Below are positions 1 to 64,000 of a stretch of 64,000 nt of DNA, one piece after another. The notes under the pieces are model-generated. The model was not told where the DNA came from. It worked only from the letters and a program-made list of their open reading frames with translations, and did not search any database. Source of the stretch: Shigella phage SHFML-26. Position 1 is the stretch's first letter, and every line of letters starts with the position of its first letter. The position numbers were made by a program, and so were the translations under genes. Location: sequence record KX130862; one strand, written 5' to 3'.

Positions 1-71
1 CCAACTACTACCGCTGAAACCTGTGCAACCCACCACGCACAAGCAATAAGTACAGAATTCAAAATTTTCAT
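1..71 (-). CDS. partial CDS, N-terminal 23 codons only (gene continues past window start); hydrophobic N-terminus
   Basis: ATG at 69-71 (minus) preceded by GAGGT; ORF open to window edge. Confidence 0.3.
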   Translation of the reverse strand, partial: MKILNSVLIACAWWVAQVSAVVV

Positions 72-150
72 AATAACCTCATCACAAAAGTAAATGTTAA
101 ACAAATTAATGGAATACTAATTAACCAAACAAAACACCACCATAATGAAC

Positions 151-414
151 TCATAGTTCAATCTCAGCGATTTTCATTTCATTATTGTTAATAGCATTTT
201 TAAGACTATCCGAAAGAATTACATTCCAGTGGTCATTCATATGACCATTAACTAAGCGTGTAATTTCTTCGGGAGTTGAAAAATAAGGCGTATCAGACTC
301 CCAATGCGATAATCCTAAGCGAGTATAAATCATGCCTTCATCATCGCTAGAATATTCAACTGACACAAACTCATCAGTTATTTTATGTTTAGCGTAATAA
401 AATTTAAATTTCAT
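151..414 (-). CDS. hypothetical small protein (87 aa)
   Basis: ORF track 151..513; start moved to ATG at 412-414 (MKFKFYY) behind GGAG SD and early promoter. Confidence 0.45.
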   Translation of the reverse strand: MKFKFYYAKHKITDEFVSVEYSSDDEGMIYTRLGLSHWESDTPYFSTPEEITRLVNGHMNDHWNVILSDSLKNAINNNEMKIAEIEL

Positions 415-420
415 TTTACT

Positions 421-457
421 CTCCAAATCCGTATCAGTTGATAGTTGTATAGTACCA
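421..457 (-). repeat. conserved promoter-leader cassette CTCCAAATCCGTATCAGTTGATAGTTGTATAGTACCA (copy 1)
   Basis: Near-identical copies at 27018-27054 and 54181-54217; partial copies at 52752-52777, 57783-57803, 8420-8441. Confidence 0.6.
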
Positions 458-494
458 CGGTCCTTGTGGTATGTAAACCATTTTGTGAAATTTT

Positions 495-1052
495 TTAAAT
501 GGAAAGATACCATCCGCTGTAGTTGCTTTTTCTTACAACCTTACGAAGGTCTTCTCTATCACCGATGAACTTCGGAGTGTATTGGATGACACCTGGATGA
601 ATTTCTTTAGTGTTGAATATAATTATACAGTCAGCGACTTGATGATTTAGAATGGGCCCTAGATTTATTCCAGAACCATATGGATACTCTCCGCTGCATC
701 CTGTTGTCACCGAAATCCAACGTGAGTCAGTTTGATGTGTCTTAACTTCTACACGAAGCCCGCAGTATCTTGGATGCGCCAATACATCCCATGCATATGT
801 GTACGGATCATCGACATCTTCTTGACCTTTGTTAACATACCCGCTCATCCAATCTGCTACAAAAAACTCTGCGTACACAGCGATACGGCATCTTTCGATA
901 ACTTCTGCCTTATCCTGATTTGGGTTTTGTTTTAAAGAGTATCTTGCAGTATCAACAATTTTGACCTTCATTTCACTAGTCAAGTCACTGTTCGATAGGG
1001 TAAATGTCGGAATCTGAAATAGTCTCTGTAACCCCGGATTCGTTTTCTGCAT
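495..1052 (-). CDS. denB: putative endonuclease IV (DenB-like), 185 aa
   Basis: 185-aa ORF downstream of rIIB; assignment by size and position only. Confidence 0.4.
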   Translation of the reverse strand: MQKTNPGLQRLFQIPTFTLSNSDLTSEMKVKIVDTARYSLKQNPNQDKAEVIERCRIAVYAEFFVADWMSGYVNKGQEDVDDPYTYAWDVLAHPRYCGLRVEVKTHQTDSRWISVTTGCSGEYPYGSGINLGPILNHQVADCIIIFNTKEIHPGVIQYTPKFIGDREDLRKVVRKSNYSGWYLSI

Positions 1053-1314
1053 TTAAACTTTCCTTTTTACCACTAAGATAAGCGTTATACACTTTAAGAG
1101 TACCATAGTAAATTCGATCATTTTCATCTAAAGAATTACGATCAAGTTCATCGAGATTCTTTTTGTCCATGACTATAACATCATTGCAGTAAAGAACTCC
1201 AAGTTTTTCATGCCCAAACTCGAATTTATTGCAGTACACAATATTAACGTAATGATTACCATGTAGAGAAATTTCTTTTATGTCGGTGTCACCGATATTC
1301 ATACAATAAATCAT
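985..1314 (-). CDS. hypothetical protein
   Basis: ORF track; overlaps start of 495..1052 ORF. Confidence 0.35.
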   Translation of the reverse strand: MIYCMNIGDTDIKEISLHGNHYVNIVYCNKFEFGHEKLGVLYCNDVIVMDKKNLDELDRNSLDENDRIYYGTLKVYNAYLSGKKESLNAENESGVTETISDSDIYPIEQ

Positions 1315-1321
1315 AATTTAC

Positions 1322-1345
1322 CTTAAAACAAAAGGGCCGAAGCCC
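1322..1345 (-). terminator. intrinsic terminator (GGGCUUCGGCCC hairpin + U-run)
   Basis: GC stem with UUCG tetraloop followed by TTTTGTTTT on minus strand. Confidence 0.55.
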
Positions 1346-1540
1346 TTATTTGAATTGTTCAATTCTTTTCTCTAAACAGTCAGCATAAGATTTCATTGAG
1401 ATAAACTGCGAAAGTAACAGTTCTTGCTCAACTGCACTAACTGTTAGAAACTTTGCGCTTTCTAAAAATTTGCTCAGTGCATTAATTTTGAGCATTAATT
1501 GATCGTATTCTTCTTTTACTCGTGCTTGATAACCTAACAT
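1346..1540 (-). CDS. hypothetical protein (64 aa), ends EQFK like rIIB
   Basis: ORF track; flanked by GGGCCGAAGCCC hairpins. Confidence 0.4.
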   Translation of the reverse strand: MLGYQARVKEEYDQLMLKINALSKFLESAKFLTVSAVEQELLLSQFISMKSYADCLEKRIEQFK

Positions 1541-1568
1541 AATTTTCCTTAGTTAAGGGCCGAAGCCC

Positions 1569-2507
1569 TTATTTAAATTGTTCAGTAACGTCTTCAACTA
1601 CTTCGTATTGGCAGGTACGCATTTTAGCATCGTTGTAATCAATCGGAATTGATACTACATCGCGAGGATGAACTTTAACTTTTACAACTCGGCTGGTTGA
1701 ACTACCAAAGTGACGAATATAAGATTTAGAACACACATGCAGACCGCGAGAACAAGTCTGTGTATCATCGTCATTCACACGAGTACGTGGCATTTTAACT
1801 ACTTTACCCGGACTGTTATCAAAGGTGTTTGAGTGACAGTCAAAGTAATTGCTGCGAACTACTTTCCAAGCATAGAAGTAGCCATCTTCTGTAATTTCAA
1901 TATCGTTTGCTACCAAGAAATCAAAGAGTCGAGATACCGCTTTTTGGCTTGGGTTTTCCAACAGATTTTCCAAGAACGGAAAATAAAATTCAAAGTTTTC
2001 GCCTTTTTCCATCGAGTCAAGAATACGATCAACCAAACCAGACCGCAATTCAATATTTTGATAGAACAAGCTTCCACCTTCAATTCGAACATCGCCGGAA
2101 ATATATTTTTCAACAGCGCGACGAACATTAATTTTTTGTGCAGCTTCTTCCAGCTTATCTGCTACAAGCAGATTAAGAATTTCCTGGAAGTTTGAATGAG
2201 TATTAGGAGTTGCGTTATAAGTTACACCGTCAACAGTAATTGAAATGAATTTTTTAGATGCATTCCAAATAATGTCAGATTTAGCAACTGGAGCAATAAC
2301 TGCATCGCTATTAACTTTAACTGTAATATCACCGCTAATAGTAACTTTAGGGCGTTTAGCTTCTTCAGCATTTTTCAAAACACGACGGATTGTGTCAACC
2401 GATACATCCTTCCAATAAGCCAATTCCTGTTGGGTGTAATTACCACTTGAATACAGTTTAACAATTTCAGCTTGTTCGTTTTTGGTCAGGCATTTAATAT
2501 TGTACAT
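1569..2507 (-). CDS. rIIB: rIIB protein (312 aa)
   Basis: 312-aa ORF directly downstream of rIIA; sequence recognised as T-even rIIB. Confidence 0.9.
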   Translation of the reverse strand: MYNIKCLTKNEQAEIVKLYSSGNYTQQELAYWKDVSVDTIRRVLKNAEEAKRPKVTISGDITVKVNSDAVIAPVAKSDIIWNASKKFISITVDGVTYNATPNTHSNFQEILNLLVADKLEEAAQKINVRRAVEKYISGDVRIEGGSLFYQNIELRSGLVDRILDSMEKGENFEFYFPFLENLLENPSQKAVSRLFDFLVANDIEITEDGYFYAWKVVRSNYFDCHSNTFDNSPGKVVKMPRTRVNDDDTQTCSRGLHVCSKSYIRHFGSSTSRVVKVKVHPRDVVSIPIDYNDAKMRTCQYEVVEDVTEQFK

Positions 2508-2518
2508 AATTTTCCTTA

Positions 2519-4696
2519 TTAGGCCGCAAGGGCCTTCATAGTTTTAGCGATTTGAGAAACTTCATCATCACTTAAAGAGTTGCGATAACCGATGAAGTCG
2601 GAAACAATACGGAATTTCTTGGTAAACTCAGCAACCATTTTATCGCTGTTTTTTGAAGCATTATTTGATAATACATCAAAAAGATTAGTTACTGTCCAGA
2701 TGTCATGACCGATGGTATCTTTTCCACCATTAAAATATACGCCCCGTAATGAACTAACCATATTAGCGAGTCGTGTATATTCTTCAGAAACTTCATCTAT
2801 ACTGAAGTACTTCATCATAAAATCTAACTCAGGATACTTGATAATTTTATCAATATATCGTTTAGCTGAACTTGAATAACCTACATACTTATCATAATCT
2901 ACATCATCAAAAGCATCTACATATAAATCACGCAAAGCTTCAAAAATACATTGGCACTGACCGAGTTCTTTTACCTTTTTCTGCAAAAGCGGACGAATAA
3001 CATAAAATTCATTAATGCCAATAAGATTAGCCATACGAATCAAAATATTCATAGATGGATGACAAAGAGATGTAGTACCATCCATAGAGAAAATATCAGA
3101 ACGATGCATATACGCTACATACCCAGTAATTTCATCTGCTTCTGATGTGAGCGTAAATAATTCCTCTTTTTCCCAGCGCCCGTCTTTAATTTCAAACTTA
3201 AATGCTGTAGCAGCTTTAGGACGAGGAGCTTTACTTTTAACTACCTTTGGAATATAACTTTTTACTAAAGCTTCAATTTCTGACAAATAATGAATGTTAA
3301 CTTCATCACTTTCAAACATCGCCATAATATCAGGGAGTAAATCAATCTGCGATTCTACTTCTGGATTAATAAACAGAAGACGTTCGTTATGATGAATATT
3401 CAAAGTGTTATTAAATTCACTATCATCTAACGCTCGTGCTAATCCACGAACAATATTAACACGATTTTTAATATTATCAATAACGATATTAATTTTTGTT
3501 GTATTAATACCAAACAGACGATAACTTGATGCAACGGCTGAAGTTTCATGACTTTGCTTAATGCGCTTCAGTCGAGGGTCAAGATTTACTTCATACACAA
3601 CTCCTGCATTGCATAACTTACTATCAGGTTCAAACATGCTTTGCATCTTCTTATATGACAGATTTTTAGTCGTAAATTTGACTGAATTACTAATCATATA
3701 ATCTCGAGCAGAATACCCCATCTTCATCAATTCACGATATGTGTGACGAGGAGATGTAGATTCTTTAAATCGTTTTACATCTTCATTAAATGCTTTCTCA
3801 CTGAGTTCTTTAACTCGTTCAATAATATTTTTACGAGTGCGATCATCCAGTGAAAGAGCCTCGCGAGATGGAGCAATATCAAGTGAACCCATTGGAAACT
3901 TAATGTAATTCACTTCATTGCGAATGCTTAGCCAGTTACGGTCTCTAATAACACCATCAATAGGATAAACAATACCGCCATAGATAGCATATAATCCACC
4001 ACGATCAGGCCAGTATCTTTCTGGATTTACACCATAATAATCATCAAAATCAGGAAAATAATCAATTTCGCGGTCAAGACCATTAATGATAGCCAAATCT
4101 TTGAACGGTCGCATGATATAAGAAACTTCATAAGCAAAGTTTCTAAAATCTTTTTCTTCAACTGGAACTACGATTTCAATACCAGTTTTATCATCTGGAC
4201 CCATTTCTTTTACGAATGTAGGTTTAATCTGTGGGCCATCACCATCCATGTAAGCTACATAACCACGAATTTCACCTTTATGATACGAAGTAATACTAAA
4301 CGTATCAGTATAACTAAACGGAGATTTAGAACCTAAACCAAATCCGCCAATAAAGTCATTAGATTCAGCTTTAGATGAACTGAAGTATGAATTATACAAC
4401 CCAGGAGAATTATCATCACCTTGAATATCAAAATCACTCATACCCGGACCAAAATCTCGACAAACAAATCGCGGATCTAAACGTCCAGGAACTTGTATAA
4501 TAAATTTTTCAGGATTTCCATTAAGTGCATGAGCATCAATCATGTTAGTAATCAATTCACGGACTACTGCGCGAATCTTGTTTGTATACAAATCAGATGA
4601 CAGAATTTTAAATACTTTAGGAGATGCTGTGATGCTAAATGCTTTTGATTTAGAACCATTACCAAGAATTGTTTCTTTTTCAGTAGTGATAATCAT
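2519..4696 (-). CDS. rIIA: rIIA protein (725 aa)
   Basis: 725-aa ORF, recognised rIIA sequence and length. Confidence 0.9.
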
Positions 4697-4706
4697 AATT
4701 TCCTCA

Positions 4707-4910
4707 TTAATTCATATTACGCTTAATAACTTCGGCAACTTCTAGTAGTTCATCTTTAGTTGCGGTGTCGGATTGAATTTTATCTCTAATATCCTTAAAG
4801 CGGTTTTTAAATTCTTCGGCTTCTCCCATATCGAAAAAGCGTTGAATGATTCTATATTCTCGATGAACTGCTTTATCAAAAAGTTCTAAATTTACTTTAT
4901 ATGATTTCAT
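4707..4910 (-). CDS. rIIA.1-like small protein
   Basis: 67-aa ORF between topoisomerase gene and rIIA, behind an early promoter. Confidence 0.55.
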
Positions 4911-4935
4911 TTCAATATCCTCATTTGCCCAATTA

Positions 4936-4965
4936 ATTATACCACATCCTTGTGGTAAAGTAAAC
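4936..4965 (-). promoter_or_regulatory. T4-type early promoter (GTTTAC -35, 18-nt spacer, TATAAT -10) for rIIA.1-rIIA-rIIB
   Basis: Minus strand reads GTTTACTTTACCACAAGGATGTGGTATAAT. Confidence 0.6.
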
Positions 4966-6782
4966 TACTGACTCATCCATTCTTTACGAAGGTCAGCATT
5001 ATCTCCCATGAGCATTTCAAAAAGCTCTTTCCAGTTCTCAGGAAGTTTAACAACATCATATACTGGGTTTTGAATCATCTCACGATATTCAGATTTTTCC
5101 AAAGAGCCAAGTCCCTTAATATAACGGATGCTATGTTTAGGTAGAGCATCTTTGGCACTCTCATATTCAGCGACTGTATAAAACCATTCTTGTTTTTTAC
5201 CGACCTGAGCGATGATTACAGGAGTTTTGACAAAACGAATTCGTCCTTGCTCAAACAATTCTGGCCAATTACTAAAAAATCCGAGCAGAGAAGGATAAAT
5301 GCTTCCTAGACCATCATGGTCAGCATCAGTCATAATAGCAATATTATGATAATTCAAGTTTTCAGCTTTTTCACCGAGAACTAATCCAGTGATTGCGCAA
5401 ATATCAAACAGTTCTTTGTTTTTAAGCATATCTGCATAAGACATACCCCAACTGTTGAGAACTTTACCGCGCAATGGATAACCACCGTGAAGTTCTTTAT
5501 CACGAACATCAATAAGATATCCGATAGCAGAATCACCCTCAGTCAAGAAAAGAGTAGTATCAGCATCTTTACCGCAAAGATTCGCTTTGATATGTTTATG
5601 AACCTTAGCTTTAGAAGCCTTTTTAGCTGCTTTAGTTTCTGCTGCTTTTTCTGCCGCCAATTTACGAGCCAAAGCAGCTTCAATAATCGGCATTAGAATT
5701 GCTTCATTATTTAGAATAGCACGTGAAATCTTTTTAGCATCAAGCTGAATATGACTACGGATTTCACCAAATGGAGAAGTCAAACGCTCTTTAGTTTGAG
5801 AATCAAATCGCATGTTTTTCATATCACGGACAAACATAACGATAGTCAAACATTCTTTAACGCGTGCTTTAGTCACATCAATTTTGAACTTACGTTTGAT
5901 TTGTGGAATAAGGTCTTCACAAATATCATCCATAACACAGTCAATGTGATGGCCACCATTCTTAGTGTGGATGTTATTCACATAAGTTAATTGACGAAAT
6001 CCATCCGGTGAACGACCAACTGCAATAGAACAATTTTCTTGTTCTTGAACAATAGCATGCTCATCATATTGGCGTGCATATTTCTTAAAATTGCCCTGAA
6101 CCTTTTTACCATTAAAGGTAAATTGAATATCAGGATAAACTACTGCAAGTGTCTGGAGACGATCTAATGTAATGTCAAGATAAACTTGGGACAGCTCATT
6201 AGTTTCAAATGACATAAAATCAGGAATGAAAGTAACACGAGTTCCTTTCCATTTTCCAGGAATATCTTCCCATGATTTATTTTCCATGCCATTTGAACAA
6301 CGAACTACAATATTATTTTGACCATCACCAGTTTCACCGACAAACATCACAGAAAAAATGTTAGTTAAACTAGAACCAACACCGTTCATACCACCGGTGA
6401 CACGTTCTTTATCATCACCGAAGTTACCACCTGCTTTTGGAATAGTCCATGCAGCAACAGGACCAGGAATTTCTTCACCGGTAGGTGTTTTAACCATCGC
6501 TTGTGGAATACCACGACCGTTATCTTCAACTGTTACTTGATTGTTTTTAATAGTAACATTAATTTTATTTGCGAATTTAAACTTAGTACGAATACCTTCA
6601 TCTACTGAGTTATCGATAATTTCATCAATAAGCTTAACAAGACCAGGTACATACTGAACACTTTCCCATTTACCAAACAGAAAGCGCTCATGCATTTCAT
6701 TAGCTGAAGAGCCAATGTACATGCCGCTACGCTTTTTGATATGTTCAATATCACTCAGAATTTTAATTTCATTCTTAATCAT
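4965..6782 (-). CDS. 39: DNA topoisomerase II large subunit (gene 39), single unsplit ORF of 605 aa
   Basis: GHKL ATPase and Toprim-like motifs (DNGRGIP, TEGDSA); ATG at 6780-6782 behind GAGGA; no gene-60 split or bypass gap. Confidence 0.9.
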   Translation of the reverse strand: MIKNEIKILSDIEHIKKRSGMYIGSSANEMHERFLFGKWESVQYVPGLVKLIDEIIDNSVDEGIRTKFKFANKINVTIKNNQVTVEDNGRGIPQAMVKTPTGEEIPGPVAAWTIPKAGGNFGDDKERVTGGMNGVGSSLTNIFSVMFVGETGDGQNNIVVRCSNGMENKSWEDIPGKWKGTRVTFIPDFMSFETNELSQVYLDITLDRLQTLAVVYPDIQFTFNGKKVQGNFKKYARQYDEHAIVQEQENCSIAVGRSPDGFRQLTYVNNIHTKNGGHHIDCVMDDICEDLIPQIKRKFKIDVTKARVKECLTIVMFVRDMKNMRFDSQTKERLTSPFGEIRSHIQLDAKKISRAILNNEAILMPIIEAALARKLAAEKAAETKAAKKASKAKVHKHIKANLCGKDADTTLFLTEGDSAIGYLIDVRDKELHGGYPLRGKVLNSWGMSYADMLKNKELFDICAITGLVLGEKAENLNYHNIAIMTDADHDGLGSIYPSLLGFFSNWPELFEQGRIRFVKTPVIIAQVGKKQEWFYTVAEYESAKDALPKHSIRYIKGLGSLEKSEYREMIQNPVYDVVKLPENWKELFEMLMGDNADLRKEWMSQ

Positions 6783-6834
6783 CACTTATCCTCGTTTGGT
6801 TTCGGGAATATTATACTCCGGTAATCATAAAGCT

Positions 6835-6853
6835 AAAGGCCCGAAGGCCTTTT
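6835..6853 (-). terminator. stem-loop (AAAGGCC-CGAA-GGCCTTT), possible bidirectional terminator
   Basis: 7-bp stem; weak U-run on minus strand. Confidence 0.35.
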
Positions 6854-7121
6854 ATTTAAAACGGATAGTCGAATCCTTAAAGAACAACCCAGAACATACG
6901 GTTCCTTCTACTTTTTGCCCAGTAGGTCCAATAGCACGAAATCCAGTATGCTGGAAATCATTTTCAGAGCAACCGAACCAGTTATATCCAGTGATTTCAA
7001 TATTAGTAAAACCACTTGAAGACAAAATTTTAGTTGCATTATCAGCATCAGTACATCCTACTAAAGACACTACTAGTACTAATGCCGCGATAGAACGATT
7101 AATATATTTCATAATTTTCAC
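6852..7121 (-). CDS. putative lipoprotein (signal peptide with LVGC lipobox)
   Basis: ORF track; N-terminal signal and lipobox. Confidence 0.5.
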   Translation of the reverse strand: MKIMKYINRSIAALVLVVSLVGCTDADNATKILSSSGFTNIEITGYNWFGCSENDFQHTGFRAIGPTGQKVEGTVCSGLFFKDSTIRFK

Positions 7122-7489
7122 TCAAATTTAATGGCTTGAAGGAGACTAATAATTCTCAAGCGACTTCCTTCATCTTTAACTGTAAAAGAAAGAGGGTCAC
7201 CAGACTTCATAGTGATAGTGCATTCAAAATCAAAATCTTCGGGAACTTCTTCGAAGAAGTCAAATTCTTCATCATAAATTAAAACTTCACTCCGAAGACT
7301 GTGAAGAATTTTTCCGTCATTTCCAGATGCTGTACTAATCATTGTAACATTATTACCTTTCATATCTTCAACGATAAATTCGCTTGTAGATATTACATTA
7401 CTAATAGAACCATTCCTATAAATAGCAGAAAATAGATATTTCTTTTCTTCACCTTCGCGAATGCGATATTTCTTACCAATTTTAAACAT
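7118..7489 (-). CDS. hypothetical protein
   Basis: ORF track; 4-nt overlap with upstream gene. Confidence 0.5.
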   Translation of the reverse strand: MFKIGKKYRIREGEEKKYLFSAIYRNGSISNVISTSEFIVEDMKGNNVTMISTASGNDGKILHSLRSEVLIYDEEFDFFEEVPEDFDFECTITMKSGDPLSFTVKDEGSRLRIISLLQAIKFE

Positions 7490-7492
7490 AAT

Positions 7493-7669
7493 TACCCTTT
7501 AAGTAAGTCGTAAAATCCACCATTCACATGCTTAGGGGCAGAGACTAACCGAATAGCAATCCGATGACAATCAGGACATACATCAGTATCTCTTTCAGAA
7601 ATTTTCTTGATTTTTTCGTATTCTTTTGCGCAGTCTTTTGATTGACATTTATAATCATAAAGCGGCATA
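7493..7669 (-). CDS. small zinc-ribbon protein (58 aa, CxxC...CxxC)
   Basis: Own translation of minus strand: MPLYDYKCQSKDCAKEYEKIKKISERDTDVCPDCHRIA...; below ORF-track cutoff. Confidence 0.4.
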
Positions 7670-7670
7670 A

Positions 7671-8084
7671 TTATTCCTTAAAGTGAGCTTTCAACATCTG
7701 ATACAAGGACCATGCCTGTTCATTATTTTCAATAGTAACTTTCATTACAGGGAATTTAGATTGATCAGTTATCGGTGCAGATTCTTCCTGCTCTTCAGCT
7801 GCCTGGTATGGATTTTCAACTTCATTAAAGAATTCAGCTTCATTCGATGAAAGCCAAATAAAATCTTCATCCAAAATATCTTTACCAGAAGATAGTACTA
7901 AATTTCCAGCAAATGACATAATTTTAATAGGACGCCCAAGAGCATCCACATCTAAAATTTTAAAAGGATGCATACCTAAACGGCGTGCATAGATTCCGTT
8001 ATCAGTATGGTCTTTAATAAAATTTTCTTGAGCTTGTTTATTTTTAAATTGATACCATTTATTAACTTCAAATCTAATAGCCAT
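7671..8084 (-). CDS. hypothetical protein
   Basis: ORF track. Confidence 0.5.
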
Positions 8085-8302
8085 TAATAAATTTCCTTCC
8101 AGTAAGTTGTGCCATCTTCAGTGATTTCACGGAATACACCATAAATTGGTTGTTTATCACCGACTTTCTCATATACATAAACCGAAGTCAAGTGAGTAAA
8201 CTTGATAGTGTGTTCCTTTTGAACTACTACCAAATCTGGATCGAATAATACATCTTCAAATTCATCATTAGTGCAATTCTGAACAATTTTACGTTTCATC
8301 AT
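8084..8302 (-). CDS. hypothetical protein
   Basis: ORF track. Confidence 0.45.
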
Positions 8303-8473
8303 AATTTCCTCATTAATTGAACATTGGAGCGATGCGTTTCAGAAGAGTATCAGCGCACCTTTAACGAATTATCCATTTTATTCTTCAAGTTGTTTTCTGT
8401 ATCAGTAGTTGATATTGATATAGTACCATAATCAACTACTGATGTATATAGTTTTATGAAAAAATTTTAAACT

Positions 8474-8965
8474 TTATGCATAGCGAGCTTTGCTGTAGTG
8501 TTTAATCCAACTTTCAGGAATGACTTTGTATGTTCCTAAAAATACCGCGTTGTATAACTTAACGCCATCTTCTACCCATTGATCAGTAATGTATGCACAC
8601 ATAGCGCGAGTACGCTGAGGAAGTGGTTGTCCACCTTCGGTAAATTCAAACTCATAAGGAGCAATGAACTTGATAGCTTGACCAAGTTTCCACTTAAAGT
8701 CTACACCTACATGCGAAGTATCAATCGTTTCAATTCCTTTAGCAGGAACAGCTTTCAAAAACGCAGGCTCAAGAAATTTCCATCGAACATAACCAAACTG
8801 GGGCTTAGACATTCCATCTTTAGCAATGATACGTACTTTTACTTCAGAATCTTCATCTTTAACACCGTGTTTAAGCTGAATGCTTACAACTTCGACCAAT
8901 TTTCCTGCTGCTTTAGAACGGGATTTATCAGATACACGAGCAATTTCACCGATATTAATATTCAT
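8474..8965 (-). CDS. hypothetical protein, apparent paralog of 9042..9584
   Basis: Shared C-terminal motif TDQW(V/I)EDGV.L.N.V. Confidence 0.5.
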   Translation of the reverse strand: MNINIGEIARVSDKSRSKAAGKLVEVVSIQLKHGVKDEDSEVKVRIIAKDGMSKPQFGYVRWKFLEPAFLKAVPAKGIETIDTSHVGVDFKWKLGQAIKFIAPYEFEFTEGGQPLPQRTRAMCAYITDQWVEDGVKLYNAVFLGTYKVIPESWIKHYSKARYA

Positions 8966-9009
8966 AATTATCTCTCACTTGTTAAAAAGATTTTATACTC
9001 CACAGGACC

Positions 9010-9039
9010 ATTATACTCTGGTCCCAAGAGTTTGTAAAC
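9010..9039 (-). promoter_or_regulatory. T4-type early promoter
   Basis: GTTTAC ... TATAAT on minus strand. Confidence 0.55.
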
Positions 9040-9041
9040 TA

Positions 9042-9584
9042 TTAATTCAAAATAGCTACCACTGCACTACGAGGTACTACGCTAAAATCACCTGCATGAA
9101 CAACGTTCAGGAGTTCAACACCATCTTCAATCCATTGGTCTGTTACCCAACCGCAGACGCAAATGAATGGAGTCTTGATAGCAACTGCACGAGTCAAAAG
9201 GTCAGTAGGATCAACTTCTTGGAAGAGGATAAGCTCTGCTTCAAAGACTATAGTTTTAATTACTTCATCATTATCTAAGCGATGTGCTCGAATCACATAA
9301 GCTTTATTCTTATCATGCCAATTACTTTTTGAAAAACTTTTAACCACAAACTCGCCTTCACCAAAAACACTAGTCAATGCTTTATAACCCAAATCTAGTT
9401 CAGTAGTTTTAATTTCAGTTTCAACCAGTTTGTAGGTTTTGCCAATTTCGATGGTCCGAGCAGTCATAAATGTTTCCTTAATTTCTAATGGTTTAATAAG
9501 AGTGCCGTACATGCTTGCTATATCCATATCAAACAGCTTATCTACAGGATTCGGTGTGTATTCAGGATTATAATTAAATTTCAT
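9042..9584 (-). CDS. hypothetical protein, apparent paralog of 8474..8965
   Basis: Shared C-terminal motif; early promoter upstream. Confidence 0.5.
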   Translation of the reverse strand: MKFNYNPEYTPNPVDKLFDMDIASMYGTLIKPLEIKETFMTARTIEIGKTYKLVETEIKTTELDLGYKALTSVFGEGEFVVKSFSKSNWHDKNKAYVIRAHRLDNDEVIKTIVFEAELILFQEVDPTDLLTRAVAIKTPFICVCGWVTDQWIEDGVELLNVVHAGDFSVVPRSAVVAILN

Positions 9585-9586
9585 AA

Positions 9587-10126
9587 TTATCTCATTTCAA
9601 TAAAATCTACAAGTTCAGCATGGGATTTACGGAACATTACTTGGTGTCCGCCAATAATAACTTGGTCATCTGGCACTTCGTATACAGCAAGATAAAATCC
9701 TTTAGAAGATAATTCTTCACGCTCTTCTCGTGTGAACCATCTCATCATATCATATTCGCTAGCGAAAGCAAAATGATAAAGAGCTACAAACCATCCGGGA
9801 ATATGATATTCTACTCCAACATAATCTTTCTTGAACTTAGTATTAATTACGATATTAGCATTTTTAACTAATAGTTTGTCTTCGTGCGGAAGAGGAATTC
9901 TTTTATTATCATTACTATGATGCATAAAATTAGGTCTGTCATAACCTACGTGTAATAACCACTCTTCACTCCATGAATCTATTATACTTCTATATGGCGT
10001 TATTTGAACACAAAGATTTCGACGTATTGTTATAGCATCTTCATAATTAAGAATACTAAAAGATGATTCAACACGATAAATTTTCATTTTATTATCCTCA
10101 GTAGCTATGGTGTTATAATACCACAA
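9587..10126 (-). CDS. hypothetical protein
   Basis: ORF track; early promoter at 10113-10144. Confidence 0.5.
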   Translation of the reverse strand: MWYYNTIATEDNKMKIYRVESSFSILNYEDAITIRRNLCVQITPYRSIIDSWSEEWLLHVGYDRPNFMHHSNDNKRIPLPHEDKLLVKNANIVINTKFKKDYVGVEYHIPGWFVALYHFAFASEYDMMRWFTREEREELSSKGFYLAVYEVPDDQVIIGGHQVMFRKSHAELVDFIEMR

Positions 10127-10144
10127 CTAACCGAGGAAGTAAAC
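10113..10144 (-). promoter_or_regulatory. T4-type early promoter
   Basis: GTTTAC ... TATTAT on minus strand. Confidence 0.5.
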
Positions 10145-10150
10145 AACTTT

Positions 10151-10834
10151 TTATCGTTTTGTTGGAAGAGACAGAGGATCGCATTCTTCCTCTGACGGAG
10201 CATCTTCAAGACCCATAGCATATCGCAAAGCATACTTCATCATCAGGATGTCTTTCGCACAGTCATGAATAGAATCATGCGCAACGAATCCATCTAAAGT
10301 TCCTTTTGGAAGAGGACATGTGGTCATATCACGAACAAGCAGAAGTGCTTCAATTCTGGTACGAATATCACGCTGATTCCAGAATTTACACGGTTCTAAC
10401 TTAAATGTATCAAGCTCATTCTCAGAAACGCCATTAAGACGTTGAATATCACGAATGAGATCGACTAAAATTGGAAAATCAAACGACATTCCACGGCACC
10501 AACCTTGAGATTTCCAAGGATCGATATTATGTGCATTGATGTAATCATTAAATTTTGCAATACCGTCGATAGTGCTTACATCTTCATCGGACGGTGCAAT
10601 ATTTTTTCGAGCTTCAGGGGATTGATTCTTCCACCATTCGATAGTGCTTTTAGTAAAAAGACGGTGTCCTTTTTGGCTTTTTAAATCAAATTTGATTTTA
10701 ATGCCACGTGAAACTAATTCATCGAATGTTTCAACGACTTCTGGATTAGGGTCAAAAGCAATTACAGCTAAATCAATAACAGCTGCCTTTTCGCCGCTTC
10801 CCATTGTTTCAAAATCTATAATAAAATCAAACAT
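10151..10834 (-). CDS. dexA: exonuclease A (DexA), DEDD-type 3'-5' exonuclease
   Basis: 227 aa; N-terminal DFETMG motif; recognised DexA sequence. Confidence 0.8.
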   Translation of the reverse strand: MFDFIIDFETMGSGEKAAVIDLAVIAFDPNPEVVETFDELVSRGIKIKFDLKSQKGHRLFTKSTIEWWKNQSPEARKNIAPSDEDVSTIDGIAKFNDYINAHNIDPWKSQGWCRGMSFDFPILVDLIRDIQRLNGVSENELDTFKLEPCKFWNQRDIRTRIEALLLVRDMTTCPLPKGTLDGFVAHDSIHDCAKDILMMKYALRYAMGLEDAPSEEECDPLSLPTKR

Positions 10835-11076
10835 TAAATTTTCCTTGCTAAATCGCGAATTTGACCTACAGTATAGTCTTGAATATAAACTTTATTAATA
10901 GGCTCATCAATAAATTTTGCCATAGATTCAATGTCTTTTTGTATCTCTTCAAGACTGTATACTATCTTTGAAGCTTTTTCGCGAATAGTAATATTTTCAG
11001 GACCCGGATTTTCTTCAATGACAGCTTTAACATTTGTCATAAGAGATTTAAACTGGTACCAACTCAATTCAATCAT
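10834..11076 (-). CDS. hypothetical protein
   Basis: ORF track. Confidence 0.45.
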   Translation of the reverse strand: MIELSWYQFKSLMTNVKAVIEENPGPENITIREKASKIVYSLEEIQKDIESMAKFIDEPINKVYIQDYTVGQIRDLARKI

Positions 11077-11329
11077 TAATAATCGCCTTATAAAGATAGC
11101 TAATTTCGCCTAAAATATAATCATTGATTGTAACAGTTTTCACTTCACCACAAAAGAATTCTAACGCAATTAAATCTCGTTCAATTTCTTCTAATTGAAG
11201 CCTCAACTTACTAGATTCTATTTTTACAGTTTCACGATTTTTGCTATAAGCAATTTCATAAATTTCGCTTACTTTATCTTGAAGAAGATAAAACTGATCT
11301 TTAGTTATTTCCACGAATAGCTTCCTCAA
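11069..11329 (-). CDS. hypothetical protein
   Basis: ORF track. Confidence 0.45.
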   Translation of the reverse strand: MRKLFVEITKDQFYLLQDKVSEIYEIAYSKNRETVKIESSKLRLQLEEIERDLIALEFFCGEVKTVTINDYILGEISYLYKAIIND

Positions 11330-11561
11330 ATTTAATCAGTAATTTACAAACACTTTCATCTAGTGTAATTACCGTATCTGTATTACTGTGATATGATTGT
11401 TTTTCAATTCGTTTAATTGCTAATATAGTATCACTTATAAGATAAAGCTTATGAAGGAGCTCAGCTCCTGTTACCATAACATTAAGATTATCTTGCTTAT
11501 TAGTATGCTTCCTTATACCATCTATTAGACGATTTAAATATTTTGAATTGATGTTAATCAT
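11301..11561 (-). CDS. hypothetical protein
   Basis: ORF track. Confidence 0.45.
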   Translation of the reverse strand: MININSKYLNRLIDGIRKHTNKQDNLNVMVTGAELLHKLYLISDTILAIKRIEKQSYHSNTDTVITLDESVCKLLIKFEEAIRGNN

Positions 11562-11567
11562 ATATCC

Positions 11568-12887
11568 TCACACATAAAATACATCATAACGACCACGAGT
11601 AACACCAACATAAAGAAGTTGTTGAGCCAATTCAGCATCTGCATAATGAATACAAGGCGTATAAATGAAAGCACGGTCTACAGACATGCCCTGTGCTTTA
11701 TGGAATGTTGATGCAGGAAGTGCTTTCACTTTACTAAACTGTGATTTAGCATCCCAAAAATCACTCCATGGAGCTTTTCCGCCTTTGTTCCAATTTTTAT
11801 AAGTTTCTGCCGTTTTACCTAAAAATAGATTAAACTTATATAGCTCTTCATCAGATGAAATTATTTTAATCTTTTCACGATAATATTCATCATCGCCGTA
11901 AGTTTCTACTGTTAAATCCCAATGACGAATTAAGTATTCTCCAGAAACACCACGAGCTTTAACAAAGGTTGATGTATACTCTGCTTCTATAATACGAACT
12001 AATTGTCCGTTGTTAAAAATAATTTCTGACACAGGCTTTCCATCAATTTTATATGTTTTAATTAATGGTTCCTGCATTACAATAATTTCACCGACAATAA
12101 AATCTTTATCAGTTTCAAAAATCTTTTTACGAATAATGCTATTTAACTTATCAACAGATTTATTCGTAAATGCCATTACGCGATTTTCAAACAAATCATC
12201 TAGAGATTTGACGATTGAAAAATAATTTACCATAAAATCGCGTAAAGCGGTATCACCAGTAAATCCACGTACTCCATGCCCGTCAACAACTTTATCATAA
12301 ATCCACTTACCGTTACGAACGTCAGTAGCTACATCAATAATAGGAGCATTACTGCGTTTAACTTCAGTGAGTTCACACTGATAAAAATCTTTATGTGTAA
12401 AGAATGGACTGATATAAGCAGTGTTTTCTCCTGGGTCAACAGGTCTAATCTGCTTATTATCACCTATTCCAATTATAGTACACCACGGCGGGATAGTTGA
12501 AAGCAGAATTTTAAATAGCTTTCTATCATACATTGACACTTCATCGCAGATTAATACCCTGCATTTAGCTAAATCTGGTACTTCCTTCTGCTCAAAGAGG
12601 ACATTTTCTTCATATGTTACAGGGTTAATTTTAAGAATACTGTGAATAGTACTCGCTTCTTTCCCTGATAGTTTTGAAAGAATCTTTTTAGCTGCATGAG
12701 TAGGAGCTGCTAAAATAATACCAGTTTCACCCGTAGATATTAAAGCTTCAATGATGAACTTAGTAAGAGTAGTCTTACCGGTACCGGCAGGTCCATTAAT
12801 AGTTACATGATGTTTCTTTTCTTTAATAGCCTTCATAACAATGTTAAAGGCATTTTTCTGGCCTTCGGTCAAATCATCAAATGTCAT
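11568..12887 (-). CDS. dda: Dda DNA helicase (SF1B), 439 aa
   Basis: Walker A GPAGTGKT, Walker B CDEVSM; recognised Dda sequence and length. Confidence 0.9.
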   Translation of the reverse strand: MTFDDLTEGQKNAFNIVMKAIKEKKHHVTINGPAGTGKTTLTKFIIEALISTGETGIILAAPTHAAKKILSKLSGKEASTIHSILKINPVTYEENVLFEQKEVPDLAKCRVLICDEVSMYDRKLFKILLSTIPPWCTIIGIGDNKQIRPVDPGENTAYISPFFTHKDFYQCELTEVKRSNAPIIDVATDVRNGKWIYDKVVDGHGVRGFTGDTALRDFMVNYFSIVKSLDDLFENRVMAFTNKSVDKLNSIIRKKIFETDKDFIVGEIIVMQEPLIKTYKIDGKPVSEIIFNNGQLVRIIEAEYTSTFVKARGVSGEYLIRHWDLTVETYGDDEYYREKIKIISSDEELYKFNLFLGKTAETYKNWNKGGKAPWSDFWDAKSQFSKVKALPASTFHKAQGMSVDRAFIYTPCIHYADAELAQQLLYVGVTRGRYDVFYV

Positions 12888-13195
12888 CGTAAATTCCCTG
12901 CAATTGGTATACTAACAATACGCCCAGTATCTAAAATTCGCTGATATAATCTTTGTGTGTCTACGTCAGGCTTAACATGTTTAACTTCTATTTTATTAAA
13001 CCAAAATTTACGTGGAGTCTCAACTAATCTTGGAATTCCCTTACCTAAAGCTAGTCGATACTGCTCTTTAAGAGTAGTAAATACTTTATCAGCAATCTTC
13101 CATTCAAAAAATACAGCAGGACGATGTTCATCAAGAGGAACAGGCACTGCAAATCCATCTTTGTCTCTATAAACTATCGCATATACATAAAACAT
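12884..13195 (-). CDS. hypothetical protein (dda.1 position)
   Basis: ORF track; ATGA overlap with dda. Confidence 0.5.
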   Translation of the reverse strand: MFYVYAIVYRDKDGFAVPVPLDEHRPAVFFEWKIADKVFTTLKEQYRLALGKGIPRLVETPRKFWFNKIEVKHVKPDVDTQRLYQRILDTGRIVSIPIAGNLR

Positions 13196-13196
13196 A

Positions 13197-13943
13197 TTAT
13201 CCTCGGATAAGTTTAAAAATTGAACAATTTAGCGGGTATCCTCTTTTCAGTTTAAGTTTATCAATAAAAGACAAATTTTGATACCGCTCTACACCTTGAA
13301 TAATTTTATCACACATATCATATTGCATTTCTGCTTCTGACAACTTTTTCACAGTTTTCCAATCCGAGCCTTTAAGAAGAACGTTCAATTTAACAACTTC
13401 AGCGCCTTCTGCTATACGAGAACCATCAATACGAGCTTTGAGTGCTACAATCGTTAGCTTAATGTCTGAGGTTTGTTTTGATTTAGAAAGCTGAGAAATG
13501 TGTTCAATTCGGTTTTCACGTTTTTTCTGTATAGCTTTAATTTGATTATAAGTCTTTTTGATTTTAGCCCATTTCTTTTCATCTAAATTTAGTTTATAAA
13601 CTTTTTTCGCAGATGAACGACCAATTCGCAAAGCAAATAAATCACGCTTTTCAATCAACTCTTCTAAAGTATAATCAGAACGAAATGTATTGTACTTTTT
13701 CTTTACTGCAATAACATTCCCTTTAATGTATCCAACGTTATTATCAAAACGTTCTAATGATAATTTCTCTCCTTCAATACGATTATCAAAAGGTTCTCCT
13801 GAGTAAGCACAAACTTTTTGATCTAAAATGTTCTTAATGTAATTGAAGTCTAAGTTAAAATCTTTAGAACGTCTTTTTGCAGATGCCTGAGTATGCTCTA
13901 GACGACGTTTAATTTTACGAATTTGATTATTAGACAGCTTCAT
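13197..13943 (-). CDS. hypothetical protein in the srd position (Srd-like by position only)
   Basis: 248-aa ORF between dda.1 and modA; early promoter upstream. Confidence 0.4.
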   Translation of the reverse strand: MKLSNNQIRKIKRRLEHTQASAKRRSKDFNLDFNYIKNILDQKVCAYSGEPFDNRIEGEKLSLERFDNNVGYIKGNVIAVKKKYNTFRSDYTLEELIEKRDLFALRIGRSSAKKVYKLNLDEKKWAKIKKTYNQIKAIQKKRENRIEHISQLSKSKQTSDIKLTIVALKARIDGSRIAEGAEVVKLNVLLKGSDWKTVKKLSEAEMQYDMCDKIIQGVERYQNLSFIDKLKLKRGYPLNCSIFKLIRG

Positions 13944-13978
13944 ATTTTTCTCACATCTTACGGACGGTTAACTACTTA

Positions 13979-14009
13979 TACTATAACATTTTTACTTTAA
14001 CTTGTAAAC
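13979..14009 (-). promoter_or_regulatory. T4-type early promoter upstream of srd-position gene
   Basis: GTTTACA ... TATAGT. Confidence 0.5.
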
Positions 14010-14066
14010 AACTTTATGTAAAAATGCTTTAAAACTTTCATGGTATAATGAATCTAAGTCCTTCCA

Positions 14067-14669
14067 TTATAGATTAAATCCTTCAAAATCAAGAGTATAG
14101 ATAGTGTATGTTGAACACTTTTTGTACTCATATCTATCTGCAATTCTAAATACACTTCCAGCTGGTATCATTACTTCTTGTTCATCTGAAACTAATTCCA
14201 TATTACGATAACGATGACTATCCGGAAACTTAAAGTTTGGATTGTATTCTTTACAACGTAAAGCTTTTATAGCATACTCCTGGAAATTAAACACCATAGG
14301 AGCTTTGAATTCAAAAATAACTTGTGTGTTGTATTCTAATCCAGAAGCAAAATGTAGAGCTATATTTTTATCATATGAAGCTGATACTACTTTATCAAAT
14401 GTAATAATATCAATTCCTTGATTTAACACCTGTTTAATCTCAACTGGAACACCTCTCCAAAGAGGTTTATCGTTTGGAACCAAACGAGATTTGACTATTT
14501 CATTTAACCAAGAATGATCGTCTGGTTTATTAGTAATACAATGAATTAAAAGTTCAATTTCAGATAAATTAAATCCTTCGGAAAGTAATTCTTCACGAAT
14601 AGAAGCACGCACCGATGCATCCATTGATTTGATTTTAAAATCTTTTAATTGCATTGCTGAATATTTCAT
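14067..14669 (-). CDS. modA: ADP-ribosyltransferase ModA-like (200 aa)
   Basis: R-S-E-type ART motifs (WRG, SASYD, EQEVMIP); size and position. Confidence 0.6.
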   Translation of the reverse strand: MKYSAMQLKDFKIKSMDASVRASIREELLSEGFNLSEIELLIHCITNKPDDHSWLNEIVKSRLVPNDKPLWRGVPVEIKQVLNQGIDIITFDKVVSASYDKNIALHFASGLEYNTQVIFEFKAPMVFNFQEYAIKALRCKEYNPNFKFPDSHRYRNMELVSDEQEVMIPAGSVFRIADRYEYKKCSTYTIYTLDFEGFNL

Positions 14670-15289
14670 TCAACTACCTCAATATCATAAACTTTAAATG
14701 TTCCAAATGAATCGTGTAATTTTTCTTTTGAAATAGAAGTTATTTTATACTTTCCAATTGGAATCATCCATTCTTGTTCACGCACAATCATCATTAAGTT
14801 ATCAGTACGCTCTGAATCTAATCCATCAGTATCTTCATATGTATACTTAAACTCAGTATTAGGAGAAGAAAGTATAATATCGCTGATATGGTCAGAATAA
14901 TTAAAAGCTTTATCAGTTTTTAAGCGAAATATTATTTCAGTGAAATACTCAACATAAGAAAAACCACATGCTGTGTGCAAACTAGTAGTAAATGAATCTA
15001 CTCTGTTCGTTGAAAACACTTCTCCGACTTGTAAATCTTTAATGAGTTCTTTTGTCGATTTTGATATACCACGATATAACTGATATGGTGATTTAGTTAA
15101 ATGCTTTTTAATGATTTTATTCAACTGCTGATGAAGAGCTTCATTCTTTTTAGCTTCCATACATTGCCAAAGAATTGACTGTTCAAAGTCAGTAAATTTT
15201 TCACAGACCTTTTTATACATATCATATTGAAAATCAACGCTTTCAGCTTTTATAGATAACTGTTCAACATCTGCAAGATTAATAATCAT
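14666..15289 (-). CDS. modB: ADP-ribosyltransferase ModB-like (207 aa)
   Basis: ART motifs (YRG, FSTNR, EQEWMIP); ATGA overlap with modA. Confidence 0.6.
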   Translation of the reverse strand: MIINLADVEQLSIKAESVDFQYDMYKKVCEKFTDFEQSILWQCMEAKKNEALHQQLNKIIKKHLTKSPYQLYRGISKSTKELIKDLQVGEVFSTNRVDSFTTSLHTACGFSYVEYFTEIIFRLKTDKAFNYSDHISDIILSSPNTEFKYTYEDTDGLDSERTDNLMMIVREQEWMIPIGKYKITSISKEKLHDSFGTFKVYDIEVVE

Positions 15290-15315
15290 GATAGCCTCCG
15301 TATACTTCAGAAGCT

Positions 15316-15345
15316 ATCATATCATTGTTAGAAAGGAAAGTAAAC
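15316..15345 (-). promoter_or_regulatory. T4-type early promoter upstream of modB
   Basis: GTTTAC ... TATGAT. Confidence 0.5.
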
Positions 15346-15356
15346 AACTTTTTGAA

Positions 15357-15539
15357 TTATTTTGCCCAAGGAGCCCAAGGCGGAGGGTCAAGATGGTATG
15401 AAGCTAGTTCTTCTAGAAGAGCATCTGGGGCTTCAATTCCATAATTCTGTAATACTATACGGTACTCTTTCTTATAATCACTAGAATCATTCTGGATATT
15501 CGTAGAATGATTATCTTCTAACATCTCAAATAAATCCAT
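15357..15539 (-). CDS. hypothetical protein
   Basis: ORF track. Confidence 0.4.
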   Translation of the reverse strand: MDLFEMLEDNHSTNIQNDSSDYKKEYRIVLQNYGIEAPDALLEELASYHLDPPPWAPWAK

Positions 15540-15547
15540 ACTAATTC

Positions 15548-16030
15548 CTAGCGATAAAAACCAAAATAACGATTAGCTTCAATAATCTTTCTTTCTTCTT
15601 CAGACATTCTCCAGCGTAGTCCAACATCAAAATGAGCCCAGACCATCTTAACAAATGCATTTATATCTTTAATATCTTCAATAATGAATGTTTTACTTTT
15701 AGAAGGTTGACCTGCTAAATTAAGTGCTAATTTAACTTTATCGTCTTCAAACAGGGCAAAAAGACCATATTCATGAGCTCTTTTATAGCCTTTAATAGTT
15801 AAAGCTTCAGAAGAAGAAAACGGTGAATCAGTATTCTGTAAAATATCTTCAGTATGCTTTATAATTAGAATAACATTTTCTGGATATTTTCTTTCTTTTA
15901 TATCTTTAATTAAAAGATCCGGATTTTCTGCTAAAGGAATAATTAATGAGCATTTTTTATCAAGTGCATTTACTGATTTACCTTCTTTAGACATAAATTC
16001 TATTGAATAATGTTTTGCTACTTCAATCAT
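15548..16030 (-). CDS. hypothetical protein
   Basis: ORF track. Confidence 0.5.
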
Positions 16031-16183
16031 GCGATTTCCTCTTGCCTACTAATGGACCATCAGGAATTTTGTTTTCCTGGATATATTTCTCATTTTCTTC
16101 CATCATTTTACTGCCAATTTTAAGAAGCAAATCCATTGCTTCATTTGCTTTAGCTTTAGCCTCTTCTAATATCATATCTCTGT

Positions 16184-16387
16184 TCACGATTTATCCCCAT
16201 AGATGTCTCTCATTAATTTAAGCGCTGAGCGTTCTAATTTCTTTTCTTTCTCAGCACTAATCATTGATTTCATCCATTCTTCCGATTCGTTCTGCATTTC
16301 TTTATTTACTTGTTCAACCCAACCATCATCAATGTACATTGAGTTTGGTCTATTGAACCATTCAAACATTTTCTTCAGAACTTTCAT
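16184..16387 (-). CDS. hypothetical protein
   Basis: ORF track. Confidence 0.4.
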
Positions 16388-16859
16388 TTGTTTTACCTAA
16401 AACAACAGTAGGAGCATCATCAAATTCATGAATTTTTAGCAAATTTGGATGTAAACTATTCCATACAGAAGAAATAAAGTATGATAAAGCGTCTTCACTC
16501 GCAATTATAAATTTATTTCCTTTATCTATTTTCCAACTATATACTGAATCATACGAATAAAATGATAAAGGTTTATTATTATAATGTTCTGTGCTAACGT
16601 TAATGTATTCTGATTTAGTAAATGCTTCAATTGCTCTAAACGGAATATTTGGCACAGTTTCAATAATACCAATCTTTTTAAGTTTTATTTCAGCATCTTC
16701 TGGAACTGGCATTGAAACGAAATTTTCTACGAGATACATTGGGTCACAATAACCCTTATCAATCATTACTGCTACAGTAATTGGAACATCTTTAGCAAAC
16801 GACATGCTATTACTGCTAATATACATTTCAAACAAAATCGCTTCCATAATTTTCCTCAA
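16362..16859 (-). CDS. hypothetical protein
   Basis: ORF track. Confidence 0.5.
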
Positions 16860-17194
16860 TCACAAGATGTAGATGAACAACTAGAATCACAAGAACTTCC
16901 ACATGAATCGCCCGTCCATACATGAACAGGAACATTAGTGTCATATGAATCAGAACTAGACTGTGTATTCTGCGTATTAGATGATGTAGGTGTTGACCAG
17001 CGCCAAGGATTTTTATAATATTCTTGGGCTTCTTCATAAGTCATAGTAACTGCTTCTACTGTTCCATCTCCCATATAAACATATTCAACTACAGTTAAAG
17101 GAAGGTAGTCATTTGAAATAGGAACTACACCTTCTCCGGGAGTTGTAGAGAAAAAATCCGTAAAGAAACTTTTAAACCAATTAAAGATAAACAT
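16856..17194 (-). CDS. hypothetical protein with Cys/Ser-rich C-terminal tail
   Basis: ORF track; C-terminus [15 protein letters not shown]. Confidence 0.45.
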
Positions 17195-17400
17195 TACAAA
17201 AAGCCTCTTTTGAATTCAACTTGCTTCTCGCCATAATCATATCGAATCTCTGCATTAAATTCAACAGAACCATCTGCGTACATCATAAATGAATGCACAA
17301 CAACTTCTGTAGACCATGGCTGTAGTTCATATTTCTTCATTACATGCCGTGAAATGATAATATCTAAATCTTCATTTGGTTTAATCCAGCGATTTAACAT
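17194..17400 (-). CDS. hypothetical protein
   Basis: ORF track; early promoter at 17427-17456. Confidence 0.45.
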   Translation of the reverse strand: MLNRWIKPNEDLDIIISRHVMKKYELQPWSTEVVVHSFMMYADGSVEFNAEIRYDYGEKQVEFKRGFL

Positions 17401-17426
17401 AGTGCTCTCCTCTATAAGATAATTCT

Positions 17427-17456
17427 ATTATACCATACTCATTTTGGAAAGTAAAC
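17427..17456 (-). promoter_or_regulatory. T4-type early promoter directly after soc terminator
   Basis: GTTTAC ... TATAAT. Confidence 0.55.
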
Positions 17457-17460
17457 CGGT

Positions 17461-17490
17461 AAAATGAAAAAAGGACTCCCGAAGGAGTCC
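17461..17490 (-). terminator. intrinsic terminator after soc
   Basis: GGACUCC-UUCG-GGAGUCC then UUUUUUCAUUUU. Confidence 0.65.
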
Positions 17491-17498
17491 TTGAATTA

Positions 17499-17735
17499 TT
17501 AACCACCTATTTCTGTAGGCGTAAACATTGCAGCATTCTTAGTTTTCCAAGTTGCTGCATCGGAAACTACATCAGAATAAGCTGCTTTTTCTGAAGGAAA
17601 GATTTGATAATGAGAATCTGCAATACGGTGTTCATTTGAATATACATCAAATGCTACAGAAACTTCCATACCTTTAACTTCTTTGCCTTCACCCGCTGGA
17701 TGAGTAAAGGTCTTGATGTTAACGAAACCACCCAT
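17499..17735 (-). CDS. soc: small outer capsid protein Soc
   Basis: 78-aa ORF recognised as Soc; late promoter TATAAATA upstream; terminator downstream. Confidence 0.8.
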   Translation of the reverse strand: MGGFVNIKTFTHPAGEGKEVKGMEVSVAFDVYSNEHRIADSHYQIFPSEKAAYSDVVSDAATWKTKNAAMFTPTEIGG

Positions 17736-17766
17736 AATAAACTCCTTTATTGTTTAATTACAGGTG

Positions 17767-17774
17767 TATTTATA
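17767..17774 (-). promoter_or_regulatory. T4 late promoter TATAAATA upstream of soc
   Basis: Exact TATAAATA on minus strand ~30 nt before soc start. Confidence 0.6.
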
Positions 17775-17944
17775 TCAGTCTTCAATGAAAACTTGTGCCA
17801 GGAATTCGTGTTCATCTTGAATTTGTTTATATAAAGCCATTACAGCATTTATATTAGAGCTATCTACTTTAAGTTGATAGGCATACCACTCGTATAAATT
17901 AATTAAAGCTTTTTGTCGTCTAATAAATTCTTCTTTGGATATTT

Positions 17945-18145
17945 TCATTTTGAATGCTCTATAATTAATTTTAAGGCTTCTTTACTGACAAAAATTTCAT
18001 CAAGACCTTCTTCTACACCCCAATCAACTACACGAAGCTGATTAGATAAGAGCTCGTATGTGAGCTCCTTGTCATAATTTTTAAATAGCTGGTCAATACG
18101 TTTCTTGTGGGCTTTCTTAAGCTGGCGTTTATTTAAACGAGCCAT
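17945..18145 (-). CDS. hypothetical protein
   Basis: ORF track. Confidence 0.4.
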   Translation of the reverse strand: MARLNKRQLKKAHKKRIDQLFKNYDKELTYELLSNQLRVVDWGVEEGLDEIFVSKEALKLIIEHSK

Positions 18146-18663
18146 TAATAACCTCGGTCTTGACGAGCGAAGTTTTCAGCATTTTTCAGATAATAAAGTT
18201 TAAAGATTTCTTCAGCCGTAAGACCGAGGCCTTGGAACATGTTCAGAACGAAATGAAGAATATCAATCATTTCGAATTTAATTTCCAACTGGTCTTGTGG
18301 AGACAAATCAGTAATCAGAGTTTCACGTCGTTCACCATGTTGAGCTTTCCAAGGCTTCCATACAGCAGATGCATCTTTTTCACCATTGCTCATACCACCA
18401 AGAGAAGTCAATAGTTCGCGGAATTCATCATCAATATAATCTTTCTGATTACGCAGCCAATCAACAACTTCACCCGCAGTAGCCAAATCATCAGGATGAC
18501 GGTTATATTCAGGTTTATCTTTAGCTAAACGAACCTGCAGAGATTTCTGCATATCAAGCATAACTTGCAACGGGTCTTTTTCATCACCGAGAATATCCCA
18601 GTATTCATTTTGAGCTTTATCAGCGCCTTCAATCAGTTGTGAACATTCATTAAAGTATGCCAT
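18145..18663 (-). CDS. 56: dCTP pyrophosphatase (gene 56, MazG-like)
   Basis: Start moved to ATG at 18661-18663 (MAYFNECSQL) behind AAGGAAA; 172 aa. Confidence 0.8.
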   Translation of the reverse strand: MAYFNECSQLIEGADKAQNEYWDILGDEKDPLQVMLDMQKSLQVRLAKDKPEYNRHPDDLATAGEVVDWLRNQKDYIDDEFRELLTSLGGMSNGEKDASAVWKPWKAQHGERRETLITDLSPQDQLEIKFEMIDILHFVLNMFQGLGLTAEEIFKLYYLKNAENFARQDRGY

Positions 18664-18734
18664 TATTTTTCCTTTCAATTCATGGGTTAGTAGATTAATT
18701 ATACAATAAATATATAAAGCAATAAGGAGGATAT

Positions 18735-18935
18735 ATGGTACAAAAATTAATGGCACTTGTTAATGCCATAAAAGGTAATAAAAAACGTATAGCTTTTACT
18801 ATTTCTGCTATGGTAGGAATTTTACTCTGGAATTTTGTTTTATCACCAATTGCTATTGCTCATGGTGTTAATATTCCAGTAATTACTCTTGATACATTCG
18901 TAGATTTAGCATTTGCTTTAGTTGGGTTAATTTAA
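18735..18935 (+). CDS. small hydrophobic membrane protein (66 aa)
   Basis: Only convincing plus-strand ORF; AGGAGG SD 6 nt upstream of ATG; lies between genes 56 and 61. Confidence 0.4.
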   Translation: MVQKLMALVNAIKGNKKRIAFTISAMVGILLWNFVLSPIAIAHGVNIPVITLDTFVDLAFALVGLI

Positions 18936-19960
18936 ATCTTAGCGTATTTAGATAGCCGCATTTTAGCCATCAACCCTTGGGCAATATTATTTTTCATATA
19001 TTCCATAATTTGTTTAGGGGTTGCACCTTCCTTTCTAATCATATCATTAACATCTTTTGATTTCCAGGGAGATTTATCCCAAAACATAACCCTTTCTCCT
19101 GCATCAACTAATTTAGTCATTCGTTTAATAGTGTCAGGGTGACGAGGTTCATTATCTAAAACCCATACACGTCTATCTTTAAATGGAACAATTTCTAGGT
19201 CTAATTGACCACCCGTAATAGCTATACCATTTTCAATAAAAAGTGAATCTATAGGTCCTTCTAGAACATATACATCACCATCTTTGACTCGTTCGACTCC
19301 ATAAATTTTTGTTGCCTCAGGATAAGCTTTGATGGTGATATATTTTTGAGGAGCATCTTTCTTTAATGCACGTCCTTGAAAAGACTCAGCTTTTCCGTTA
19401 GCATTATAAATTGGAATAACAAGACGAGGCTCAGGTATTTCCTTTTTATATGTTCCTGGCGCTATACTATTAACTAATTTAGGCCATTCGGTTGTAAACC
19501 AAAGATATTTCCATTTATCCTTTGGAATACAACGAGCTTTTACATATTTTATAATTGGATGGTCTTCCGCCAGTTTATCTAATCTAATGCATGACGGAAG
19601 AGATTTAATTATTTTCTTCTCAGGTTGTTTAGGAAGTTCTTTAGGTTTTTCTACTGGACGACTTTTACCTTTTTCCTTTCTTATTTCAAAGATATACTCA
19701 CGATATAAATCAGGTTCAAACTCCTTTAAATATATTCCGATTGGTGCATGATAGTTACAGTTATAACAATGAATATTTCCTTCATTATTATCGCCATAAT
19801 ACCATCCACGGGCTTTATTTTGGTCGGTTTTTGAATCTCCACAAACAGGACATCTAAACCGTAATTTAAAAGTTGAACTATTATTTACTTGTGTGAATTT
19901 AGGTAAATGAGCTAATGCACGGTATGCAAACTCATTATCAATCCAAGGTATTGATGACAT
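18932..19960 (-). CDS. 61: DNA primase (gene 61)
   Basis: 342 aa; N-terminal zinc ribbon CPVCGDS...CYNC; Toprim-like core. Confidence 0.85.
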   Translation of the reverse strand: MSSIPWIDNEFAYRALAHLPKFTQVNNSSTFKLRFRCPVCGDSKTDQNKARGWYYGDNNEGNIHCYNCNYHAPIGIYLKEFEPDLYREYIFEIRKEKGKSRPVEKPKELPKQPEKKIIKSLPSCIRLDKLAEDHPIIKYVKARCIPKDKWKYLWFTTEWPKLVNSIAPGTYKKEIPEPRLVIPIYNANGKAESFQGRALKKDAPQKYITIKAYPEATKIYGVERVKDGDVYVLEGPIDSLFIENGIAITGGQLDLEIVPFKDRRVWVLDNEPRHPDTIKRMTKLVDAGERVMFWDKSPWKSKDVNDMIRKEGATPKQIMEYMKNNIAQGLMAKMRLSKYAKI

Positions 19961-19962
19961 TT

Positions 19963-20127
19963 TTACTCTTCTTTTTCTTTAGATTCCTCTTTTTTCTTTT
20001 TAGGAATCTGTTCAGGACCTTTATTTACTACAGCGCCTGACGTTGTTCCAGTGGAGATATTTTCAGGATTACCACCTGAATCTCCAGCTACCATATCTTC
20101 TTTAATAAATTCTTTATATGTTTTCAT
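19963..20127 (-). CDS. small acidic/basic protein (54 aa)
   Basis: Own translation (MKTYKEFIKEDMVAGDSGGNPEN...); GAGGT SD. Confidence 0.35.
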   Translation of the reverse strand: MKTYKEFIKEDMVAGDSGGNPENISTGTTSGAVVNKGPEQIPKKKKEESKEKEE

Positions 20128-20128
20128 A

Positions 20129-20755
20129 TTAACCTCTATTCATAAAAGCATTAAAAATTTGGTCATCAATAGAAACATCTACTTTAGACTGTTTTTCTGA
20201 TGGTAATTCATATCCACATATTACAATTTTGTGATCAATATCAAAATACACAGAAGCAATATGATTAATGATGTTTTCAGTAAAGTCTAAATCAACATCA
20301 ATATCTTTTTGACCACAGCCCAAAGGATAAATAATGCGAGTAATTCGATTATCTTTAACAAAGATTCCACCGACATACTCTGTGCTGTGTTTAAAGTCTA
20401 CACGCCGACGAAATGAAAAATATTCAGGCTCTTTATGAGCTCTGCTCATAGGACACAACGAGTAACTAGAATAAGAGATGTCAAATCCTACGCCTTCGAT
20501 ATGAGCCAAAGTGTCATGATTAAACCAATTATAATCGTACGCCAAATCCATTAGATTATAATATGTAAAAGGCACCGGATTAACATCATTAGTCACAAGC
20601 ATATAATTAGCAACTGCTATAATTTCATTGTTTTTAACGAATACAAACCGTGATTGATGTGAATGACCCGGACCCGCGTTTTCACGATTAATGATATAAC
20701 ACTGGGCACCTTTATATTTGTATGTATCTTTACACTTGTGCATTTGATAGAGCAT
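20129..20755 (-). CDS. hypothetical protein (61.2 position; possible AdfA-like by position)
   Basis: 208-aa ORF between primase and sp. Confidence 0.45.
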   Translation of the reverse strand: MLYQMHKCKDTYKYKGAQCYIINRENAGPGHSHQSRFVFVKNNEIIAVANYMLVTNDVNPVPFTYYNLMDLAYDYNWFNHDTLAHIEGVGFDISYSSYSLCPMSRAHKEPEYFSFRRRVDFKHSTEYVGGIFVKDNRITRIIYPLGCGQKDIDVDLDFTENIINHIASVYFDIDHKIVICGYELPSEKQSKVDVSIDDQIFNAFMNRG

Positions 20756-21048
20756 TATTCACCTACTACTTCAGCAATGATATTTTTATTATTAAAGTTT
20801 TTATCGCAATACAGAACATAATTATACTGCATTACACCACCAGACTTAAGCTGTTTTTGTACTTCAGCTTTCATTTCAGGACGATCACGCTCAACGATAT
20901 TCATAATATCTGCTTCAATTTGAGTTTCAACCTCAGTCTGATCTGCAGTCATAGACCATTCGCACAAATCTTTGTCATAACCCGCCATAGCAGGCTGAGC
21001 AGCGCAAGAAGATAAAGCAAAAATTGCAGCAAAGATAAATTTTTTCAT
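20755..21048 (-). CDS. sp: Spackle (Sp) periplasmic protein
   Basis: 97 aa with signal peptide, recognised Sp sequence; late promoter upstream. Confidence 0.75.
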   Translation of the reverse strand: MKKFIFAAIFALSSCAAQPAMAGYDKDLCEWSMTADQTEVETQIEADIMNIVERDRPEMKAEVQKQLKSGGVMQYNYVLYCDKNFNNKNIIAEVVGE

Positions 21049-21069
21049 GATAATCTCCTCAGTAGTTTA

Positions 21070-21077
21070 TATTTATA
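21070..21077 (-). promoter_or_regulatory. T4 late promoter TATAAATA upstream of sp
   Basis: Exact TATAAATA on minus strand. Confidence 0.5.
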
Positions 21078-21111
21078 GTATCTCAATTTCCAATAAAAGT
21101 AAACAGTTATT

Positions 21112-21363
21112 TTAAAACTTCTGCAAATCACATGTTACAAACTGTTTCTCTAACTTGGCGATTTTACGAAAGTATCTTTTGCATTGACGAATCTGTCGCT
21201 TTGTAGGGCGCACAACAAACTTAATAAATTCCACTCGACCAAATGGAGGGCTTTCTTCTGCCGGAATATCTAATACTAATTCCCACGTATCTGCAATAAG
21301 TGCTTTGAATTGAGTATTTTTCCTGACGTTATACGGAGTAGGTTTAAATAAAACAATATGCAT
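21112..21363 (-). CDS. basic small protein (61.4 position; possible TifA-like)
   Basis: ORF track 21112..21405; start moved to M15 to abut dmd; K/R-rich. Confidence 0.4.
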   Translation of the reverse strand: MHIVLFKPTPYNVRKNTQFKALIADTWELVLDIPAEESPPFGRVEFIKFVVRPTKRQIRQCKRYFRKIAKLEKQFVTCDLQKF

Positions 21364-21364
21364 A

Positions 21365-21547
21365 TTATCCTCGGCAATCCACTTCACATACTTTCTTGTC
21401 ATCAATGAAAGCTTTAACTAATGCTTTATTAACTTCAGCATATTGAGTAGTAGCCCATTGAACGTCATCTTTCATCATTGTGATCTCTTTAGTAAACATG
21501 CTTTCGTTCTTAAACCACCCCATAAAAACTACCTTTACCAATTCCAT
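21365..21547 (-). CDS. dmd: Dmd antitoxin (inhibitor of RnlA/LsoA)
   Basis: 60-aa ORF recognised as Dmd; directly upstream of gene 41 region. Confidence 0.75.
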   Translation of the reverse strand: MELVKVVFMGWFKNESMFTKEITMMKDDVQWATTQYAEVNKALVKAFIDDKKVCEVDCRG

Positions 21548-21576
21548 AACAATCTCCTCATTTAACCAACAAGACT

Positions 21577-21606
21577 ACTATACCATAGTCTTGTCAGCTT
21601 GTAAAC
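21577..21606 (-). promoter_or_regulatory. T4-type early promoter upstream of dmd
   Basis: GTTTAC ... TATAGT. Confidence 0.5.
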
Positions 21607-23033
21607 TAAAATTTTAATTCATTTGCCAAAGCATCTAACTGAGCTCGAGCGGATTCGTTTCTTTGATAGCGATTCTGTTCAGCCTGAATCTGCTGTGAAC
21701 CTGCTACTTCGTTCACTTCAGTTGGAGTAGAATCTTGTTCAATTTCTACCCATTTCTGATTTCCTTTTTGAACACCCATCAAAAACTTATTCCATTTATT
21801 CTTATCACCGTATCGTGATTTGATTTGCTTAATAAGTTGTTGTTCAGCAGCTGCTAGCTCCTCGGTTTCAATGACCGCAAGCATAAAATCGGCTGTTGCT
21901 GGAAGGCCGGCAGATTCTGCAATATCGCTCATGTTAACATCAGAAGAGTCCCAAGCTTGTTTACCAACCTGTGCTGCGGTCCAAAGAACAGTTTCGGTTT
22001 CAACAGCCAGAGCACGCAATTCCTCTGCGATAGCTTTAACAGTTGTGTAACTATTTTCTGAATAAACTCTGATGCGGCAAGATTTACAAATACCCAGATA
22101 GTCAACAATAATGATTGTTGGAACAAAATTCTTCTTGAGCTTCAATTCATTCAAGAGAGACCTGAATGTATTAGCGTCTGCTCCACCAGTAGGATACTGT
22201 TTAACGATTAAACGTCCAAGAGTAGATTTCTCACGCCATTTTTCCATTTTTCCTTTATACTCAGCGTAAGAAATATGCCCATCATCAATGTCATCAAGAG
22301 AAACATCAAGCATATTAGCATCAATACGCTTAGCACAGACTTCTTCTGCCATTTCCATGGAAATGTAAAGAACATTATGTCCGAGCTGCAAATAATCTGC
22401 TGCCAATGAACACAGACCTAATGACTTACCGACGTTAACACCAGCCATTAAAACGTTCAGTGTTCCAGTTTCAGCTCCACCTTTAGTAATTTTATTTAGA
22501 ATTTTGAGTCTAAATGGAACCTTACGAGCTTTATTCATATAAGATAGCCAACGTGCTTCGTAGTCATCCATCCAATCATGACCAACGTAACTATCAAATG
22601 AAATTGATAATGCTTGGCGCATGATGTCAGGAATAGCACCTACATCTGGCATTTTCTTATTTCGTTTTTCCGGAGGAAGCTCAGCATTAGTTTGAATTTC
22701 AATTATTTTAGACGTAGCATTAAACATCGCCCTTTGCTGAACATATTTTTCTGTTTCTTTTACTAACCAGCTATGGTCTTCTGGAGAATCGGCTAGTTTC
22801 GAAATAAGTGTTTTTACACCAGAATATTCTGTTTCAGTAAATGAACTATTTTCTAATGCAACATTTAACGCATTAATAGATGGAACGCTATGGTACTCAT
22901 TAACATGAGATTTAATTAATTTGAATGTATTTTTAGCTGGACCACTTTCAAAATATTCTGAATCCATATATGGCCAAACTTTTGAAAAATAAGCTTGATC
23001 AAATATGAGATGAGAAAGAATAATTTCTACCAC
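21606..23033 (-). CDS. 41: replicative DNA helicase (gene 41, DnaB-like)
   Basis: 475 aa; Walker A GVNVGKS; recognised gp41 sequence. Confidence 0.9.
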   Translation of the reverse strand: MVEIILSHLIFDQAYFSKVWPYMDSEYFESGPAKNTFKLIKSHVNEYHSVPSINALNVALENSSFTETEYSGVKTLISKLADSPEDHSWLVKETEKYVQQRAMFNATSKIIEIQTNAELPPEKRNKKMPDVGAIPDIMRQALSISFDSYVGHDWMDDYEARWLSYMNKARKVPFRLKILNKITKGGAETGTLNVLMAGVNVGKSLGLCSLAADYLQLGHNVLYISMEMAEEVCAKRIDANMLDVSLDDIDDGHISYAEYKGKMEKWREKSTLGRLIVKQYPTGGADANTFRSLLNELKLKKNFVPTIIIVDYLGICKSCRIRVYSENSYTTVKAIAEELRALAVETETVLWTAAQVGKQAWDSSDVNMSDIAESAGLPATADFMLAVIETEELAAAEQQLIKQIKSRYGDKNKWNKFLMGVQKGNQKWVEIEQDSTPTEVNEVAGSQQIQAEQNRYQRNESARAQLDALANELKF

Positions 23034-23042
23034 ACTTACTCC

Positions 23043-23405
23043 TTAAAAGAATTTAAATTTTTTCTTTGACCTTTTATTAAATGCATCTTGTAGTTGCATT
23101 GTAATACATTTTTCTACATGAGGAGCTAACTCAGCTTTTCTTTCTTGGTCAAGAACAGCAAAGTCCATTACGACTTTTCCATCAACCCAATCTAATTTTG
23201 TCACATACACAATGTGTGTAGAACCGTCTTCTAGTTTAATGACAATCTCCTGGATAACATTTTCCATAGCGGATTTAATTATCTTAAGAGACTCATTAAA
23301 AAGACGTTCTTTTCTTTCTTCTTCCCCCTCCGAAGAGGGGGATTCATCGATAATTTCTAGATCTAAATCTAAATCATCTTTATTCATTAAATTCTTCCAT
23401 ATCAC
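23043..23405 (-). CDS. 40: gene 40-like protein (120 aa)
   Basis: Position between 41 and uvsX; size. Confidence 0.5.
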   Translation of the reverse strand: MIWKNLMNKDDLDLDLEIIDESPSSEGEEERKERLFNESLKIIKSAMENVIQEIVIKLEDGSTHIVYVTKLDWVDGKVVMDFAVLDQERKAELAPHVEKCITMQLQDAFNKRSKKKFKFF

Positions 23406-24561
23406 TTAACTGCTCGAGGTCAGTTTCTAAATCAGCAGCTGATTTACTTTTACTTTCTGGAGATTTAAATTTTTCAACCTTTGAGTTAATCAATTCATCA
23501 ACTTCAGCTTCAACAATTTCATTACTATCAATAGCACCTAACTGATAAGCACGTTTAATAGCATCTCGGAATGGTTGATGCTTAAATAAAGGACCCCAGA
23601 ATGTAGTGCAGTTGGTATCTTTTGCACGCCAAGATTTTTCTTCGCGAATCATCTCACCGGTTTCTTCATCAAGAAATTCACGAGCATACCAGCCATTTTT
23701 AGGTTTTACCACGAATCCTAATTCTAGAGCCATATCTAACAATCCAGAATAAGGATCGATACCACCGTCAAATTTAACATCAATAAAGAATTTACTTTTT
23801 TCTTTAACGGTACGAGATTTTTCTACATTTAGAACAAATTGATACCCCTGAAGATCGGAACCATCTTTAATCTGGCGCTTACCGATAATGAATACAGTAT
23901 CAGCCGAATACATTACGCCTGTACCACCTGTCATCACGGTTTTACTAAACATTTCGATTGTTTCAATTGTATGGTTAACCGCAACACATGGAATATTTTT
24001 AATGCTAAAATAAGGAGTAACAATACGGAATAATGACTTCAGTGATTTAGCACGAGTCATATCTGCCACAGATTTTTCATTCAAGGCATCTTCCGTTTCT
24101 TTCTTAGAAGCCATATTACCAATTGAGTCGATGAATACAATAACTTTTTCACCACGCTCAATAGCTTCAAGCTGATTCACCATATCAATTTTCAGCTGTT
24201 CAACTGACTGGATTGGTGTGTGAATTACTCGTTCCGGGTCAACTCCCATGGATCGCAAATAAGCTGGAGTAATACCAAATTCGCTATCATAGAATAGACA
24301 AACCGCGTCAGGATATTTGTTCAAATACGCCGCAACCATAGTCAAAGACATATTTGATTTAAAGTGTTTAGAAGGACCTGCAAAAATGGTTAAACCAGAC
24401 TGCATACCACCGTCAATCGCACCTGAAATAGCGATATTAAGCATTGGGATTTTTGTACGGATTACATCCTTTTCATTAAAGAATTTAGATGTAGTCAGTT
24501 CAGCAGTCATTTTAGAAGTGGAAGCTTTAATCAAACGGGATTTTAAATCTGCAATAGACAT
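23380..24561 (-). CDS. uvsX: UvsX recombinase (RecA-like)
   Basis: Walker A GPSKHFKS; recognised UvsX sequence. Confidence 0.9.
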   Translation of the reverse strand: MSIADLKSRLIKASTSKMTAELTTSKFFNEKDVIRTKIPMLNIAISGAIDGGMQSGLTIFAGPSKHFKSNMSLTMVAAYLNKYPDAVCLFYDSEFGITPAYLRSMGVDPERVIHTPIQSVEQLKIDMVNQLEAIERGEKVIVFIDSIGNMASKKETEDALNEKSVADMTRAKSLKSLFRIVTPYFSIKNIPCVAVNHTIETIEMFSKTVMTGGTGVMYSADTVFIIGKRQIKDGSDLQGYQFVLNVEKSRTVKEKSKFFIDVKFDGGIDPYSGLLDMALELGFVVKPKNGWYAREFLDEETGEMIREEKSWRAKDTNCTTFWGPLFKHQPFRDAIKRAYQLGAIDSNEIVEAEVDELINSKVEKFKSPESKSKSAADLETDLEQLSDMEEFNE

Positions 24562-24638
24562 TCATTTTTTCCATAGGCATCATTATATTTTCCTCACTGG
24601 TTAAAGATAGAGTAATTATAACACAATAAATTTAGGCA

Positions 24639-25481
24639 TTAATCAACTGCTATTGGATGAATAGCATTAAACTTATGAAACGCTTCTGATTTTTCTTTGC
24701 GCGAAACACACATGCGAAGAACCTTTAATGGCTCGTCTTCTTCACCTAATGATTTTCGTTTTTCAATATTAGAAGTTTTCCAACGAGCTTGCTCTGGAAA
24801 CTCTCTATTGATTTGCTCAAGCGCTCTATTATGTTTAGAATTACTACGAATTGAGCTACATCCGCCTGGAGCTTGCGCTTTTCCAGATACAACCAGATAT
24901 TTGAACAAGGCCAAATGCGGATAACCTTGATTAATTAAATTGAGAAATGCATACATATCTTCGCATAAATCAATTTTTCCATACCCAATTTGTTCTGTTG
25001 TAAGTTTTCCAAGGTCATACCAAGTATTCGTGAATCCATATGAATTTTCACGATAATTACCCCAAGATGAAGTAATTTTAAAAATTGGTAAACGAGCATG
25101 ACCATGATAATACCCGCAATCCATGGCATCTTCAACGTATTGAATCAATTCATAGAACTGTTCACGAGTTAGCTGATTAATTTTATCTACGCAGCGACGA
25201 TCATCTTTCTTTCGCATTGAACTCATACGAATAGTAGTATCATCATCAATCATCCAAATTCGTTGACCTGCATACATATCAGTAATTGCTTTACGAGTAC
25301 CAGCAATTCCGTTAACATCATCAGGAATAGTTATAATTTTAGCTCTAGACCCGTAAGCGTCATAATAAGCTTTTTCTTCGTGTTCACGCACTACAATATG
25401 AGGTTCATAATCAGTCGGAAACATATCAAGGGCAGAAACTGCCCCTACGCGTTGATAGCTTGGAATTACGAATTGAATCAT
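24639..25481 (-). CDS. glycosyltransferase (GT-A-like with DxD motif) in the DNA glucosyltransferase position
   Basis: MIDDD motif; ATG at 25479-25481 forms ATGA overlap with gene 42 stop. Confidence 0.6.
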   Translation of the reverse strand: MIQFVIPSYQRVGAVSALDMFPTDYEPHIVVREHEEKAYYDAYGSRAKIITIPDDVNGIAGTRKAITDMYAGQRIWMIDDDTTIRMSSMRKKDDRRCVDKINQLTREQFYELIQYVEDAMDCGYYHGHARLPIFKITSSWGNYRENSYGFTNTWYDLGKLTTEQIGYGKIDLCEDMYAFLNLINQGYPHLALFKYLVVSGKAQAPGGCSSIRSNSKHNRALEQINREFPEQARWKTSNIEKRKSLGEEDEPLKVLRMCVSRKEKSEAFHKFNAIHPIAVD

Positions 25482-26218
25482 TTCCACTCACCGTTATAAT
25501 CTTTTTTCGCAATATGAGTTTCGCCAGTTTTCCACCAATGGTCAACCAAATAAAAATGACGGGAATACACATGAAGGCTCCCGACATTCCATATAATGGA
25601 ACCTGCTTTATACTGACGAGTTGAATCACCTGCATTCAAATCAGATACTAATTTATCTAGTACGTATTTTTGCCATGCATAATCATTACGGAATCCGAAA
25701 ACCACGTCATTTGAACGCATGCTTACTACTGCATTGACTTTCTTGTCACGAATCAGATACTGTACGGTATTCGTACACATGAAATCTGACATACCATCTT
25801 TATTGTAGTCAAACTGCATAGATGGACGAGTATAAATCATGATACCACGTCGAGAATCAGGATTTTGACCAAGTTCAGCTAGACACATATCATATTGAGC
25901 ATAGTTATCTTCTGACCAGATAGCCCAACCATAATTCGAGTTAATTTCACCTTTAGAAGATGCTACCTGCTGCCAAATCTTTGGTGTTTCACCTGGAATA
26001 TCTTTAACAAACAAGCTCTTAGATTTATACCATTCAAGTTCACGCTGGATGTATTCATCATTAAGAGCGCCAAAAATAAACGGTTCATCTGCTACAAATG
26101 ATGCGCCAATAATTTCAATAGTTTTAACGCCAGTTTTATCAACTACGAAATCTTTTTCTTTTAATGCAAGCCCCAAATGAAGACGGATTTCTTCAACTGT
26201 CATAGAGTCACTAATCAT
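25478..26218 (-). CDS. 42: dCMP hydroxymethylase (gene 42)
   Basis: 246 aa; thymidylate-synthase-like fold; recognised sequence. Confidence 0.9.
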   Translation of the reverse strand: MISDSMTVEEIRLHLGLALKEKDFVVDKTGVKTIEIIGASFVADEPFIFGALNDEYIQRELEWYKSKSLFVKDIPGETPKIWQQVASSKGEINSNYGWAIWSEDNYAQYDMCLAELGQNPDSRRGIMIYTRPSMQFDYNKDGMSDFMCTNTVQYLIRDKKVNAVVSMRSNDVVFGFRNDYAWQKYVLDKLVSDLNAGDSTRQYKAGSIIWNVGSLHVYSRHFYLVDHWWKTGETHIAKKDYNGEWK

Positions 26219-26225
26219 TTAAACC

Positions 26226-26375
26226 TCAATTGATACATTCATATTTAACTTGTAACAGTAATAAACCCCAACCTAAAATAATAGTTGGAATCATAAGAGG
26301 AACCGTTACACTATAGTATATACTTATTATAATCATCAAGATTAAAAGCAATACTGCTAAAATTTTGCTTTTCAT
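26226..26375 (-). CDS. small membrane protein (49 aa)
   Basis: Own translation MKSKILAVLLLILMIIISIYY...; ATGA overlap with imm stop. Confidence 0.35.
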   Translation of the reverse strand: MKSKILAVLLLILMIIISIYYSVTVPLMIPTIILGWGLLLLQVKYECIN

Positions 26376-26623
26376 TCCTTCTCTCTGATGATAATTACCT
26401 GATTTGGCTGTGCAGACTTTTTGGTTTCACCCGCAATTGACCAAATAAAGGTAATAAACCAACCAATAATTGACCAGTTAAACAGTAAAGATGTAAAAAA
26501 GATTCCTACTGTCGATTTTGACCCACGCATCAAGGCGATGAACCATGGAAGCATGTATATAATAATAGCCAACACGCCTGAAACTAAAACCATAAAAATT
26601 GAACCTGCTACTAAAGTTTCCAT
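26372..26623 (-). CDS. imm: immunity protein Imm (membrane)
   Basis: 83-aa two-TM protein, recognised Imm. Confidence 0.75.
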   Translation of the reverse strand: METLVAGSIFMVLVSGVLAIIIYMLPWFIALMRGSKSTVGIFFTSLLFNWSIIGWFITFIWSIAGETKKSAQPNQVIIIREKE

Positions 26624-26630
26624 GTTTTCC

Positions 26631-27011
26631 TCACTTAGTCAAATTTTTTACGCATGAATTATAAGAATTCACTACATACTCCATCGGAGCATTTTTACCA
26701 GTACGCCATTGGTAATTATTAGCCCAATTAGCCCAAAGTTCGGCACAGTAGTTTTCAATTTTTTCTTCGCGTGTAATTACATCTGAATTACGATACGCTT
26801 GAGCAGATTCATCTGGACGAATAGCTTCGTCAAAATTCGCCTGCATTTGTTCTACTGTCTGTTTTGGAGCCTCTTTATAACACTTAACATTAGGATTATA
26901 AAATTTGCTTGAACAATTTACAATTTTTCCTACATCAGACTGATTTACTACCGGTCCTTGAGCTACACAACCAGTAAGACCTAATGCAATAACCAAAATA
27001 GCGATTTTCAT
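26631..27011 (-). CDS. lipoprotein (imm.1 position)
   Basis: Start moved to MKIAILVIALGLTGC; lipobox; early promoter and GGAG SD. Confidence 0.5.
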   Translation of the reverse strand: MKIAILVIALGLTGCVAQGPVVNQSDVGKIVNCSSKFYNPNVKCYKEAPKQTVEQMQANFDEAIRPDESAQAYRNSDVITREEKIENYCAELWANWANNYQWRTGKNAPMEYVVNSYNSCVKNLTK

Positions 27012-27017
27012 TTTACT

Positions 27018-27054
27018 CTCCAAATCCGTATCAGTTGATAGTTGTATAGTACCA
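27018..27054 (-). repeat. conserved promoter-leader cassette (copy 2)
   Basis: Identical 37-mer to 421-457. Confidence 0.6.
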
Positions 27055-27075
27055 TGGAAGAACAGGGATGTAAAC
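27046..27075 (-). promoter_or_regulatory. T4-type early promoter upstream of imm.1-position lipoprotein gene
   Basis: GTTTACA ... TACTAT. Confidence 0.5.
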
Positions 27076-27161
27076 CGTTTTAGTTGAAAAATTTTTAAAT
27101 TGAATCCAAAGGGTCCAGAATCATCTGTTTTTCATAAGTATAGATTTATATTACTTGTATG

Positions 27162-27186
27162 AAAAAGGGACCCGGAGGTCCCTAGA
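27162..27186 (-). terminator. intrinsic terminator after gene 43
   Basis: GGGACC-UCCG-GGUCCC then UUUUUCAU. Confidence 0.6.
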
Positions 27187-27195
27187 TTTATTCTA

Positions 27196-29895
27196 TCAGC
27201 CAAACAGGAAGTCTAACGAAGCTTTTTCTTCATAGTCCATACCTGCCGATTCACACATACCTGCAAGCGGCTTAACAAACGATTTTTGGAACAAAGTTGA
27301 GTAGTCAATCCAAGATAGTACGTCAGAACGAATTTCTTTTGGAAGTTCTGTACCTGATGGCCAAGCAATGCACTTGTCACCAAATGGATTTCCTTCACGT
27401 AATGGAAGAACCATTACTTTATTTCCATCCAAAATTGGAGCTACACCTAAACCACTAACAGCTCGACGATAAGTTAGCACACCACGAATATGGAATGGGC
27501 ATTTAAATCCTGGCCAACCTTTATCATCATATTTCGCTATATCGTTCGCAGTTTTTACTTCAGCAATAACTTTATAGTCAAGTTGACGATATTCTTTCTC
27601 GAAGTTCTTGTAGTATTCTTGGACAGACTCTTCACCTTCCTGAAGAATACGACGAATACTTTCTTCGAGAGCTTCTTGCACCGCTTTTGGTGTTGAACTC
27701 TGCTGAGTTTCCATACCCATGATTTTTAGATGCGGTTCGGCAAATCGCTTATCTTCCATATCATAAACGTTCAGAGCATAACGTTTTTTCGCTTTCCAAA
27801 ATCCACCAACACCCTTTGAACCAAGCGGAGGGCAAGAAATAGCTTCACGGTCCATATGCATCAGATGCTCGCGGTTATTCATATAATCACATAACTCACG
27901 ATATGCAACATCAATCATAGGTTCCATCTTTTTCTTACCAAACTGATTCATGAATTCAACTAAATCATTTTGTTCTTTAAAGCGGTCAAGACCTACTTTT
28001 TCAATTACTTTATCTACACAAACATATACCGAATCAGTATCACCTGCTGCGATGAAATCTTCACCATTAGTTCCACATACTTTATTCAGATATTCATTAA
28101 TTTTGCGAGCAATCCATTGAATACCGACTTGACCGAAAATTGTGATAGCAGTAGCATTTCGCAAATCATAGTAGCGGAAATGAATATTACCAAGAGCACC
28201 ATAAAGACTGTTAATAAGAATTTTACGGTTCAACTGATTTGTGTTAGCAAGTGTAGCAGCTTTTTCACATTCTTCAATCAGACTGTTAAGAACAGATTCG
28301 GTGTAATTCGATAATTCGTTTAAGAAATCATCATTGAACTTAACATATCGTTCAACTTCCGGTTTAGTTGAACAGGACCCTGCGCCTTTCATAATAATCT
28401 TTTTAATAGCTTCGGCATTCATTTCTTCAGCGAACATTTTCTTTTTCCAATCTTTACGCTGGAAAAATACTTTAGCGATTTCCTTTGGAATGATACCTTC
28501 TTGATGCTTATCATACATCCATCCATTCGGAGAACAAGAATATTCATCACTCGGTTTAGGAGCTGTTCCTGCGATATATTCATGAATTGGATGAACTTTA
28601 AACTGCCCACGAATAGTCTCAGGACTAATGTTAACCTGACGAATAATGCTCGGATACAGAGACGTCAAGTCAAAACTCATAATATATCGACGAGCAATTG
28701 GTTTAGGTTCAAATACAAATGCACCCGGAAAACTCTGTTTAACGTGCGAACCTTGTTGAGGAATAACCTTATGTTCACCTTTCAATGAGTTAAAAATAAT
28801 AGCATCCCAAGTTTTAATAGGACTCATTACACCAGAAAAAGGCATTTTAGCATAATAAGACATACTTAAAACTAGATCGATAAACCCGCGAATTTTATCA
28901 ATTGCTTGAACTGATTCTACGTCAATGATGTTATAACTAATGTATCGTTGATGATTAGTCTCACGAAGTTTATTAATAGGACCGTCGTATGGTAATTTAC
29001 CTTTTTTGGTTTCATGTTGAGCAACTGATTCCAAAGAGAATGACGGCAAATTAGTAAATGCGAATTTCTTATACAAATCTAAATAATCAAGAATAGATAC
29101 GCCATCAATAGAATAAATTTCTTTGCTACCGTACATATTTTGAATTAGTTTAGATTTTACCCGACCGATTGGAGAGAAACGTTTCATACTGCGTTCACCT
29201 AGAATCATTTTAACGCGATTCATAATATATGGAACGTCAAACCCCTCAATATTCCAACCAGTAAAAATAGCAGGTCGTTTCTGTTCCCAGAGATTGATAT
29301 ATTCCATGAGCATATCACGCTCATTATCGAATGGCATATAAATTACTCGGTCAAGAATTTCTTGAGGAACTTCATCACCACCTTCACAGTCAAGCTTAGC
29401 AGCTAACTTTGCATCCCATTTTGATACTGAACCGTACATTGAATTCAAAAGGTCGAAAACATAAAAACGATCATCAATTGAATCGTAATGAGTGATAGCA
29501 TCAATTTCATATTCAGCTTTCATTGGGTCAGGAAATTTATCACCAGTAACCTCAATGTCACAGTTAGCTACACGAACAAATTTTCGGTCATAAACAATTT
29601 CTGAACCATACGTATCACTGATATAAGCGAGTTTAAAATCGTTCATACCGAGAGCTTCGAGACCGATGTCTTCCATTCGTTTCATCCAATCTCGAGCATA
29701 TTTCATTGATGGTAAATTTTTGAGGTAGCGCTAGTTTTTACCATAGATGTCTTTGTACTTTGACTCTTCCTTACAATGCCTAAACATAGTTGGAAGATAT
29801 TCTACTTCACGAGTACGTTCCTTTCCGTTTTCATCAATATAACGTTCAACAATGTTATTTCCGACTGTTTCAATAGAGATATAAAATTCTTTCAT
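27196..29895 (-). CDS. 43: DNA polymerase (gene 43, family B), interrupted by in-frame TAG at 29731..29733 (codon 55); longest ORF 27196..29706
   Basis: ATG at 29893-29895 ([14 protein letters not shown]...); exo and pol motifs (FDIE, YGDTDS); translational operator hairpin upstream. Confidence 0.85.
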
Positions 29896-29945
29896 AGATA
29901 TTCCTTAGTTTATAGCCCGAGTTATTAGGCTCTTGATATATTATA
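29896..29945 (-). promoter_or_regulatory. gene 43 leader: translational operator hairpin (GAGCCUAAUAACUCGGGCU) plus SD, with upstream TATAAT -10 element
   Basis: Hairpin read directly at 29914-29932; matches known gp43 autoregulatory operator. Confidence 0.6.
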
Positions 29946-29947
29946 CT

Positions 29948-29969
29948 CCAAATAAGGGGCCGAAGCCCC
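29948..29969 (-). terminator. stem-loop/terminator upstream of gene 43 leader
   Basis: GGGGCUUCGGCCCC then UUAUUUGG. Confidence 0.5.
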
Positions 29970-29973
29970 TTGC

Positions 29974-30195
29974 TTAAATTAGTACTATTTGTCGGTGAAA
30001 AATTGTCATTCCATCTGCATTAATTGACTTAACGACCGCAGTAAAGTGTTTTTGTTCTGGGTGAATTAATTTTTGAAATTCTACCTGAAATTTTAGTTGA
30101 AGGTTTTCTGGTAAATCGAAAAGTGTTTCTGTTGCAGAAAGATTATATTTTTCTTTAAGAGACGCCATGTATTCTTGTGGAGTTATAGCAGTCAT
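29974..30195 (-). CDS. hypothetical protein (73 aa) between regA remnant and gene 43
   Basis: ATG at 30193-30195, 1 nt after upstream TAA; ends just before terminator hairpin. Confidence 0.45.
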   Translation of the reverse strand: MTAITPQEYMASLKEKYNLSATETLFDLPENLQLKFQVEFQKLIHPEQKHFTAVVKSINADGMTIFHRQIVLI

Positions 30196-30196
30196 A

Positions 30197-30976
30197 TTAA
30201 TTACCAATCGTATATTTAGGAACGAGTTTCCATTCATGCTTTTGTTTAAAAGAAATAACTCGGAAGTTATTAGTTAAATCTTTCATAAAAGTTCTTTGAC
30301 CAGGAACGATTTCAATCAGTCCCCAATCTTCTAATAGCCATGCAATCGAATCACGACGAACTTCATCTTCTTCTGTCATTTCAACTTGGCGACCATCCAT
30401 ACGAAGCATTTCTTTAAAATGAACGATATAGTGCTTGCAGATTTCAGTCAATCGACGAATCATCTGCTTCATCATTTCAATTTTATCTTCATCGGTCGGT
30501 TGACCGAACGTAATAACTCGGCAGCGTGACTGAAGTGGTTTAATAATACCATCAATATTATTAGCAGTAATAATAATACTGCAGTTTGAACTATAAGCTT
30601 CCATAAAGGAACGAAGATGTCGCTGAGACTCTGCTAACCCTGAGCGGTCAAATTCATCAATAACGATTACTTTTTGACGACCATCAAATGAAGCTGCACT
30701 AGCAAAATTAGTCAAAGGACCACGAACGAAATCAATTTTACAGTCTGATCCATTCACAAACATCATATCAGCATTTACATCATGACACAATGCTTTTGCT
30801 ACAGTTGTTTTACCTGTTCCTGGAGAAGGAGAATGAAGAATAATATGTGGAATTTTACCTTTACTTGTAATAGATTTAAAGGTTTCTTTATCAAAGGCGG
30901 GAAGAATACATTCATCGATAGTAGATGGACGATATTTCTGTTCAAGAATGTGTTCTTTTTCATTTACAGTAATCAT
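30197..30976 (-). CDS. 44: clamp-loader gp44 N-terminal 182 aa fused in frame to RegA C-terminal 77 aa (gene 62 absent)
   Basis: ATG at 30974-30976 behind GAGGA; Walker A GTGKTT, Walker B VIVIDEFD, SRC motif; tail YIVHFKEM...KYTIGN matches RegA C-terminus. Confidence 0.7.
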   Translation of the reverse strand: MITVNEKEHILEQKYRPSTIDECILPAFDKETFKSITSKGKIPHIILHSPSPGTGKTTVAKALCHDVNADMMFVNGSDCKIDFVRGPLTNFASAASFDGRQKVIVIDEFDRSGLAESQRHLRSFMEAYSSNCSIIITANNIDGIIKPLQSRCRVITFGQPTDEDKIEMMKQMIRRLTEICKHYIVHFKEMLRMDGRQVEMTEEDEVRRDSIAWLLEDWGLIEIVPGQRTFMKDLTNNFRVISFKQKHEWKLVPKYTIGN

Positions 30977-31002
30977 AATTTCCTCATTCAAGTTTTAGTG
31001 TA

Positions 31003-31026
31003 AATTATAAAGGGCCGAAGCCCTTT
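31003..31026 (-). terminator. intrinsic terminator after gene 45
   Basis: AAAGGGCUUCGGCCCUUU then UAUAAUUU. Confidence 0.55.
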
Positions 31027-31027
31027 A

Positions 31028-31714
31028 TTAAAAATCGTGGGTAGAATCAGCTTCAAGAGCTACTACATAATTCGCATGTTCACCTTCAAATTTAGCAGCA
31101 CCTTGTTTACCTTTTGCCCAGAGCAGAAGTTTATAATTTCCTGGTTGCATTTTCATATTTGCCATGTTGATAATGAAATTAAATGTATTTTCACCATCAT
31201 AATCACCAAGAGTCAAAGAATATTTAACACGGGTCAAAGCAGAATCTTCTACTTTATTAAAACCGTTAATTACGATTTTACCTTCTTTTACTGTGATAGC
31301 AATTGTATCAATCTGCAGACCACGAGATACACGCAACAGCTGTTGAAGGTCTTCAGCTTTAATTTCAGTAACAACAGATGCTACCGGGAATGGAATTGGT
31401 TTATTAGGAGCAACTACTGTGCTCGGATCAGCTGCTGGCCAAAAAATTGTTGAACGAGCATCAGCAATTTTAATATTTCCATCTTCTGACTGGGAAATTT
31501 CTGCATCGTCATTAACTAGGGACAGAATACCGAGAAAACCGTTCAAATCGTAAATTGCTACATCAAAATCAATAGTGTCAGAAATATTTGCTTCCGCATA
31601 AGTTGTACCATTAACTGCGCGAGTCATAATAAATTGACCAGATTTAAGCATAATGCCAGAGTTAATAGTAGCGAAATTTTTAAGCAGAGCAGTAGTATCT
31701 TTAGACAGTTTCAT
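31028..31714 (-). CDS. 45: sliding clamp (gene 45)
   Basis: 228 aa, recognised gp45 sequence. Confidence 0.9.
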   Translation of the reverse strand: MKLSKDTTALLKNFATINSGIMLKSGQFIMTRAVNGTTYAEANISDTIDFDVAIYDLNGFLGILSLVNDDAEISQSEDGNIKIADARSTIFWPAADPSTVVAPNKPIPFPVASVVTEIKAEDLQQLLRVSRGLQIDTIAITVKEGKIVINGFNKVEDSALTRVKYSLTLGDYDGENTFNFIINMANMKMQPGNYKLLLWAKGKQGAAKFEGEHANYVVALEADSTHDF

Positions 31715-31769
31715 GTAATTTCCTTCAATTCAAATGAGATTTAATTTTATAACTAATTTAATAAAGCAA

Positions 31770-32159
31770 TTAACGATTAAAATCGGCAGCAATTGTTTCC
31801 GCAACAATTTGAGCAGCAACAATTAGACGTTCATCTGCATTACCACAATAATCATCTTCAAGACGTTCACCACATGAAGTCATAATAAATTTAGCACCAG
31901 CATTTAGAGATTCTGTAGTATGTTTGCGCATTAGTTCAATCCATTTATTACTTACTTCACGATCGATAGCTTCATAATACGCATGACGAGCAGGTGCAGA
32001 TTTAATTTTGTTCTGAATAACTTCCATTGCGTTATCAGAAAGAGACAAAACCCATGCTCGACGAATTTTATTTTGGTTTTGTGGATTTGATTCAGAACGC
32101 ACGTGTTTTGGCTGAATATCTTTTACATCAACAGTATAATTCACAGTAATTTTAGTCAT
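31770..32159 (-). CDS. rpbA: RNA polymerase-binding protein RpbA
   Basis: 129 aa, position between 45 and 46. Confidence 0.7.
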
Positions 32160-32168
32160 AATACACCT

Positions 32169-32357
32169 TTAGTCATAATAATCAGTAACAGTCCAAGCTT
32201 CATTTCTATTGGACATTATTTTTGTATATTCTGCTTTAAATGCATTCTTAAGCATAGATTCAGTAACTATATGCTCTTCATTAGAAAAATTATTTCTCAG
32301 AATATATCGTTTTATTTCAGGAATAGTTAATAGATGCTGTCCAGTTGAATATTCCAT
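32169..32357 (-). CDS. hypothetical protein (45.2 position)
   Basis: ORF track. Confidence 0.5.
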   Translation of the reverse strand: MEYSTGQHLLTIPEIKRYILRNNFSNEEHIVTESMLKNAFKAEYTKIMSNRNEAWTVTDYYD

Positions 32358-32412
32358 GTTTTTCCTCCATAGAGATTATACTCTAATAAATTAAAGCATA
32401 ATCTCTTATAAA

Positions 32413-34095
32413 TTAAACCATTACAGTAAATCGACCAACTTTCTTCATTTGAAGATGCTGACCATATGCTTGCGGGTCGTGGTCTCTATGTGAAATAACA
32501 AAAACATTAGTATTTTTTAAACTATCTAAAATAGTTGAAATAGCTTTTACACCTTCAACATCGGTTGCTGAATCAAAAACTTCGTCAAGAATTAACGTGT
32601 TTATTTTAACACCTGAAACTTTTTCAGCAATATCACGCCAAGTAAATAAAAGAGCAATATCAATTCGTGCTTTTTCGCCTTGACTGAATGAAGCATAACT
32701 AAAATCTTCACGACCGCGGGATTTAATTGTCTCATTAAATTCTTCATCTAATGTAAACACATAATCCGCTTCCATTATTTTAAGATAATGGTTAATCTGC
32801 TTATTAAATAATGGAATGTACTTTTTAATAATAGCACCTTTAATACCAGAATCTTTGAGCATATCAGTCAAAATTCCTCGGTGGTATTTTTCCATTACTA
32901 AATTAGTTTTTGTCTTAACAATTTTATCAAGTTCTTCTTGAAGCAGTGCTATTTCATCAGCATGGTCAATAAACTCGGATGATGCTTTTTCTATAGCTGC
33001 TTTAACTTTTTTAGCTTTATCTACAGTCGTGATTAGAGATTGCTTTTTATTGCGAATATCATTCGCCAACGTCTGCTGAGTTTTAATATTATCTCGGTAT
33101 TCATCAACAAGAACTTTTAAATTATCACGATGTGTTGAAAGCTGTTCAAACGAATGCGTACATTCAGAAACTTTATCTTTAATTTTAGAAACAACTTTAT
33201 CACCGGAACTCAATTGTGACAAACAGGTTGGACATAATCCACCTTCGTGATACATATTAATGACTTTATTATACGAGTCAATTTTTGATTTAATTAAAAC
33301 TGCTTCTTGACCGATTTTATTAAATGCATCAGTCGGGTCTTCATCTAAAACAATATTAACTAATCTTTCATTAGCTTTTTCTATTTCCGATTTTAGCGTT
33401 CTAGCTTCTTTTGCCAAATCATCATACATATTTTGCAGACGAGTAAGATTGTCACCCGTTAATTTTTTCTGGCGTTCAACGTTATCATTATATATTTTAA
33501 TTTGTTGGATAATACTATCTTTTTTAACGTCAAGCACTTGGTTTTGTGAATTTAATTCACGTATTAGTGCTTTATTAAGCTTATCCATTTCAGCTAATGT
33601 TCCTACCTCAAGCAGGTCTTCCACAAGCTTTCTTCGCGCAGGGGTCGACAAACCCATGAAAGGGGTATACCCTGCTGTACCAAGGACAACAATCTGCTTG
33701 AAACTGGCATATGACATTCCGATAAGCTGTTCAAATTCTGCTTGGAAATCTTTACTGCTGGCAGATTCATTAAGACGTGTACCGTTAACGGTGATTTCAA
33801 AAACGTTCGGTTTTTGTCCTCTTTTGATATAGTACTTTTTCTCATCATATTCCATCCACAGTTCAACTAAAAGTTCTTTCTTATTTGTGCTGTTTATTAA
33901 TTGGCCTTTCTTTACATCACGAAATGGCTTGCCAAAAAGCCCAAATGTGATGGCTTCTAACATAGTAGACTTACCACCGCCATTTCGTCCAGTAATAAGA
34001 GTTTTTTGAACCTTATCTAATTGAATGTCAACTCCATTTTGACCAACTGACATTATATTTTTATATTTTACTCTATTAAGTTTAAATGATTTCAT
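32413..34095 (-). CDS. 46: recombination endonuclease subunit gp46 (SbcC/Rad50-like ATPase)
   Basis: 560 aa; Walker A GRNGGGKST, coiled-coil middle, CPTC zinc hook, signature and D-loop at C-terminus. Confidence 0.9.
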   Translation of the reverse strand: MKSFKLNRVKYKNIMSVGQNGVDIQLDKVQKTLITGRNGGGKSTMLEAITFGLFGKPFRDVKKGQLINSTNKKELLVELWMEYDEKKYYIKRGQKPNVFEITVNGTRLNESASSKDFQAEFEQLIGMSYASFKQIVVLGTAGYTPFMGLSTPARRKLVEDLLEVGTLAEMDKLNKALIRELNSQNQVLDVKKDSIIQQIKIYNDNVERQKKLTGDNLTRLQNMYDDLAKEARTLKSEIEKANERLVNIVLDEDPTDAFNKIGQEAVLIKSKIDSYNKVINMYHEGGLCPTCLSQLSSGDKVVSKIKDKVSECTHSFEQLSTHRDNLKVLVDEYRDNIKTQQTLANDIRNKKQSLITTVDKAKKVKAAIEKASSEFIDHADEIALLQEELDKIVKTKTNLVMEKYHRGILTDMLKDSGIKGAIIKKYIPLFNKQINHYLKIMEADYVFTLDEEFNETIKSRGREDFSYASFSQGEKARIDIALLFTWRDIAEKVSGVKINTLILDEVFDSATDVEGVKAISTILDSLKNTNVFVISHRDHDPQAYGQHLQMKKVGRFTVMV

Positions 34096-34110
34096 TTTGT
34101 ATCCAATTGT

Positions 34111-34965
34111 TCACAATGAAGAAAATTCTTTAACTAAAGCCTGTAATGAAGCCTCTATTGGATATCCATTCTTAACTAACATTTTCCTAAACATCACATG
34201 TTTAGGACGATTATATGATATCCACAATTCATACAATTTATCTTTATTATCCCAATGATAGCCTTTTCGTCGAGATGCTATATGAGCTTTTCTAATCTCC
34301 GGATTTTTCCAACTAGCAGCTACTGAATTTGATATAGCTATTTTATATTCAGGTTTTGATAAAGCAGCACGAACAGCCTTTTGGTGTTTAATTTTATTTT
34401 CTTCGTTATTAAACCATTCCCTTGAAGCCATTGAAATTTTTTGTTTTGTTTTAAAATTATTTAATCTTTCTTTGTTATCTTTCCTATTTTTTGCTACTGA
34501 AAAATATTTTAATGCCCTTTCTCTAGCAGCATTTCTATTTTGCGGATTTGAATAATATTGTTGAAGCCTTTTTGATATTGTGTCACTTACATCTTGTTTT
34601 ATAAAACTATATTCAGCAGCTATTAAATCAACTTCGGCTAAAGATAAATTTTTATATGTTTTTCCTGACATCATTCTATTTAAAGCATTTAGCATTTTTC
34701 CATTTTTACCTTTTGCTAATAAGAAATGTGCTTTAAAATGATTAAAATGACTTAAATTAACTAAATTCCATGTAGATTTTAAATATTCAGGAAATATTGA
34801 TTTAGGAAGCACGTGATGTGCTTCCGTTTTACCTGGAGTTTTAACAGTTGAATTCATAGAAATAAAATTAATGTAAGACTTGGCGTCTTCTTCACTCAAC
34901 GCTAATTTTTCAACTAATTCCTTTATTAAAAATTCATCATTAATGTCAAGTTTAAAATTCTTCAC
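34111..34965 (-). CDS. free-standing HNH homing endonuclease
   Basis: HNH-like motif (EAHHVLP...NLVNLSHFNHF); GTG start at 34963-34965 behind AAGGAA; inserted between 46 and 47. Confidence 0.65.
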   Translation of the reverse strand: MKNFKLDINDEFLIKELVEKLALSEEDAKSYINFISMNSTVKTPGKTEAHHVLPKSIFPEYLKSTWNLVNLSHFNHFKAHFLLAKGKNGKMLNALNRMMSGKTYKNLSLAEVDLIAAEYSFIKQDVSDTISKRLQQYYSNPQNRNAARERALKYFSVAKNRKDNKERLNNFKTKQKISMASREWFNNEENKIKHQKAVRAALSKPEYKIAISNSVAASWKNPEIRKAHIASRRKGYHWDNKDKLYELWISYNRPKHVMFRKMLVKNGYPIEASLQALVKEFSSL

Positions 34966-35165
34966 AAAAGATTCCTTTTAATGTATCTTTTAGACCATTC
35001 TATCATATCATCATAATCTAAAAAGTATTCATCAAATTCAGCCATGCAAACAACGCCTTGTGCTGTTTTTGATGTAATATAAATTATTCCAACATATCTA
35101 GAATCTTCTTCGGTATAATCAATATTTGCTATGAATTCATCATTAATGTCAAATGTCGAAAACTT
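34962..35165 (-). CDS. hypothetical protein (46.1 position)
   Basis: Start placed at GTG 35163-35165 behind AGGA; N-terminus KFSTFDINDEF repeats the HNH gene start. Confidence 0.4.
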   Translation of the reverse strand, partial: KFSTFDINDEFIANIDYTEEDSRYVGIIYITSKTAQGVVCMAEFDEYFLDYDDMIEWSKRYIKRNLL

Positions 35166-35412
35166 CACAATACGCATCCTTAATACAAGATACAGCCATA
35201 TCTCGTAATGATTTAAGTGTGTCATTATCTAAAATGTTGAAGTTAAAAGATACAGCCCAATCTGTACAGACCGTAACCTTTTTAATACAATTATCTTCAA
35301 CCTCTAACGGTTCAAACCAATATTCAATAATTTCTTTATGACCAATATCATCTTTTACTTCGCATTCAAAATGCTGACTCATCATAACATTTTTAAATTC
35401 ATCAAAAGTCAT
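35149..35412 (-). CDS. hypothetical protein (46.2 position)
   Basis: ORF track; ATGA overlap with gene 47. Confidence 0.45.
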   Translation of the reverse strand: MTFDEFKNVMMSQHFECEVKDDIGHKEIIEYWFEPLEVEDNCIKKVTVCTDWAVSFNFNILDNDTLKSLRDMAVSCIKDAYCEVFDI

Positions 35413-36428
35413 TGTGTTGCCTCTACATATAGCTGATTTGCATATTGAATAAGTGCTTCACGGTCAGAATCAGTGATGTCTGGAATTGCATTAATGTATT
35501 CTTCCATCAATGTCTGAAGCGATTGAACTTCAACTTCTTCACTGTCATCTGACTCGACAGAGTTATCAATCTTTGACACAACTCGTAATGAATGCACAAC
35601 TTTTTCTAGTTCAGATTCGAACTTCGTTAGATTTTTGTCTACTTCAGTTACTATAACACGTACTGATAGATTTGTAAAATCTTTATAGTCAATTTTTCCT
35701 TTAAATGGATAATGAATTCTACGATGCCAGGTAGTATTGTTTGGAATAAATTCCATTCGTTCTGTTTCTGTATCAAACATCCAGAACCCACGAGGGTCAT
35801 TCTCGTCACCTGCAGTTAGTGTCCATGGTGTCCCAATATATCTAACGTTAGCAGCCTCAGAGATAGTATGGAAGTGACCAGACCACACTTCTTTATAAGT
35901 CTTAAGGAAATCAGGTTCAAGACCGTGAGATTTCATTCCTTTATAAAAATAAAATCCATTCAGTTCCCAGTGACCAACACAAAAAGAAGCAGATGAAGTT
36001 TTGATGTGCTCAAGAATTTCACCAGTATTTTCTTCGCACATCCAAGGAATTAAATCAATTAAACATCCGTCAAAATCTACTGTAGTAGGCTTATCATATA
36101 CTTTAACATTAGGATATTTAGCCAAAAGCTCAGTAGAAGCATTTGGATGCATTACATTTTTGTAGTGGAGATCGTGATTTCCTACAATAGTATGTAATGT
36201 GATTCCAGCACCATCAAGCATTTGAACTATTTCACGGGCAAACTCCATAGTTTTATGCGTGATCGCTTTTCGTACATCAAAAATATCACCGTATTGAATC
36301 CATACCGTAATTCCATTTTTCTTAGAATATTCTATCGCTTGCTTAATTCCATCAATTTGAATACCGCGAATCCACTCATCATCAGCTTTAACGCCTAAAT
36401 GCCAATCACCCAAGTTTAGTATTTTCAT
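35409..36428 (-). CDS. 47: recombination endonuclease subunit gp47 (SbcD/Mre11-like)
   Basis: 339 aa; phosphoesterase motifs (GDWHLG, GNHD, GHWE). Confidence 0.9.
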   Translation of the reverse strand: MKILNLGDWHLGVKADDEWIRGIQIDGIKQAIEYSKKNGITVWIQYGDIFDVRKAITHKTMEFAREIVQMLDGAGITLHTIVGNHDLHYKNVMHPNASTELLAKYPNVKVYDKPTTVDFDGCLIDLIPWMCEENTGEILEHIKTSSASFCVGHWELNGFYFYKGMKSHGLEPDFLKTYKEVWSGHFHTISEAANVRYIGTPWTLTAGDENDPRGFWMFDTETERMEFIPNNTTWHRRIHYPFKGKIDYKDFTNLSVRVIVTEVDKNLTKFESELEKVVHSLRVVSKIDNSVESDDSEEVEVQSLQTLMEEYINAIPDITDSDREALIQYANQLYVEATQ

Positions 36429-36565
36429 ATATCAAGAACCGTCATTGAAATGCAAAATAAAATTATTGAAATAAATCCATCTGGAGTGCTAAAGAACCCA
36501 ATCCAACATGCTCTAGTGAATAGATAAAATGCGAGAAAAAGTATCACATATCCAAGAAATATCAT
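36425..36565 (-). CDS. small membrane protein (46 aa)
   Basis: Own translation MIFLGYVILFLAFYLF...; ATGA overlap with gene 47 start. Confidence 0.3.
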   Translation of the reverse strand: MIFLGYVILFLAFYLFTRACWIGFFSTPDGFISIILFCISMTVLDI

Positions 36566-36579
36566 TATATCAAACTCCG

Positions 36580-36606
36580 TATAAAGCTAAAGGGCCGAAG
36601 CCCTTT
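36580..36606 (-). terminator. stem-loop/terminator after a-gt
   Basis: AAAGGGCUUCGGCCCUUU overlapping a-gt stop. Confidence 0.45.
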
Positions 36607-37807
36607 ATTTTGTAATAATGTCAAACTGTTCTTTAAAGCAGAAGCTTGAATCTTGATGCTGATACAAAAATTCATAAGCTTTTTCTCGCTCACGGTCATA
36701 AAGAGCTCGGTCAGATGACAGTTCTTTAATACGTTCAAATGTTGATTCCATGTCATTTTCATCAAACCAAATGATACCGCTATCATGCGAGGTCAAAGGA
36801 GTATTATCAACACGGAATTTTAAATTTTCGCCAGTAGATTTCCAAAATACCGGAATTGTTCCACATGCACCAAGCTCGAGATGAGTATATTCTAAAGAAC
36901 GTTGTAGATATTTTTTGTCCAACTTACTCAACTGATAACCAAATCCGGATTTACTCATGCGTTCAAGCATTTCGCTATTTACATAACGGTCAAGAATTTG
37001 CGTTGGCAAATTAGGAGCAATTTTAATTTGGTCTACTTGATGAAGACGATAATACTCATATGGAATTCCTTTTTCTTTAATAGGAATGAACGCTGGAGAA
37101 CGTTCCAGACCTTCCATAATAGTACTTAGCCCAGCAGGTTTAAGATGTTTTTCGTGAAAATCAAACATCTGATAAAAACCTTTCCATGTAGTCGTACGAC
37201 CAATCCAGCGGTTGACATTCATGTTAATTTCAGAAACATCTTTCCAGTAGGTTGATCGAACCTTCGCAATATCCATAGGAGGCTGAAAGTTGTATACAGT
37301 CGGTGCTTCTTCAATATCATCAAACAAAGAAACAGTTTCTGGATACCATTCTTTCATCAGAACTTTATTAAAATCACCATTATCAGAATGACTAAAAATA
37401 ACATCAGCTCGACGAACAGTTTCTTCTAATCCCAAATTTCGGCGCAAAGAAAGAGAAGAATGGTCATGTTGATAAACTACAACACGAACTGAAGGTTTAA
37501 TGTTATCAATAATTTTTTTATAGTTATTAATAGTGTCTTCTTCGACTGAAGTAGCAGGAACTGAATTGATAATTAGAATATCACAATCATTTACCAGCTT
37601 AAGTGTTTTATCGTATTCTTTTGCCAATAAAACCGGAATTGAAAATGATTTATAATCATGTGCACAGTTACGAGTAAATGATTTATCTTTAGCATAAACC
37701 AAAGTTACTTCATGACCATTTTTAATAAACCAATCACGTTGCTCAAGAGAAAATTTAGTTACACCGCAACCTTCAAGACCTCGAGCCATAAAAATACATA
37801 CTTTCAT
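36605..37807 (-). CDS. agt: DNA alpha-glucosyltransferase (a-gt)
   Basis: 400 aa, GT-B-like; position after gene 47. Confidence 0.8.
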   Translation of the reverse strand: MKVCIFMARGLEGCGVTKFSLEQRDWFIKNGHEVTLVYAKDKSFTRNCAHDYKSFSIPVLLAKEYDKTLKLVNDCDILIINSVPATSVEEDTINNYKKIIDNIKPSVRVVVYQHDHSSLSLRRNLGLEETVRRADVIFSHSDNGDFNKVLMKEWYPETVSLFDDIEEAPTVYNFQPPMDIAKVRSTYWKDVSEINMNVNRWIGRTTTWKGFYQMFDFHEKHLKPAGLSTIMEGLERSPAFIPIKEKGIPYEYYRLHQVDQIKIAPNLPTQILDRYVNSEMLERMSKSGFGYQLSKLDKKYLQRSLEYTHLELGACGTIPVFWKSTGENLKFRVDNTPLTSHDSGIIWFDENDMESTFERIKELSSDRALYDREREKAYEFLYQHQDSSFCFKEQFDIITK

Positions 37808-37844
37808 TTAATATCCTCTTTGTTTTGGTTTATTTTACCAAAAA

Positions 37845-37874
37845 TTTATAAAGCAATATAGGAGCCGAAGCTCC
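37845..37874 (-). terminator. intrinsic terminator
   Basis: GGAGCUUCGGCUCC then U-rich tract. Confidence 0.5.
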
Positions 37875-38047
37875 TATCCACATAATACGCCATACAGAGG
37901 CTCGTTAGAACTTTTAAATTTTATGCGCTTATATTTTATAGTTCCTTCTGCTTTAGCTTTATCATGAGACTCTTTAAAGCGTCTCATCATTTCCTCTTTA
38001 GAGAAACGAATTTTATTATAATCTATTTCAGAAGTCTGGGTGTTCAT
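37874..38047 (-). CDS. small basic protein (57 aa)
   Basis: Own translation MNTQTSEIDYNKIRFSKEEMMRRF...; terminator hairpin at stop. Confidence 0.35.
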   Translation of the reverse strand: MNTQTSEIDYNKIRFSKEEMMRRFKESHDKAKAEGTIKYKRIKFKSSNEPLYGVLCG

Positions 38048-38050
38048 CTT

Positions 38051-38257
38051 TCATAACTGCCACCATTTTTTGACTTGATAAGAATCAACCCACACTTTCA
38101 TATTAGGGTCTGCTCTTACAATAGGAGGATTAACTTCTTTAATTGAACTATCATGGTATTCTTTTTCAGAAATTTTCACACAAAGATGACCATTCAAAGA
38201 TTCAGTAAATCCTGCATTAATTTTAAGACGCTTGAATTTTACGTGTGTAAGCATCAA
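38051..38257 (-). CDS. hypothetical protein
   Basis: ORF track. Confidence 0.45.
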   Translation of the reverse strand: MMLTHVKFKRLKINAGFTESLNGHLCVKISEKEYHDSSIKEVNPPIVRADPNMKVWVDSYQVKKWWQL

Positions 38258-38540
38258 TCATATCCTCAATTTGCGATCTAGTAGTCTTCCAAAGAATACT
38301 GATGAGTTCATCGTTATATGGCTGTTTTAGAATATCCCGACTTTTCTTGATAGCATATTCGTATTGAGCAAAATTATTATTTTCAGCTGCAATCTGAGCG
38401 TGCTTATAAAGACGATTCAGTTCGCGTTTGTTTTTAGACAATAACTTATTTGCTTTTCTTTCTGCTTCAAGACGGTTCTTTTCTTCAATAGAAGAAATAA
38501 GCTTTTCCACTTCATTATTAATTTCGGGTTTATCAGTCAT
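38223..38540 (-). CDS. hypothetical protein
   Basis: ORF track. Confidence 0.45.
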   Translation of the reverse strand: MTDKPEINNEVEKLISSIEEKNRLEAERKANKLLSKNKRELNRLYKHAQIAAENNNFAQYEYAIKKSRDILKQPYNDELISILWKTTRSQIEDMIDAYTRKIQAS

Positions 38541-38541
38541 A

Positions 38542-38760
38542 TTATTTCTCTAATATAAAATAAAAATCATCATCTGTTAAATGATACCGATAGTTTAATT
38601 CTACACCATTAGATTTAAAAGCGGTATCATACGGATTTTCTGGATCAATATCAATGTCAAGAGCTAAAACTTCCCTGAGATACATTTTAAGTAAATAGGG
38701 AATAGCTTCAACTTCAGGTATTTCTTCCAAGAATCCGGAGAGGTTAATCGTTAGCCTCAT
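38542..38760 (-). CDS. hypothetical protein
   Basis: ORF track. Confidence 0.45.
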
Positions 38761-39301
38761 ATAAAAAATCCAAACTAGGAGAATCGTCTACAACACTTTT
38801 CTTTTCAGCCCCCGGTGTTCTATAGGTTGATTCTTCGTAATGCGTCATTTTATCGTAGATGTCTTGAATAAAAGTTTCATCTACTAACGCAACCATATCG
38901 TCGTCACGACTGTCATAGACATTGTGAACGAAGTAACTGTATTTCTTTGCAACTTCCTTACGTTCTTTTTTAATACGTTGGACGAATGCATTAAAACAAG
39001 CTTGAGTTATATACGCATGTGGGTTTTTATATTTCGTTTCATCAAAATTATGAAGCCCCTTAATAGAAGCTTCTATACCATCTGCAATCATTTCTTGTTT
39101 CCAAGACTGGGTGTATCCTGAAAAGTTGAAACGTTTAGATAAGCCTTCTGCAATAAGCATAATGGCTAATCCGATAGTATCATTCTGACGAACTACTTTA
39201 TTTGGGTCTTTATTATTTGCTAATTCTGTTTTCCAATCAATAATAGCTTGTAAAAGCTCTTTATTGTTTACGTAATTATATTTAGGCTTAGTTTCTGACA
39301 T
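38744..39301 (-). CDS. 55: late sigma factor gp55
   Basis: Recognised gp55 sequence ([20 protein letters not shown]...); 185 aa. Confidence 0.85.
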
Positions 39302-39379
39302 TTTCACCTCTTAGCTCAATTCATAGATCTATTATATCATAATATTTGAAGATCTATCTTAAAGCATAGAGGATATCAG

Positions 39380-39649
39380 TTATCTAAGTAAACAATATGC
39401 TTGGAACACTTTCTCCATCATCTTTTTAAATTCATGAATATCTATATAATGACTAGTTAAATCAGCATGATATAAAAAGTCTAAAAACTTTTCATGTGTG
39501 CTAACATATTCACTTTCATTTAATTCAGAAACATGACTTTCCCAATATCCAACACCAGTCTTATTTGGGAAAAATGAAATTTTCATGTATTGGTCAACAT
39601 AGAAAATGCCATAATTTTCAATAGTAATAGAAATATTAATAAATTTCAT
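39380..39649 (-). CDS. hypothetical protein
   Basis: ORF track. Confidence 0.45.
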   Translation of the reverse strand: MKFINISITIENYGIFYVDQYMKISFFPNKTGVGYWESHVSELNESEYVSTHEKFLDFLYHADLTSHYIDIHEFKKMMEKVFQAYCLLR

Positions 39650-39861
39650 ACATTCATCAACTTAGCCGCTTCAAGAGCTGCATCTAGTGAATCAAATTGG
39701 TCAACATATTCAATCAATTCGCCGTAATTGGCATATAACCACCATTGGCTAAATTCATACTCAAGGATGAATCCGTTTCCTTCAATTTGAGTTAAACCAA
39801 TGCCATTTGTATTTACTTCATATCCAGCAAGACGCAAATCGTTAATAAGAGCTTCGTTCAT
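39646..39861 (-). CDS. hypothetical protein
   Basis: ORF track. Confidence 0.45.
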   Translation of the reverse strand: MNEALINDLRLAGYEVNTNGIGLTQIEGNGFILEYEFSQWWLYANYGELIEYVDQFDSLDAALEAAKLMNV

Positions 39862-39863
39862 AA

Positions 39864-40190
39864 TTATACCTTAGTAATTTTCAGGTCTGCAAATTTTTTC
39901 TTACGTTGATTTTTCATGCGACGAATAGTTTTATCGGAAATTTCATGCTTTTGATAAGCTTTAGATTCTACACCAAAAGCTTTAACATCAAATTCTGACA
40001 AGATATATTGAACCAACAATTCACGGACAGTATTGCGTCCAATCTTCTGATCATTCTGTTTCATCGTCTGATGAAGCTCTTTTTCCCATTTATCCAAAAT
40101 TTGAGGAGTTACAATATCGCCTTTTTCTAGCAAAGAAACTACTTTATCATATGCGTAAGAATTGATGGCGTTTTTAATTTGAATAGTCAT
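39864..40190 (-). CDS. hypothetical protein
   Basis: ORF track. Confidence 0.5.
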   Translation of the reverse strand: MTIQIKNAINSYAYDKVVSLLEKGDIVTPQILDKWEKELHQTMKQNDQKIGRNTVRELLVQYILSEFDVKAFGVESKAYQKHEISDKTIRRMKNQRKKKFADLKITKV

Positions 40191-40221
40191 ACATTATCCT
40201 CAATTACGTTAAAATTTTATT

Positions 40222-40242
40222 ATCCAAAAAGGGCCGAAGCCC
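40222..40242 (-). terminator. intrinsic terminator
   Basis: GGGCUUCGGCCC then UUUUUGG. Confidence 0.55.
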
Positions 40243-40443
40243 TTAGCTAAACTTTTTGGCACCCTTCCAGCCTTCGTACATCATTGCGACTGACAATGAC
40301 AAAGCTCCTTCACATGCTGCATACTTATTATTCCAGAACCAATTTAGAAAAACTTCATCCTCAATACCATTGTGTTTCATGTTCTGGAAAAATTTGGCGC
40401 GTTCTTCAGCAATTCGCTGCGATAATTTAGATTCAGGATTCAT
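40243..40443 (-). CDS. hypothetical protein
   Basis: ORF track; terminator hairpin at 3' end. Confidence 0.45.
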   Translation of the reverse strand: MNPESKLSQRIAEERAKFFQNMKHNGIEDEVFLNWFWNNKYAACEGALSLSVAMMYEGWKGAKKFS

Positions 40444-40575
40444 TTAAATTTCCCAATTACCATTTTCATCAATAAATTTAATCCAGTCATTTACTGACCA
40501 CTTAGTTGTATCACCTTTTGGAGTAACATTTAAAATATATAGCCCTTGCTTAAAAAGCATTCGTTTGATATTCAT
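40444..40575 (-). CDS. hypothetical small protein
   Basis: ORF track 40444..40659 trimmed to internal Met to avoid overlap. Confidence 0.3.
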   Translation of the reverse strand: MNIKRMLFKQGLYILNVTPKGDTTKWSVNDWIKFIDENGNWEI

Positions 40576-40582
40576 ATTTTCC

Positions 40583-40876
40583 TCAGCTGTAACGATAGCG
40601 CTCGTTTGATTTACGTTTAGCAACTCGTTGAGAAATATTATAATCAAAATCATCGTCAATGTAAACTGATTTTTTCAACTTTCTTACTTCACCACGTAAT
40701 TGACGATTCAATTCATTCTTAACCTCTGAATCAACACCTCGCATACGTCGCCATTTATCTGAGCGAAAAATGTTTTCAACCATATCTTTATGACTTACAC
40801 CATCAGGAGCTTTACGCTTTCCGAAATAGTCATAATCACGCACTTTTAAGTCTTTACGACGATACGTTTTACCCAT
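40583..40876 (-). CDS. hypothetical basic protein
   Basis: ORF track 40583..40921 trimmed to internal Met. Confidence 0.4.
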   Translation of the reverse strand: MGKTYRRKDLKVRDYDYFGKRKAPDGVSHKDMVENIFRSDKWRRMRGVDSEVKNELNRQLRGEVRKLKKSVYIDDDFDYNISQRVAKRKSNERYRYS

Positions 40877-41051
40877 GGAGTTTAATTTCCTTAGCAACTG
40901 AACTAAATACAGCACGGTCACAAATCATGTGTTTATGTAACTTAAGTATAAGATAATAAACATCATAACCATTTACGTAAGTAACGCGAACAGCATTACC
41001 ATTAATAAGATAATACTGTCCCTTTTTAATTTCTTTATCAATCATAACCAT
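40869..41051 (-). CDS. hypothetical protein
   Basis: ORF track; early promoter at 41082-41110. Confidence 0.4.
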   Translation of the reverse strand: MVMIDKEIKKGQYYLINGNAVRVTYVNGYDVYYLILKLHKHMICDRAVFSSVAKEIKLHG

Positions 41052-41177
41052 ATCAATTCCTCAAAGGCAATTCATGTGTTAATAATACCACAGTTTGAGC
41101 TCGTTGTAAACAACTTTGTGAAAATTATTTTAGGGAATGATAAGAAAGGAACGATAGCTTAGAATGGTAATATACAG

Positions 41178-41206
41178 AATGTGAGAAAGAAAGGCCCAGA
41201 GGGCCC
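41178..41206 (-). terminator. intrinsic terminator after nrdH
   Basis: GGGCCCUCUGGGCC then UUUCUUUCU. Confidence 0.5.
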
Positions 41207-41209
41207 GTC

Positions 41210-41533
41210 TTAATCTTCTATGATATCTCTATCATATCCAAGTGAAATGAGAGTTTCTTTGAAGTGTTTAATGTTCTTTTGTCTAGAATCATTAATGAAA
41301 ATGACTGGATAACGAATGTTAAGAGATGTGAATCCAGCGCGTTTAGCAAGAGATACAATCAGCGGACGATCATACTCAATCTTACCGTTATTTGTAAGAA
41401 CTTTATAGAAAGTAAAAGGAGCATTGAGCTCCTTTAGAAGTTTTGTAACTGATTGACATCCAGGACAACGACCTACTTCTTCGGGGATGCCATAGATTTC
41501 AATCTTATTCTTTAAGTTCGAGTTTTGTTCCAC
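41210..41533 (-). CDS. nrdH: glutaredoxin-like protein NrdH (CPGC active site)
   Basis: CPGC motif; start placed at GTG 41531-41533 behind AAGGAA because upstream ORF overlaps first 52 codons. Confidence 0.55.
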   Translation of the reverse strand: MEQNSNLKNKIEIYGIPEEVGRCPGCQSVTKLLKELNAPFTFYKVLTNNGKIEYDRPLIVSLAKRAGFTSLNIRYPVIFINDSRQKNIKHFKETLISLGYDRDIIED

Positions 41534-41816
41534 GAGAAATAATTCCTTGATAAGCCCAGTATGGCGGGTTAACAGAATCCTCACCAGAGTTTTCTTCAGG
41601 AAAATAAACCTGGATAACGAAGCCGGATTCATCAAAGGTGAAATAAGTAGTAGGCAGTTCACCTAACAAATCGGCACGAGCGTTGATTTCTTCGAGGTCT
41701 TGTTCACGTCCAGCCCAGAAGCTTGGGTTCAGACTACATTCATAGAAATAATAGTCATTACCGAACATATCAAAACCATTCCAACTCTCTACTACATACC
41801 GCTCAAAACTAATCAT
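41505..41816 (-). CDS. hypothetical protein
   Basis: ORF track. Confidence 0.45.
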   Translation of the reverse strand: MISFERYVVESWNGFDMFGNDYYFYECSLNPSFWAGREQDLEEINARADLLGELPTTYFTFDESGFVIQVYFPEENSGEDSVNPPYWAYQGIISRGTKLELKE

Positions 41817-41818
41817 AA

Positions 41819-42034
41819 TTAAGCCTTTTTATCAAGAACAGCATTCAGCTTGTTAGTAATTTTATCCAGACGCTCATTAAACTCACTAGAAGATAAGCCC
41901 TTTTCTGGAGAAATTAAACTAATCACGAAAAATATAGCAATAAAAGGAATAAGGAAAATAGCTCCAACTGCCATAAACAGAAAGAATGTTACAGTTGTAA
42001 GAAAATCAGCTAAACCTTTACGAAATTTATACAT
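41819..42034 (-). CDS. small membrane protein
   Basis: ORF track; one hydrophobic segment. Confidence 0.45.
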   Translation of the reverse strand: MYKFRKGLADFLTTVTFFLFMAVGAIFLIPFIAIFFVISLISPEKGLSSSEFNERLDKITNKLNAVLDKKA

Positions 42035-42149
42035 ATTTTACCCTTAATTAATTAACCAAGCATTGATAAGCACTAAACTATATTGGGAATAAAATTCTGG
42101 ACCAAAATGAAAAATCATATCATTTATAGTATCCATAATGTAATTCAGT

Positions 42150-42620
42150 TTAATCATGTTTCCACACCCCATCGGTATTTGACCAAAGTCGCTGATTATC
42201 TGATCCTCGCCACAGCTTTTTAGTCGGAAGATTTTTCTCATACTTCCCATCAATAATAACATCAACATATTTAAGCATTTCTAGCTGTTTAATATCTTCA
42301 AACTTATATCCTGTCCACAACCAAATGCTTTTATTGGGATAAAGATTTTTAATAGTTTGAACCACAGAGTGAATCACGTCTCTGTTATCAGGATAAAGAG
42401 GGTCTCCTCCAGTTATAGTTAATCCTTCTATATAATCATTATTCAAACATTCAATCAATTGTTCTAGTGTTTCACCGGTGAATGGAATACCATTTCTAGC
42501 ATTCCATGTTGATTTATTATAACACCCTTCACATTTATGCAAACAACCTGTAACGAAAAGAACAGTTCTGCAACCAGGGCCATTCACAAAGCAGCACGGG
42601 TATATTCTGTCATAATTCAT
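42150..42620 (-). CDS. nrdG: anaerobic ribonucleotide reductase activating protein NrdG (radical SAM)
   Basis: Cys-rich radical-SAM-like cluster; start moved to MNYDRIY (ATGA overlap with upstream gene). Confidence 0.8.
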   Translation of the reverse strand: MNYDRIYPCCFVNGPGCRTVLFVTGCLHKCEGCYNKSTWNARNGIPFTGETLEQLIECLNNDYIEGLTITGGDPLYPDNRDVIHSVVQTIKNLYPNKSIWLWTGYKFEDIKQLEMLKYVDVIIDGKYEKNLPTKKLWRGSDNQRLWSNTDGVWKHD

Positions 42621-43447
42621 AATAATATCCAATTTTTCCAAGCTTCATCAGTAGAATTACAGCGTTTTAGTATAAGATGTCTAGAAACTTTTATGGCATT
42701 TGAGCACTTTTTAATTGAATCATATTTAATACCGTCAACTGAAACGGTTTTGCTAGTTGGAGAAATTTTTCCATACATTGGATTTTTTGAACCAACTTGA
42801 AGTCCTTTTAAAGCTTTTGAAAGCTTTTGTCTAGATTCCAATGACATGGGAGAATTCTTTTTACCTTCAATAATTCGCTTGCGATGAAGTTCGCGTTCTT
42901 CTTCACTCAAAGAATTGTAATATTTTTTAACACCGTTTGATATAGATAATTTATCTTTCTCAGACCGCTCTCCAGCTAATTTACTTCTAACATCTTTTCG
43001 CTTCATAGCTATGCTTACGGCTTTATTTAAATTTGCTTGATGCTCTGGCGTACGTTTATATTTCTTTAAAGCACGTGAAATAGCTATTTTAGTTTCTTCT
43101 GTTCTCTTTTTACCTTTATTTGCTAAACTATTTTTGTGGCGATGTTCAAGTGTCTGTTCATAGGCAGTTCCACCTTTTCCACCAGGTTTAATATTATATG
43201 TATTTTCTTTTAGACAATACTCTTCAGTTACAAGTTCAGCTTCTTTATCATACATTTGCTTTTCATTATCAAAAACATATAAAATTTCTTTATAAAAATT
43301 TTTTCTACCATATTTTAATAAAGCAGCACGAATCAATGTTCCTGATCCCATATAACCGTCATTTATATTATCGGTGCTATGCGCACCGATATATTCCTTT
43401 GAATTAATTATATTTGTTATTTTATAAATTATATAATACCTATGCAT
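42617..43447 (-). CDS. free-standing GIY-YIG homing endonuclease
   Basis: N-terminal GIY-YIG motifs (YYIIYKITN...EYIGAHS...YMGSG); overlaps nrdG start and nrdD end. Confidence 0.7.
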   Translation of the reverse strand: MHRYYIIYKITNIINSKEYIGAHSTDNINDGYMGSGTLIRAALLKYGRKNFYKEILYVFDNEKQMYDKEAELVTEEYCLKENTYNIKPGGKGGTAYEQTLEHRHKNSLANKGKKRTEETKIAISRALKKYKRTPEHQANLNKAVSIAMKRKDVRSKLAGERSEKDKLSISNGVKKYYNSLSEEERELHRKRIIEGKKNSPMSLESRQKLSKALKGLQVGSKNPMYGKISPTSKTVSVDGIKYDSIKKCSNAIKVSRHLILKRCNSTDEAWKNWILL

Positions 43448-45257
43448 GTTTTACTCGTTTTACCATTTCTTTCATTTTACCTAAATTCCATGGAACAACG
43501 CTAGGAGTTCCAAGATATCCGCATGTTCTTCTTATTGTATTCATCTTTTTAGGATCAGTTTCTCCACAAATAGAACAAACAAATCCGTTTTCAGTAGGAG
43601 TCATTTCATGGGTACTTCCGCATGTAAAACACTTATCTACTGGCATGTTAACACCAAAATAATCTAAATGTTGTACAGCATAATCCCATACAGCCTCAAG
43701 ACCTTTTAGGTTATTTTTCATATCAGGAAGTTCAACATAAGAAATGTGACCACCTGTCGCAATGAAATGATATGGCGCTTCACGAGAAATTTTTTCAAAC
43801 GGAGTAATATTTTCTTCTACTGAAACGTGGAAACTATTAGTGTACCAGCCTTTATCGGTAACATCTTTTACACTTCCATATTTTTCTGTATCAAGTTTAC
43901 AGAAGCGATAACAAAGGTTTTCAGCAGGAGTCGAATATAAACTAAAAGCAAATCCAGTTCTTTCAGTCCACTGTTTAAGATGAGCATTCATTTTAGTTAA
44001 AATTTCTTGTCCAATATCACGACCGACAAGAATATTCAATTCGTGAATACCAATGTATCCTAGGGACACTGAACTTCTACCATTTTTAAATAACTCAATT
44101 ATATCGTCATCAGGTTTAAGACGAACCCCGAATGCACCTTCTTGGTAAAGAATAGGAGCAACAGTCGCTTTAACTCCTTTTAAGGAACTAATTCTACACA
44201 TCAAAGCTTCAAAACATAAATCCATTCGTTCATTGAATAATTCAACAAATTTCTGTTCATTGAACTGTGTTCCAATATAAGAATCTAACGCGATGCGAGG
44301 AAGATTCAGTGTTACAACACCAAGATTATTACGTCCATCAAGAATTTCATTACCAGTCGAATCTTTCCATACGCTCAAGAAACTACGGCAACCCATTGGA
44401 GAAACAGGAATAGATGAACCAGTGATAGCTTTATTGTTCTTAGCTGAAATAATATCAGGATACATTCTTTTGCTTGCACACTCTAGAGCAAGCTGCTTAA
44501 TATCATAGTTCGGATCGTCTTTATAAAGATTAACACCTTCTTCAACAAACATAACAAGCTTAGGGAAAATAGGAGTTATCCCATCACGACCAAGACCTTT
44601 AATACGATTTTTCAGAATTGCTTTCTGAATCATTCGTTCAGTCCAGTCAGTTCCTGTACCAAATGTAATTGTTACAAAAGGAGTCTGTCCGTTTGAACTA
44701 AAGAGAGTATTTACTTCATATTCATAAGCTTGGAATGCATCGTATACGTCTTTTTCTGTTTTAGATTGAGCATAATTTAACGCATCAGCGATTTGCCATT
44801 TTTCTGCATCCTCAATATGTTTTGCATAGGTGCGTTTAACATAAGGAGAAAGTACTTTATCTACATTAGCAAAAGTCGTTCCGCCGTATTGGTGAGAAGC
44901 AACCTGTGCAGTAATTTGTGCCATAATTGCAGTAGCAACGCCAATTGATTTAGGAGTTTCAATCTGCGCATTACCTAGCTTAAATCCGTTCTCAAGCATT
45001 CCTTTTAAATCTACTAAACAGCAATTAGTAAATGGAAGAGCAGGGGAATAATCAATATCGTGGAAATGAATAATTCCGCTTTCATGCGCTTTCATAATAA
45101 AAGACGGGACCATATTTTTGGCAATGTGTTTAGACACAATACCAGCCATAAGGTCCCGTTGAGTTGGAAAAACACGAGAATCTTTATTAGCATTCTCGTT
45201 TAAAAGGTCTTTATTAGTTTTATGAATCAATCCTTCAATTTCTTTTTCAATTGTCAT
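43440..45257 (-). CDS. nrdD: anaerobic ribonucleoside-triphosphate reductase NrdD (intronless)
   Basis: 605 aa; C-terminal glycyl-radical region and Cys-rich zinc site; continuous ORF. Confidence 0.9.
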   Translation of the reverse strand: MTIEKEIEGLIHKTNKDLLNENANKDSRVFPTQRDLMAGIVSKHIAKNMVPSFIMKAHESGIIHFHDIDYSPALPFTNCCLVDLKGMLENGFKLGNAQIETPKSIGVATAIMAQITAQVASHQYGGTTFANVDKVLSPYVKRTYAKHIEDAEKWQIADALNYAQSKTEKDVYDAFQAYEYEVNTLFSSNGQTPFVTITFGTGTDWTERMIQKAILKNRIKGLGRDGITPIFPKLVMFVEEGVNLYKDDPNYDIKQLALECASKRMYPDIISAKNNKAITGSSIPVSPMGCRSFLSVWKDSTGNEILDGRNNLGVVTLNLPRIALDSYIGTQFNEQKFVELFNERMDLCFEALMCRISSLKGVKATVAPILYQEGAFGVRLKPDDDIIELFKNGRSSVSLGYIGIHELNILVGRDIGQEILTKMNAHLKQWTERTGFAFSLYSTPAENLCYRFCKLDTEKYGSVKDVTDKGWYTNSFHVSVEENITPFEKISREAPYHFIATGGHISYVELPDMKNNLKGLEAVWDYAVQHLDYFGVNMPVDKCFTCGSTHEMTPTENGFVCSICGETDPKKMNTIRRTCGYLGTPSVVPWNLGKMKEMVKRVKHA

Positions 45258-45727
45258 TTTAAACTCTTTCTAAGCTGCTTCTTAAATGAAGCTATTAACT
45301 GTGTTTTGGTGTCAGATTCATTATATTCAAATCCTCTTTGAAGCATCTCGGCCATCATTTCCTCTTTTCCTAAACGAGAAAATTCCTTTGATTTATCTCC
45401 AACAAAGTTAGGGTGAATATTATTTTGGGTGTAATCGGATTTTAAATAAGTAAGTAAATTTTCTAACCATTCAAGATAATCAACACCTTGACCCTTTAAG
45501 CCAGAACGATTAAATTTGTGCTTCATTTGACCTTCTGCAGCATTGCAGAGATTACAAAGCAATCCACGTACCTTTCCTGCTTTTGGTCCATTTAATTCAT
45601 GGTCATGATCGAGGTGATTAGATTGAACATCAGGATTTAATTCTCGTTGGCAAATTAAGCATTTACCGTTTTGTGCATCATAAAATTTCTGTTTTTCTTC
45701 TTTGTATAATTTGCCAGTCAATAACAT
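45254..45727 (-). CDS. 49: endonuclease VII (gene 49), Holliday junction resolvase
   Basis: 157 aa; CxxC...H-N-H-like zinc motif; recognised sequence. Confidence 0.85.
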   Translation of the reverse strand: MLLTGKLYKEEKQKFYDAQNGKCLICQRELNPDVQSNHLDHDHELNGPKAGKVRGLLCNLCNAAEGQMKHKFNRSGLKGQGVDYLEWLENLLTYLKSDYTQNNIHPNFVGDKSKEFSRLGKEEMMAEMLQRGFEYNESDTKTQLIASFKKQLRKSLK

Positions 45728-45767
45728 AATAAAACCCTTACCTTAAATAGATAAGGGTATTTATTAT

Positions 45768-45944
45768 TTAAGTATTGTAAAACATTCGATGCAATCGTTT
45801 ATACTGTCGAATCATCTTTTTAGTAGGACGAGAATAGGTTCCTACGCAAGTGGTCATATGAGGGTCCGTAGAATGTCCTTTAATAAAAAGTTTCCAAACC
45901 TTACCGCCATTTAACTTTTCAGTATAAACCAATTCGGTTTTCAT
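45768..45944 (-). CDS. small protein (58 aa) sharing C-terminus MIRQYKRLH.MFYNT with next gene
   Basis: Own translation; below ORF-track cutoff. Confidence 0.3.
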   Translation of the reverse strand: MKTELVYTEKLNGGKVWKLFIKGHSTDPHMTTCVGTYSRPTKKMIRQYKRLHRMFYNT

Positions 45945-45980
45945 TAAAATGCCTTGTCAGAAAAAGAATTTTGAGTTTTT

Positions 45981-46484
45981 TCAAGTATTATAAAACATTT
46001 GATGCAATCGCTTATATTGCCGAATCATTTGGTCAGAAAAAGAATTTTGTGTTTCAAGCCATTCAATGTACTCTGCGGCAGCTTGCATTAAATTTCCTTC
46101 ATAACCATCAATATCTTTTTTCAATGCCACTTTAGCTAATGCATATGAAATACGTTCACCTTGAAAAGCGGCTTTAGGCTTCTGAGCATCTTGGCTAGTT
46201 CTCTCTACAACTTCTTCAATTTCGCCATTTTCAACGGATTCAGTATTCCACAAGCACCAATACGTAATTGGCTTATCATAGATGTTAATAATCTTTCCGT
46301 CGGAAAGTTCAATTTCAATAATTCCAGTATCAGGCTCTATATCATCTTCACATTCTTTTGTAAGTTCACGAACTTTAAAGACAGTACCTGCACTAAGTTC
46401 CGGCCAGTAATTACATAGCCCTGTATCAACACGATTAATTCTAAACCACTTATCTACTGTAATCATGTCCCATCTCCATATCAA
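45981..46484 (-). CDS. hypothetical protein (pin position)
   Basis: 167-aa ORF after gene 49; assignment by position only. Confidence 0.4.
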   Translation of the reverse strand: MIWRWDMITVDKWFRINRVDTGLCNYWPELSAGTVFKVRELTKECEDDIEPDTGIIEIELSDGKIINIYDKPITYWCLWNTESVENGEIEEVVERTSQDAQKPKAAFQGERISYALAKVALKKDIDGYEGNLMQAAAEYIEWLETQNSFSDQMIRQYKRLHQMFYNT

Positions 46485-46588
46485 TTAAGTCATTTATCGT
46501 TGGTTCATTATATACTGTTTCTTCATCAGTGTAAACCGGTTCTTCCGGCTCTGGCTCTACAGTTTCCCATCTAGCCGCCCACCAGGGT

Positions 46589-46798
46589 TTAACCCCGAAG
46601 CTTATTAAGTTCTTCATAATCAATCCAGGATTCTAGTCCTGATGGCAAATCAGATTCAATTTCCCAAAGAAGCTCTTCAATTTTCTGAAGACGATCTAGT
46701 TCTTCAGCTGGAATAGTAACCATTGATGGAGTTCTTGATACACTAATATCGTAAATCATATTTACCCCAGTTTGACCATGCAATCGCCGTATTTCCAC
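46589..46798 (-). CDS. hypothetical protein
   Basis: ORF track. Confidence 0.4.
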   Translation of the reverse strand: MEIRRLHGQTGVNMIYDISVSRTPSMVTIPAEELDRLQKIEELLWEIESDLPSGLESWIDYEELNKLRG

Positions 46799-46977
46799 TT
46801 AGAAATAGACTTTTCGCCATTAGAATAATAAACTTCGAGTTTAGCACGGTTATTTTTAATTTGAATAACCTTGGCTGTCATTAAAGTTCCATACCCATAG
46901 TAAACTGCAACTTCATCACCTACATATACCGCGCTTCCGCGGTAATCATGGATATAATCAGTTCCTTCGAGCATCAT
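46762..46977 (-). CDS. hypothetical protein
   Basis: ORF track. Confidence 0.4.
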   Translation of the reverse strand: MMLEGTDYIHDYRGSAVYVGDEVAVYYGYGTLMTAKVIQIKNNRAKLEVYYSNGEKSISKWKYGDCMVKLG

Positions 46978-47237
46978 TTAAAGTATTCCCGCAATTGGTC
47001 AAATCCACCAATATGACTTCCATCAGGAGCAAATACCTGAGGCATTGTTAAGCCGATTTGAGTATCACGACCTAGTTTAGTCAGAAGCTCAGCGATTTTC
47101 TCATCATCAAAAACACCTTTTTCCGGCATAATGTTGATAAATTCAAACGGCTGTTTCTTCACGGTCAAAAGACGTTTTGCATTATCGCAATACACGCATT
47201 TGTGGATGTTGCTATCATAACCATATACTTTAAACAT
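46974..47237 (-). CDS. nrdC: glutaredoxin/thioredoxin NrdC (CVYC)
   Basis: 87 aa, CVYC active site. Confidence 0.8.
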   Translation of the reverse strand: MFKVYGYDSNIHKCVYCDNAKRLLTVKKQPFEFINIMPEKGVFDDEKIAELLTKLGRDTQIGLTMPQVFAPDGSHIGGFDQLREYFK

Positions 47238-47238
47238 A

Positions 47239-47481
47239 TTATTCCTTAATTCCTAATACTTGTTTAAAAGTCTCGTCGTAATCAAGACTTTGGCCTGTTT
47301 GTTCTTTATGTTTGTATATAATATCACTTACTTCTGATAGCATATTTTTATATGAACGAGTTAAAGCAGATTTAAGCACGCTGTATCTATCAGGAAATTT
47401 ACCGTGTTCATTATAATAAGCTATTGCTAATTCACGGACTGCCTTTTCAGCAGCCTCCATATATTCTTTACGCTTTGTCAT
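47239..47481 (-). CDS. hypothetical protein
   Basis: ORF track 47239..47622 trimmed to internal Met ([13 protein letters not shown]). Confidence 0.4.
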
Positions 47482-47782
47482 TTTCTTCTCGGTCAAATCG
47501 GTGTTTACAATGGCGACATTTATAACGAAGATTACTAGTCTGCCAATGGACCAATTGCACCTGTTCAGTTCCACATTCAGGGCAATTAGGAACGTTTTTA
47601 GAAGCACGTTCGCGGCGTTCAACCATGACCATTACAGAATCCCAATTAATAGGGCTGCTATAATCATCACAACCATGAATCTTTCCACGCATTTCCAAAT
47701 CGTCTTCTTCACCGGCCATAATAATTTTAATTAAACTGGAATTACTTGAAGCTGCAATGTCTTCTAATAGACGCTTTTTCAT
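47468..47782 (-). CDS. zinc-ribbon protein
   Basis: CPECG...CRHCKH motif. Confidence 0.5.
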
Positions 47783-48708
47783 TTCAATACCTCAATAGCA
47801 TTACGTAAACCATTTGCTTTTGCATTAAGAGCTTTTAACAATTTGGTGTGTTCTGCAATTTGGGCTTCAACTTCAATCAAACGAGCATTGAGATATTCGC
47901 GTTCTTCACTCAGATTATCAGCCTTTTCTGCTTTAGGTTCTTTTACAACTTGCTTATATGTATTAGGGTTCTTCAGTTTAATTAGAATGCGTGAACTGTA
48001 CAGCATTGAACCATTATCTTCGGTTTCGTCATACATTTCCACTACGTCCATCATCTCCACCATCGTGCAGAGTTTATAAGACAACGAACGAATAATTTTG
48101 TTGTGCTTATTAATTTCTCTAGCTGTCATGGTGCCGAGATTACGTGAGTAATAATAAGGAACCTGGATATTAATTAATACTGATGAACCACCTGGCTTGT
48201 GTGTTACTTCATCAGCAATAACCCAATCCTTAACATGAACTGTATTTGTACGGTCATCGCCCGCGGTAAATAGTTTACGAGCATGCTTAAAAAGCATATT
48301 CACTTGGTCATTGAATTGACAAGCGAATTTATCAGCAAATTTAGTTTCGGGAATGGTAGATAACCAATCAGCCAAATGGGTCCTTTTAACATCGTTAACA
48401 ATAGTAAATTCAACCAAATCGGTTATAGATGTCTCAGATTTAATGAAGCTCGGCTTCATAAAGTTTTTAATGTTATCACTAGCTACAGTAGAAGATAACA
48501 GACGAGAACGTTTAAACCATTGAAGCAAATTGCCTAACGAATGAGAATAAGCGTTCTGAGTATCTTTACAGATATGATTTTCCTGGCCAACATATTGAAG
48601 GAAATCACGAAGAATATTATTGATTACTGCCCTGTGTCCTATCTGATAATTACGATGTTTAGTAATAAGACTGTCAAAATAATCAATATAATGTTTACGA
48701 GTTTTCAT
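47779..48708 (-). CDS. hypothetical protein with C-terminal coiled coil (array member 1 of 4)
   Basis: ORF track; heptad-like tail. Confidence 0.55.
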   Translation of the reverse strand: MKTRKHYIDYFDSLITKHRNYQIGHRAVINNILRDFLQYVGQENHICKDTQNAYSHSLGNLLQWFKRSRLLSSTVASDNIKNFMKPSFIKSETSITDLVEFTIVNDVKRTHLADWLSTIPETKFADKFACQFNDQVNMLFKHARKLFTAGDDRTNTVHVKDWVIADEVTHKPGGSSVLINIQVPYYYSRNLGTMTAREINKHNKIIRSLSYKLCTMVEMMDVVEMYDETEDNGSMLYSSRILIKLKNPNTYKQVVKEPKAEKADNLSEEREYLNARLIEVEAQIAEHTKLLKALNAKANGLRNAIEVLK

Positions 48709-48760
48709 GTTCTTCTCACTTTGTTAATGGTTTATACTCCGAGCCATCCTTGGCTTTAAA

Positions 48761-49762
48761 TTACTTAATTAACTGTAAAGCTTGTTCAAGACGATCCAGG
48801 CGATTAACAGATTCTTCCCAAATCCTTTTAGCCTGCTCATATTCTTTCTGTGCTTTATTAGAAATTTCTAGAACTTCTTTATAAGCTTTTTCTAGTGCAA
48901 TAACTTCTGGACGAATTTCTATCGGTTCAGGTGAATCGTCAAGACATTCCATTAGTTCCTCAAGGGTAGTTTCTTCTTTAGGAGTATTCACAATTTCATC
49001 ACATTTTTGTTGGTAAATTTCTTTATCAGTCGGTGAGTACGCGCACTTTACTTCACGAAGACTAACTACAATTTTATATCCTTCCCAACCACCCATATTT
49101 TTGAAAGGATATGTATGAATACTTTTTACAGTTTCCATACAATCCAAAGCCGTCTCTAATTGATGAGTTATAGTGCTAGCAATTGAGAAAAATTTATTAA
49201 TATTCTTTTGGTTAGCTTCTGGTGTAAAAAATTCGTAATTCACAAAAATAGCTACTTTATTTTTATCAAGCTCATATTCTTTTACGATAATCATATCAGA
49301 AGCCAAAGGATGAATTTGACGATAATCGCCATAACATAATTTAGAAGCTGATTTTAGAATTTGTCCTTTAAAAAGTCTGAAATTACTAATCCAACGACGA
49401 GTAAAAATATTCTTAGGGTCTTCTTTGATATTAAGATGATAAGAATTAACATCACCGAACCAATTGTATCCTATTACACCTTTAGTTCGTTTAATTTCTT
49501 TCCCAAAATTATCAAGAATATCCCGATTAACCAAATATGAAAGAAGACGAGACCCTTTAAAGGTTTTCTTGATAACATCTTTATCTACACGGCTAGAAAT
49601 TTTACGAATTTCATGAATAAATTTAGTAGAAGAAACAATACTTGCATCAATACTACTGAGCCATTGATTGATAATAGAAAGAACAGCGTTCTGACTAGAC
49701 ATGGGTTTAACTTTATCATCAATAACCCTATTGAATGATTTGATATATTCGTTACGAGTCAT
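48761..49762 (-). CDS. hypothetical protein with C-terminal coiled coil (array member 2 of 4)
   Basis: Start moved to MTRNEYIKS behind GAGGAG because early promoter -10 overlaps track start. Confidence 0.55.
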   Translation of the reverse strand: MTRNEYIKSFNRVIDDKVKPMSSQNAVLSIINQWLSSIDASIVSSTKFIHEIRKISSRVDKDVIKKTFKGSRLLSYLVNRDILDNFGKEIKRTKGVIGYNWFGDVNSYHLNIKEDPKNIFTRRWISNFRLFKGQILKSASKLCYGDYRQIHPLASDMIIVKEYELDKNKVAIFVNYEFFTPEANQKNINKFFSIASTITHQLETALDCMETVKSIHTYPFKNMGGWEGYKIVVSLREVKCAYSPTDKEIYQQKCDEIVNTPKEETTLEELMECLDDSPEPIEIRPEVIALEKAYKEVLEISNKAQKEYEQAKRIWEESVNRLDRLEQALQLIK

Positions 49763-49790
49763 ATTAATCTCCTCAGTAGAAAGTAAGAAC

Positions 49791-49820
49791 ATTATACCAC
49801 ATCCTTGTGGAAAAGTAAAC
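49791..49820 (-). promoter_or_regulatory. T4-type early promoter inside coiled-coil gene array
   Basis: GTTTAC ... TATAAT. Confidence 0.55.
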
Positions 49821-50842
49821 TAGTTCAGTGCATTTAGTGCATTGTTCAGTTTAGAACGTTGCTTCGTAAGATTTTTGACTTTTTCTTGAGCTTTTTCCAG
49901 CATCTTTTCAGCTTCTAACACTTCATTAGTTGCTTTAACAAGTTCATCATCTACTGCCTTGATAGACTTCTCAATCGCATCCGCGTGCCATTTTTCAACA
50001 GGTTTAAGACTCGGATTTTCAACAGGAAGAAAATTCACTTTATTAAATTTCCATGCGTCTTTATTACCTGAGCTATACATCCAAAATTTAGGATCGTTTG
50101 ATGAGCAATTAGATAAATTTAAGTTATCTTGCACTTCCTGCTTTTTCTCTTGCGGGACTTCGTCCTTTCTCAAAAAATCGTATTTAAATGAAACGATCAT
50201 ATCAAGTTCATATGTTGTTGTATGTTCCCAATTTCGCTCAAAACGAGGTAAAATCTTAGATTGAACAGCAGCAACAACATCCATATACTTAAATGCTTCT
50301 GTCAGCTGTGATTTAAGACATTCACAAATTGAAAGAGAATTTTTAGTATTAGGCTTAAAGCTAATTCGTGCAGTTCTATTATTTTCTTTTAATGGTCTTA
50401 CTTCCATCTGAAGAGTATAACCATCAAATTTCAGATTCTTTAAGTTAATATCAGAGCCTTTTAATCGACTAGCAGTAGACAAAATTTGCTTTAATTGTCT
50501 ACGGAACAGAGCAATAAATCTCCATTCAATACGATAATGATTTGGATTGAAAAATCCAGATGATAAATCGACCTTACTTTGACCAACGCCTTGAACAATC
50601 AAAGGATTTTTATAATCAATAGTTTTACAGAAATCGGTGAGCTGTTCACGAGCAGTCATTTGCGTAATATACCCTGCTTTACTAAAATTACGCACCCATT
50701 CGCTGCTATTCAGATATTTAAAGTGATGAATAGCACGATTAACTTTATCAGGGTCTAAATTATTTTCACACAAAAATGTCATAACATCACGAGTATAGCT
50801 GGCATTACGAACCATATCTTCAATTTGAGAACGAGTTTTCAT
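49820..50842 (-). CDS. hypothetical protein with C-terminal coiled coil (array member 3 of 4)
   Basis: ORF track. Confidence 0.55.
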   Translation of the reverse strand: MKTRSQIEDMVRNASYTRDVMTFLCENNLDPDKVNRAIHHFKYLNSSEWVRNFSKAGYITQMTAREQLTDFCKTIDYKNPLIVQGVGQSKVDLSSGFFNPNHYRIEWRFIALFRRQLKQILSTASRLKGSDINLKNLKFDGYTLQMEVRPLKENNRTARISFKPNTKNSLSICECLKSQLTEAFKYMDVVAAVQSKILPRFERNWEHTTTYELDMIVSFKYDFLRKDEVPQEKKQEVQDNLNLSNCSSNDPKFWMYSSGNKDAWKFNKVNFLPVENPSLKPVEKWHADAIEKSIKAVDDELVKATNEVLEAEKMLEKAQEKVKNLTKQRSKLNNALNALN

Positions 50843-50850
50843 AGTGTTCC

Positions 50851-51756
50851 TTAAGATTTAAGTAAATCGACAATTTTAATTAACTTTTCACGCTCAGATT
50901 TAGCTTTACTACTCAGTCCAGATAGTCTGAAAATTTCATCATCATATTGTTGAATAGAAATATTTAGCTCTTCAATCTGCTTATTAAAATAAGCAATTTG
51001 TTCAGAATGTTTTTCATTACTACGAACTGGTACAGGTTTTGTAGGCAATTTAGTTGAACTGGATTCATCTGGGCGATAAATTAAAATACAACTTGAACCA
51101 ATCGGACATTTAGCACCAGACACATATTCTAATGTTCCGGCTTCTTTTAAAACTTCAAAAGCTAAACAGAGATGATGCCCCATATTAACATAATCAGTAG
51201 AGCGAGCTCTGATGTAATAATCATCTCCGCGAATACTAAATTTAAAGCATTTAAGGTCTTCTGTATTATTGGTCTTAAAAATCATTTGTTTATCTAGACC
51301 TTTAGCTAATCGAGCGCCTAATGCTAATAATCGTCGTTGATTTTCCCACAAATCCGCAATCATTTGATCGAATGACAATTTCGGCATTAGTCTACCATAA
51401 AGGTCATATCCTTTATTATAATTGCGAAGAATTTCACTCGCGTTAATACGAGACAACGCTCCAATTTTATTAAGGGCTTTCATGATGCGATTAGATAAAC
51501 TCATTCCAGACCCGTTTGTTCGCTGTAAATGTTTTTCTAATCCAAATCCAATATCAACTTTAAATTTATCTAAAATTTTGGCATGAACATCTCTGTCAAT
51601 AACATTCAAATCCAAAGTTGGGTTAAATCTATGAAAAAATTTATCTGGCTCTCCACGACGAAGTACAGTCCATTCATTCATCATTTTTTTATTAACTAAA
51701 GATTTAATTACTGCATTGACATTATTAATTACTACTGACATATTTTCCTCACTCAA
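50851..51756 (-). CDS. hypothetical protein with C-terminal coiled coil (array member 4 of 4)
   Basis: ORF track. Confidence 0.55.
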   Translation of the reverse strand: MSEENMSVVINNVNAVIKSLVNKKMMNEWTVLRRGEPDKFFHRFNPTLDLNVIDRDVHAKILDKFKVDIGFGLEKHLQRTNGSGMSLSNRIMKALNKIGALSRINASEILRNYNKGYDLYGRLMPKLSFDQMIADLWENQRRLLALGARLAKGLDKQMIFKTNNTEDLKCFKFSIRGDDYYIRARSTDYVNMGHHLCLAFEVLKEAGTLEYVSGAKCPIGSSCILIYRPDESSSTKLPTKPVPVRSNEKHSEQIAYFNKQIEELNISIQQYDDEIFRLSGLSSKAKSEREKLIKIVDLLKS

Positions 51757-52157
51757 TTTTCAATTTTACTAAATACACAGAATATGATGGAAAAGACTAT
51801 ATAAGCACCGCACACAGATTGAACTAATACCATTCCAAAGAACCAAATAATATTATCAAACAGTGTCTGTTTTACGTCGAAAGGACGTAAACTTACAGTA
51901 ATATTATCACCTTTTTCTATTGAAGAATACATCTCTGGGGAAATATATTCACTAAATCTATAACCGTCTTTGAGTTCATATACAGCAATAAACGATAAAC
52001 TAGACCCCTTTCCTTGAGTTCCTGTAAGGGTATTAACTACAGTAACATCATAATCTTTATAATGCATATAATCATTAATTGCGTAATAACCATATGCAAC
52101 TACTACACATAAACAACATATCAATAAATTCAATCTTTTAATTATCAACTGTTTCAT
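51753..52157 (-). CDS. membrane protein (two TM segments)
   Basis: ORF track; ATGA overlap with downstream gene. Confidence 0.5.
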   Translation of the reverse strand: MKQLIIKRLNLLICCLCVVVAYGYYAINDYMHYKDYDVTVVNTLTGTQGKGSSLSFIAVYELKDGYRFSEYISPEMYSSIEKGDNITVSLRPFDVKQTLFDNIIWFFGMVLVQSVCGAYIVFSIIFCVFSKIEN

Positions 52158-52212
52158 AATAATCTCAATTAAAAGGGCTTAGAACCATTATACCATCCTT
52201 GGTATAAAGCGG

Positions 52213-52740
52213 TTATGCGAGTACCGTCTTTAACCGTTCTTCAAACTTCCGAAGAGTATTCTGGCGTTCAGCTCTTTGCTTTTTGTAAGTTTCAATACGC
52301 TCTGAAATGAGAGTGTATCGTTCATTTACTGATTCTTTCATAAAATCAGGAATTTCACGAGAAGCTTTAATCTCATCAAATTTATCAATAACAGCTTGCT
52401 CTTCAGCAATTAAGTTATCATACATCAAAATATCTTTCTTGATGAACTCAATATCTTCTTGAGTTACACGAGATAATTTAGATGCTTTATCCTTTTTGTA
52501 TTGTTCGTTAGTATCACGAGACCAGTGTAATGTACGATTTTTATTCGTATTCTTGTAAATTTCTACAATACCAATCTCATCAATAATAACGATCCAATTC
52601 CAACGGGATTTGTAAATTTGTCCTCCATCAACTGTAATTTCACCTCCGATTGAGATGTCATTAAAGAACTTGCTTTGTGCTTCAGATTTAAATTTACCAT
52701 CGTTGTAATTTACCAGGTTGAAAATATCTTTAGCGTTCAT
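52213..52740 (-). CDS. hypothetical protein
   Basis: Start moved to MNAKDIF behind GGAGG and early promoter. Confidence 0.5.
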   Translation of the reverse strand: MNAKDIFNLVNYNDGKFKSEAQSKFFNDISIGGEITVDGGQIYKSRWNWIVIIDEIGIVEIYKNTNKNRTLHWSRDTNEQYKKDKASKLSRVTQEDIEFIKKDILMYDNLIAEEQAVIDKFDEIKASREIPDFMKESVNERYTLISERIETYKKQRAERQNTLRKFEERLKTVLA

Positions 52741-52800
52741 TTTGTGTTCCTCCGTAGTTGATAGTTGTATAGTACCACAGAGGAACGGTCTTGTAAACAA

Positions 52801-53115
52801 CTAAAAGAAACTTCTTTCACAATTTTTTCCACTGAACCAAGCGCTCACTGCTTTCTTAGTCTCAGGAGCGGTGTTATCCATAAACCATTCAAAGGCAGCC
52901 TTTTTATGATTCTGGAGGGCTTCTCGGGCTTTAATCTGCTCACGGTCTATTAACACTAACATATGAGCCTTTCTTGTCACCATGGGCTTCTTATGATTTT
53001 TTGAATACTCCCAATCATTTGTCCATCGCATTGTCGTTGCGAACTGAAATACTGCTTCTTTAATTTTAGTTTCGTAAATTTCACGAGCCTTTGAGTATAA
53101 CATCATTACCTCCAT
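52801..53115 (-). CDS. hypothetical protein
   Basis: ORF track. Confidence 0.45.
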   Translation of the reverse strand: MEVMMLYSKAREIYETKIKEAVFQFATTMRWTNDWEYSKNHKKPMVTRKAHMLVLIDREQIKAREALQNHKKAAFEWFMDNTAPETKKAVSAWFSGKNCERSFF

Positions 53116-53205
53116 TTACCAGTTTAATTCTAGTCATCTTTTTAATGGCAGTCCATATAATCTATTTCTGAACTGCCTTTTTGTCTTAGAAGTCCTCTTA
53201 TGAAT

Positions 53206-54174
53206 TTATTTCAGAAGAGTAACCTCAGCGATTTCTTCCCAACCGTTTTTGTCGGTCATAATAAAGTCAGCAAGATAAAGAGCAGTACGCAGTGAAACAT
53301 TACGTAAACGGTTAACATTGACTTTCATCCATGATAATGCTTTATAAGTTTCTTCATCAGAAAGACCGCGCTTTTGCATCATGTCGGTTGAAAGAATAAC
53401 ATCTTCAACCCTGACCATAATTTCTTCATTAGTGTGAACACCCAAATCTAAATAAACTGAGCGGGACACTAATGCTTGTAAATGTGGAGCAAGTTTAGTA
53501 CCACGGTCTAATTCGCGGTCAATATCAACGTTTGTGATAAAAACAATTGTTCCTTTAAATTCAAACTCACGGTCAATGCCTTTTTCTTCTAAGTAAGAAG
53601 ATGCAGTGCTCCAGCAGACTTTACGGGTCTCTCCAGTGTCCAGAGCAGCTTTCAGAAGATTAAGAATGTCCATATCAGAGAAAACATCCACATCATCAAT
53701 CAAAAGGACAGAATTCTCTTCACGATTATTCCAAAGCTGCTCATAAAGACCAATACCAGAGATTTTACCATTAATGCTTTTATATTCAATGTATCCAATA
53801 TCATTTGCTTTATTCAAAGCTTTATCTAAAGAATACGTTTTACCAATACCCGCCGCACCAGAGATAATTAATGAACGAATGTTTCCGTTAATAATACCAT
53901 TCGTCATCATTCCCATAACATTAAATCTTTTATTAATGCGGGTTTTCATATCTTCATACGATTCTTTAACTTCTTCAACTTTTACACCATCATATGAAAT
54001 GTCTGATTTGTAAACCCAAACACCGCGACGCTTACCGTCAATTTCAACAAAAACTTTACCATCTCCTTGTGCATCTACCGGAGCATTATCTGGGAACCAT
54101 TCGCCTAAGAGCTCAAAAGTTCCAGAGATTTCTTTACCGAAGTAGATACCCTTATTGATAGTTACAGTTTTCAT
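53206..54174 (-). CDS. P-loop NTPase (Walker A GAAGIGKT, Walker B VLLIDDVD)
   Basis: Motifs read in translation; start moved to MKTVTINKG behind GGAG. Confidence 0.6.
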   Translation of the reverse strand: MKTVTINKGIYFGKEISGTFELLGEWFPDNAPVDAQGDGKVFVEIDGKRRGVWVYKSDISYDGVKVEEVKESYEDMKTRINKRFNVMGMMTNGIINGNIRSLIISGAAGIGKTYSLDKALNKANDIGYIEYKSINGKISGIGLYEQLWNNREENSVLLIDDVDVFSDMDILNLLKAALDTGETRKVCWSTASSYLEEKGIDREFEFKGTIVFITNVDIDRELDRGTKLAPHLQALVSRSVYLDLGVHTNEEIMVRVEDVILSTDMMQKRGLSDEETYKALSWMKVNVNRLRNVSLRTALYLADFIMTDKNGWEEIAEVTLLK

Positions 54175-54180
54175 TTTATT

Positions 54181-54217
54181 CTCCAAATCCGTATTAGTTG
54201 ATAGTTGTATAGTACCA
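54181..54217 (-). repeat. conserved promoter-leader cassette (copy 3, one mismatch)
   Basis: 37-mer with single substitution. Confidence 0.6.
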
Positions 54218-54238
54218 TAAAGCTTTATGCTTGTAAAC
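54209..54238 (-). promoter_or_regulatory. T4-type early promoter upstream of P-loop NTPase gene
   Basis: GTTTACA ... TACTAT. Confidence 0.5.
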
Positions 54239-54254
54239 CGTTTTGTGAAAAATT

Positions 54255-54287
54255 TTTGAAATAAAAAAGGGAGCCCGAAGGCTCCCT
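54255..54287 (-). terminator. intrinsic terminator after nucleotidyltransferase gene
   Basis: GGGAGCCUUCGGGCUCCC then UUUUUUAUUU. Confidence 0.65.
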
Positions 54288-54288
54288 A

Positions 54289-55302
54289 TCATTTATAATA
54301 ACTTCGGTGGTTTTCAAGATAGACCTTCTCAAGGAAGTCATCCCAGAAACCCATGTCTACTTTTTGCTGCATACCGTTCTTAGAAGCTTCAGTAGATGCT
54401 GCTTCTACTTGATCGACCACATCTTCCAAAAACTCTTGAACCGTTTTAAATGGATGTTTACCCAACTTCACGTCGAGAATAAATGGAGCGTCTTGAAGTG
54501 GATAAATCAAGTCGCCAGTTTTGTAAATTTCCAATAGTTGGAGTCCACCACGACAAGCATGGCTCAGAGCTTTCCAGTCAATACCTTCATTGGCTTCAGC
54601 CTTACGAGCGCGTTCACCATATTCAGCATCTAATTTGTTCAGTGACTGCTTAAGCTCAATAAGAGAAAGAGTTGTCTGATATTTACGACCCAACACTGTG
54701 TAAAACGTCTGTGGGCCTGTTTTCTCATGATTATGGAACACCCATTCACAGAATTCGTTTTCTGGAAGACGATGCTTAATATCTTCAACTTTAGTGCGAC
54801 GCTGCTTAATAGAACCATCTTCTTGATAATCAATCCATTGCTCAGGGATTTGATTAACTACTTTCAATACATCACGTAATGCAGCCAAACGAGAACCCTT
54901 GACACCGTATTTAGAAGCTTGCTTACGGACATATCCTAAATAGGATTTCATGTTAGTCGTATAAAAACGAGAACGGTTGTCTTGAATAAACTTCCATACA
55001 TCAGGCAAATCGGATTTAACCACTAGTTCAGGTGGAGTGTGAAGCATATCCAACGCTACAGTTTCACCATCTGCTGCTAATTTAAAGAAATACTTAAGAC
55101 TGTATAGTTCATGGTCAATATCATCTTTAGTGTTTTTAGATGATGTGTTGTTAGTGTTTTTACTCATATGCTCTTTAACATTTCCGATAAGAATATCGCG
55201 AGCAGGAGGAACAAAGATTTCTTTAAAATCTACATCAGATTCTGGGGTAGAAGTTCCATAAAGATGACTACCAAAATAGCTTTTCATTACTGTTTTCATC
55301 AT
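54289..55302 (-). CDS. Pol-beta-superfamily nucleotidyltransferase-like protein
   Basis: N-terminal GS...D.D signature (GSHLYGTSTPESDVDF). Confidence 0.55.
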   Translation of the reverse strand: MMKTVMKSYFGSHLYGTSTPESDVDFKEIFVPPARDILIGNVKEHMSKNTNNTSSKNTKDDIDHELYSLKYFFKLAADGETVALDMLHTPPELVVKSDLPDVWKFIQDNRSRFYTTNMKSYLGYVRKQASKYGVKGSRLAALRDVLKVVNQIPEQWIDYQEDGSIKQRRTKVEDIKHRLPENEFCEWVFHNHEKTGPQTFYTVLGRKYQTTLSLIELKQSLNKLDAEYGERARKAEANEGIDWKALSHACRGGLQLLEIYKTGDLIYPLQDAPFILDVKLGKHPFKTVQEFLEDVVDQVEAASTEASKNGMQQKVDMGFWDDFLEKVYLENHRSYYK

Positions 55303-55760
55303 TCAGCCTTATATTCAATAACAGGACATACTTTAGCTTTACGAGCTTTTAAAAATTCAACGATAATCGATTTCTTGGGTTGAATAGGAGGTAAACCTTT
55401 ATACGCCCTATCAATATTTTCTACGTGTAAAGCATAATCCTTTTTCCATTTATAATCTTTATATTTTTCACGCAAATGTGCAGGAATAACAAATGAACCG
55501 ATAATAAGTAAAACAACCAAAAGCGCAAGTATAAATGCCGATGGAAGAAGAGTCCATAAACTACCGAAAATAAGCCAACGTTGTAGGCTTTCTGCACAAA
55601 TAATTGTTAGCCCTACGAGTATAGCACATCCAAAAATAGAAACGAAAAATGTAGGAATGGCAATAGACCAAAAATATGCGCATAGTGTCTTAGGTCGTTG
55701 CCATTCATCGTTAAATAGTTTAAATAATTTATAGTGCCAAGAGTTTTCATTAATAATCAT
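55299..55760 (-). CDS. membrane protein (multiple TM segments)
   Basis: ORF track; ATGA overlap with nucleotidyltransferase gene. Confidence 0.5.
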   Translation of the reverse strand: MIINENSWHYKLFKLFNDEWQRPKTLCAYFWSIAIPTFFVSIFGCAILVGLTIICAESLQRWLIFGSLWTLLPSAFILALLVVLLIIGSFVIPAHLREKYKDYKWKKDYALHVENIDRAYKGLPPIQPKKSIIVEFLKARKAKVCPVIEYKAE

Positions 55761-55762
55761 AA

Positions 55763-56284
55763 TTATCCTTTCATTGAAGGCGTAACAGTTGTTAAATACT
55801 TAATCATAGCCTCAGCTTCTGATTTTGATAATGAAATTTCTCCATTGTTTTGACGAATAGAAATAAAATCCGGATGACGGTCACCACCAGCTTTTAAAAC
55901 ACACATATAAGTATCAGTTTCATCTTCAATATTTGAAATGATTGAAGCAGTTCCACATGAATGCGGTTTTTGATAAATCAATACAGCTTTTCTTCCGCCA
56001 TTTGACTGTTCATAAACTTTTAATACATCAAACAAATCACTTCTTTTATCAATAGCTAAAATGTTATTTTCATCTTCAATGTTAAATCCTTCGGATACTT
56101 CATAAAGTGTCACCCATAAATCGCCAATATCAATAACAGCGTTCACTTTTCCATGACTTTCAAGAGCATGACAAATTTTCTTGATTTCGTCATAACTCAT
56201 TTTAATAATATCATCTCCTTGAATAAGAAAGATGTCATTTTTAAATTCAACACGAATTAAACCACTTCCACTTGAAATAAACAT
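55763..56284 (-). CDS. hypothetical protein, paralog of 56291..56848
   Basis: Similar architecture and C-terminal motif (KYLTTVTPSM vs KTYLDSVIPTM). Confidence 0.5.
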   Translation of the reverse strand: MFISSGSGLIRVEFKNDIFLIQGDDIIKMSYDEIKKICHALESHGKVNAVIDIGDLWVTLYEVSEGFNIEDENNILAIDKRSDLFDVLKVYEQSNGGRKAVLIYQKPHSCGTASIISNIEDETDTYMCVLKAGGDRHPDFISIRQNNGEISLSKSEAEAMIKYLTTVTPSMKG

Positions 56285-56290
56285 ATTTCC

Positions 56291-56848
56291 TCACTTTGAA
56301 ATCATAGTTGGAATGACAGAATCAAGATAAGTCTTTAGTGCAATAGCTTCGTCTTTGGTAAATGTGACAATATGTGATCGAAAATCGTCGATTTGGCGAA
56401 TAGTTAAGACATCTCCCTCTTCATAACATTTTGATACATTTAAAAGAGTTTCATCATTCTGATTGCAAGCGTTAGTAATAATAGCATTGCAATTTTTGAG
56501 CCATTTTAAACTATGTTTTCTTTCATTAGAATAATAAAAATATTTAATCTTAGCTATAAAACTATCCCAATGGATAACTGATAAACACATTGACTCACTT
56601 TTAATATTAAATCCTGGGCATGAAGAATAAAAATGAATTTTGTGCTCATCATTGATACTTACTATTTTATCAGTATAAGGATATTCAATTTGGGTTAAAT
56701 GAATGATTTCACTAGGCGTAAAATATAGCATATCGTCTTCTTGCGTCAAACGATACATGTTATTTACTTTTTCTATAGCCAATTCACCAAAAAGCGGACT
56801 AACTTCTAATACTAATCGTTTCATATTGATTCTCTTCGACTCACTCAC
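56291..56848 (-). CDS. hypothetical protein, paralog of 55763..56284
   Basis: ORF track; early promoter upstream. Confidence 0.5.
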   Translation of the reverse strand: MSESKRINMKRLVLEVSPLFGELAIEKVNNMYRLTQEDDMLYFTPSEIIHLTQIEYPYTDKIVSINDEHKIHFYSSCPGFNIKSESMCLSVIHWDSFIAKIKYFYYSNERKHSLKWLKNCNAIITNACNQNDETLLNVSKCYEEGDVLTIRQIDDFRSHIVTFTKDEAIALKTYLDSVIPTMISK

Positions 56849-57015
56849 AATTACATACTCCTTTGAATAATATCAATAATGTTGTTCATCAGATTATAAG
56901 TAAACATTGGGTAATTATATTGAATCATTACATACACAACAAACAAAACTTTCATTCTCTTCTCCTTGACAGTTGACAAGATTACTATACCATAACCTTG
57001 CCAACTTGTAAACCG

Positions 57016-57189
57016 TTAAATGTTGTTTTCAATAAAATTCTGAAGCTTTGTGTGAGCATCAACCATGATTTTCATTTCTTCCTTTGCGAAAGCTGTACCT
57101 CTTTCCCGAGCAGAATACTCATAGTCAGAAACTGCATTAGCATATTCTTCAATTAGCTTCATTAAAAACATCTGCTTTTCAGTTTTCAT
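57016..57189 (-). CDS. small protein (57 aa) starting MKTEKQ
   Basis: Own translation; shares N-terminus with 57376..57579. Confidence 0.35.
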   Translation of the reverse strand: MKTEKQMFLMKLIEEYANAVSDYEYSARERGTAFAKEEMKIMVDAHTKLQNFIENNI

Positions 57190-57373
57190 TATTCCACCTA
57201 ATCATTTCAAGATATTGGACTAACTTAGCTTTAGATTTATCCAAATCCCTTTTAGCTGATTCTATACCATCGTATGAATATCCTTCACAATGCTCAACTG
57301 CTAATTGATATGAATCTATTTCAACATCACGTGCTAATTTAATGATTTTTTCAAACTGTTCGTGCGTTAGCAT
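57179..57373 (-). CDS. hypothetical small protein
   Basis: ORF track. Confidence 0.4.
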   Translation of the reverse strand: MLTHEQFEKIIKLARDVEIDSYQLAVEHCEGYSYDGIESAKRDLDKSKAKLVQYLEMIRWNNEN

Positions 57374-57375
57374 AC

Positions 57376-57579
57376 TTAAACTCTCGTATTATGATCGATA
57401 ATTTCATCAAGAAACATATCTAACGCTTCTAAAGCATTATCGACTTTAGTTTCAAAGTCTTTAATGCCTTTATTCGAAATACCCGATGAATACCAAGCAA
57501 AGTCAATCAGCTCTTCATCTGCTTTACGAATTGAAGCCACTAATTCCTTAATTTTATCCGCTTGCTTTTCAGTTTTCAT
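57376..57579 (-). CDS. small protein (67 aa) starting MKTEKQ
   Basis: ORF track 57376..57615 trimmed to MKTEKQ. Confidence 0.4.
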   Translation of the reverse strand: MKTEKQADKIKELVASIRKADEELIDFAWYSSGISNKGIKDFETKVDNALEALDMFLDEIIDHNTRV

Positions 57580-57767
57580 TATTCCACCACATATGACAGA
57601 GAGAATATTGCACACGCCATATGAGTTGCAGCTTCATCACACATATCATAACGTTTCTTAAGAAGTTCTACAAGTTCTTCACTAGTAACTTCATCCATGT
57701 CGACGAAAAAATCACCATTAATGATGACGTAGATATTTCCTTCTTGATTAAGTGCTTCAATTTTCAT
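57579..57767 (-). CDS. hypothetical small protein
   Basis: Start moved to ATG 57765-57767 behind GAGGAG and early promoter. Confidence 0.4.
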
Positions 57768-57830
57768 GATGTTCTCCTCTTTATCCGATAGTTGTATAGT
57801 ATCACAGTTCAAATGGAAAGTAAACCGGTA

Positions 57831-57857
57831 AAATGAAAAAAGTCTCCCGAAGGAGAC
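57831..57857 (-). terminator. intrinsic terminator
   Basis: GUCUCCUUCGGGAGAC then UUUUUUCAUUUU. Confidence 0.6.
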
Positions 57858-57862
57858 TAATG

Positions 57863-58249
57863 TTATTCGAGGGAAAGAAGATATTTACTCTGGTAAAACA
57901 TCCCAGTAATATCATCTATCGTGCTTTGAATGGCTGGAGGCATTTCTTTATAAATGCTGTTAGATTGGTCTAGTATGCGATCAATCATTTTAATTGTGTC
58001 GGTAGGAAGTTTACTGGCATCTGGAATAGAAGGCGTGTATTTTCTACCAGAATACCCCAAATATTGCTCACCAAATTTATCAATCAAATCTGGCAACTCA
58101 GAGAAAATAAAATCGTATGCTTTGTGTCTAGCATAACTTTTAGTTTCAAAATGCGCAGAATGAAAATAAGCTTGTGCAGCCATTAATAAACCTAAGTATT
58201 CATCTGCCTTTGAAGGTTTTCCACTTTGTGAAAAGTCGCTGAATTTCAT
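57863..58249 (-). CDS. hypothetical protein (rI.1 position)
   Basis: ORF track; ATGA overlap with rI. Confidence 0.5.
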
Positions 58250-58539
58250 TCAGTCTCCAATTTAATGTTCATAATTCTAGCGTATGATTGTGCCATCTCC
58301 GCGCCTCGCTCTATACATTCAAAATCAGAAGAGCACGGGTCATTTTTATAAGTCGTTCGCATAAAACTATAGAACTGTTCAGATGATTCTACGCTTTTAT
58401 TTTCAAAAAGCATATAAACGTGTCTAATACCAGATTCCATAAATTTATCAAAATGAGGATCGACATTCGCTTCAATTGGTGGAGATAAAGCAAACGCTAA
58501 TCCTAGCATGGCAAATAGTGCCGTTGCTTTTAAGGCCAT
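58246..58539 (-). CDS. rI: lysis inhibition regulator RI (signal-anchored)
   Basis: 97 aa with N-terminal signal; recognised RI sequence. Confidence 0.7.
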   Translation of the reverse strand: MALKATALFAMLGLAFALSPPIEANVDPHFDKFMESGIRHVYMLFENKSVESSEQFYSFMRTTYKNDPCSSDFECIERGAEMAQSYARIMNIKLETE

Positions 58540-58551
58540 AAAGGCCTCCTA

Positions 58552-58764
58552 TCATTTTTGTCCTGTATTTACTTTATGCCGATGCACGGCCTTAACTTTA
58601 TCAAGGTATTTTTCAAAATTTCGCAATCTAGTATAGTCTGCCGGAGATTGGTTGAGTGATACTTCTCGACGCAAAGCTGAAATGATATTTCCAACTTCCC
58701 TACGAATTTCATCTAATTGAAGAACAGTAAGATTGCGAAGTTGCTTTTCAGTTAATTGTAGCAT
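58552..58764 (-). CDS. hypothetical protein
   Basis: ORF track; late promoter upstream. Confidence 0.45.
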
Positions 58765-58789
58765 ATATACCCCTTTAGTTAGATAAACC

Positions 58790-58797
58790 TATTTATA
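58790..58797 (-). promoter_or_regulatory. T4 late promoter TATAAATA upstream of 58552..58764 gene
   Basis: Exact TATAAATA on minus strand. Confidence 0.5.
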
Positions 58798-58806
58798 ACT
58801 TTTGCA

Positions 58807-59388
58807 CTAACCGAGCTTTTTAGTTAATTCGTTCCAATGTTTTCTACACAAAGAAACATAAATTTCATCACCAATACAGATTTGATTACCTTCTTTAACT
58901 GGTGTTCCATCTTCCATTAATCGAGCTGTCATAATAGCTTTTTTACCACAATGACAAACTGCCTTTAGTTCAATAAGTTTATCTGCAATCGCCAAAAGTT
59001 CTTTAGAACCTTCAAATAATTTTCCAGCGAAATCAGTCCTTAGCCCATAAGCCATAACAGGAACATTATATGTATCAACAATTCGACTTAATTGATGCAC
59101 CTGTTCGGTTTTTAAAAACTGAGCTTCATCTACAAATACACAATGAATATCTTTTTGTGCTTCAGCCCATTTATAGAACTCAAAAATATCCATATCATCC
59201 GTAATAATATTCGCTTCCTGCTTAATTCCAATGCGAGAAACGACTTCACAGACAGAATCACGAGTATCAATAGCAGGCTTAAGAACTAATACACCCATTC
59301 CGCGTTCTTTATAATTATGTGCAGCAGTCAAAAGAGAAGCAGATTTTCCAGCATTCATTGCTGCGTAAGTAAAAATTAAACTCGCCAT
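58807..59388 (-). CDS. tk: thymidine kinase
   Basis: 193 aa; P-loop AAMNAGKS; C-terminal zinc Cys pairs. Confidence 0.9.
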   Translation of the reverse strand: MASLIFTYAAMNAGKSASLLTAAHNYKERGMGVLVLKPAIDTRDSVCEVVSRIGIKQEANIITDDMDIFEFYKWAEAQKDIHCVFVDEAQFLKTEQVHQLSRIVDTYNVPVMAYGLRTDFAGKLFEGSKELLAIADKLIELKAVCHCGKKAIMTARLMEDGTPVKEGNQICIGDEIYVSLCRKHWNELTKKLG

Positions 59389-59397
59389 ATCACCTTC

Positions 59398-59583
59398 TTA
59401 AAGCGTATTCACATAAGCTATTAATTCGTTTTCTTTCTTATCAAACCGATCAGCAAATTCTTCTTGCTGATCGGGAGATAGCGGGCCGTATTCATCATAA
59501 AAGGTGTTTGCTTCTGTATGCTCATCTAGAAGTTCATGGATAAGCTCAAACAATTTATCTTTTTGTTCTTTACTCAGACTCAT
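59398..59583 (-). CDS. hypothetical acidic small protein
   Basis: ORF track. Confidence 0.4.
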   Translation of the reverse strand: MSLSKEQKDKLFELIHELLDEHTEANTFYDEYGPLSPDQQEEFADRFDKKENELIAYVNTL

Positions 59584-59753
59584 ATATTAATTTCCAGGAG
59601 TTTTAAAATAATTCGCTTTTGCTTAAATATTTCCATAGTTAAATGACCAGTATCTTTTTGACCGATTCCAATGGCAAAACCTTTATTGACAGCGAGTTCA
59701 ATTAAATTATCAAGCTCACGTAACACTTCATATTGTAACTCAAAACTATTCAT
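59580..59753 (-). CDS. small protein (57 aa)
   Basis: Own translation MNSFELQYEVLRELDNLIELAVNKGF...; ATGA overlaps at both ends. Confidence 0.35.
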   Translation of the reverse strand: MNSFELQYEVLRELDNLIELAVNKGFAIGIGQKDTGHLTMEIFKQKRIILKLLEINI

Positions 59754-59962
59754 TTTGGTTTACCTTCTTTAACGAAATCAGGATAAGGATAAAATCCTGA
59801 ATAAAATCCTTCACCTTTATGATTGATGCATCCTTTATTAGAACAATAGCACCAATAATCGAAATCACAAGCCATTTCATCATTACATAAAGCAAAAACA
59901 ATCGGCCATTCACACTTTTCGCAGTGGGCATTTTTAAGAATACTAGTTTGGCTCATAACCAT
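59750..59962 (-). CDS. Cys-rich small protein (putative zinc-binding)
   Basis: ORF track 59750..59977 trimmed to internal Met; many Cys. Confidence 0.4.
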   Translation of the reverse strand: MVMSQTSILKNAHCEKCEWPIVFALCNDEMACDFDYWCYCSNKGCINHKGEGFYSGFYPYPDFVKEGKPK

Positions 59963-60165
59963 GTAACCTTTAAACAATATTCTTCTACATGTTGTTTACG
60001 ACCTTTCCTATCAATAAAGGTATATTCAACGAATGTTCCAATATAGTCTTTATCTACATCATGTGGACTATTAATTGGGCATTTAGTACGGCAAATGCGT
60101 TCCCATTGACGAATAATTTCCACTTTGTTTTTAGGATCAAACGGATGCGGGTAATGTACTTTCAT
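59953..60165 (-). CDS. hypothetical protein
   Basis: ORF track. Confidence 0.4.
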   Translation of the reverse strand: MKVHYPHPFDPKNKVEIIRQWERICRTKCPINSPHDVDKDYIGTFVEYTFIDRKGRKQHVEEYCLKVTWL

Positions 60166-60616
60166 AATCCACCACTATTAAATCAATATCAGGAGTAAAC
60201 ATGTCGATTAATTTAGAAACCTTATCCCAATCGCCGCCAGCAATACCGCAACCTATGCGTGGAATGTAAATTACTGGTTTAAACAAAAGGGTTTCTGCCT
60301 GTAGATTTAATTCTATCATGCAGTTTACTAAAGCACCATAATCAAGATTAGGACCCGGTTCGTATTGTGTATACAGGTTATAGCATATACCAAATCCCGT
60401 AGGACTATGTTTAAAAACAATAGACATATCGCCTAATTTATCACGAGAACCGTACTCGGTAGTGGTTTTATCTATTTCTAAAATTTTGGGATAGGCTCTT
60501 GCTAATTGACCTGCTACGCCAGAGCCCATTGTGTGGAAGCAATTGCACCCGTGCGCAATAATATTACCTTGAAGAAATAGGGCGACAATATCGCCCTTGA
60601 TATATTTTACAATCAT
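60137..60616 (-). CDS. macro-domain (ADP-ribose-binding/processing) protein
   Basis: Motif HGCNCFHTMGSGVAGQ resembles macro-domain NAAN + G-rich loop. Confidence 0.5.
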   Translation of the reverse strand: MIVKYIKGDIVALFLQGNIIAHGCNCFHTMGSGVAGQLARAYPKILEIDKTTTEYGSRDKLGDMSIVFKHSPTGFGICYNLYTQYEPGPNLDYGALVNCMIELNLQAETLLFKPVIYIPRIGCGIAGGDWDKVSKLIDMFTPDIDLIVVDYESTLPASV

Positions 60617-60954
60617 CTAGTACTCAATCCTCGATTATAAGAATCTACTAAACGGTCAACCATTGAATGACAAGCGGCTTTATCTTTCTCCTCCGCAACT
60701 GAACATTCTAAGGTATTCCACTTTTTAGCATATCGTTTTAACAATGTATCATTTTTGTATCTGCTTGATTTATCTCTTTCTCCGTCTTTATATGCATATA
60801 TTAATTTCTGCGCAAATTCAGCTTGGCATGCTTTATTTTTCCCGCAATAATCCGCTGCAGTACGGTTTACATACTCTCTAATTTCAGTATATGATGTATC
60901 TGCTAACGCAGAAAATGAAATTAATCCTATACATAAAACCAAAATTTTAGTCAT
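60613..60954 (-). CDS. secreted protein (signal peptide)
   Basis: ORF track; N-terminal signal sequence. Confidence 0.45.
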   Translation of the reverse strand: MTKILVLCIGLISFSALADTSYTEIREYVNRTAADYCGKNKACQAEFAQKLIYAYKDGERDKSSRYKNDTLLKRYAKKWNTLECSVAEEKDKAACHSMVDRLVDSYNRGLSTR

Positions 60955-61321
60955 TTACTATTTCCAAAAGTTTATTATTTTTAAGGTAATTAGCCTTTTC
61001 TAGGACTTCAGAAGCATATTTAGAACCTGCTTTAACATTCCATCCCGAATTATAAGAGGATATTGCTTTTCTTATATCGCCCTTATGTATATTTAACCAA
61101 TAAGAAAGTTCAATGTACGCCCAGGAAGCTGAATTGGACCGTTTATTCAACATTCTTTTTATTTCAGCATCGGTCATATTATAACCAAGTTCCTTGACTC
61201 TCGCTCGCATAGTAGGCAAATAATTTTGGAACATTCCATAGGCATGATGCTTTGGTTTAGATTTTAAATTAACTCCGGCAGAGCTTTCTTGCCACAAAAT
61301 AGCAGCCATTATATGACCCAA
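60947..61321 (-). CDS. lytic-transglycosylase-like (SLT domain) protein
   Basis: ES...AYGMFQ-type SLT motif. Confidence 0.5.
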   Translation of the reverse strand: MGHIMAAILWQESSAGVNLKSKPKHHAYGMFQNYLPTMRARVKELGYNMTDAEIKRMLNKRSNSASWAYIELSYWLNIHKGDIRKAISSYNSGWNVKAGSKYASEVLEKANYLKNNKLLEIVND

Positions 61322-61491
61322 TCCGCTCTTATGGATGTTTTTGTGTGTTTTATATTTTCCATCCTTAGAAAATTGTTCCCGAATTGATACGCGTAACGCA
61401 TGTTATCGAGTTGGACATTACTGAAAGTATGCTCGGAGCTATGTGCCATCATTGAAATGGCCAATAGACCAGCGAGTAGTGCTTTTCTCAT
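61309..61491 (-). CDS. small secreted protein
   Basis: ORF track; signal-like N-terminus. Confidence 0.35.
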   Translation of the reverse strand: MRKALLAGLLAISMMAHSSEHTFSNVQLDNMRYAYQFGNNFLRMENIKHTKTSIRADWVI

Positions 61492-61498
61492 GCTTACC

Positions 61499-61960
61499 TC
61501 ATTGAGTTTTAATTACTGCTTTAGAAGCCTTTCCTGGTAAACGACGACTGTTGATAATTGCCATCCTGCATTGAAGTGACGGGTTTTTGAACTTCTCATT
61601 AGGCTTACAAACCGTAAATCCAAGCCAAAGATTTCCATCTGTGATTTCTAAACGTCCAGGACGATATTCAACCCCATCAATAAAATCCTCGTCAATGTCA
61701 GGACGCGGAGGCATACTCAGGAATTCATTAACTTCTAAAACATGGTCTTTTATTTTATGGAATAATTCAAAAACATATGTCTCATCAATCTCCCGTTGAA
61801 TTGCACGATCAAGAAGATGTTGAGAATATTTTAGATGAAACGATGAGACTCCTGCTGCTTTTGATGCCTCACGAATCTCATTGTTAATTTGACGAAACTC
61901 CGACTCAAAATGACGACGAAGCTTATTTCGACGGATAAAAACTTCTGTATTGATAGTCAT
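61499..61960 (-). CDS. regB: RegB endoribonuclease
   Basis: 153 aa; recognised RegB sequence; early promoter upstream. Confidence 0.8.
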   Translation of the reverse strand: MTINTEVFIRRNKLRRHFESEFRQINNEIREASKAAGVSSFHLKYSQHLLDRAIQREIDETYVFELFHKIKDHVLEVNEFLSMPPRPDIDEDFIDGVEYRPGRLEITDGNLWLGFTVCKPNEKFKNPSLQCRMAIINSRRLPGKASKAVIKTQ

Positions 61961-61987
61961 GTTGTTCTCCTCTTAACTGATAGAAAA

Positions 61988-62017
61988 ATTATACCACAGT
62001 CAAGAGGAAAAGTAAAC
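61988..62017 (-). promoter_or_regulatory. T4-type early promoter upstream of regB
   Basis: GTTTAC ... TATAAT. Confidence 0.55.
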
Positions 62018-62019
62018 AG

Positions 62020-62340
62020 TTATTCTTTAAATCTAATCAATTTATTCATAGACTTTGAAACTTCTGCACGAACCTCATGTAGATTTTTGAGCTGTTCAAG
62101 ACGCTGCGTATAGTAAGCAATTTCATCTTCTTCGAGACAGTCCTGTGAATCTTCTTTAAGATAACGTGCATAGTCCTGGAAAGCGTTACGGACTACTTCC
62201 TGGAAATCATCAAGACTTTGAATTTTCTTAGGAGCAACAGATACACGACGAGGGGCAGTATAATACTCATAACCAAACCCTGCGCTTAATTGAGCCATTA
62301 GTATTTTTCCTCTGGTTGGAACACTGCACGACAAGCCCAC
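62020..62340 (-). CDS. hypothetical protein (vs.3 position)
   Basis: ORF track. Confidence 0.45.
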
Positions 62341-62564
62341 ATACTGGATTCTTTGAGTTTCGTTTTAGCAATAGTTAACTGATCGAGGCTTTCGGCGTAA
62401 TTCTTCGCGAGTTCATCATCTTCACAGCTATCAAATGCTTCCCAAAATTCATCGTATAAAGCATCAAAGATAAGTCCTAAACGAACTTCAGCGTCTTTAA
62501 TAGCATTTACTTTACCGATTTTTTCGTCGGTATGTGGCTTATAACCTTTAATATCTTCAATCAT
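62298..62564 (-). CDS. hypothetical protein (vs.4 position; possible Acb2-like cyclic-nucleotide sponge)
   Basis: ORF track trimmed to MIEDIKGY; assignment by position only. Confidence 0.35.
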
Positions 62565-62778
62565 ATTTGACTTCCTCACCAGTACATAAATCGTATTCAA
62601 CTAAACGAATAGGTTCATGAATGCCATATCCCTGAACAGAAATTTCTGTAGTAGGATAAATTCCATTAATATCACCCATGTTCCATGCTTCGTTAAATTG
62701 CTGTTCGCCTGAATTACTAAACCATTCGGCGAAAGCATTTAGCACATCTTCAGAACCTTCAATAATTATCTTTGCCAT
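62557..62778 (-). CDS. hypothetical protein
   Basis: ORF track. Confidence 0.4.
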   Translation of the reverse strand: MAKIIIEGSEDVLNAFAEWFSNSGEQQFNEAWNMGDINGIYPTTEISVQGYGIHEPIRLVEYDLCTGEEVKYD

Positions 62779-63140
62779 TACAAACTCTCGGTAAAGGTAC
62801 GAGCGATAACATCGCGCTGCTGTTCCGGAGTCAGAGAGTTAAAGCGAACTGCATAACCGGATACACGGATGGTCAGCTGCGGATATTTTTCCGGATGCTT
62901 AACTGCATCTTCCAGAGTTTCACGACGCAGAACGTTAACGTTCAGGTGTTGACCACCTTCAATTTTAACTGTAGGCTGTTGCTCAATTTCAATTTCACGG
63001 GCATGCAAACCGTAGAAAATTTCTGGGTCTACAAAAGAGTCCTCTTTAAAGGTTTTAGAGACAATAATTCGTGCTTGAATACCATCTTCAAAATAAATAG
63101 TACCTTTATGTGTGCCTTCAAGAATTTGATATGCTTTCAT
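62778..63140 (-). CDS. autonomous glycyl-radical cofactor-like protein (GrcA/YfiD-like)
   Basis: C-terminal glycyl-radical motif [11 protein letters not shown]. Confidence 0.6.
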
Positions 63141-63147
63141 ATAAACC

Positions 63148-63528
63148 TCAATTAGAAAATAAATTTATCCAAGATTGTTCTTTAATTAAAAACGGCTCAG
63201 AATCATATGCCATTAAACTTTGCGTAATTAATCCTTTAAAAGGTCCATCAATAAATTCCATGGTAAAATATGGAATTTTATTCATTAGCCGTGCATTAGG
63301 AGCAGTGCACAAAACTCTGCATCCTTTGAATACGCCTTTTTGTAATTTGTATTGCTTAGGATAAAATTCGCTTAAAATGTTATTTTTTGCCAAAATTTCA
63401 AAATGATTCACCAATTTATTTTTAATAGTTTTTGGCGAAAAATAAAGATATTCGAAAAGCTGAGTGTCTGTCATCATTGCATTCCGATTACGAAAAACTG
63501 CGGACGAGTAATACCACCAATGCAACAT
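63148..63528 (-). CDS. hypothetical protein
   Basis: ORF track. Confidence 0.4.
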
Positions 63529-63977
63529 TTACTATTACAGCAGTGTTGCACAGTTTCAATATGAATATCGTAAATTTTATCCATATCAGGAGATTTAACA
63601 GGCTCATCGATTATATACAAAATTCGCGAAAGAGATAAACCTCTGAACTTGCTTCCTTTATTACCGATAAAACTACGGACAGAATCAGTAAATAAGCGGA
63701 ATCGAATATCATCACTAGAATAACGAGAAAATTCTTTTTTAATGTGGCCTGCAGAAATTTTAGCGTAAGCTGAAGTATTAGAAAGAACAATAACTGTTCC
63801 ACCGTCATACAGCCAATTAGCAGCAAAGTTAGTCACAGCAGTTGATTTACCAGATTGGCGTCCACCATCTAGTCGAAGTGTACAATATTGTTTAAGCAAG
63901 TCTTCAAATGGTGGGGTATAATCGTTTTTACAAATTTCTTCTACTCTAGCATCAGAATGGTGTGTAAAAGCATTCAT
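63474..63977 (-). CDS. P-loop-containing hypothetical protein
   Basis: Walker A-like GGRQSGKST. Confidence 0.45.
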   Translation of the reverse strand: MNAFTHHSDARVEEICKNDYTPPFEDLLKQYCTLRLDGGRQSGKSTAVTNFAANWLYDGGTVIVLSNTSAYAKISAGHIKKEFSRYSSDDIRFRLFTDSVRSFIGNKGSKFRGLSLSRILYIIDEPVKSPDMDKIYDIHIETVQHCCNSKCCIGGITRPQFFVIGMQ

Positions 63978-64000
63978 CAGGGATAGATAAGGACCAGTTA

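Follow-up and report, generated by a model that had tools for sequence, protein, structure and literature searches.

The transfer of a second glucose onto the DNA of T-even phages is an enzyme activity known since the 1960s, and the enzyme family was defined years ago. In T2 and T6 this second glucose is joined to alpha-glucosyl-5hmC by a beta-1,6 linkage, which yields gentiobiosyl-5hmC (PMC6024577, PMC13216743, PMC13390438), the share of cytosines so modified being about 5% for T2 as against about 72% for T6 (PMC6024577). Wild-type T6 DNA is not degraded by the Brig1 glycosylase, and deletion of ba-gt from T6 leaves alpha-glucosyl-hmC only and renders the phage more sensitive to Brig1 (PMC11078745). 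The TET-associated glycosyltransferases (TAGTs) form a structural sister group of GT2, and an AlphaFold3 model of the T6 TAGT has a GT-A fold and clusters beside GT2 (PMC13216743). Most glucosylating phages carry either an alpha-GT or a beta-GT together with a TAGT; alpha-GT and beta-GT occur together in only 6 of 753 genomes, T4 being the rare case (PMC13216743). The position of the TAGT is syntenic with that of T4 beta-GT, and environmental Tequatrovirus phages with alpha-GT and TAGT have been found to contain 5-hmdC and its alpha-glucosyl and alpha-gentiobiosyl forms, in ratios of 1:2:2 or of about 1/3 : trace : 2/3; the beta-glucosyl form was not found in these phages, and all of them were cut by the GmrSD-family enzyme BrxU (PMC13390438).

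The DNA analysed here, a stretch of 64,000 nucleotides to which we refer as the window, comes from the T4-like (Tequatrovirus) genome of Shigella phage SHFML-26 (KX130862). Between gene 42 and uvsX it carries an open reading frame that is, with very high probability, an intact T2/T6-type beta-glucosyl-HMC-alpha-glucosyltransferase (ggt, also called ba-gt), a member of the TAGT family serving the di-glucosylation pathway set out below. The gene, its neighbours and its partner glucosyltransferase are:

24639..25481, minus strand: ggt (ba-gt) coding sequence, 280 aa plus stop, 843 nt, ATG at 25481; product assigned from sequence, profiles and an AlphaFold2 model as beta-glucosyl-HMC-alpha-glucosyltransferase, Pfam TAGT family, GT-A fold
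25478..25481, minus strand: ATGA overlap of the gene 42 stop and the ggt start (A-ATG-A), read directly from the sequence
25478..26218, minus strand: gene 42, dCMP hydroxymethylase, 246 aa, Pfam Thymidylat_synt at E 8.7e-16
23380-24561, minus strand: uvsX, on the other flank of ggt
36605..37807, minus strand: alpha-glucosyltransferase (a-gt), 400 aa, sharing 91% identity with T4 a-gt across 400 aa

The order of genes on the minus strand is 43 - imm.1 - imm - 42 - ggt - uvsX - 40 - 41, in which gene 42 is the orthologue of the gene so annotated in T4, T6 and T2. An earlier note on this DNA had described an ORF of about 280 residues at 24639-25481 containing an IDDD motif and shorter than T4 beta-glucosyltransferase; the ORF list and the ATG at 25481 agree with this, the motif is found at residues 78-81 (I78 D79 D80 D81), and the protein has 280 residues against 351 in the T4 enzyme. 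The note had also placed the gene in the slot upstream of gene 42. The slot is correct, but upstream holds only in plus-strand coordinates: because all these genes lie on the minus strand, ggt is transcriptionally downstream (3') of gene 42. Counted from the first possible start, a GTG, the ORF would span 24639..25487 on the minus strand, the ATG being two codons further in; in T2, KMB23 and Ec_YwIITB1 the same ggt start is annotated, each with an 843-nt CDS and a 4-nt overlap with gene 42. The ATGA overlap probably couples translation of ggt to that of gene 42. Two plus-strand ORFs of 75 and 78 aa that overlap ggt were set aside because the minus-strand ORF fully explains the region. A promoter scan around ggt was uninformative, with 15 promoter-like sites where 9.7 +/- 3.4 were expected, and a terminator scan returned one terminator-like hairpin against 0.9 expected. 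A hairpin lies within ggt codons 12-18 (25427-25447, minus strand; TAGGGGCAG-TTT-CTGCCCTTG), with a stem of 9 bp including 5 G-C pairs and a loop of 3 nt, shortly ahead of the internal Met20 codon. It is kept in T2 and T6 and is flagged as terminator-like, yet one such site equals the chance expectation.

Several lines of evidence identify the product. By hmmscan, residues 2-277 match PHROG 842, named 'beta-glucosyl-HMC-alpha-glucosyltransferase', at E 1.9e-89, and residues 5-209 match positions 2-205 of the 205-position Pfam profile PF20691 (TAGT, TET-associated glycosyltransferase) with 38.8 bits against a gathering threshold of 27.5 bits; no NCBIfam model was found that matches either ggt or alpha-gt. 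The closest database protein is matched at E 4e-189, and the full-length gene is 90-99% identical in DNA (best 98.6%) to 473 deposited phage records, mostly Tequatrovirus, which puts the ORF far beyond chance; many of these records label it beta-glucosyl-HMC-alpha-glucosyltransferase. The protein matches that of phage Ec_YwIITB1 at 100% identity and differs by 3 substitutions from that of KMB23, by 4 from that of T2 (99% amino-acid identity) and by 5-6 changes across two records from that of T6 (98%). There are no indels against these four relatives, and we therefore consider the gene intact. The resemblance to the T6 and T2 genes (YP_010067197.1, BBC14657.1, AYD82639.1) extends to the slot (42 - ggt - uvsX), the length of 843 nt and the partner alpha-gt, which in the window is 99.8% identical to the KMB23 protein and 91.5% to that of T6. 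The proposal of the earlier note that this is a T2/T6-type second-glucose transferase is thus borne out by the PHROG 842 match and the 98-99% identity to the T6 and T2 enzymes. An arabinosyltransferase of the RB69 type was also considered, and was rejected because the protein is nearly identical to T2/T6 ggt and an alpha-gt is present.

The locus occupies the place that segA and b-gt share in T4, and T4 b-gt (NP_049658.1) resembles ggt in this position, in the use of UDP-glucose and in forming a beta linkage on modified phage DNA. A BLASTP comparison with T4 beta-gt, which the earlier note had suggested, gave E 3.4, and homology was not found. The T4 enzyme has a GT-B rather than a GT-A fold (PMC13216743), and it acts on bare 5-hmC, whereas ggt would act on alpha-glucosyl-5hmC. 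In T4 the homing endonuclease gene segA lies next to b-gt, and no counterpart of it was found beside ggt in the window. When T4 beta-gt was searched against the whole 64-kb window by tblastn, the best match had E 1.2 and beta-gt was not found; a BLASTP comparison of ggt with T4 alpha-gt gave E 0.59. The presence of a-gt and ggt and the absence of beta-gt within the 64-kb window amount to the T2/T6 arrangement.

The family to which ggt belongs was assembled from two database searches as 51 members, of which 45 were aligned. A high-confidence AlphaFold2 model built on the 45-member alignment (mean pLDDT 92.7, pTM 0.90) has alternating strands and helices that form a single Rossmann-like alpha/beta/alpha domain, with the DDD directly after the strand at 74-78. 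A Foldseek search of the PDB with this model returned WrtF, AvpGT, TarS, TarP and K4CP chondroitin polymerase at E about 1e-6, and no GT-B enzyme was among the PDB matches, so that a GT-A-type DxD enzyme with a fold unlike that of T4 beta-gt, as the earlier note had read it, also emerges from the model. Among predicted viral structures (BFVD) the top match is the protein of the same name from Klebsiella phage PKO111 (TM 0.96), followed by TAGT-domain proteins. A search of PDB sequences with the single ggt protein gave chance matches only (E at least 0.78, His-tag artefacts), and the 45-member profile gave one marginal match, to the N-terminal 90 residues, in 9jma (E 0.031), in an alignment that pairs IPSY-R...DDD of ggt with IPTYNR...DDD. 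This marginal profile match is the sole sequence link to CAZy GT2, and Pfam Glycos_transf_2 gave no match. The solved GT2-type inverting GT-A enzymes (TarS and TarP of S. aureus, WrtF, AvpGT 9jma and E. coli K4CP) are 7-16% identical to ggt and act on teichoic acid or glycans, in contrast to glucosylated DNA as the expected acceptor of ggt, which also lacks accessory domains. Neither the single-sequence nor the family-profile search of the PDB found a solved structure for a member of the family, and the roles assigned to residues here are consequently drawn from the model and from analogy. The motifs concerned are:

25449..25466, minus strand: IPSYQR, residues 6-11, first beta-strand (E3-7 in the model) with the following loop; where a GT-A enzyme is expected to bind the nucleotide
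25239..25247, minus strand: DxD motif D79-D80-D81, invariant in 45/45 family members, aligned to the DDD of 9jma; expected to bind a divalent metal and the UDP diphosphate
24951..24962, minus strand: E174-D175-M176-Y177 (ED-x-Y), with D175 in 39/45 (87%) of the family; candidate catalytic base region

I6, R11, R63 and D79-D81 are invariant in all 45 aligned members and are all present in the window's ggt, and P7, Y9, R32, Y39, T62 and R212 are nearly invariant in the family. An 'R...DDD...EDY/F' active-site motif has been described for phage GT-A DNA glycosyltransferases (bioRxiv 10.1101/2023.12.21.572611), and R11, R63, D79-81 and D175 of ggt fit this pattern. The likeness to the PF20691 family thus lies in the invariant R...DDD...(E)D motifs and the predicted fold. 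The context differs: the partner pathway in the window consists of a thymidylate-synthase-type dCMP hydroxymethylase and alpha-gt, whereas that of the TAGT family is a TET/5mYOX dioxygenase, and the expected acceptor of ggt is a sugar already on the base, whereas other TAGTs are described in the literature as modifying the base hydroxyl itself.

In the pathway that we propose, gene 42 would make hydroxymethyl-dCMP, replication would incorporate it as 5-hmC, and a-gt (36605-37807) would place an alpha-linked glucose onto most of the 5-hmC, so providing the acceptor for ggt. The latter would then use UDP-glucose as donor to attach a second glucose at the 6-OH of the first, with inversion, so that the base ends up carrying the beta-1,6 disaccharide gentiobiose. 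During this reaction UDP would be held by the IPSY-R loop and R63, the metal-diphosphate would be bound by D79 and D81, and D175 (or E174) would serve as the base, activating the acceptor hydroxyl. The bulkier sugar would alter which host defences are able to act, and would partly shield the DNA from Brig1, a glycosylase specific for alpha-glucosyl-hmC. Both the chemistry of ggt and the defence phenotype are carried over from the literature on orthologues. On the basis of gene content, the phage DNA is predicted to contain unglucosylated 5-hmC, alpha-glucosyl-5hmC and gentiobiosyl-5hmC, and to be free of beta-glucosyl-5hmC because no beta-gt is present in the 64-kb window. A beta-gt elsewhere in the genome is improbable, as judged from the 6 of 753 genomes in which alpha-GT and beta-GT co-occur (PMC13216743). 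How much of the DNA is di-glucosylated does not follow from the sequence, and the amount varies widely among relatives. The set of glucosyltransferases of a T-even phage predicts its DNA chemistry, and the predicted chemistry bears in turn on sensitivity to Brig1 and to the GmrSD/BrxU family and on the ease with which the DNA can be cut or sequenced, which is of use in annotating phages and in picking phages against defended hosts. The ggt of the window is a correctly read, already known and ordinary member for T-even phages. No new biology is added by its activity, family, fold, synteny or defence role, since the GT-A fold, the synteny, the measured modifications and the partial protection against Brig1 have all been published.

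Alternative accounts of the gene must be weighed against this one. Other TAGT or GT-A phage enzymes and the kinetoplastid base-J glucosyltransferase modify their bases directly, phage GT-A enzymes that act directly on 5hmC have been described (bioRxiv 10.1101/2023.12.21.572611), and a solitary TAGT without alpha- or beta-GT occurs in many phages (PMC13216743), all of which would accord with ggt being a primary DNA glycosyltransferase that places sugar directly onto 5-hmC rather than a second-sugar transferase. We regard this as extremely unlikely, given the 98-99% identity to the T6 and T2 enzymes, the alpha-glucosyl-hmC that is the only form left when the T6 gene is deleted (PMC11078745), the presence within the window of an alpha-gt to supply the acceptor, and the lack of a beta-monoglucosyl product in relatives with the same gene set (PMC13390438). 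The genomic position, the slot of T4 b-gt, is the one point in favour of a diverged orthologue of T4 beta-glucosyltransferase, a GT-B enzyme making beta-glucosyl-5hmC; this reading is refuted by the BLASTP result (E 3.4) and the GT-A structural matches, to which the tblastn result (E 1.2) and the absence of GT-B matches to the model may be added, and we have dropped it as having practically no chance of being correct.

A different concern is that ggt is present but non-functional or unexpressed in this phage, a decaying or silent copy. The same window holds disruptive lesions in genes 43 and 44-62-regA, and T2/T6 records with changes at family-invariant positions of ggt show that damage to this gene is tolerated in laboratory stocks. 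However, the ORF is intact and free of indels against four relatives, every family-invariant residue is present, an independently isolated phage (Ec_YwIITB1) encodes exactly the same protein sequence, and the overlap of the start codon with gene 42 is preserved, so a silent copy is very unlikely. An intact second-glucose transferase of the T2/T6 type is accordingly the reading that we retain.

Comparison with the laboratory phages showed that ggt departs from the family at an otherwise invariant position in each deposited T2 and T6 record that was examined. The alleles are:

T2, records L005 (3295-4137) and L006 (286-1128): R11H (CGT>CAT), in two independent records
T6 MH550421, record L001 (7138-7980): Q10stop (TAG), private to MH550421
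T6 NC_054907, record L007 (135-974): GATGAT in place of GATGATGAT, giving DD rather than DDD and a protein of 279 aa

The CDS of T6 MH550421 is annotated from Met20 (261 aa) because of the TAG at codon 10. The consensus Q10, R11 and DDD is retained by the window as well as by KMB23 and Ec_YwIITB1, so that the ggt of the window holds the family consensus where the laboratory-strain records deviate (R11H; Q10stop; DD). The contrast in gentiobiosylation between T2 and T6 is classical, and to our knowledge it has never been explained mechanistically. It is conceivable, although we think it rather unlikely, that these changes are functional, with R11H being hypomorphic and explaining the ~5% of T2 as opposed to the ~72% of T6, and with selection on ggt relaxed or negative in laboratory stocks. 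Were this true, the phage of the window would be a full di-glucosylator, T6-like or higher.

Elsewhere in the window two replication loci are altered. Gene 43 (DNA polymerase; minus strand, ATG at 29895) is disrupted at 29698-29733 where, relative to T4, T6, KMB23 and Ec_YwIITB1, three single-base insertions (plus-strand 29713, 29726 and 29732) and a G>T change (29700) fall within about 35 nt and jointly create an in-frame TAG at codon 55 (29731-29733), after which the frame is restored; the stretch affected reads N-C-A-P-Q-K-F-P-S-M-K-D in relatives. The lesion was not found in those four phages nor in any of the 172 matching phage records, and an exact search of IMG/VR with the aberrant gene 43 29-mer gave no match. 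In addition, the window lacks about 1.1 kb that KMB23 and T4 possess; the deletion is in frame, has its junction at ~30432 and has created a fused ORF (30197-30976, minus strand) composed of roughly residues 1-182 of gp44 and roughly residues 46-122 of RegA. With it the clamp loader is lost, as gene 62 is gone and gene 44 lacks its C-terminal part; the gene 44-regA junction is spanned by none of the 503 matching phage records. Since the genes struck by the two lesions are essential for replication, the genome of origin may be defective, engineered or mis-assembled, or the changes may be a sequence artefact; ggt itself is intact.

Two further ORFs on the minus strand are probably homing-endonuclease genes, and both occupy positions that are empty in T4:

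34111-34965, minus strand: 284-aa ORF between genes 46 and 46.1
42617-43447, minus strand: 276-aa ORF between nrdG and nrdD

The first is annotated as 'homing endonuclease' in KMB23 and as 'T6ORF054' in T6, and is weakly similar to T4 MobB (E 2e-6). The second corresponds to segH in the T6 annotation and shares 48% identity with T4 SegA over the N-terminal part of the latter.

Follow-up and report, generated by a model that had tools for sequence, protein, structure and literature searches.

An in-frame stop codon in DNA polymerase gene 43 of the deposited Shigella phage SHFML-26 genome as a probable artefact of sequencing or assembly

The DNA polymerase gene (gene 43) of Shigella phage SHFML-26, as written in sequence record KX130862, is interrupted by an in-frame TAG which very probably is a sequencing or assembly artefact of the deposited genome. 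At this stop, KX130862 and its RefSeq copy are most likely erroneous, or at least unrepresentative, and do not show a property of the viable phage. Genes 43, 44 and 62 are essential for T4 DNA replication. A lytic T-even phage is not viable without gp43, gp44 and gp62, and the stop therefore reflects the quality of the record and not the biology of the phage. The first-pass annotation had stated that a wild-type phage cannot carry a stop in gene 43, and this is upheld here.

The deposited record and the phage

The DNA analysed here (the window) comprises the initial 64,000 nucleotides of KX130862, the genome of the T4-like Tequatrovirus SHFML-26. The rIIA, gp46 and NrdD proteins of the window gave exact matches that are unique to SHFML-26, and no independent assembly encoding these unique proteins was found. 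The genome had earlier been taken as that of T4; the exact protein matches identify it instead as SHFML-26, and local BLAST showed a mosaic that is 84-98% identical to T4 and offset by about 2.5 kb. The window coordinates nearly coincide with those of NC_000866 despite this mosaic identity. A contamination mosaic from the sibling phages SHFML-11 or SHBML-50-1 is not supported, the best identities being only 97.6-98.8%.

SHFML-26 (ATCC PTA-121236) is one of the five lytic phages in ShigaShield/ShigActive, a cocktail that as a whole is lytic on many wild Shigella strains, and its genome was obtained from MiSeq reads for whose assembly and annotation CLC Genomics Workbench was run with default settings (PMC5376334, PMC4745833). 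A pan-genome study from 2021 dropped SHFML-26 owing to reading-frame shifts in several genes that deprived it of components of the core genome (PMC8056088).

Gene 43 as written

Gene 43 of T4 (NC_000866 27197..29893) is the same gene in the same position, with the same neighbours (between imm.1 and 43.1/regA) and the same regulatory region. Read on the minus strand, the gene in the window starts with the ATG at 29895..29893 and meets the in-frame TAG at 29733..29731, past which the same frame runs on into the 836-codon ORF 27196..29706, precisely as had been described in the first-pass annotation. A single uninterrupted gene 43 ORF of about 898 codons with the N-terminal domain is thus absent, the longest one encoding 836 aa from the internal Met63. 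Both Pfam domains DNA_pol_B and DNA_pol_B_exo1 score above their gathering cut-offs in this 836-aa piece, the match to DNA_pol_B_exo1 beginning at profile position 64 of 242. The hairpin region upstream of the gene (Table 1) corresponds to the translational operator region in T4, and columns 1-70 of the alignment, on the side of the ribosome-binding site and operator, are invariant among the window, SHBML-50-1, T4_ev151 and RB18.

Three abnormal products of 836, 54 and 259 aa are exactly the deposited proteins ANN86941.1, ANN86942.1 and ANN86944.1. In the deposit, each of the pieces of 836 aa and 54 aa appears as a 'DNA polymerase' CDS of its own, which places the lesion in the deposit itself.

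Table 1. Features of the SHFML-26 window bearing on the interruption of gene 43 and on other frame disruptions
Feature	Coordinates	Strand	Remarks
Gene 43, family-B replicative DNA polymerase	27196..29895	minus	2,700 nt, 899 codon positions, TAG at codon 55
gp43 N-terminal fragment, 54 codons	29731..29895	minus	Identical to ANN86942.1 / YP_009279043.1, labelled 'DNA polymerase'
gp43 remainder, 836 codons from ATG 29706 (wild-type Met63)	27196..29706	minus	Deposited as ANN86941.1 / YP_009279042.1, 'DNA polymerase'
Lesion cluster	29700..29732	minus	A inserted (coding strand) at 29732, 29726 and 29713; G>T at 29700 (D65Y)
Gene 43 ribosome-binding site and upstream hairpin region	29896..29932	minus	Intact, same as in relatives
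ORF 43.1, 73 aa	29974..30195	minus	Intact, between both lesions; identical to ANN86943.1, common to many Tequatroviruses
gp44(1-181)::RegA(45-122) in-frame fusion, 259 aa	30197..30976	minus	Exact match to deposited ANN86944.1, 'clamp loader subunit'
Gene 61.4	21112..21405	minus	1-nt deletion at about 21125, private to the window; all 11 panel members differ
Gene vs.1	60950..61491	minus	Split by the loss of 1 nt from a C run at about 61380; looks private to the record

The lesion cluster in gene 43

In the alignment to SHBML-50-1, T4_ev151 and RB18, the window has AAAAACT[A]GCGCT[A]CCTCAAAAATTT[A]CCATCAATGAAA[T]ATGCT where the relatives have AAAAACTGCGCTCCTCAAAAATTTCCATCAATGAAAGATGCT. It is the A inserted at 29732 (plus-strand numbering) that creates the TAG. 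As a consequence of the cluster, residues 55-60 of gp43 read stop-RYLKN in place of CAPQKF, with one extra residue and the substitution D65Y; these are also the features that set the window copy apart from gene 43 of T4. The three insertions bring the gene to 899 codons versus 898, and without them it measures 2,697 nt and encodes 898 aa. The first-pass annotation had explained the region by three single-A insertions and one G-to-T change, with 899 versus 898 aa, and the alignment of the relatives proved it correct in every detail. It had also called for alignment to gene 43 of T4, T2 and T6; of the close relatives aligned here, none (0/8) shows the nucleotides of the window at the stop. The sequence anticipated for gene 43 if the cluster is an artefact is ...GGTAAAAACTGCGCTCCTCAAAAATTTCCATCAATGAAAGATGCT...

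The changes of the cluster are private to the window, all eight close relatives aligned being different. Gene 43 contains ten positions at which the window differs from the whole panel, and four of them fall inside 33 nt; this clustering of the four changes exceeds chance (P ~0.0013 by simulation). The sequence of the cluster was found in none of 501 matching phage records, all of which span 598 nt versus 601 nt of the query, nor was it found in IMG/VR, GTDB genome contigs or JGI metagenomes. Among ten contigs with the same primase, all the polymerase genes recorded (8) encode 898 aa. A protein collection with 15 billion entries does not contain the repaired 898-aa protein.

With regard to T4 gp43, a family-B polymerase with 3'-5' exonuclease, the repaired product has the length of 898 aa and four residues different. 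At the nucleotide level, the repaired gene differs from that of T4 by 70 nt, corresponding to 66 codons with synonymous changes and four amino-acid changes. Only three of these four lie outside the cluster, the fourth being D65Y. Judged from these substitutions, gene 43 outside the cluster is under intact purifying selection; with 66 synonymous versus three amino-acid changes there, it is a functional gene that was broken freshly.

A second lesion in the clamp-loader genes

The fusion of gp44 and RegA (Table 1) arises from a private deletion of 1,114 bp with its junction at about 30430/30431. It takes away all of gene 62 together with the 3' part of gene 44 and the 5' part of regA, and gp44 is left without its C-terminal 138 residues. 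In Pfam terms, the fusion protein consists of AAA, a partial Gp44_lid and positions 27-122 of Translat_reg. The deletion is located about 700 bp from the cluster in gene 43, both defects lying inside about 750 bp. The first-pass annotation had overlooked this neighbouring deletion, which is the strongest argument.

The junction falls in frame, on a codon boundary, and its microhomology amounts to 1-2 nt only. So short a microhomology rules out that 44/regA was joined by deletion between repeats or by de Bruijn collapse; the junction fits an end-to-end join of contigs or a chimeric read and not a repeat-mediated collapse. As one contiguous match, it was found in 0 of 504 phage records, and it is absent from IMG/VR, GTDB contigs and JGI metagenomes. 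The missing 1.1 kb was not found relocated elsewhere within the 64-kb window.

Two further genes carry frame disruptions. Gene 61.4 ends with ...VTCDLQKF in the window versus ...VTCDYAEVLK in the relatives, and the vs.1 region comprises 261 nt in the window versus 262 nt in all six top phage records among the matches listed.

Hairpin potential of the mutated stretch

The third insertion, which converts TTTCC to TTTACC, fully complements the GGTAAA that lies 26 nt upstream, and a bulge disappears from the predicted hairpin, with a ddG of -3.6 kcal/mol; by folding, it belongs to the top 0.7% of possible single insertions. Insertions one and two make T-GCGC-T into the palindrome TAGCGCTA. Neither of these two alters the predicted hairpin, which is destabilised by the G>T change. 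When random sets of three insertions and one substitution were considered, 15.5% folded equally well or better. No second copy of the mutated stretch that might have served as an ectopic donor exists within three mismatches in the window. A template-switch model is supported for one change of the four only. The third insertion resembles the quasi-palindrome mutations of T4 rII and the artefacts of fold-back chimeric reads; unlike in those systems, neither the G>T change nor insertions one and two stabilise the hairpin.

Origin of the lesions

Several observations are those expected of a faulty record. The lesions are private to one record and occur in none of its independent relatives; the record as written is non-viable and the phage is known to propagate; and further private frame disruptions, in vs.1 and 61.4, are accompanied by an independent report of poor quality (PMC8056088). 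With respect to the possible course of events, the 43-44 region may have been poorly covered or assembled and contig ends may have been joined without overlap, which would leave a junction free of homology. A low-quality consensus beside such a join could have given the cluster of indels, after which the annotation software would have taken the 44::RegA chimera and both pieces of the polymerase for genes.

The first-pass annotation had offered a choice of origins, from which the local sequencing error has survived, widened here to a faulty deposited assembly, and the acridine-type mutant, recoding and corruption after deposition have been set aside. The error is favoured because the lesion is private, a second private lesion is near, the phage is a commercial lytic one and the record has been rejected elsewhere. 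Some features nevertheless speak against an artefact. Errors of Illumina sequencing and CLC assembly seldom take the form of three insertions of the same base outside homopolymers. The frame-restoring net +3 and the 44::RegA junction on a codon boundary look tidy, each having a chance of about 1 in 3 or lower, and the third insertion perfecting a quasi-palindrome is also expected of a genuine template-switch mutation. Furthermore, the siblings SHBML-50-1 and SHFML-11 from the same pipeline keep intact genes 43, 44 and 62, and the pipeline therefore does not always yield such lesions.

If the lesions were real, they might have resided in defective genomes of the sequenced lysate that were sustained at high multiplicity by intact co-infecting siblings, the assembler having taken the variant path. 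This is unlikely, although the microhomology of the junction resembles that of illegitimate recombination, headful packaging of the T4 type tolerates a deletion of 1.1 kb, the third insertion is like those of template-switch mutations, and the pristine remainder of gene 43 is compatible with a real mutational event provided that it was very recent. It is not evident what edge in replication would make a genome without polymerase and clamp loader the majority, and the four-change cluster, the deletion and the two frameshifts would all have to share one dominant haplotype. Moreover, nothing alike occurs in other Tequatrovirus records or metagenomes, and the whole cluster, despite its third insertion, folds no better than random sets do. 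It is quite improbable that the SHFML-26 stock was dominated by a 'cheater' genome, without working polymerase through an indel cluster of the template-switch type and without clamp loader through the deletion that gives the gp44::RegA chimera, complemented by intact co-infecting genomes during industrial production at high multiplicity. A laboratory origin, either as an amber or acridine-type allele of gene 43 or as an engineered replication-deficient phage, is very improbable. In its favour, the TAG in gene 43 recalls the classical conditional-lethal ambers of T4, the three frame-restoring +1 shifts recall the Crick-Brenner triple mutants, and 44::RegA is joined at a codon boundary. The TAG, however, comes from an insertion and not from a base substitution, and after it come two more insertions and a substitution. 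The annotation is naive, with two 'DNA polymerase' CDSs and a 'clamp loader' and the mutations unmentioned, and a non-replicating phage would need a complementing host to give a high-titre lytic preparation. SHFML-26 is a wastewater-type isolate and no genetics strain, and as a component of a lytic food-safety and therapeutic product it has no reported genetic manipulation (PMC5376334, PMC4745833).

Programmed recoding, by UAG read-through or bypass, or a functional gene 43 split in two pieces, as occurs naturally in some phages, deserves hardly any credence. The frame is kept across the stop and translational bypassing is known for the T-even gene 60 (annotated in NC_000866), but the interruption is unconserved, being present in 0 of about 500 relatives, whereas real recoding sites and split genes are conserved within clades. 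The 64-kb window contains no tRNA gene and hence no suppressor tRNA, the usual T4 tRNA region lying outside it, and no Shine-Dalgarno sequence is visible upstream of the internal ATG at 29706. A read-through product would have six substituted residues and one inserted residue, as well as D65Y, in a segment that is invariant among relatives, and the absent gene 62 and the truncated gene 44 would stay unrescued. Alteration of the window after deposition, by data handling or deliberate change, merits equally little belief. The match to the deposit was made at the level of proteins, which leaves it some room; yet the 836-aa, 54-aa and 259-aa products equal the deposited GenBank/RefSeq proteins of SHFML-26, and frameshifts in the record were noted independently in the paper from 2021 (PMC8056088).

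Comparison with known cases and significance

Like the classical gene 43 ambers and proflavine frameshift clusters of T4, the SHFML-26 lesion places a UAG within a gene essential for replication and has shifts that restore the frame. Those classical alleles are single substitutions or single indels, selected in laboratory T4 with the use of suppressor hosts. In contrast to them, the TAG of the window was made by insertion, no mutagenesis is reported for this product phage, and its clamp-loader deletion is beyond rescue by any suppressor. A parallel may be seen in Shigella phage Sf25 (MF327009), which, like SHFML-26, was left out of the same pan-genome study for frameshifts (PMC8056088). Its record has private structural anomalies in this gene cluster as well: gene 43 contains a tandem duplication of 147 nt, and gene 62 lacks 139 nt. 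The two cases differ in their lesions, laboratory and pipeline, SHFML-26 being characterized by small insertions and a 1.1-kb deletion.

The stop in gene 43 has little biological significance and matters for curation. KX130862 and its RefSeq copy spread two bogus 'DNA polymerase' proteins (836 and 54 aa) into NCBI nr and UniRef, together with the chimeric 'clamp loader / translation repressor' protein of KX130862, and the SHFML-26 genome was submitted as safety evidence for a food-safety product. If the lesions were real, they would point to a build-up of defective genomes in industrially produced phage stocks, which would be of practical interest.

Two other apparent disruptions in the window represent natural variation. 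The frameshift in nrdC.9 at about 52828 is a natural polymorphism, the sequence being 100% identical to that of ECML-134 and of the same length in T4. The 'truncation' of gene 39 reflects the fused 39-60 form held by the window as a 606-aa ORF (4965..6785), which resembles the 605-aa CDS of EC121.

An in-frame stop codon in the DNA polymerase gene

Gene 43 of Shigella phage SHFML-26 is read on the minus strand from the ATG at 29895..29893 through 54 sense codons to a TAG at 29733..29731, beyond which the frame continues unchanged into an ORF of 836 aa (27196..29706, counted from the ATG at 29706), as the first-pass annotation had described. That annotation had explained the interruption by three single-A insertions and one change of G to T. 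The reconstruction proved to be exact: alignment with three relatives and the indel tables of larger panels both agree with it, and the relatives lack the three extra A residues and carry G at 29700. The sequence across the cluster is AAAAACT[A]GCGCT[A]CCTCAAAAATTT[A]CCATCAATGAAA[T]ATGCT in the window and AAAAACTGCGCTCCTCAAAAATTTCCATCAATGAAAGATGCT in the relatives. The three insertions are of the same base and lie in non-homopolymer context. The window differs from all panel members at ten positions of gene 43, four of them inside 33 nt (P ~0.0013 for this clustering in a simulation). A 601-nt stretch with the cluster is less than 99% identical to each of the 501 phage records matching it, and the three extra bases are present in none of the matches listed among these records; the lesion was likewise not found in IMG/VR, GTDB genome contigs and JGI metagenomes. 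The stop codon and the indel cluster are confirmed in the window and are not a product of chance.

The first-pass annotation had taken the gene as that of T4. This was rejected, since local BLAST identified the window as a T-even mosaic, although its gene coordinates nearly coincide with those of T4; it begins ~2.5 kb ahead of T4's conventional origin, and the closest records of the phage collection reach ~97% identity. Without the three extra bases gene 43 has 2,697 nt, of which 70 differ from T4, with a synonymous change in 66 codons and 4 amino-acid changes, one of them (D65Y) within the cluster; the pattern is alike against four other relatives. The RBS and the upstream hairpin region show no difference in the alignment with three relatives. 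Judged from these comparisons, the gene has been under full purifying selection up to essentially now. A decaying pseudogene was ruled out by the synonymous-dominated differences and the intact RBS and hairpin region, and a conserved recoding site was also ruled out. Apart from the interruption the locus is a T4-type gene 43 throughout, and its likeness to the classical gene 43 ambers is only superficial.

A deletion fusing gene 44 to regA

Comparing the window over its full length brought out a second lesion, ~700 bp upstream of where gene 43 begins: at ~30430/30431 the window lacks 1,114 bp found in T4, e11/2 and EC121. Gene 62 is lost entirely through the deletion, while regA loses its 5' part and gene 44 its 3' part; the junction (…ATCTGCAAGCAC|TATATCGTT…) has a microhomology of only 1-2 nt. 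According to Pfam, the resulting chimera combines an AAA domain with positions 1-27 of the gp44 lid and 27-122 of Translat_reg; it was deposited as "clamp loader subunit" (ANN86944.1) and bears the UniRef name 'Translation repressor protein'. No copy of the missing 1,114 bp, gene 62 included, occurs elsewhere within the 64-kb window. As one contiguous match the junction was found in 0 of 504 related records, nor was it found in IMG/VR, GTDB genome contigs or JGI metagenomes.

Lesions and the chimeric reading frame in the window
Feature	Position	Gene or frame	Remarks
Inserted A (coding strand), three	29732, 29726, 29713 (plus-strand positions)	gene 43	alignment and indel tables
G>T	29700	gene 43	D65Y; alignment and indel tables
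In-frame chimera gp44(1-181)::RegA(45-122)	30197-30976		259 aa
Private 1-nt deletion	~21125	gene 61.4, ORF 21112-21405, minus strand	11/11 panel members differ from window
1-nt deletion in C run	~61380	gene vs.1, 60950-61491, minus strand	vs.1 split into two frames

Other variants in the window

The deletion in gene 61.4 changes the C-terminal residues of its product to ...CDLQKF*, which are otherwise ...CDYAEVLK*. In vs.1, each of the top six phage records listed has one more base, and by this sequence comparison the deletion looks private to the SHFML-26 record. A +1 frameshift in a T run of nrdC.9 (52700-52960) relative to e11/2 was dismissed as a natural length polymorphism, being 100% common to ECML-134 and equal to the T4 length, with e11/2 as the odd one out. 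Genes 39 and 60 form a single fused ORF of 606 codons (4965-6785) that lacks both the mobA insertion and the bypass element found in T4 gene 60; EC121 has a comparable single CDS of 605 aa, and the fused ORF is a natural T-even variant. At 46045-46236 a dense patch of 22 positions departs from every one of the three references aligned in this stretch; the patch probably represents a mosaic segment whose source lineage lies outside the small panel.

Origin of the interruption

As T4 genetics has established, DNA replication cannot proceed without genes 43, 44 and 62, and therefore the record as written describes a phage that is impossible to produce. SHFML-26 (ATCC PTA-121236) is among the five lytic phages of the ShigaShield/ShigActive preparation, and its genome was put together from MiSeq reads in CLC Genomics Workbench, which also served for annotation, at default settings (PMC5376334, PMC4745833). 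A Tevenvirinae pan-genome study left it out, together with Sf25, phiAS5, nt-1 and VH7D, because frameshifts in a number of its genes deprived it of core-genome components (PMC8056088), so that the defect had already been noticed in general terms.

The interruption of gene 43 is judged not to be a real biological feature, and an error in the deposited assembly is very probably its explanation, because two independent private lesions fall within ~750 bp of a 169-kb genome, the junction of the large deletion is homology-free and the same record has further private frameshifts. The region may have been poorly covered or fragmented, with contigs joined without overlap and a consensus that would be wrong close to a join. 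Genuine defective genomes dominating the sequenced lysate are an improbable source, since a single dominant haplotype, for which no advantage is evident, would have to carry several independent lesions. A classical or engineered mutant is less probable still: no mutagenesis has been reported for SHFML-26, an insertion gave rise to the TAG, and the pieces were annotated naively by the depositors.

Recoding is scarcely credible, and so is a functional split gene, given that the interruption is conserved in no relative, the 64-kb window contains no tRNA, the internal ATG has no preceding RBS and the clamp loader would stay unrescued. Equally implausible is corruption after deposit, which is excluded by the exact match of the window products to the deposited proteins. 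Those of rIIA, gp46 and NrdD are exact matches unique to SHFML-26, whose accession is KX130862 (PMC6563131), and the 836-aa ORF (ANN86941.1/YP_009279042.1) and the 54-aa fragment (ANN86942.1/YP_009279043.1) are both deposited as "DNA polymerase"; the lesion therefore belongs to the GenBank/RefSeq sequence and is no later introduction. Exact look-up of the repaired 898-aa polymerase, whether residue 65 is D or Y, found it nowhere among 15 billion proteins.

An imperfect inverted repeat surrounds the cluster at 29704-29749 (CATTGATGGTAAA / TTTACCATAGATG, 13 nt, spacer of 20 nt). The wild-type hairpin is the same except for a one-base bulge, which is abolished by the third insertion, perfecting the quasi-palindrome GGTAAA…TTTACC (ddG -3.6 kcal/mol), a result matched by only 0.7% of the single insertions possible. 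Insertions one and two make the palindrome TAGCGCTA and leave the predicted fold unchanged, G>T is destabilising for it, and the fold of the cluster is equalled or bettered in 15.5% of random sets that combine three insertions with one substitution. As a test of a fold-back or template-switch origin, these predicted folds would fit a genuine mutation as well as an artefact of the library.

The closest analogue to the SHFML-26 record is that of Sf25 (MF327009.1), likewise flawed and from another laboratory. Its replication cluster (120602-125150) has anomalies of its own: in gene 43, codons ~106-154 are duplicated in tandem and in frame (147 nt), so that the product has 947 aa, and gene 62 has lost 139 nt internally; frameshifts were the ground for its omission from the pan-genome study (PMC8056088).

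The locus is of interest for curation only, as spurious fragments of the polymerase, along with a chimeric protein, have spread into nr, RefSeq and UniRef. In a 90%-identity protein collection, the cluster that holds the 836-aa fragment is represented by an E. coli OpgD glucan-biosynthesis protein, as are most of its listed members, and the 54-aa fragment has an unrelated 649-aa protein as its cluster-mate; both clusters look like faulty mergers within this collection.

Follow-up and report, generated by a model that had tools for sequence, protein, structure and literature searches.

The 73-codon open reading frame (ORF) that precedes gene 43 in Shigella phage SHFML-26 is almost certainly orf43.1, and a real gene. 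From our perspective, the data as a whole are best explained if it represents a genuine, dispensable accessory gene of the T-even phages that is kept in one fixed slot between regA and the gene 43 terminator, a reading that we consider highly likely. The feature is one that is already known and has previously been named, and it is normal for T-even phages of the RB18 type. In the following, the window denotes the whole stretch of 64,000 nt from sequence record KX130862 that was analysed, with positions counted from its first letter.

Results

Genomic context of the ORF

Reading of the sequence and the list of ORFs agree on a reading frame of 73 codons plus stop on the minus strand, the product of which is MTAITPQEYMASLKEKYNLSATETLFDLPENLQLKFQVEFQKLIHPEQKHFTAVVKSINADGMTIFHRQIVLI, followed by the stop codon. 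An initial inspection of the sequence (referred to here as the first-pass annotation) had placed its ATG 1 nt behind the TAA of an upstream fusion ORF and its end right before a terminator hairpin and the gene 43 operator, and both positional statements were confirmed (Table 1). The stop codon is followed after 2 nt by a terminator-type stem with a UUCG loop, whose GGGGC/GCCCC core starts 4 nt past the stop. This hairpin was not flagged by a simple terminator scan, because its U run is interrupted. The second hairpin, which from established knowledge of T4 we take to be the gp43 operator, lies outside of orf43.1 and forms its downstream context. A search of Rfam returned no match within window positions 29600-30600 at E-values up to 1. 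The mechanical ORF list additionally contains an 87-codon version of the ORF that starts from an ATG at 30237 and whose additional codons run across the 3' end of regA in a different frame; the RefSeq records of GiZh, RB18 and JS98 all place the start of the gene at the ATG just past the regA stop.

Table 1. Coordinates of orf43.1 and its flanking elements in the window
Feature	Position	Strand	Basis or remark
orf43.1 CDS, allele A (RB18 type)	29974..30195	-	73 codons + TAA (29976-29974); PF25760, PHROG 3826, RB18 identity, dN/dS
Stop/start junction GGT-TAA-T-ATG	30193..30202	-	regA-frame TAA 30199-30197, single T 30196, ATG 30195-30193
44'-'regA fusion ORF	30197..30976	-	gp44 residues 1-181 joined in frame to RegA residues 45-122; junction at 30432
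regA-derived 3' part (RegA residues 45-122) of fusion ORF	30197..30432	-	PF01818 Translat_reg, model positions 27-122
Terminator-type hairpin AAGGGGC-UUCG-GCCCCUU, then U-rich tail	29954..29971	-	RNAfold; same place in all compared loci
Gene 43 translational operator hairpin, 5-bp stem, loop AAUAACUC	29914..29931	-	RNAfold; sequence identical to T4
Gene 43 ATG	29895	-	

Identification as orf43.1

The product matches the Pfam family PF25760 (Phage_RB18_ORF43, "Phage RB18 ORF43.1 protein") with an E-value of 9.6e-31 and 105.9 bits at a gathering cut-off of 27 bits, its residues 5-73 covering the model over the full length (positions 1-69 of 69), and it likewise matches PHROG 3826, a family of unknown function, from end to end (E 5.4e-38, residues 1-73 against profile positions 1-73 of 73). 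It is identical to gp43.1 of phage RB18 (YP_010066931.1) in 73 of 73 residues. The genomic position is also that of the PF25760 family, namely 3' of regA, 5' of the gene 43 terminator and operator, and on the same strand. When compared to RB18, the ORF itself shows no difference and occupies the same position between regA and the gene 43 terminator/operator, whereas the upstream neighbor is an intact regA in RB18 and a 44'-'regA fusion in the window.

The first-pass annotation had listed the ORF as unassigned, a label that has to be given up. It has a Pfam family of its own, and a conserved homolog is annotated in the corresponding slot of wild-type T-even phages, namely in RB18 ("gp43.1; 43.1"), RB51 ("similar to RB18 43.1"), GiZh ("ORF046; in regA 3' region; uncharacterized protein ORF43.1") and ime09 ("gp43.1: uncharacterized protein ORF43.1"). 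These database names, together with that of the Pfam family, establish that orf43.1 had already been named, independently of a 1990 paper by Miller and Jozwik (J Bacteriol 172:5180), which reportedly gave the first description of the gene, as a variable orf43.1 beside a conserved regA. A full-text search of a literature collection returned nothing on orf43.1, gp43.1 or PF25760, and hence no experiment or paper on the function, and in the review by Uzan and Miller RB18 is named only in another context.

Distribution among T-even phages and beyond

When 50,697 phage records were searched with the interval by megablast, 503 records of the T4 genus that share the flanks were retrieved. The type found in the window, here called allele A, is carried by 176 of them, all of which span the whole interval (95.8-99.5% identity among the matches listed) and which carry the annotation "hypothetical protein" at the ORF. 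Another 69 records harbor a second type of 78 aa, represented by RB51 and Sf24 (allele B), and neither allele is present in the remaining approximately 258, T4 and T2 included. That T4 has no gene at this position, as the first-pass annotation had suggested, is correct: in NC_000866, a spacer of only 78 nt separates the end of regA (29972) from the start of gene 43 (29893), and T2 equally has no ORF between the two genes. The T4 sequence is exactly that of the window minus the spacer T and the 222-nt ORF, from stop codon to stop codon. In the alignment, the regA TAA of T4 stands where the TAA of the ORF is found, and both ends share the sequence TAATT(T)AA.

According to tblastn, the family is present in 309 phage records in total, and its members beyond Tequatrovirus include those of JS98 (Dhakavirus), VR7 (Gaprivervirus), IME523 (Kanagawavirus), CF1 (Moonvirus) and CkP1 (Karamvirus), in all of which the gene order is 62 – regA – ORF – gene 43. 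The idea that the ORF may be lineage-specific hence stands in so far as it is a polymorphic accessory gene that occurs in roughly half of the T4-genus records, and falls in so far as homologs exist in five other genera of the Tevenvirinae. When the interval between regA and gene 43 was compared across genomes, the order regA-ORF-43 was encountered in every ORF-bearing locus examined, i.e. in 10 public phage records from six genera, in a 173-kb metagenomic phage contig and in 8 of 8 IMG/VR loci, and neither the tblastn matches nor the IMG/VR loci contained a copy of orf43.1 at any other genomic position. The family is small, with 32 clusters (90% identity) in a profile search of 5.8 billion proteins and 7 clusters (50% identity) in an exhaustive phmmer search of 1.84 billion representatives. 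Its members comprise 71-85 aa, and where they are located on long contigs, these contigs are phage-sized.

Two diverged alleles in one slot

The allele B protein (RB51, Sf24 and wV7) belongs to the same Pfam family and shares slot and flanks with the allele of the window, but it is only 42-45% identical to allele A (43-45% in a global alignment) and is longer by about 6 residues at its N-terminus. In addition, the ATG of allele B is set apart from the regA stop by 10 nt that duplicate the end of regA, the sequence reading GGTAATTAA, GGTAAATTAT and ATG in succession (positions 843-852 of the RB51 locus L005 and 1565-1574 of the Sf24 locus L003). By means of this near-duplicate, the GGT(AA) spacing ahead of the allele B start is restored.

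The degree of conservation of the ORF does not follow that of its neighbors in any consistent manner (Table 2). While GiZh and the two allele B phages are indistinguishable in RegA and in the N-terminus of gp43, their ORF43.1 proteins are strongly diverged; GiZh and the JS98-like locus L010, on the other hand, share an ORF43.1 that is better conserved than the gp43 N-terminus. In the alignments, the diverged stretch is bounded precisely by the regA stop on one side and by the stop of the ORF on the other. The gene orf43.1 evolves independently of its neighboring genes, and from the incongruent identities and the sharp borders we infer deeply diverged alleles that have either been exchanged between genera or been kept as an old polymorphism.

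Table 2. Identity of ORF43.1 and of the products of its flanking genes in four pairs of loci
Pair	RegA	gp43 N-terminus	ORF43.1
GiZh vs RB51	100%	100%	44%
GiZh vs Sf24	100%	100%	45%
GiZh vs L010 (JS98-like)	76%	57%	74%
JS98 vs L010	89%	85%	39%

The pattern of loss suggests that orf43.1 is dispensable, as the gene has been cleanly lost, as in T4 and T2, or broken repeatedly. Frameshifted copies of 62, 55 and 40 aa were found in a metagenomic sequence, in JB75 and in PhiZZ23, respectively, and in KK4/GADU22 the stop codon is lost and the frame continues across both the terminator and the gene 43 operator, for a product of 127 aa. Small variable accessory ORFs are a general class in the so-called hyperplastic regions of T-even genomes, and orf43.1 has their shortness, non-essentiality, patchiness and exchange in common. 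Unlike them, it is placed inside a conserved block of replication genes and always in one slot.

Signs of selection and predicted fold

Pairwise dN/dS values within allele A ranged from 0.06 to 0.21, those against the 74%-identical copy of L010 from 0.15 to 0.26, and JS98 versus VR7 gave 0.18. Over the entire span of 0.06-0.26, the values are thus well below 1 at all levels of divergence that are free of dS saturation. Between the window and phage Solly, the differences at codon positions 1, 2 and 3 number 5, 1 and 12 (12 of 18 at the third position), and the reading frame has been retained over approximately 60% amino-acid divergence and across six genera. Altogether, these comparisons point to a genuine gene under purifying selection.

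An alignment of 29 members revealed six family-invariant residues (K14, L19, F26, D27, L28 and E30), all of which are present in the window protein, as well as the near-invariant residues Y17, Q33, Q37, P46, F51, G62, R68 and E72. The last of these is replaced by L in allele A, a variation that is typical for the family. The AlphaFold2 model, built from an alignment of 29 sequences, reached a mean pLDDT of 90.5 and a pTM of 0.74 and consists of two helices (residues 6-16 and 30-44) and a β-hairpin (50-58 and 64-72). For the allele B type family member of NBEco003 the same fold was predicted (TM 0.74). The conserved proteins of 71-78 aa are soluble and mildly acidic, with a pI of 5.0-6.6 and a GRAVY of -0.1 to -0.7. 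In the model, F26-D27-L28-x-E30 at the start of helix 2 would act as hydrophobic staple and capping box, while P46 would be a helix-end and G62 a turn residue. The conserved positions may therefore mostly define the fold, with the remaining surface being free to vary.

The predicted fold appears to be an orphan without a relative among solved structures. A Foldseek search of the model against the PDB gave nothing at E 0.001 or better, and the best match of a sequence profile search of the PDB had an E-value of 0.42. No match was found in NCBIfam, nor in the defence profiles of PADLOC-DB, where the queries were three diverged members and E-values up to 10 were considered. Pfam offered no domain besides PF25760 even at E up to 10, and phmmer as well as the profile search of 5.8 billion proteins retrieved nothing outside the family.

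In a library of predicted viral structures (BFVD), the significant matches were family members and one further protein, A0A0B6VP55 of Edwardsiella phage PEi26 (72 aa, TM 0.82, 23% identity). The latter is a possible remote structural relative, as is A0A0A7HFU1 of phage VR25 (68 aa, TM 0.59, E 0.05). Neither of the two candidates is detectable by sequence, and a search with a diverged query for the PEi26 relative recovered only the same 309 records.

The 44–regA fusion and other features of the window

The ORF upstream of orf43.1 is an in-frame fusion of the first part of gene 44 to the last part of regA (Table 1). Relative to GiZh, 1114 bp are missing, comprising the 3' portion of gene 44, the entire gene 62 and the 5' portion of regA, and the microhomology at the junction amounts to only 1 nt. 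The deletion removes essential clamp-loader functions, and on our reading of the fusion the genome of the window has no functional RegA.

A second irregularity was observed in gene 43, where three single-base insertions (T on the plus strand) are found within 20 nt, at about 29713, 29726 and 29732, relative to T4 and to all 475 related records. As a result, a TAG arises in frame after codon 54 (29731-29733, minus strand), and CAPQKF is turned into a stop followed by RYLKNL, whereafter the normal frame resumes; a start for the long ORF is next available at an internal ATG at 29706. The insertions either reflect true damage to the essential polymerase gene or an error of sequencing or assembly, and the deletion between 44 and regA, too, may be real or an assembly error.

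Genes 42 and 43 have nearly the same coordinates in the window as in T4, yet the window is not T4 itself. In a comparison of positions 1-64000 with T4 (NC_000866), the first T4 position corresponds to window position 2508, and identity is 94-98% in most of the aligned blocks and 78-89% in a few. With many insertions and deletions relative to T4, the window represents a distinct Tequatrovirus. It is devoid of several T4 mobile elements, as seen from alignment gaps that coincide with the segA/b-gt region, with mobB and with the I-TevII intron of nrdD, and its mobC region differs from that of T4. Conversely, 861 bp are inserted relative to T4 at 34087-34947 between gene 46 and 46.1. The corresponding ORF (34111-34965, minus strand, 284 aa) matches no Pfam family at E-values of 0.001 or below and contains a His/Asn-rich stretch that, by eye only, recalls HNH endonucleases. 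The phage records closest to window positions 27000-32200 show 97.7% identity.

Discussion

How orf43.1 may be expressed

A promoter scan that covered sites of the sigma-70 type, and to which a MotA-dependent middle promoter inside regA would be invisible, revealed none between orf43.1 and the upstream cistron. Since the gene thus lacks a sigma-70-like promoter and is located upstream of the terminator, it would be transcribed as the terminal cistron of the prereplicative 45-44-62-regA messages. The ATG lies only 1 nt past the regA stop and is preceded by no more than a weak Shine-Dalgarno-like GGT at -10 to -8, a spacing that suggests termination-reinitiation coupling, in which ribosomes that finish regA would re-initiate on orf43.1, so that its output would follow regA translation. 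On balance, we lean towards this model of a last cistron that is coupled to regA translation.

The tight stop/start layout, which occurs as TAAT-ATG, TGAT-ATG or ATAATG, is found in the loci from Tequatro-, Dhaka-, Gapriver-, Kanagawa-, Moon- and Karamvirus. It is well known that the replication operon of T4 contains translationally coupled cistrons, such as the adjacent genes 44 and 62. These have a 1-nt gap or overlap and a weakly signalled downstream start, and orf43.1 is alike in this respect, with the stops and starts in the GiZh locus located at 2629/2631 for 44/62, at 3194/3196 for 62/regA and at 3564/3566 for regA/orf43.1. In contrast to the coupled cistrons of T4, the coupling of orf43.1 to regA is deduced from this spacing. 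As the upstream partner in the window is the 44'-'regA fusion, orf43.1 would here be coupled to a cistron that is driven by the gene 44 start site.

What ORF43.1 may do

No catalytic, membrane or nucleic-acid-binding signature was detected in orf43.1, and the protein therefore probably works by binding a partner. Regarding the nature of this partner, the diversity of the alleles, their exchange and the repeated loss of the gene would fit a variable host factor, in the course of host takeover or counter-defence, better than a core replication protein of the phage such as RegA or gp43. Such a host-factor-binding role, for which the evolutionary pattern is the argument, is a tentative proposal whose chances we put below even.

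In a more specific form of this proposal, orf43.1 would be a hypervariable cassette for counter-defence or host takeover with an orphan fold, the alleles of which neutralise different variants of host factors or immunity proteins. Recombination in the conserved regA end and the terminator would then exchange the alleles between phages, and the gene would be lost wherever its target is missing. The incongruence of the alleles, the patchy loss, the purifying selection within an allele and the missing resemblance to any known fold are compatible with a counter-defence cassette, without demonstrating it, and we regard this form as possible, albeit rather doubtful.

From the invariable position of the gene one could equally argue for a partner that is internal to the phage. 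ORF43.1 would then be a regulator that binds RegA, the gp43 polymerase or the gp45 clamp and tunes translational repression or replication, which would agree with the regA-ORF-43 synteny being the same in all loci examined, with the constant adjacency to regA and gene 43 and with the conserved stop/start arrangement with regA. In this context, residues 24-28 of the family, [ST]-[LVIF]-F-D-L (T-L-F-D-L in the window), presumably bear a loose likeness to the C-terminal clamp-binding peptide of the RB69 polymerase. However, F-D-L-x-E starts helix 2 in the confident model and looks like a helix cap rather than a free peptide. Furthermore, RegA and the gp43 N-terminus are 100% identical between allele A and allele B phages, yet their ORF43.1 alleles are only 44-45% identical, and T4 does without a copy despite having the same regA, terminator and operator sequences, both of which argue against RegA or gp43 as partner. 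One would not expect a dedicated partner of such conserved proteins to differ or vanish so freely, and a phage-internal regulator hence seems unlikely to us.

Other explanations of the ORF

The incongruence between the alleles and their flanking genes, together with the sharp borders of presence and absence at two stop codons and the TAATT(T)AA repeat, could also be taken as a sign that the ORF is cargo or a remnant of a mobile cassette, for example of a free-standing homing endonuclease, and owes its distribution to selfish spread. This is quite improbable, as the ORF contains neither a nuclease domain (HNH, GIY-YIG or similar) nor any other Pfam domain, no endonuclease gene adjoins it in any locus, where the neighbors are always regA and gene 43, it was found at no other genomic position, and there is purifying selection on the protein itself.

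Even less probable, and in our opinion very much so, is that the ORF represents a spurious call or a non-functional, decaying remnant that is passively carried between two essential genes. It is true that it is missing from about half of the T4-genus genomes, including T4 and T2, and that several isolates have acquired frameshifts or lost the stop codon. However, dN/dS is well below 1 wherever dS is unsaturated, the frame has survived an amino-acid divergence of about 60% across six genera, the family members have a confidently predicted fold in common, and the context of the start site is maintained, in allele B by means of a duplication.

Finally, the first-pass annotation had considered that the ORF might be linked to the rearrangement behind the fusion; that it is a by-product of this event, or functionally tied to it, has a practically negligible probability, as physical proximity (the junction lies 237 nt upstream of the orf43.1 ATG) stands against an identical 73-aa protein in RB18, GiZh, HP3 and many other phages with intact 44, 62 and regA, and against a junction that is unique to the window, being absent from the 503 related phage records, from IMG/VR (no exact match) and from E. 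coli assemblies. From the 3' end of regA up to gene 43, the ORF included, the window matches ordinary isolates at 99.5% identity, from which it follows that the ORF predates the deletion and is independent of it. As a normal and named feature of RB18-type phages, orf43.1 should consequently not be read as evidence on the rearrangement.

Significance

Overall, orf43.1 is one of the many small genes of T-even phages that have a curated family but lack an assigned function. To what was known of it, the present analysis adds data on selection, on the orphan fold, on the fixed slot and on the exchange of alleles. If the counter-defence reading were true, it would mean that a new anti-defence family is hidden inside the replication operon. 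The evidence of selection, the confidently predicted orphan fold, the single slot and the alleles that move independently of their flanks make orf43.1 tractable for experimental testing.

Follow-up and report, generated by a model that had tools for sequence, protein, structure and literature searches.

A gene 44–regA fusion reading frame in Shigella phage SHFML-26: replication-gene deletion or sequence error

Clamp Loader, RegA, and T-Even Phages Lacking Them

The T4 clamp loader is an RFC-like AAA+ complex, a gp44(4):gp62 pentamer held together by its collar, and the sliding clamp, gp45, must be loaded by gp44/62 in order to act. In the Epstein/Edgar collection, the conditional-lethal (amber), DNA-negative T4 mutants of genes 43, 44, and 62 carry single point mutations. 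gp45 also activates late transcription (PMC2988020). For RegA, the primary element of RNA recognition is helix A, with K14, T18, and R21 (PMC3014915; the operator sequence used here, AAAUUAUGAUU, is taken from the same source). In T4del, a phage from the Kuriyan laboratory, the whole of genes 45-44-62 has been removed and a Cas12a site left, and growth occurs only when the proteins are supplied in trans (PMC8121543).

The locus described here lies in a stretch of 64,000 nucleotides of Shigella phage SHFML-26 (sequence record KX130862), referred to as the window. Like T4del, the window represents a T-even genome without a clamp loader. Unlike T4del, it keeps gene 45, the endpoints of the missing segment are inside 44 and regA, and the backbone is not that of T4. 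The T4del design was rejected as a match, as gene 45 is intact and the Cas12a site, TTTACCGGGAGGAAGATATAGCAC, is absent from the window at up to three mismatches. The locus resembles the Epstein/Edgar ambers in that an early TAG in gene 43 is combined with loss of 44/62 function, so that no DNA synthesis is expected. It differs from them in that the amber arises from a base insertion within a cluster of four changes, and in that 44/62 are lost by deletion.

At the protein level, the comparison is with T4 gp44/gp62 (PDB 3U5Z/3U60/3U61, 8UNF) and with T4 RegA (PF01818; 1REG). The fusion shares residues 1–182 with the gp44 of close relatives, including Q118, and RegA residues 46–122, including W81, R91/T92, and F106. 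Set against the T4 clamp loader, it is without most of the lid and the collar, and gene 62 is missing, so that no pentamer would form; set against T4 RegA, it is without the first 45 residues. The locus is a loss-of-function lesion or a sequence error in well-known genes; it is not a new protein or system.

Anatomy of the Fusion Reading Frame

The window is a Tequatrovirus (T4-like) segment extending from the rII/39 region to past tk/vs, and its end-to-end identity with many T-even phages is only 96–98%. The genes of interest are all on the minus strand. Gene 45, the sliding clamp gene (31028..31714), is intact and encodes a protein 100% identical to gp45 of phage e11/2. It is followed by a frame of 259 codons plus a stop (30197..30976), which an earlier note on this DNA had read as an in-frame fusion of gp44(1–182) to RegA(46–122). 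BLASTP against the RB18 proteins bears this out. Fusion residues 1–182 are identical to RB18 gp44 1–182 (182/182), similarity collapses beyond that point, and residues 183–259 are identical to RegA 46–122 (77/77). Thus, the C-terminal 77 residues are RegA and not native gp44 sequence. The arithmetic by which that note had accounted for the missing parts, 182 + 137 = 319 residues for gp44 and 45 + 77 = 122 for RegA, is right. Between regA and gene 43 is an intact ORF 43.1 of the RB18 type (29974..30195; 73 aa, PF25760), which is present in RB18, RB32, and e11/2 and absent from T4.

The gene 44-derived part (30432..30976 in the alignment) comprises codons 1–181 and the CA of codon 182. It encodes the AAA+ N-domain, with Walker A, Walker B, sensor 1, and the SRC motif, and the first ~19 residues of the lid. 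The motifs that the note had listed as retained can all be read in the translation: Walker A at K56, Walker B at D107 and E108, sensor 1 at N139/N140, and SRC at 150–152, along with Q118. Pfam gives an AAA (PF00004) match at fusion residues 46–155. For the lid, PF21328 (Gp44_lid), only profile positions 1–27 of 63 match, with a score of 22.7 bits, below the 27-bit cut-off. The collar, PF21429 (Gp44_C), is found in all full-length homologues and has no Pfam match in the fusion protein.

The regA-derived part (30197..30431) starts with the third base, C, of the Tyr45 codon and continues through codons 46–122 and the stop. The Translat_reg (PF01818) match ends at model position 122, and this segment, 100% identical to RegA 46–122, keeps the C-terminal elements W81, R91/T92, and F106. 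The fusion nevertheless does not amount to a full 122-residue RegA domain; identity begins at RegA residue 46, and helix A is gone. Matches in the PDB divide the protein in the same way, the front half matching T4 gp44 (3u5z, 8unf) and the back half T4 RegA (1reg).

The translation initiation region of gene 44 (30969..30985), GAGGAAATTATGATTAC, is intact and contains the RegA operator. The ATG is preceded by a Shine-Dalgarno sequence, GAGGAAATT, and translation from it gives 259 aa; the ORF listing takes an upstream TTG at 30991 as the start, giving 264 aa. A promoter and terminator scan of the locus returned nothing above the shuffled expectation.

Deletion and Junction

When the DNA is aligned with RB18, the alignment breaks at 30432 and 1115 bp of RB18 are missing from the window, and the same stretch is absent relative to every relative examined. 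The note's estimate of about 1.1 kb lost from the conserved order 45-44-62-regA-43 was therefore close to the exact figure. The lost segment contained most of the gp44 lid and the collar, the entire gene 62, and regA codons 1–45. Gene 62 had been called absent, and indeed tblastn with gp62 (PF16790) against the window gave nothing better than E = 0.4. More broadly, gene 62, gp44 residues 183–319, and RegA residues 1–45 have no match anywhere in the 64-kb window. The distance from gene 45 to gene 43 is 1.13 kb, as had been noted; the ~1.9 kb that was then given as normal is the T4 value, and the normal distance in the lineage that carries 43.1 is ~2.25 kb.

At the junction (30431..30433), the reading frame passes without a shift from the second base of gene 44 codon 182 to the final base of codon 45 in regA. 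In the eight relatives examined (8/8), gp44 His182 is CAT and RegA Tyr45 is TAC. It follows that the junction codon, CAC, which also specifies His, is a hybrid, with CA from gene 44 and C from regA, and the endpoints share one A (30432). The deletion is thus in frame, as had been stated, though without the codon precision that had been implied. The prior chance of an in-frame outcome for an arbitrary join is 1 in 3. No direct or inverted repeats beyond chance 5–6-mers are found at the deletion endpoints. With a single shared nucleotide and no repeats at the endpoints, the pattern looks like non-homologous joining and fits illegitimate recombination, and a misjoin in a k-mer graph is not expected. 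Going by the alignment, then, the fusion frame is tentatively regarded as the by-product of a 1115-bp non-homologous deletion in the 45-44-62-regA-43.1-43 cluster, with the chance that this is so somewhat below even.

Gene 43 Lesion

Gene 43, encoding the DNA polymerase (27196..29895), is interrupted. Its 5′ ORF (29731..29895) has 54 codons, and the remainder (27196..29706) has 836. The lesion (29700..29733) consists of four changes in 33 nt: on the coding strand, an A is inserted at each of 29732, 29726, and 29713, and G is replaced by T at 29700. The coding sequence AAC TGC GCT CCT CAA AAA TTT CCA becomes AAC TAG CGC TAC CTC AAA AAT TTA CCA. Codon 54 is then followed by a TAG (29733..29731), eight codons are altered, and the net gain is 3 nt. 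The lesion is ~0.7 kb (about 700–730 nt) from the deletion junction.

Each of the insertions raises local dyad symmetry. The palindrome TAGCGCTA arises from T-GCGC-T, and TTT-CCAT is turned into TTTACCAT, which complements the upstream ATGGTAAA exactly, so that ATGGTAAA and TTTACCAT form an inverted repeat. The lesion also brings an AGCGCT (AfeI) site along with the amber codon. A search for an ectopic or direct-repeat template for the cluster found nothing beyond chance and no donor in the window.

None of the four changes occurs in any of 578 phage records, among which the closest has 96.0% identity over 101 nt of the lesion, that is, exactly four differences; the pattern is also absent from IMG/VR. 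An exact look-up of the 54-aa gp43 fragment matched genes cut by contig ends. As for suppression of the amber codon by a phage tRNA, the window contains no tRNA genes.

Two further observations concern gene 43 and its surroundings. Four private substitutions are found in 40 nt at 29191–29230 and may have come in together by recombination, as a short patch from a lineage not yet sampled. The segment at 27011–27196 is without the 78-aa ORF that is directly downstream of gene 43 in e11/2 and many relatives; its spacing matches that in another assembly locus (OM135583.1), which makes the missing ORF a case of natural presence/absence variation.

Relatives

The arrangement is confined to this record in everything searched. 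By megablast, ~500 Tequatrovirus phage records covering the region all align in two pieces; that is, they carry the extra 1.1 kb. A further 14 loci, taken from NCBI, ENA, JGI, and Logan assemblies and encoding an HNH-endonuclease or 43.1 protein identical to that of the window, are 96–99% identical to it and have intact 44 (319 aa), 62 (187 aa), regA (122 aa), and 43 (898 aa). The same four genes are likewise intact, with the same lengths, in RB18, e11/2, RB32, RB14, and RB51. Gene 62 adjoins gene 44 in 17 of the 17 loci inspected. Exact look-ups of neighbouring products (truncated gp43, gp46, the HNH ORF, and 43.1) led to no recorded wild-type parent. An exact-protein look-up of the 259-aa fusion gave no record. 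The junction 30-mer did not turn up in exact scans of IMG/VR, JGI metagenomes, and GTDB genomes, and complete genomes of E. coli are without it as well. In a search of 5.8 billion proteins, the best 120 of 634 homologues include none that combines an AAA+ domain with a RegA domain. Thus, a fused 44-regA arrangement, looked for as a possible normal feature of T-even phages, is absent from the ~500 records, the 14 loci, and the best 120 homologues alike. A literature search found no matching 44-62-regA deletion and no matching engineered replication-deficient T4-like phage.

Predicted Consequences

Since the gene 44 ribosome-binding site is retained, the fusion would be translated; the mRNA would keep both this site and the RegA operator, and a 259-aa protein is predicted to be made. 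This protein would have the ATP-binding core and be without most of the lid and the whole collar. With the collar and gp62 missing, the gp44(4):gp62 pentamer would be impossible, and no clamp loading should take place. Without clamp loading, neither processive replication nor gp45-dependent late transcription would be expected. RegA repression would also be lost, because K14, T18, and R21 of the RNA-recognition helix fall in the deleted segment. The fusion protein is accordingly predicted to be non-functional.

Independently of the deletion, the TAG/indel lesion in gene 43 is predicted to remove the polymerase. With the clamp loader lost and gene 43 interrupted, the genome as written would be replication-dead. 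This supports the conclusion already drawn from gene content that the genome is not a self-sufficient wild type, and the gene 43 nonsense/indel lesion strengthens it, for the 64 kb of the ~167-kb genome that is covered. If the deletion is present in the DNA that was sequenced, that DNA would be a replication-defective genome, and its propagation would require the clamp loader, and the polymerase, in trans; a related phage in the same cell, a host that complements or suppresses, or a helper plasmid could provide them.

Real Deletion or Artefact

Our main reading is that the record represents a real genome that is defective or dependent on complementation. Judged from gene content, we put its probability at roughly 0.45. 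A record or assembly artefact, in which the real phage has intact 44, 62, regA, and 43, is the serious contender, and we rate the two about even. The artefact could have come about through a coverage gap or a chimeric read or clone closed without Ns, for example, by abutted contigs, with gene 43 left as an uncorrected low-quality consensus.

The quality of the surrounding sequence bears on both readings. The window contains no ambiguous bases, and ~130 reference ORFs checked in it are intact. A comparison of 6.9 kb with seven relatives gave 27 substitutions private to the window, most of them transitions, and no private indels other than the deletion and the three insertions in gene 43. Overall indel quality is thus high, which speaks for a real deletion, as do the intact ORFs and the lack of Ns. 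The junction itself adds to this case: the joined ends have no overlap and share no k-mer, and a graph assembler alone would not make such a junction. The gene 43 lesion points the same way. Three insertions of the same base, outside homopolymers, that sum to +3, bring back the frame, and generate palindromes would be unusual as errors and are atypical of random base-calling noise.

The case for an artefact starts from the lethality of the lesions, which sit in a genome that in other respects resembles that of a T-even phage in good health and functional until recently. In a phage propagated on an ordinary host, a pair of lethal changes to essential genes would not be expected to become the consensus, nor could a genome of this kind make up most of a normal lysate. 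Both lesions are within 0.75 kb of each other in a 64-kb window, and there is a third private frameshift, in a homopolymer at ~61370; these facts fit local or general quality problems as well. The gene 43 cluster is, moreover, at the distance from the junction at which a Sanger-type read starting from the junction would be expected to degrade. The junction and the fusion are unique in all of the collections searched, and one in three arbitrary joins would keep the frame. Finally, the retained coding parts are at 100% protein identity with no decay, which means that the lesion, if real, must be very recent.

What the locus would mean depends on the reading. Should the deletion be real, the T-even genome described here would be unable to replicate alone, being either a laboratory strain dependent on complementation or a defective variant maintained by co-infection. 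It would also be a natural example of a homology-independent deletion and of a complex mutation that increases symmetry, both in the most thoroughly studied of replisome gene clusters. If the deletion is an artefact, it serves as a warning: automated annotation of the record would produce a split DNA polymerase and an 'AAA+-RegA fusion protein' that does not exist, and the record needs correction. In neither case is a new protein function revealed.

Deliberate engineering of a biocontained or complementation-dependent strain, grown on a helper host, is unlikely. T4del, without 45/44/62 and grown on a helper plasmid, is a precedent (PMC8121543), and here too the knock-outs affect neighbouring genes, so that a single plasmid fragment could complement both, with an amber codon and an AfeI site added to gene 43. 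The endpoints of the deletion are nevertheless mid-gene and inside codons, which disfavours codon-precise design, and no designer would choose to retain half of each of the two genes, 44 and regA. No landing site, marker, or foreign DNA is found in the window, and the backbone is not T4; it belongs to a wild lineage only 96–98% identical to any record. Proteins are 98–100% identical to those of relatives with DNA at ~97%, most differences being synonymous. Given this identity, the synonymous differences, and the lack of anything foreign, the window appears to be from a natural, unsampled lineage and not from T4.

Quite unlikely, too, is a natural cheater, a T-even genome that no longer has a clamp loader, RegA, or polymerase of its own and persists in the wild on the borrowed replisome of co-infecting relatives; this would be a large-phage analogue of defective interfering genomes.

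A functional arrangement, in which 44/62 have moved into the ~100 kb outside the window or the fusion has been selected as a regulator or decoy, is very unlikely: the window does cover only 64 kb of the genome, and the fusion is in frame with its ATP-binding core intact and a native ribosome-binding site, but the gene order of the cluster is invariant in ~500 relatives and the 17 inspected loci, the domain combination is missing from the best 120 of 634 homologues, each half is cut off inside a domain, gene 43 is broken too, relocated 44/62 would still leave the fusion locus as a deletion scar, and recurrence of the fusion in independent lineages was not found in the collections searched.

Other Variation in the Window

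Several differences from relatives lie away from the replication cluster. At 18143–18935, the dam methylase gene and a 186-aa ORF, which are between 56 and 61 in e11/2, are absent; the same apparently holds for phage L14. Gene 56, encoding the dCTPase, is unusually divergent, its protein matching that of e11/2 at 71% identity. An ORF of 284 aa (34111–34965, minus strand) has been inserted between genes 46 and 46.1; it has an H-H...N motif typical of HNH homing endonucleases. Since it is absent from e11/2 and an identical protein is found in 80 collection blocks, this HNH-like ORF is taken as a mobile-element polymorphism.

Two frameshifts are found on the minus strand. In nrdC.9, at ~52826, A5 has become A6 relative to e11/2; a 100% identical variant occurs in ECML-134, and the frameshift is, being common to both, a natural polymorphism. 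At ~61363–61378, a private change of GGGG to GGG frameshifts a conserved 181-aa signal-peptide ORF that adjoins vs (vs.1-like), and the best phage matches to this region (~61370) are 99.1% identical with one gap.
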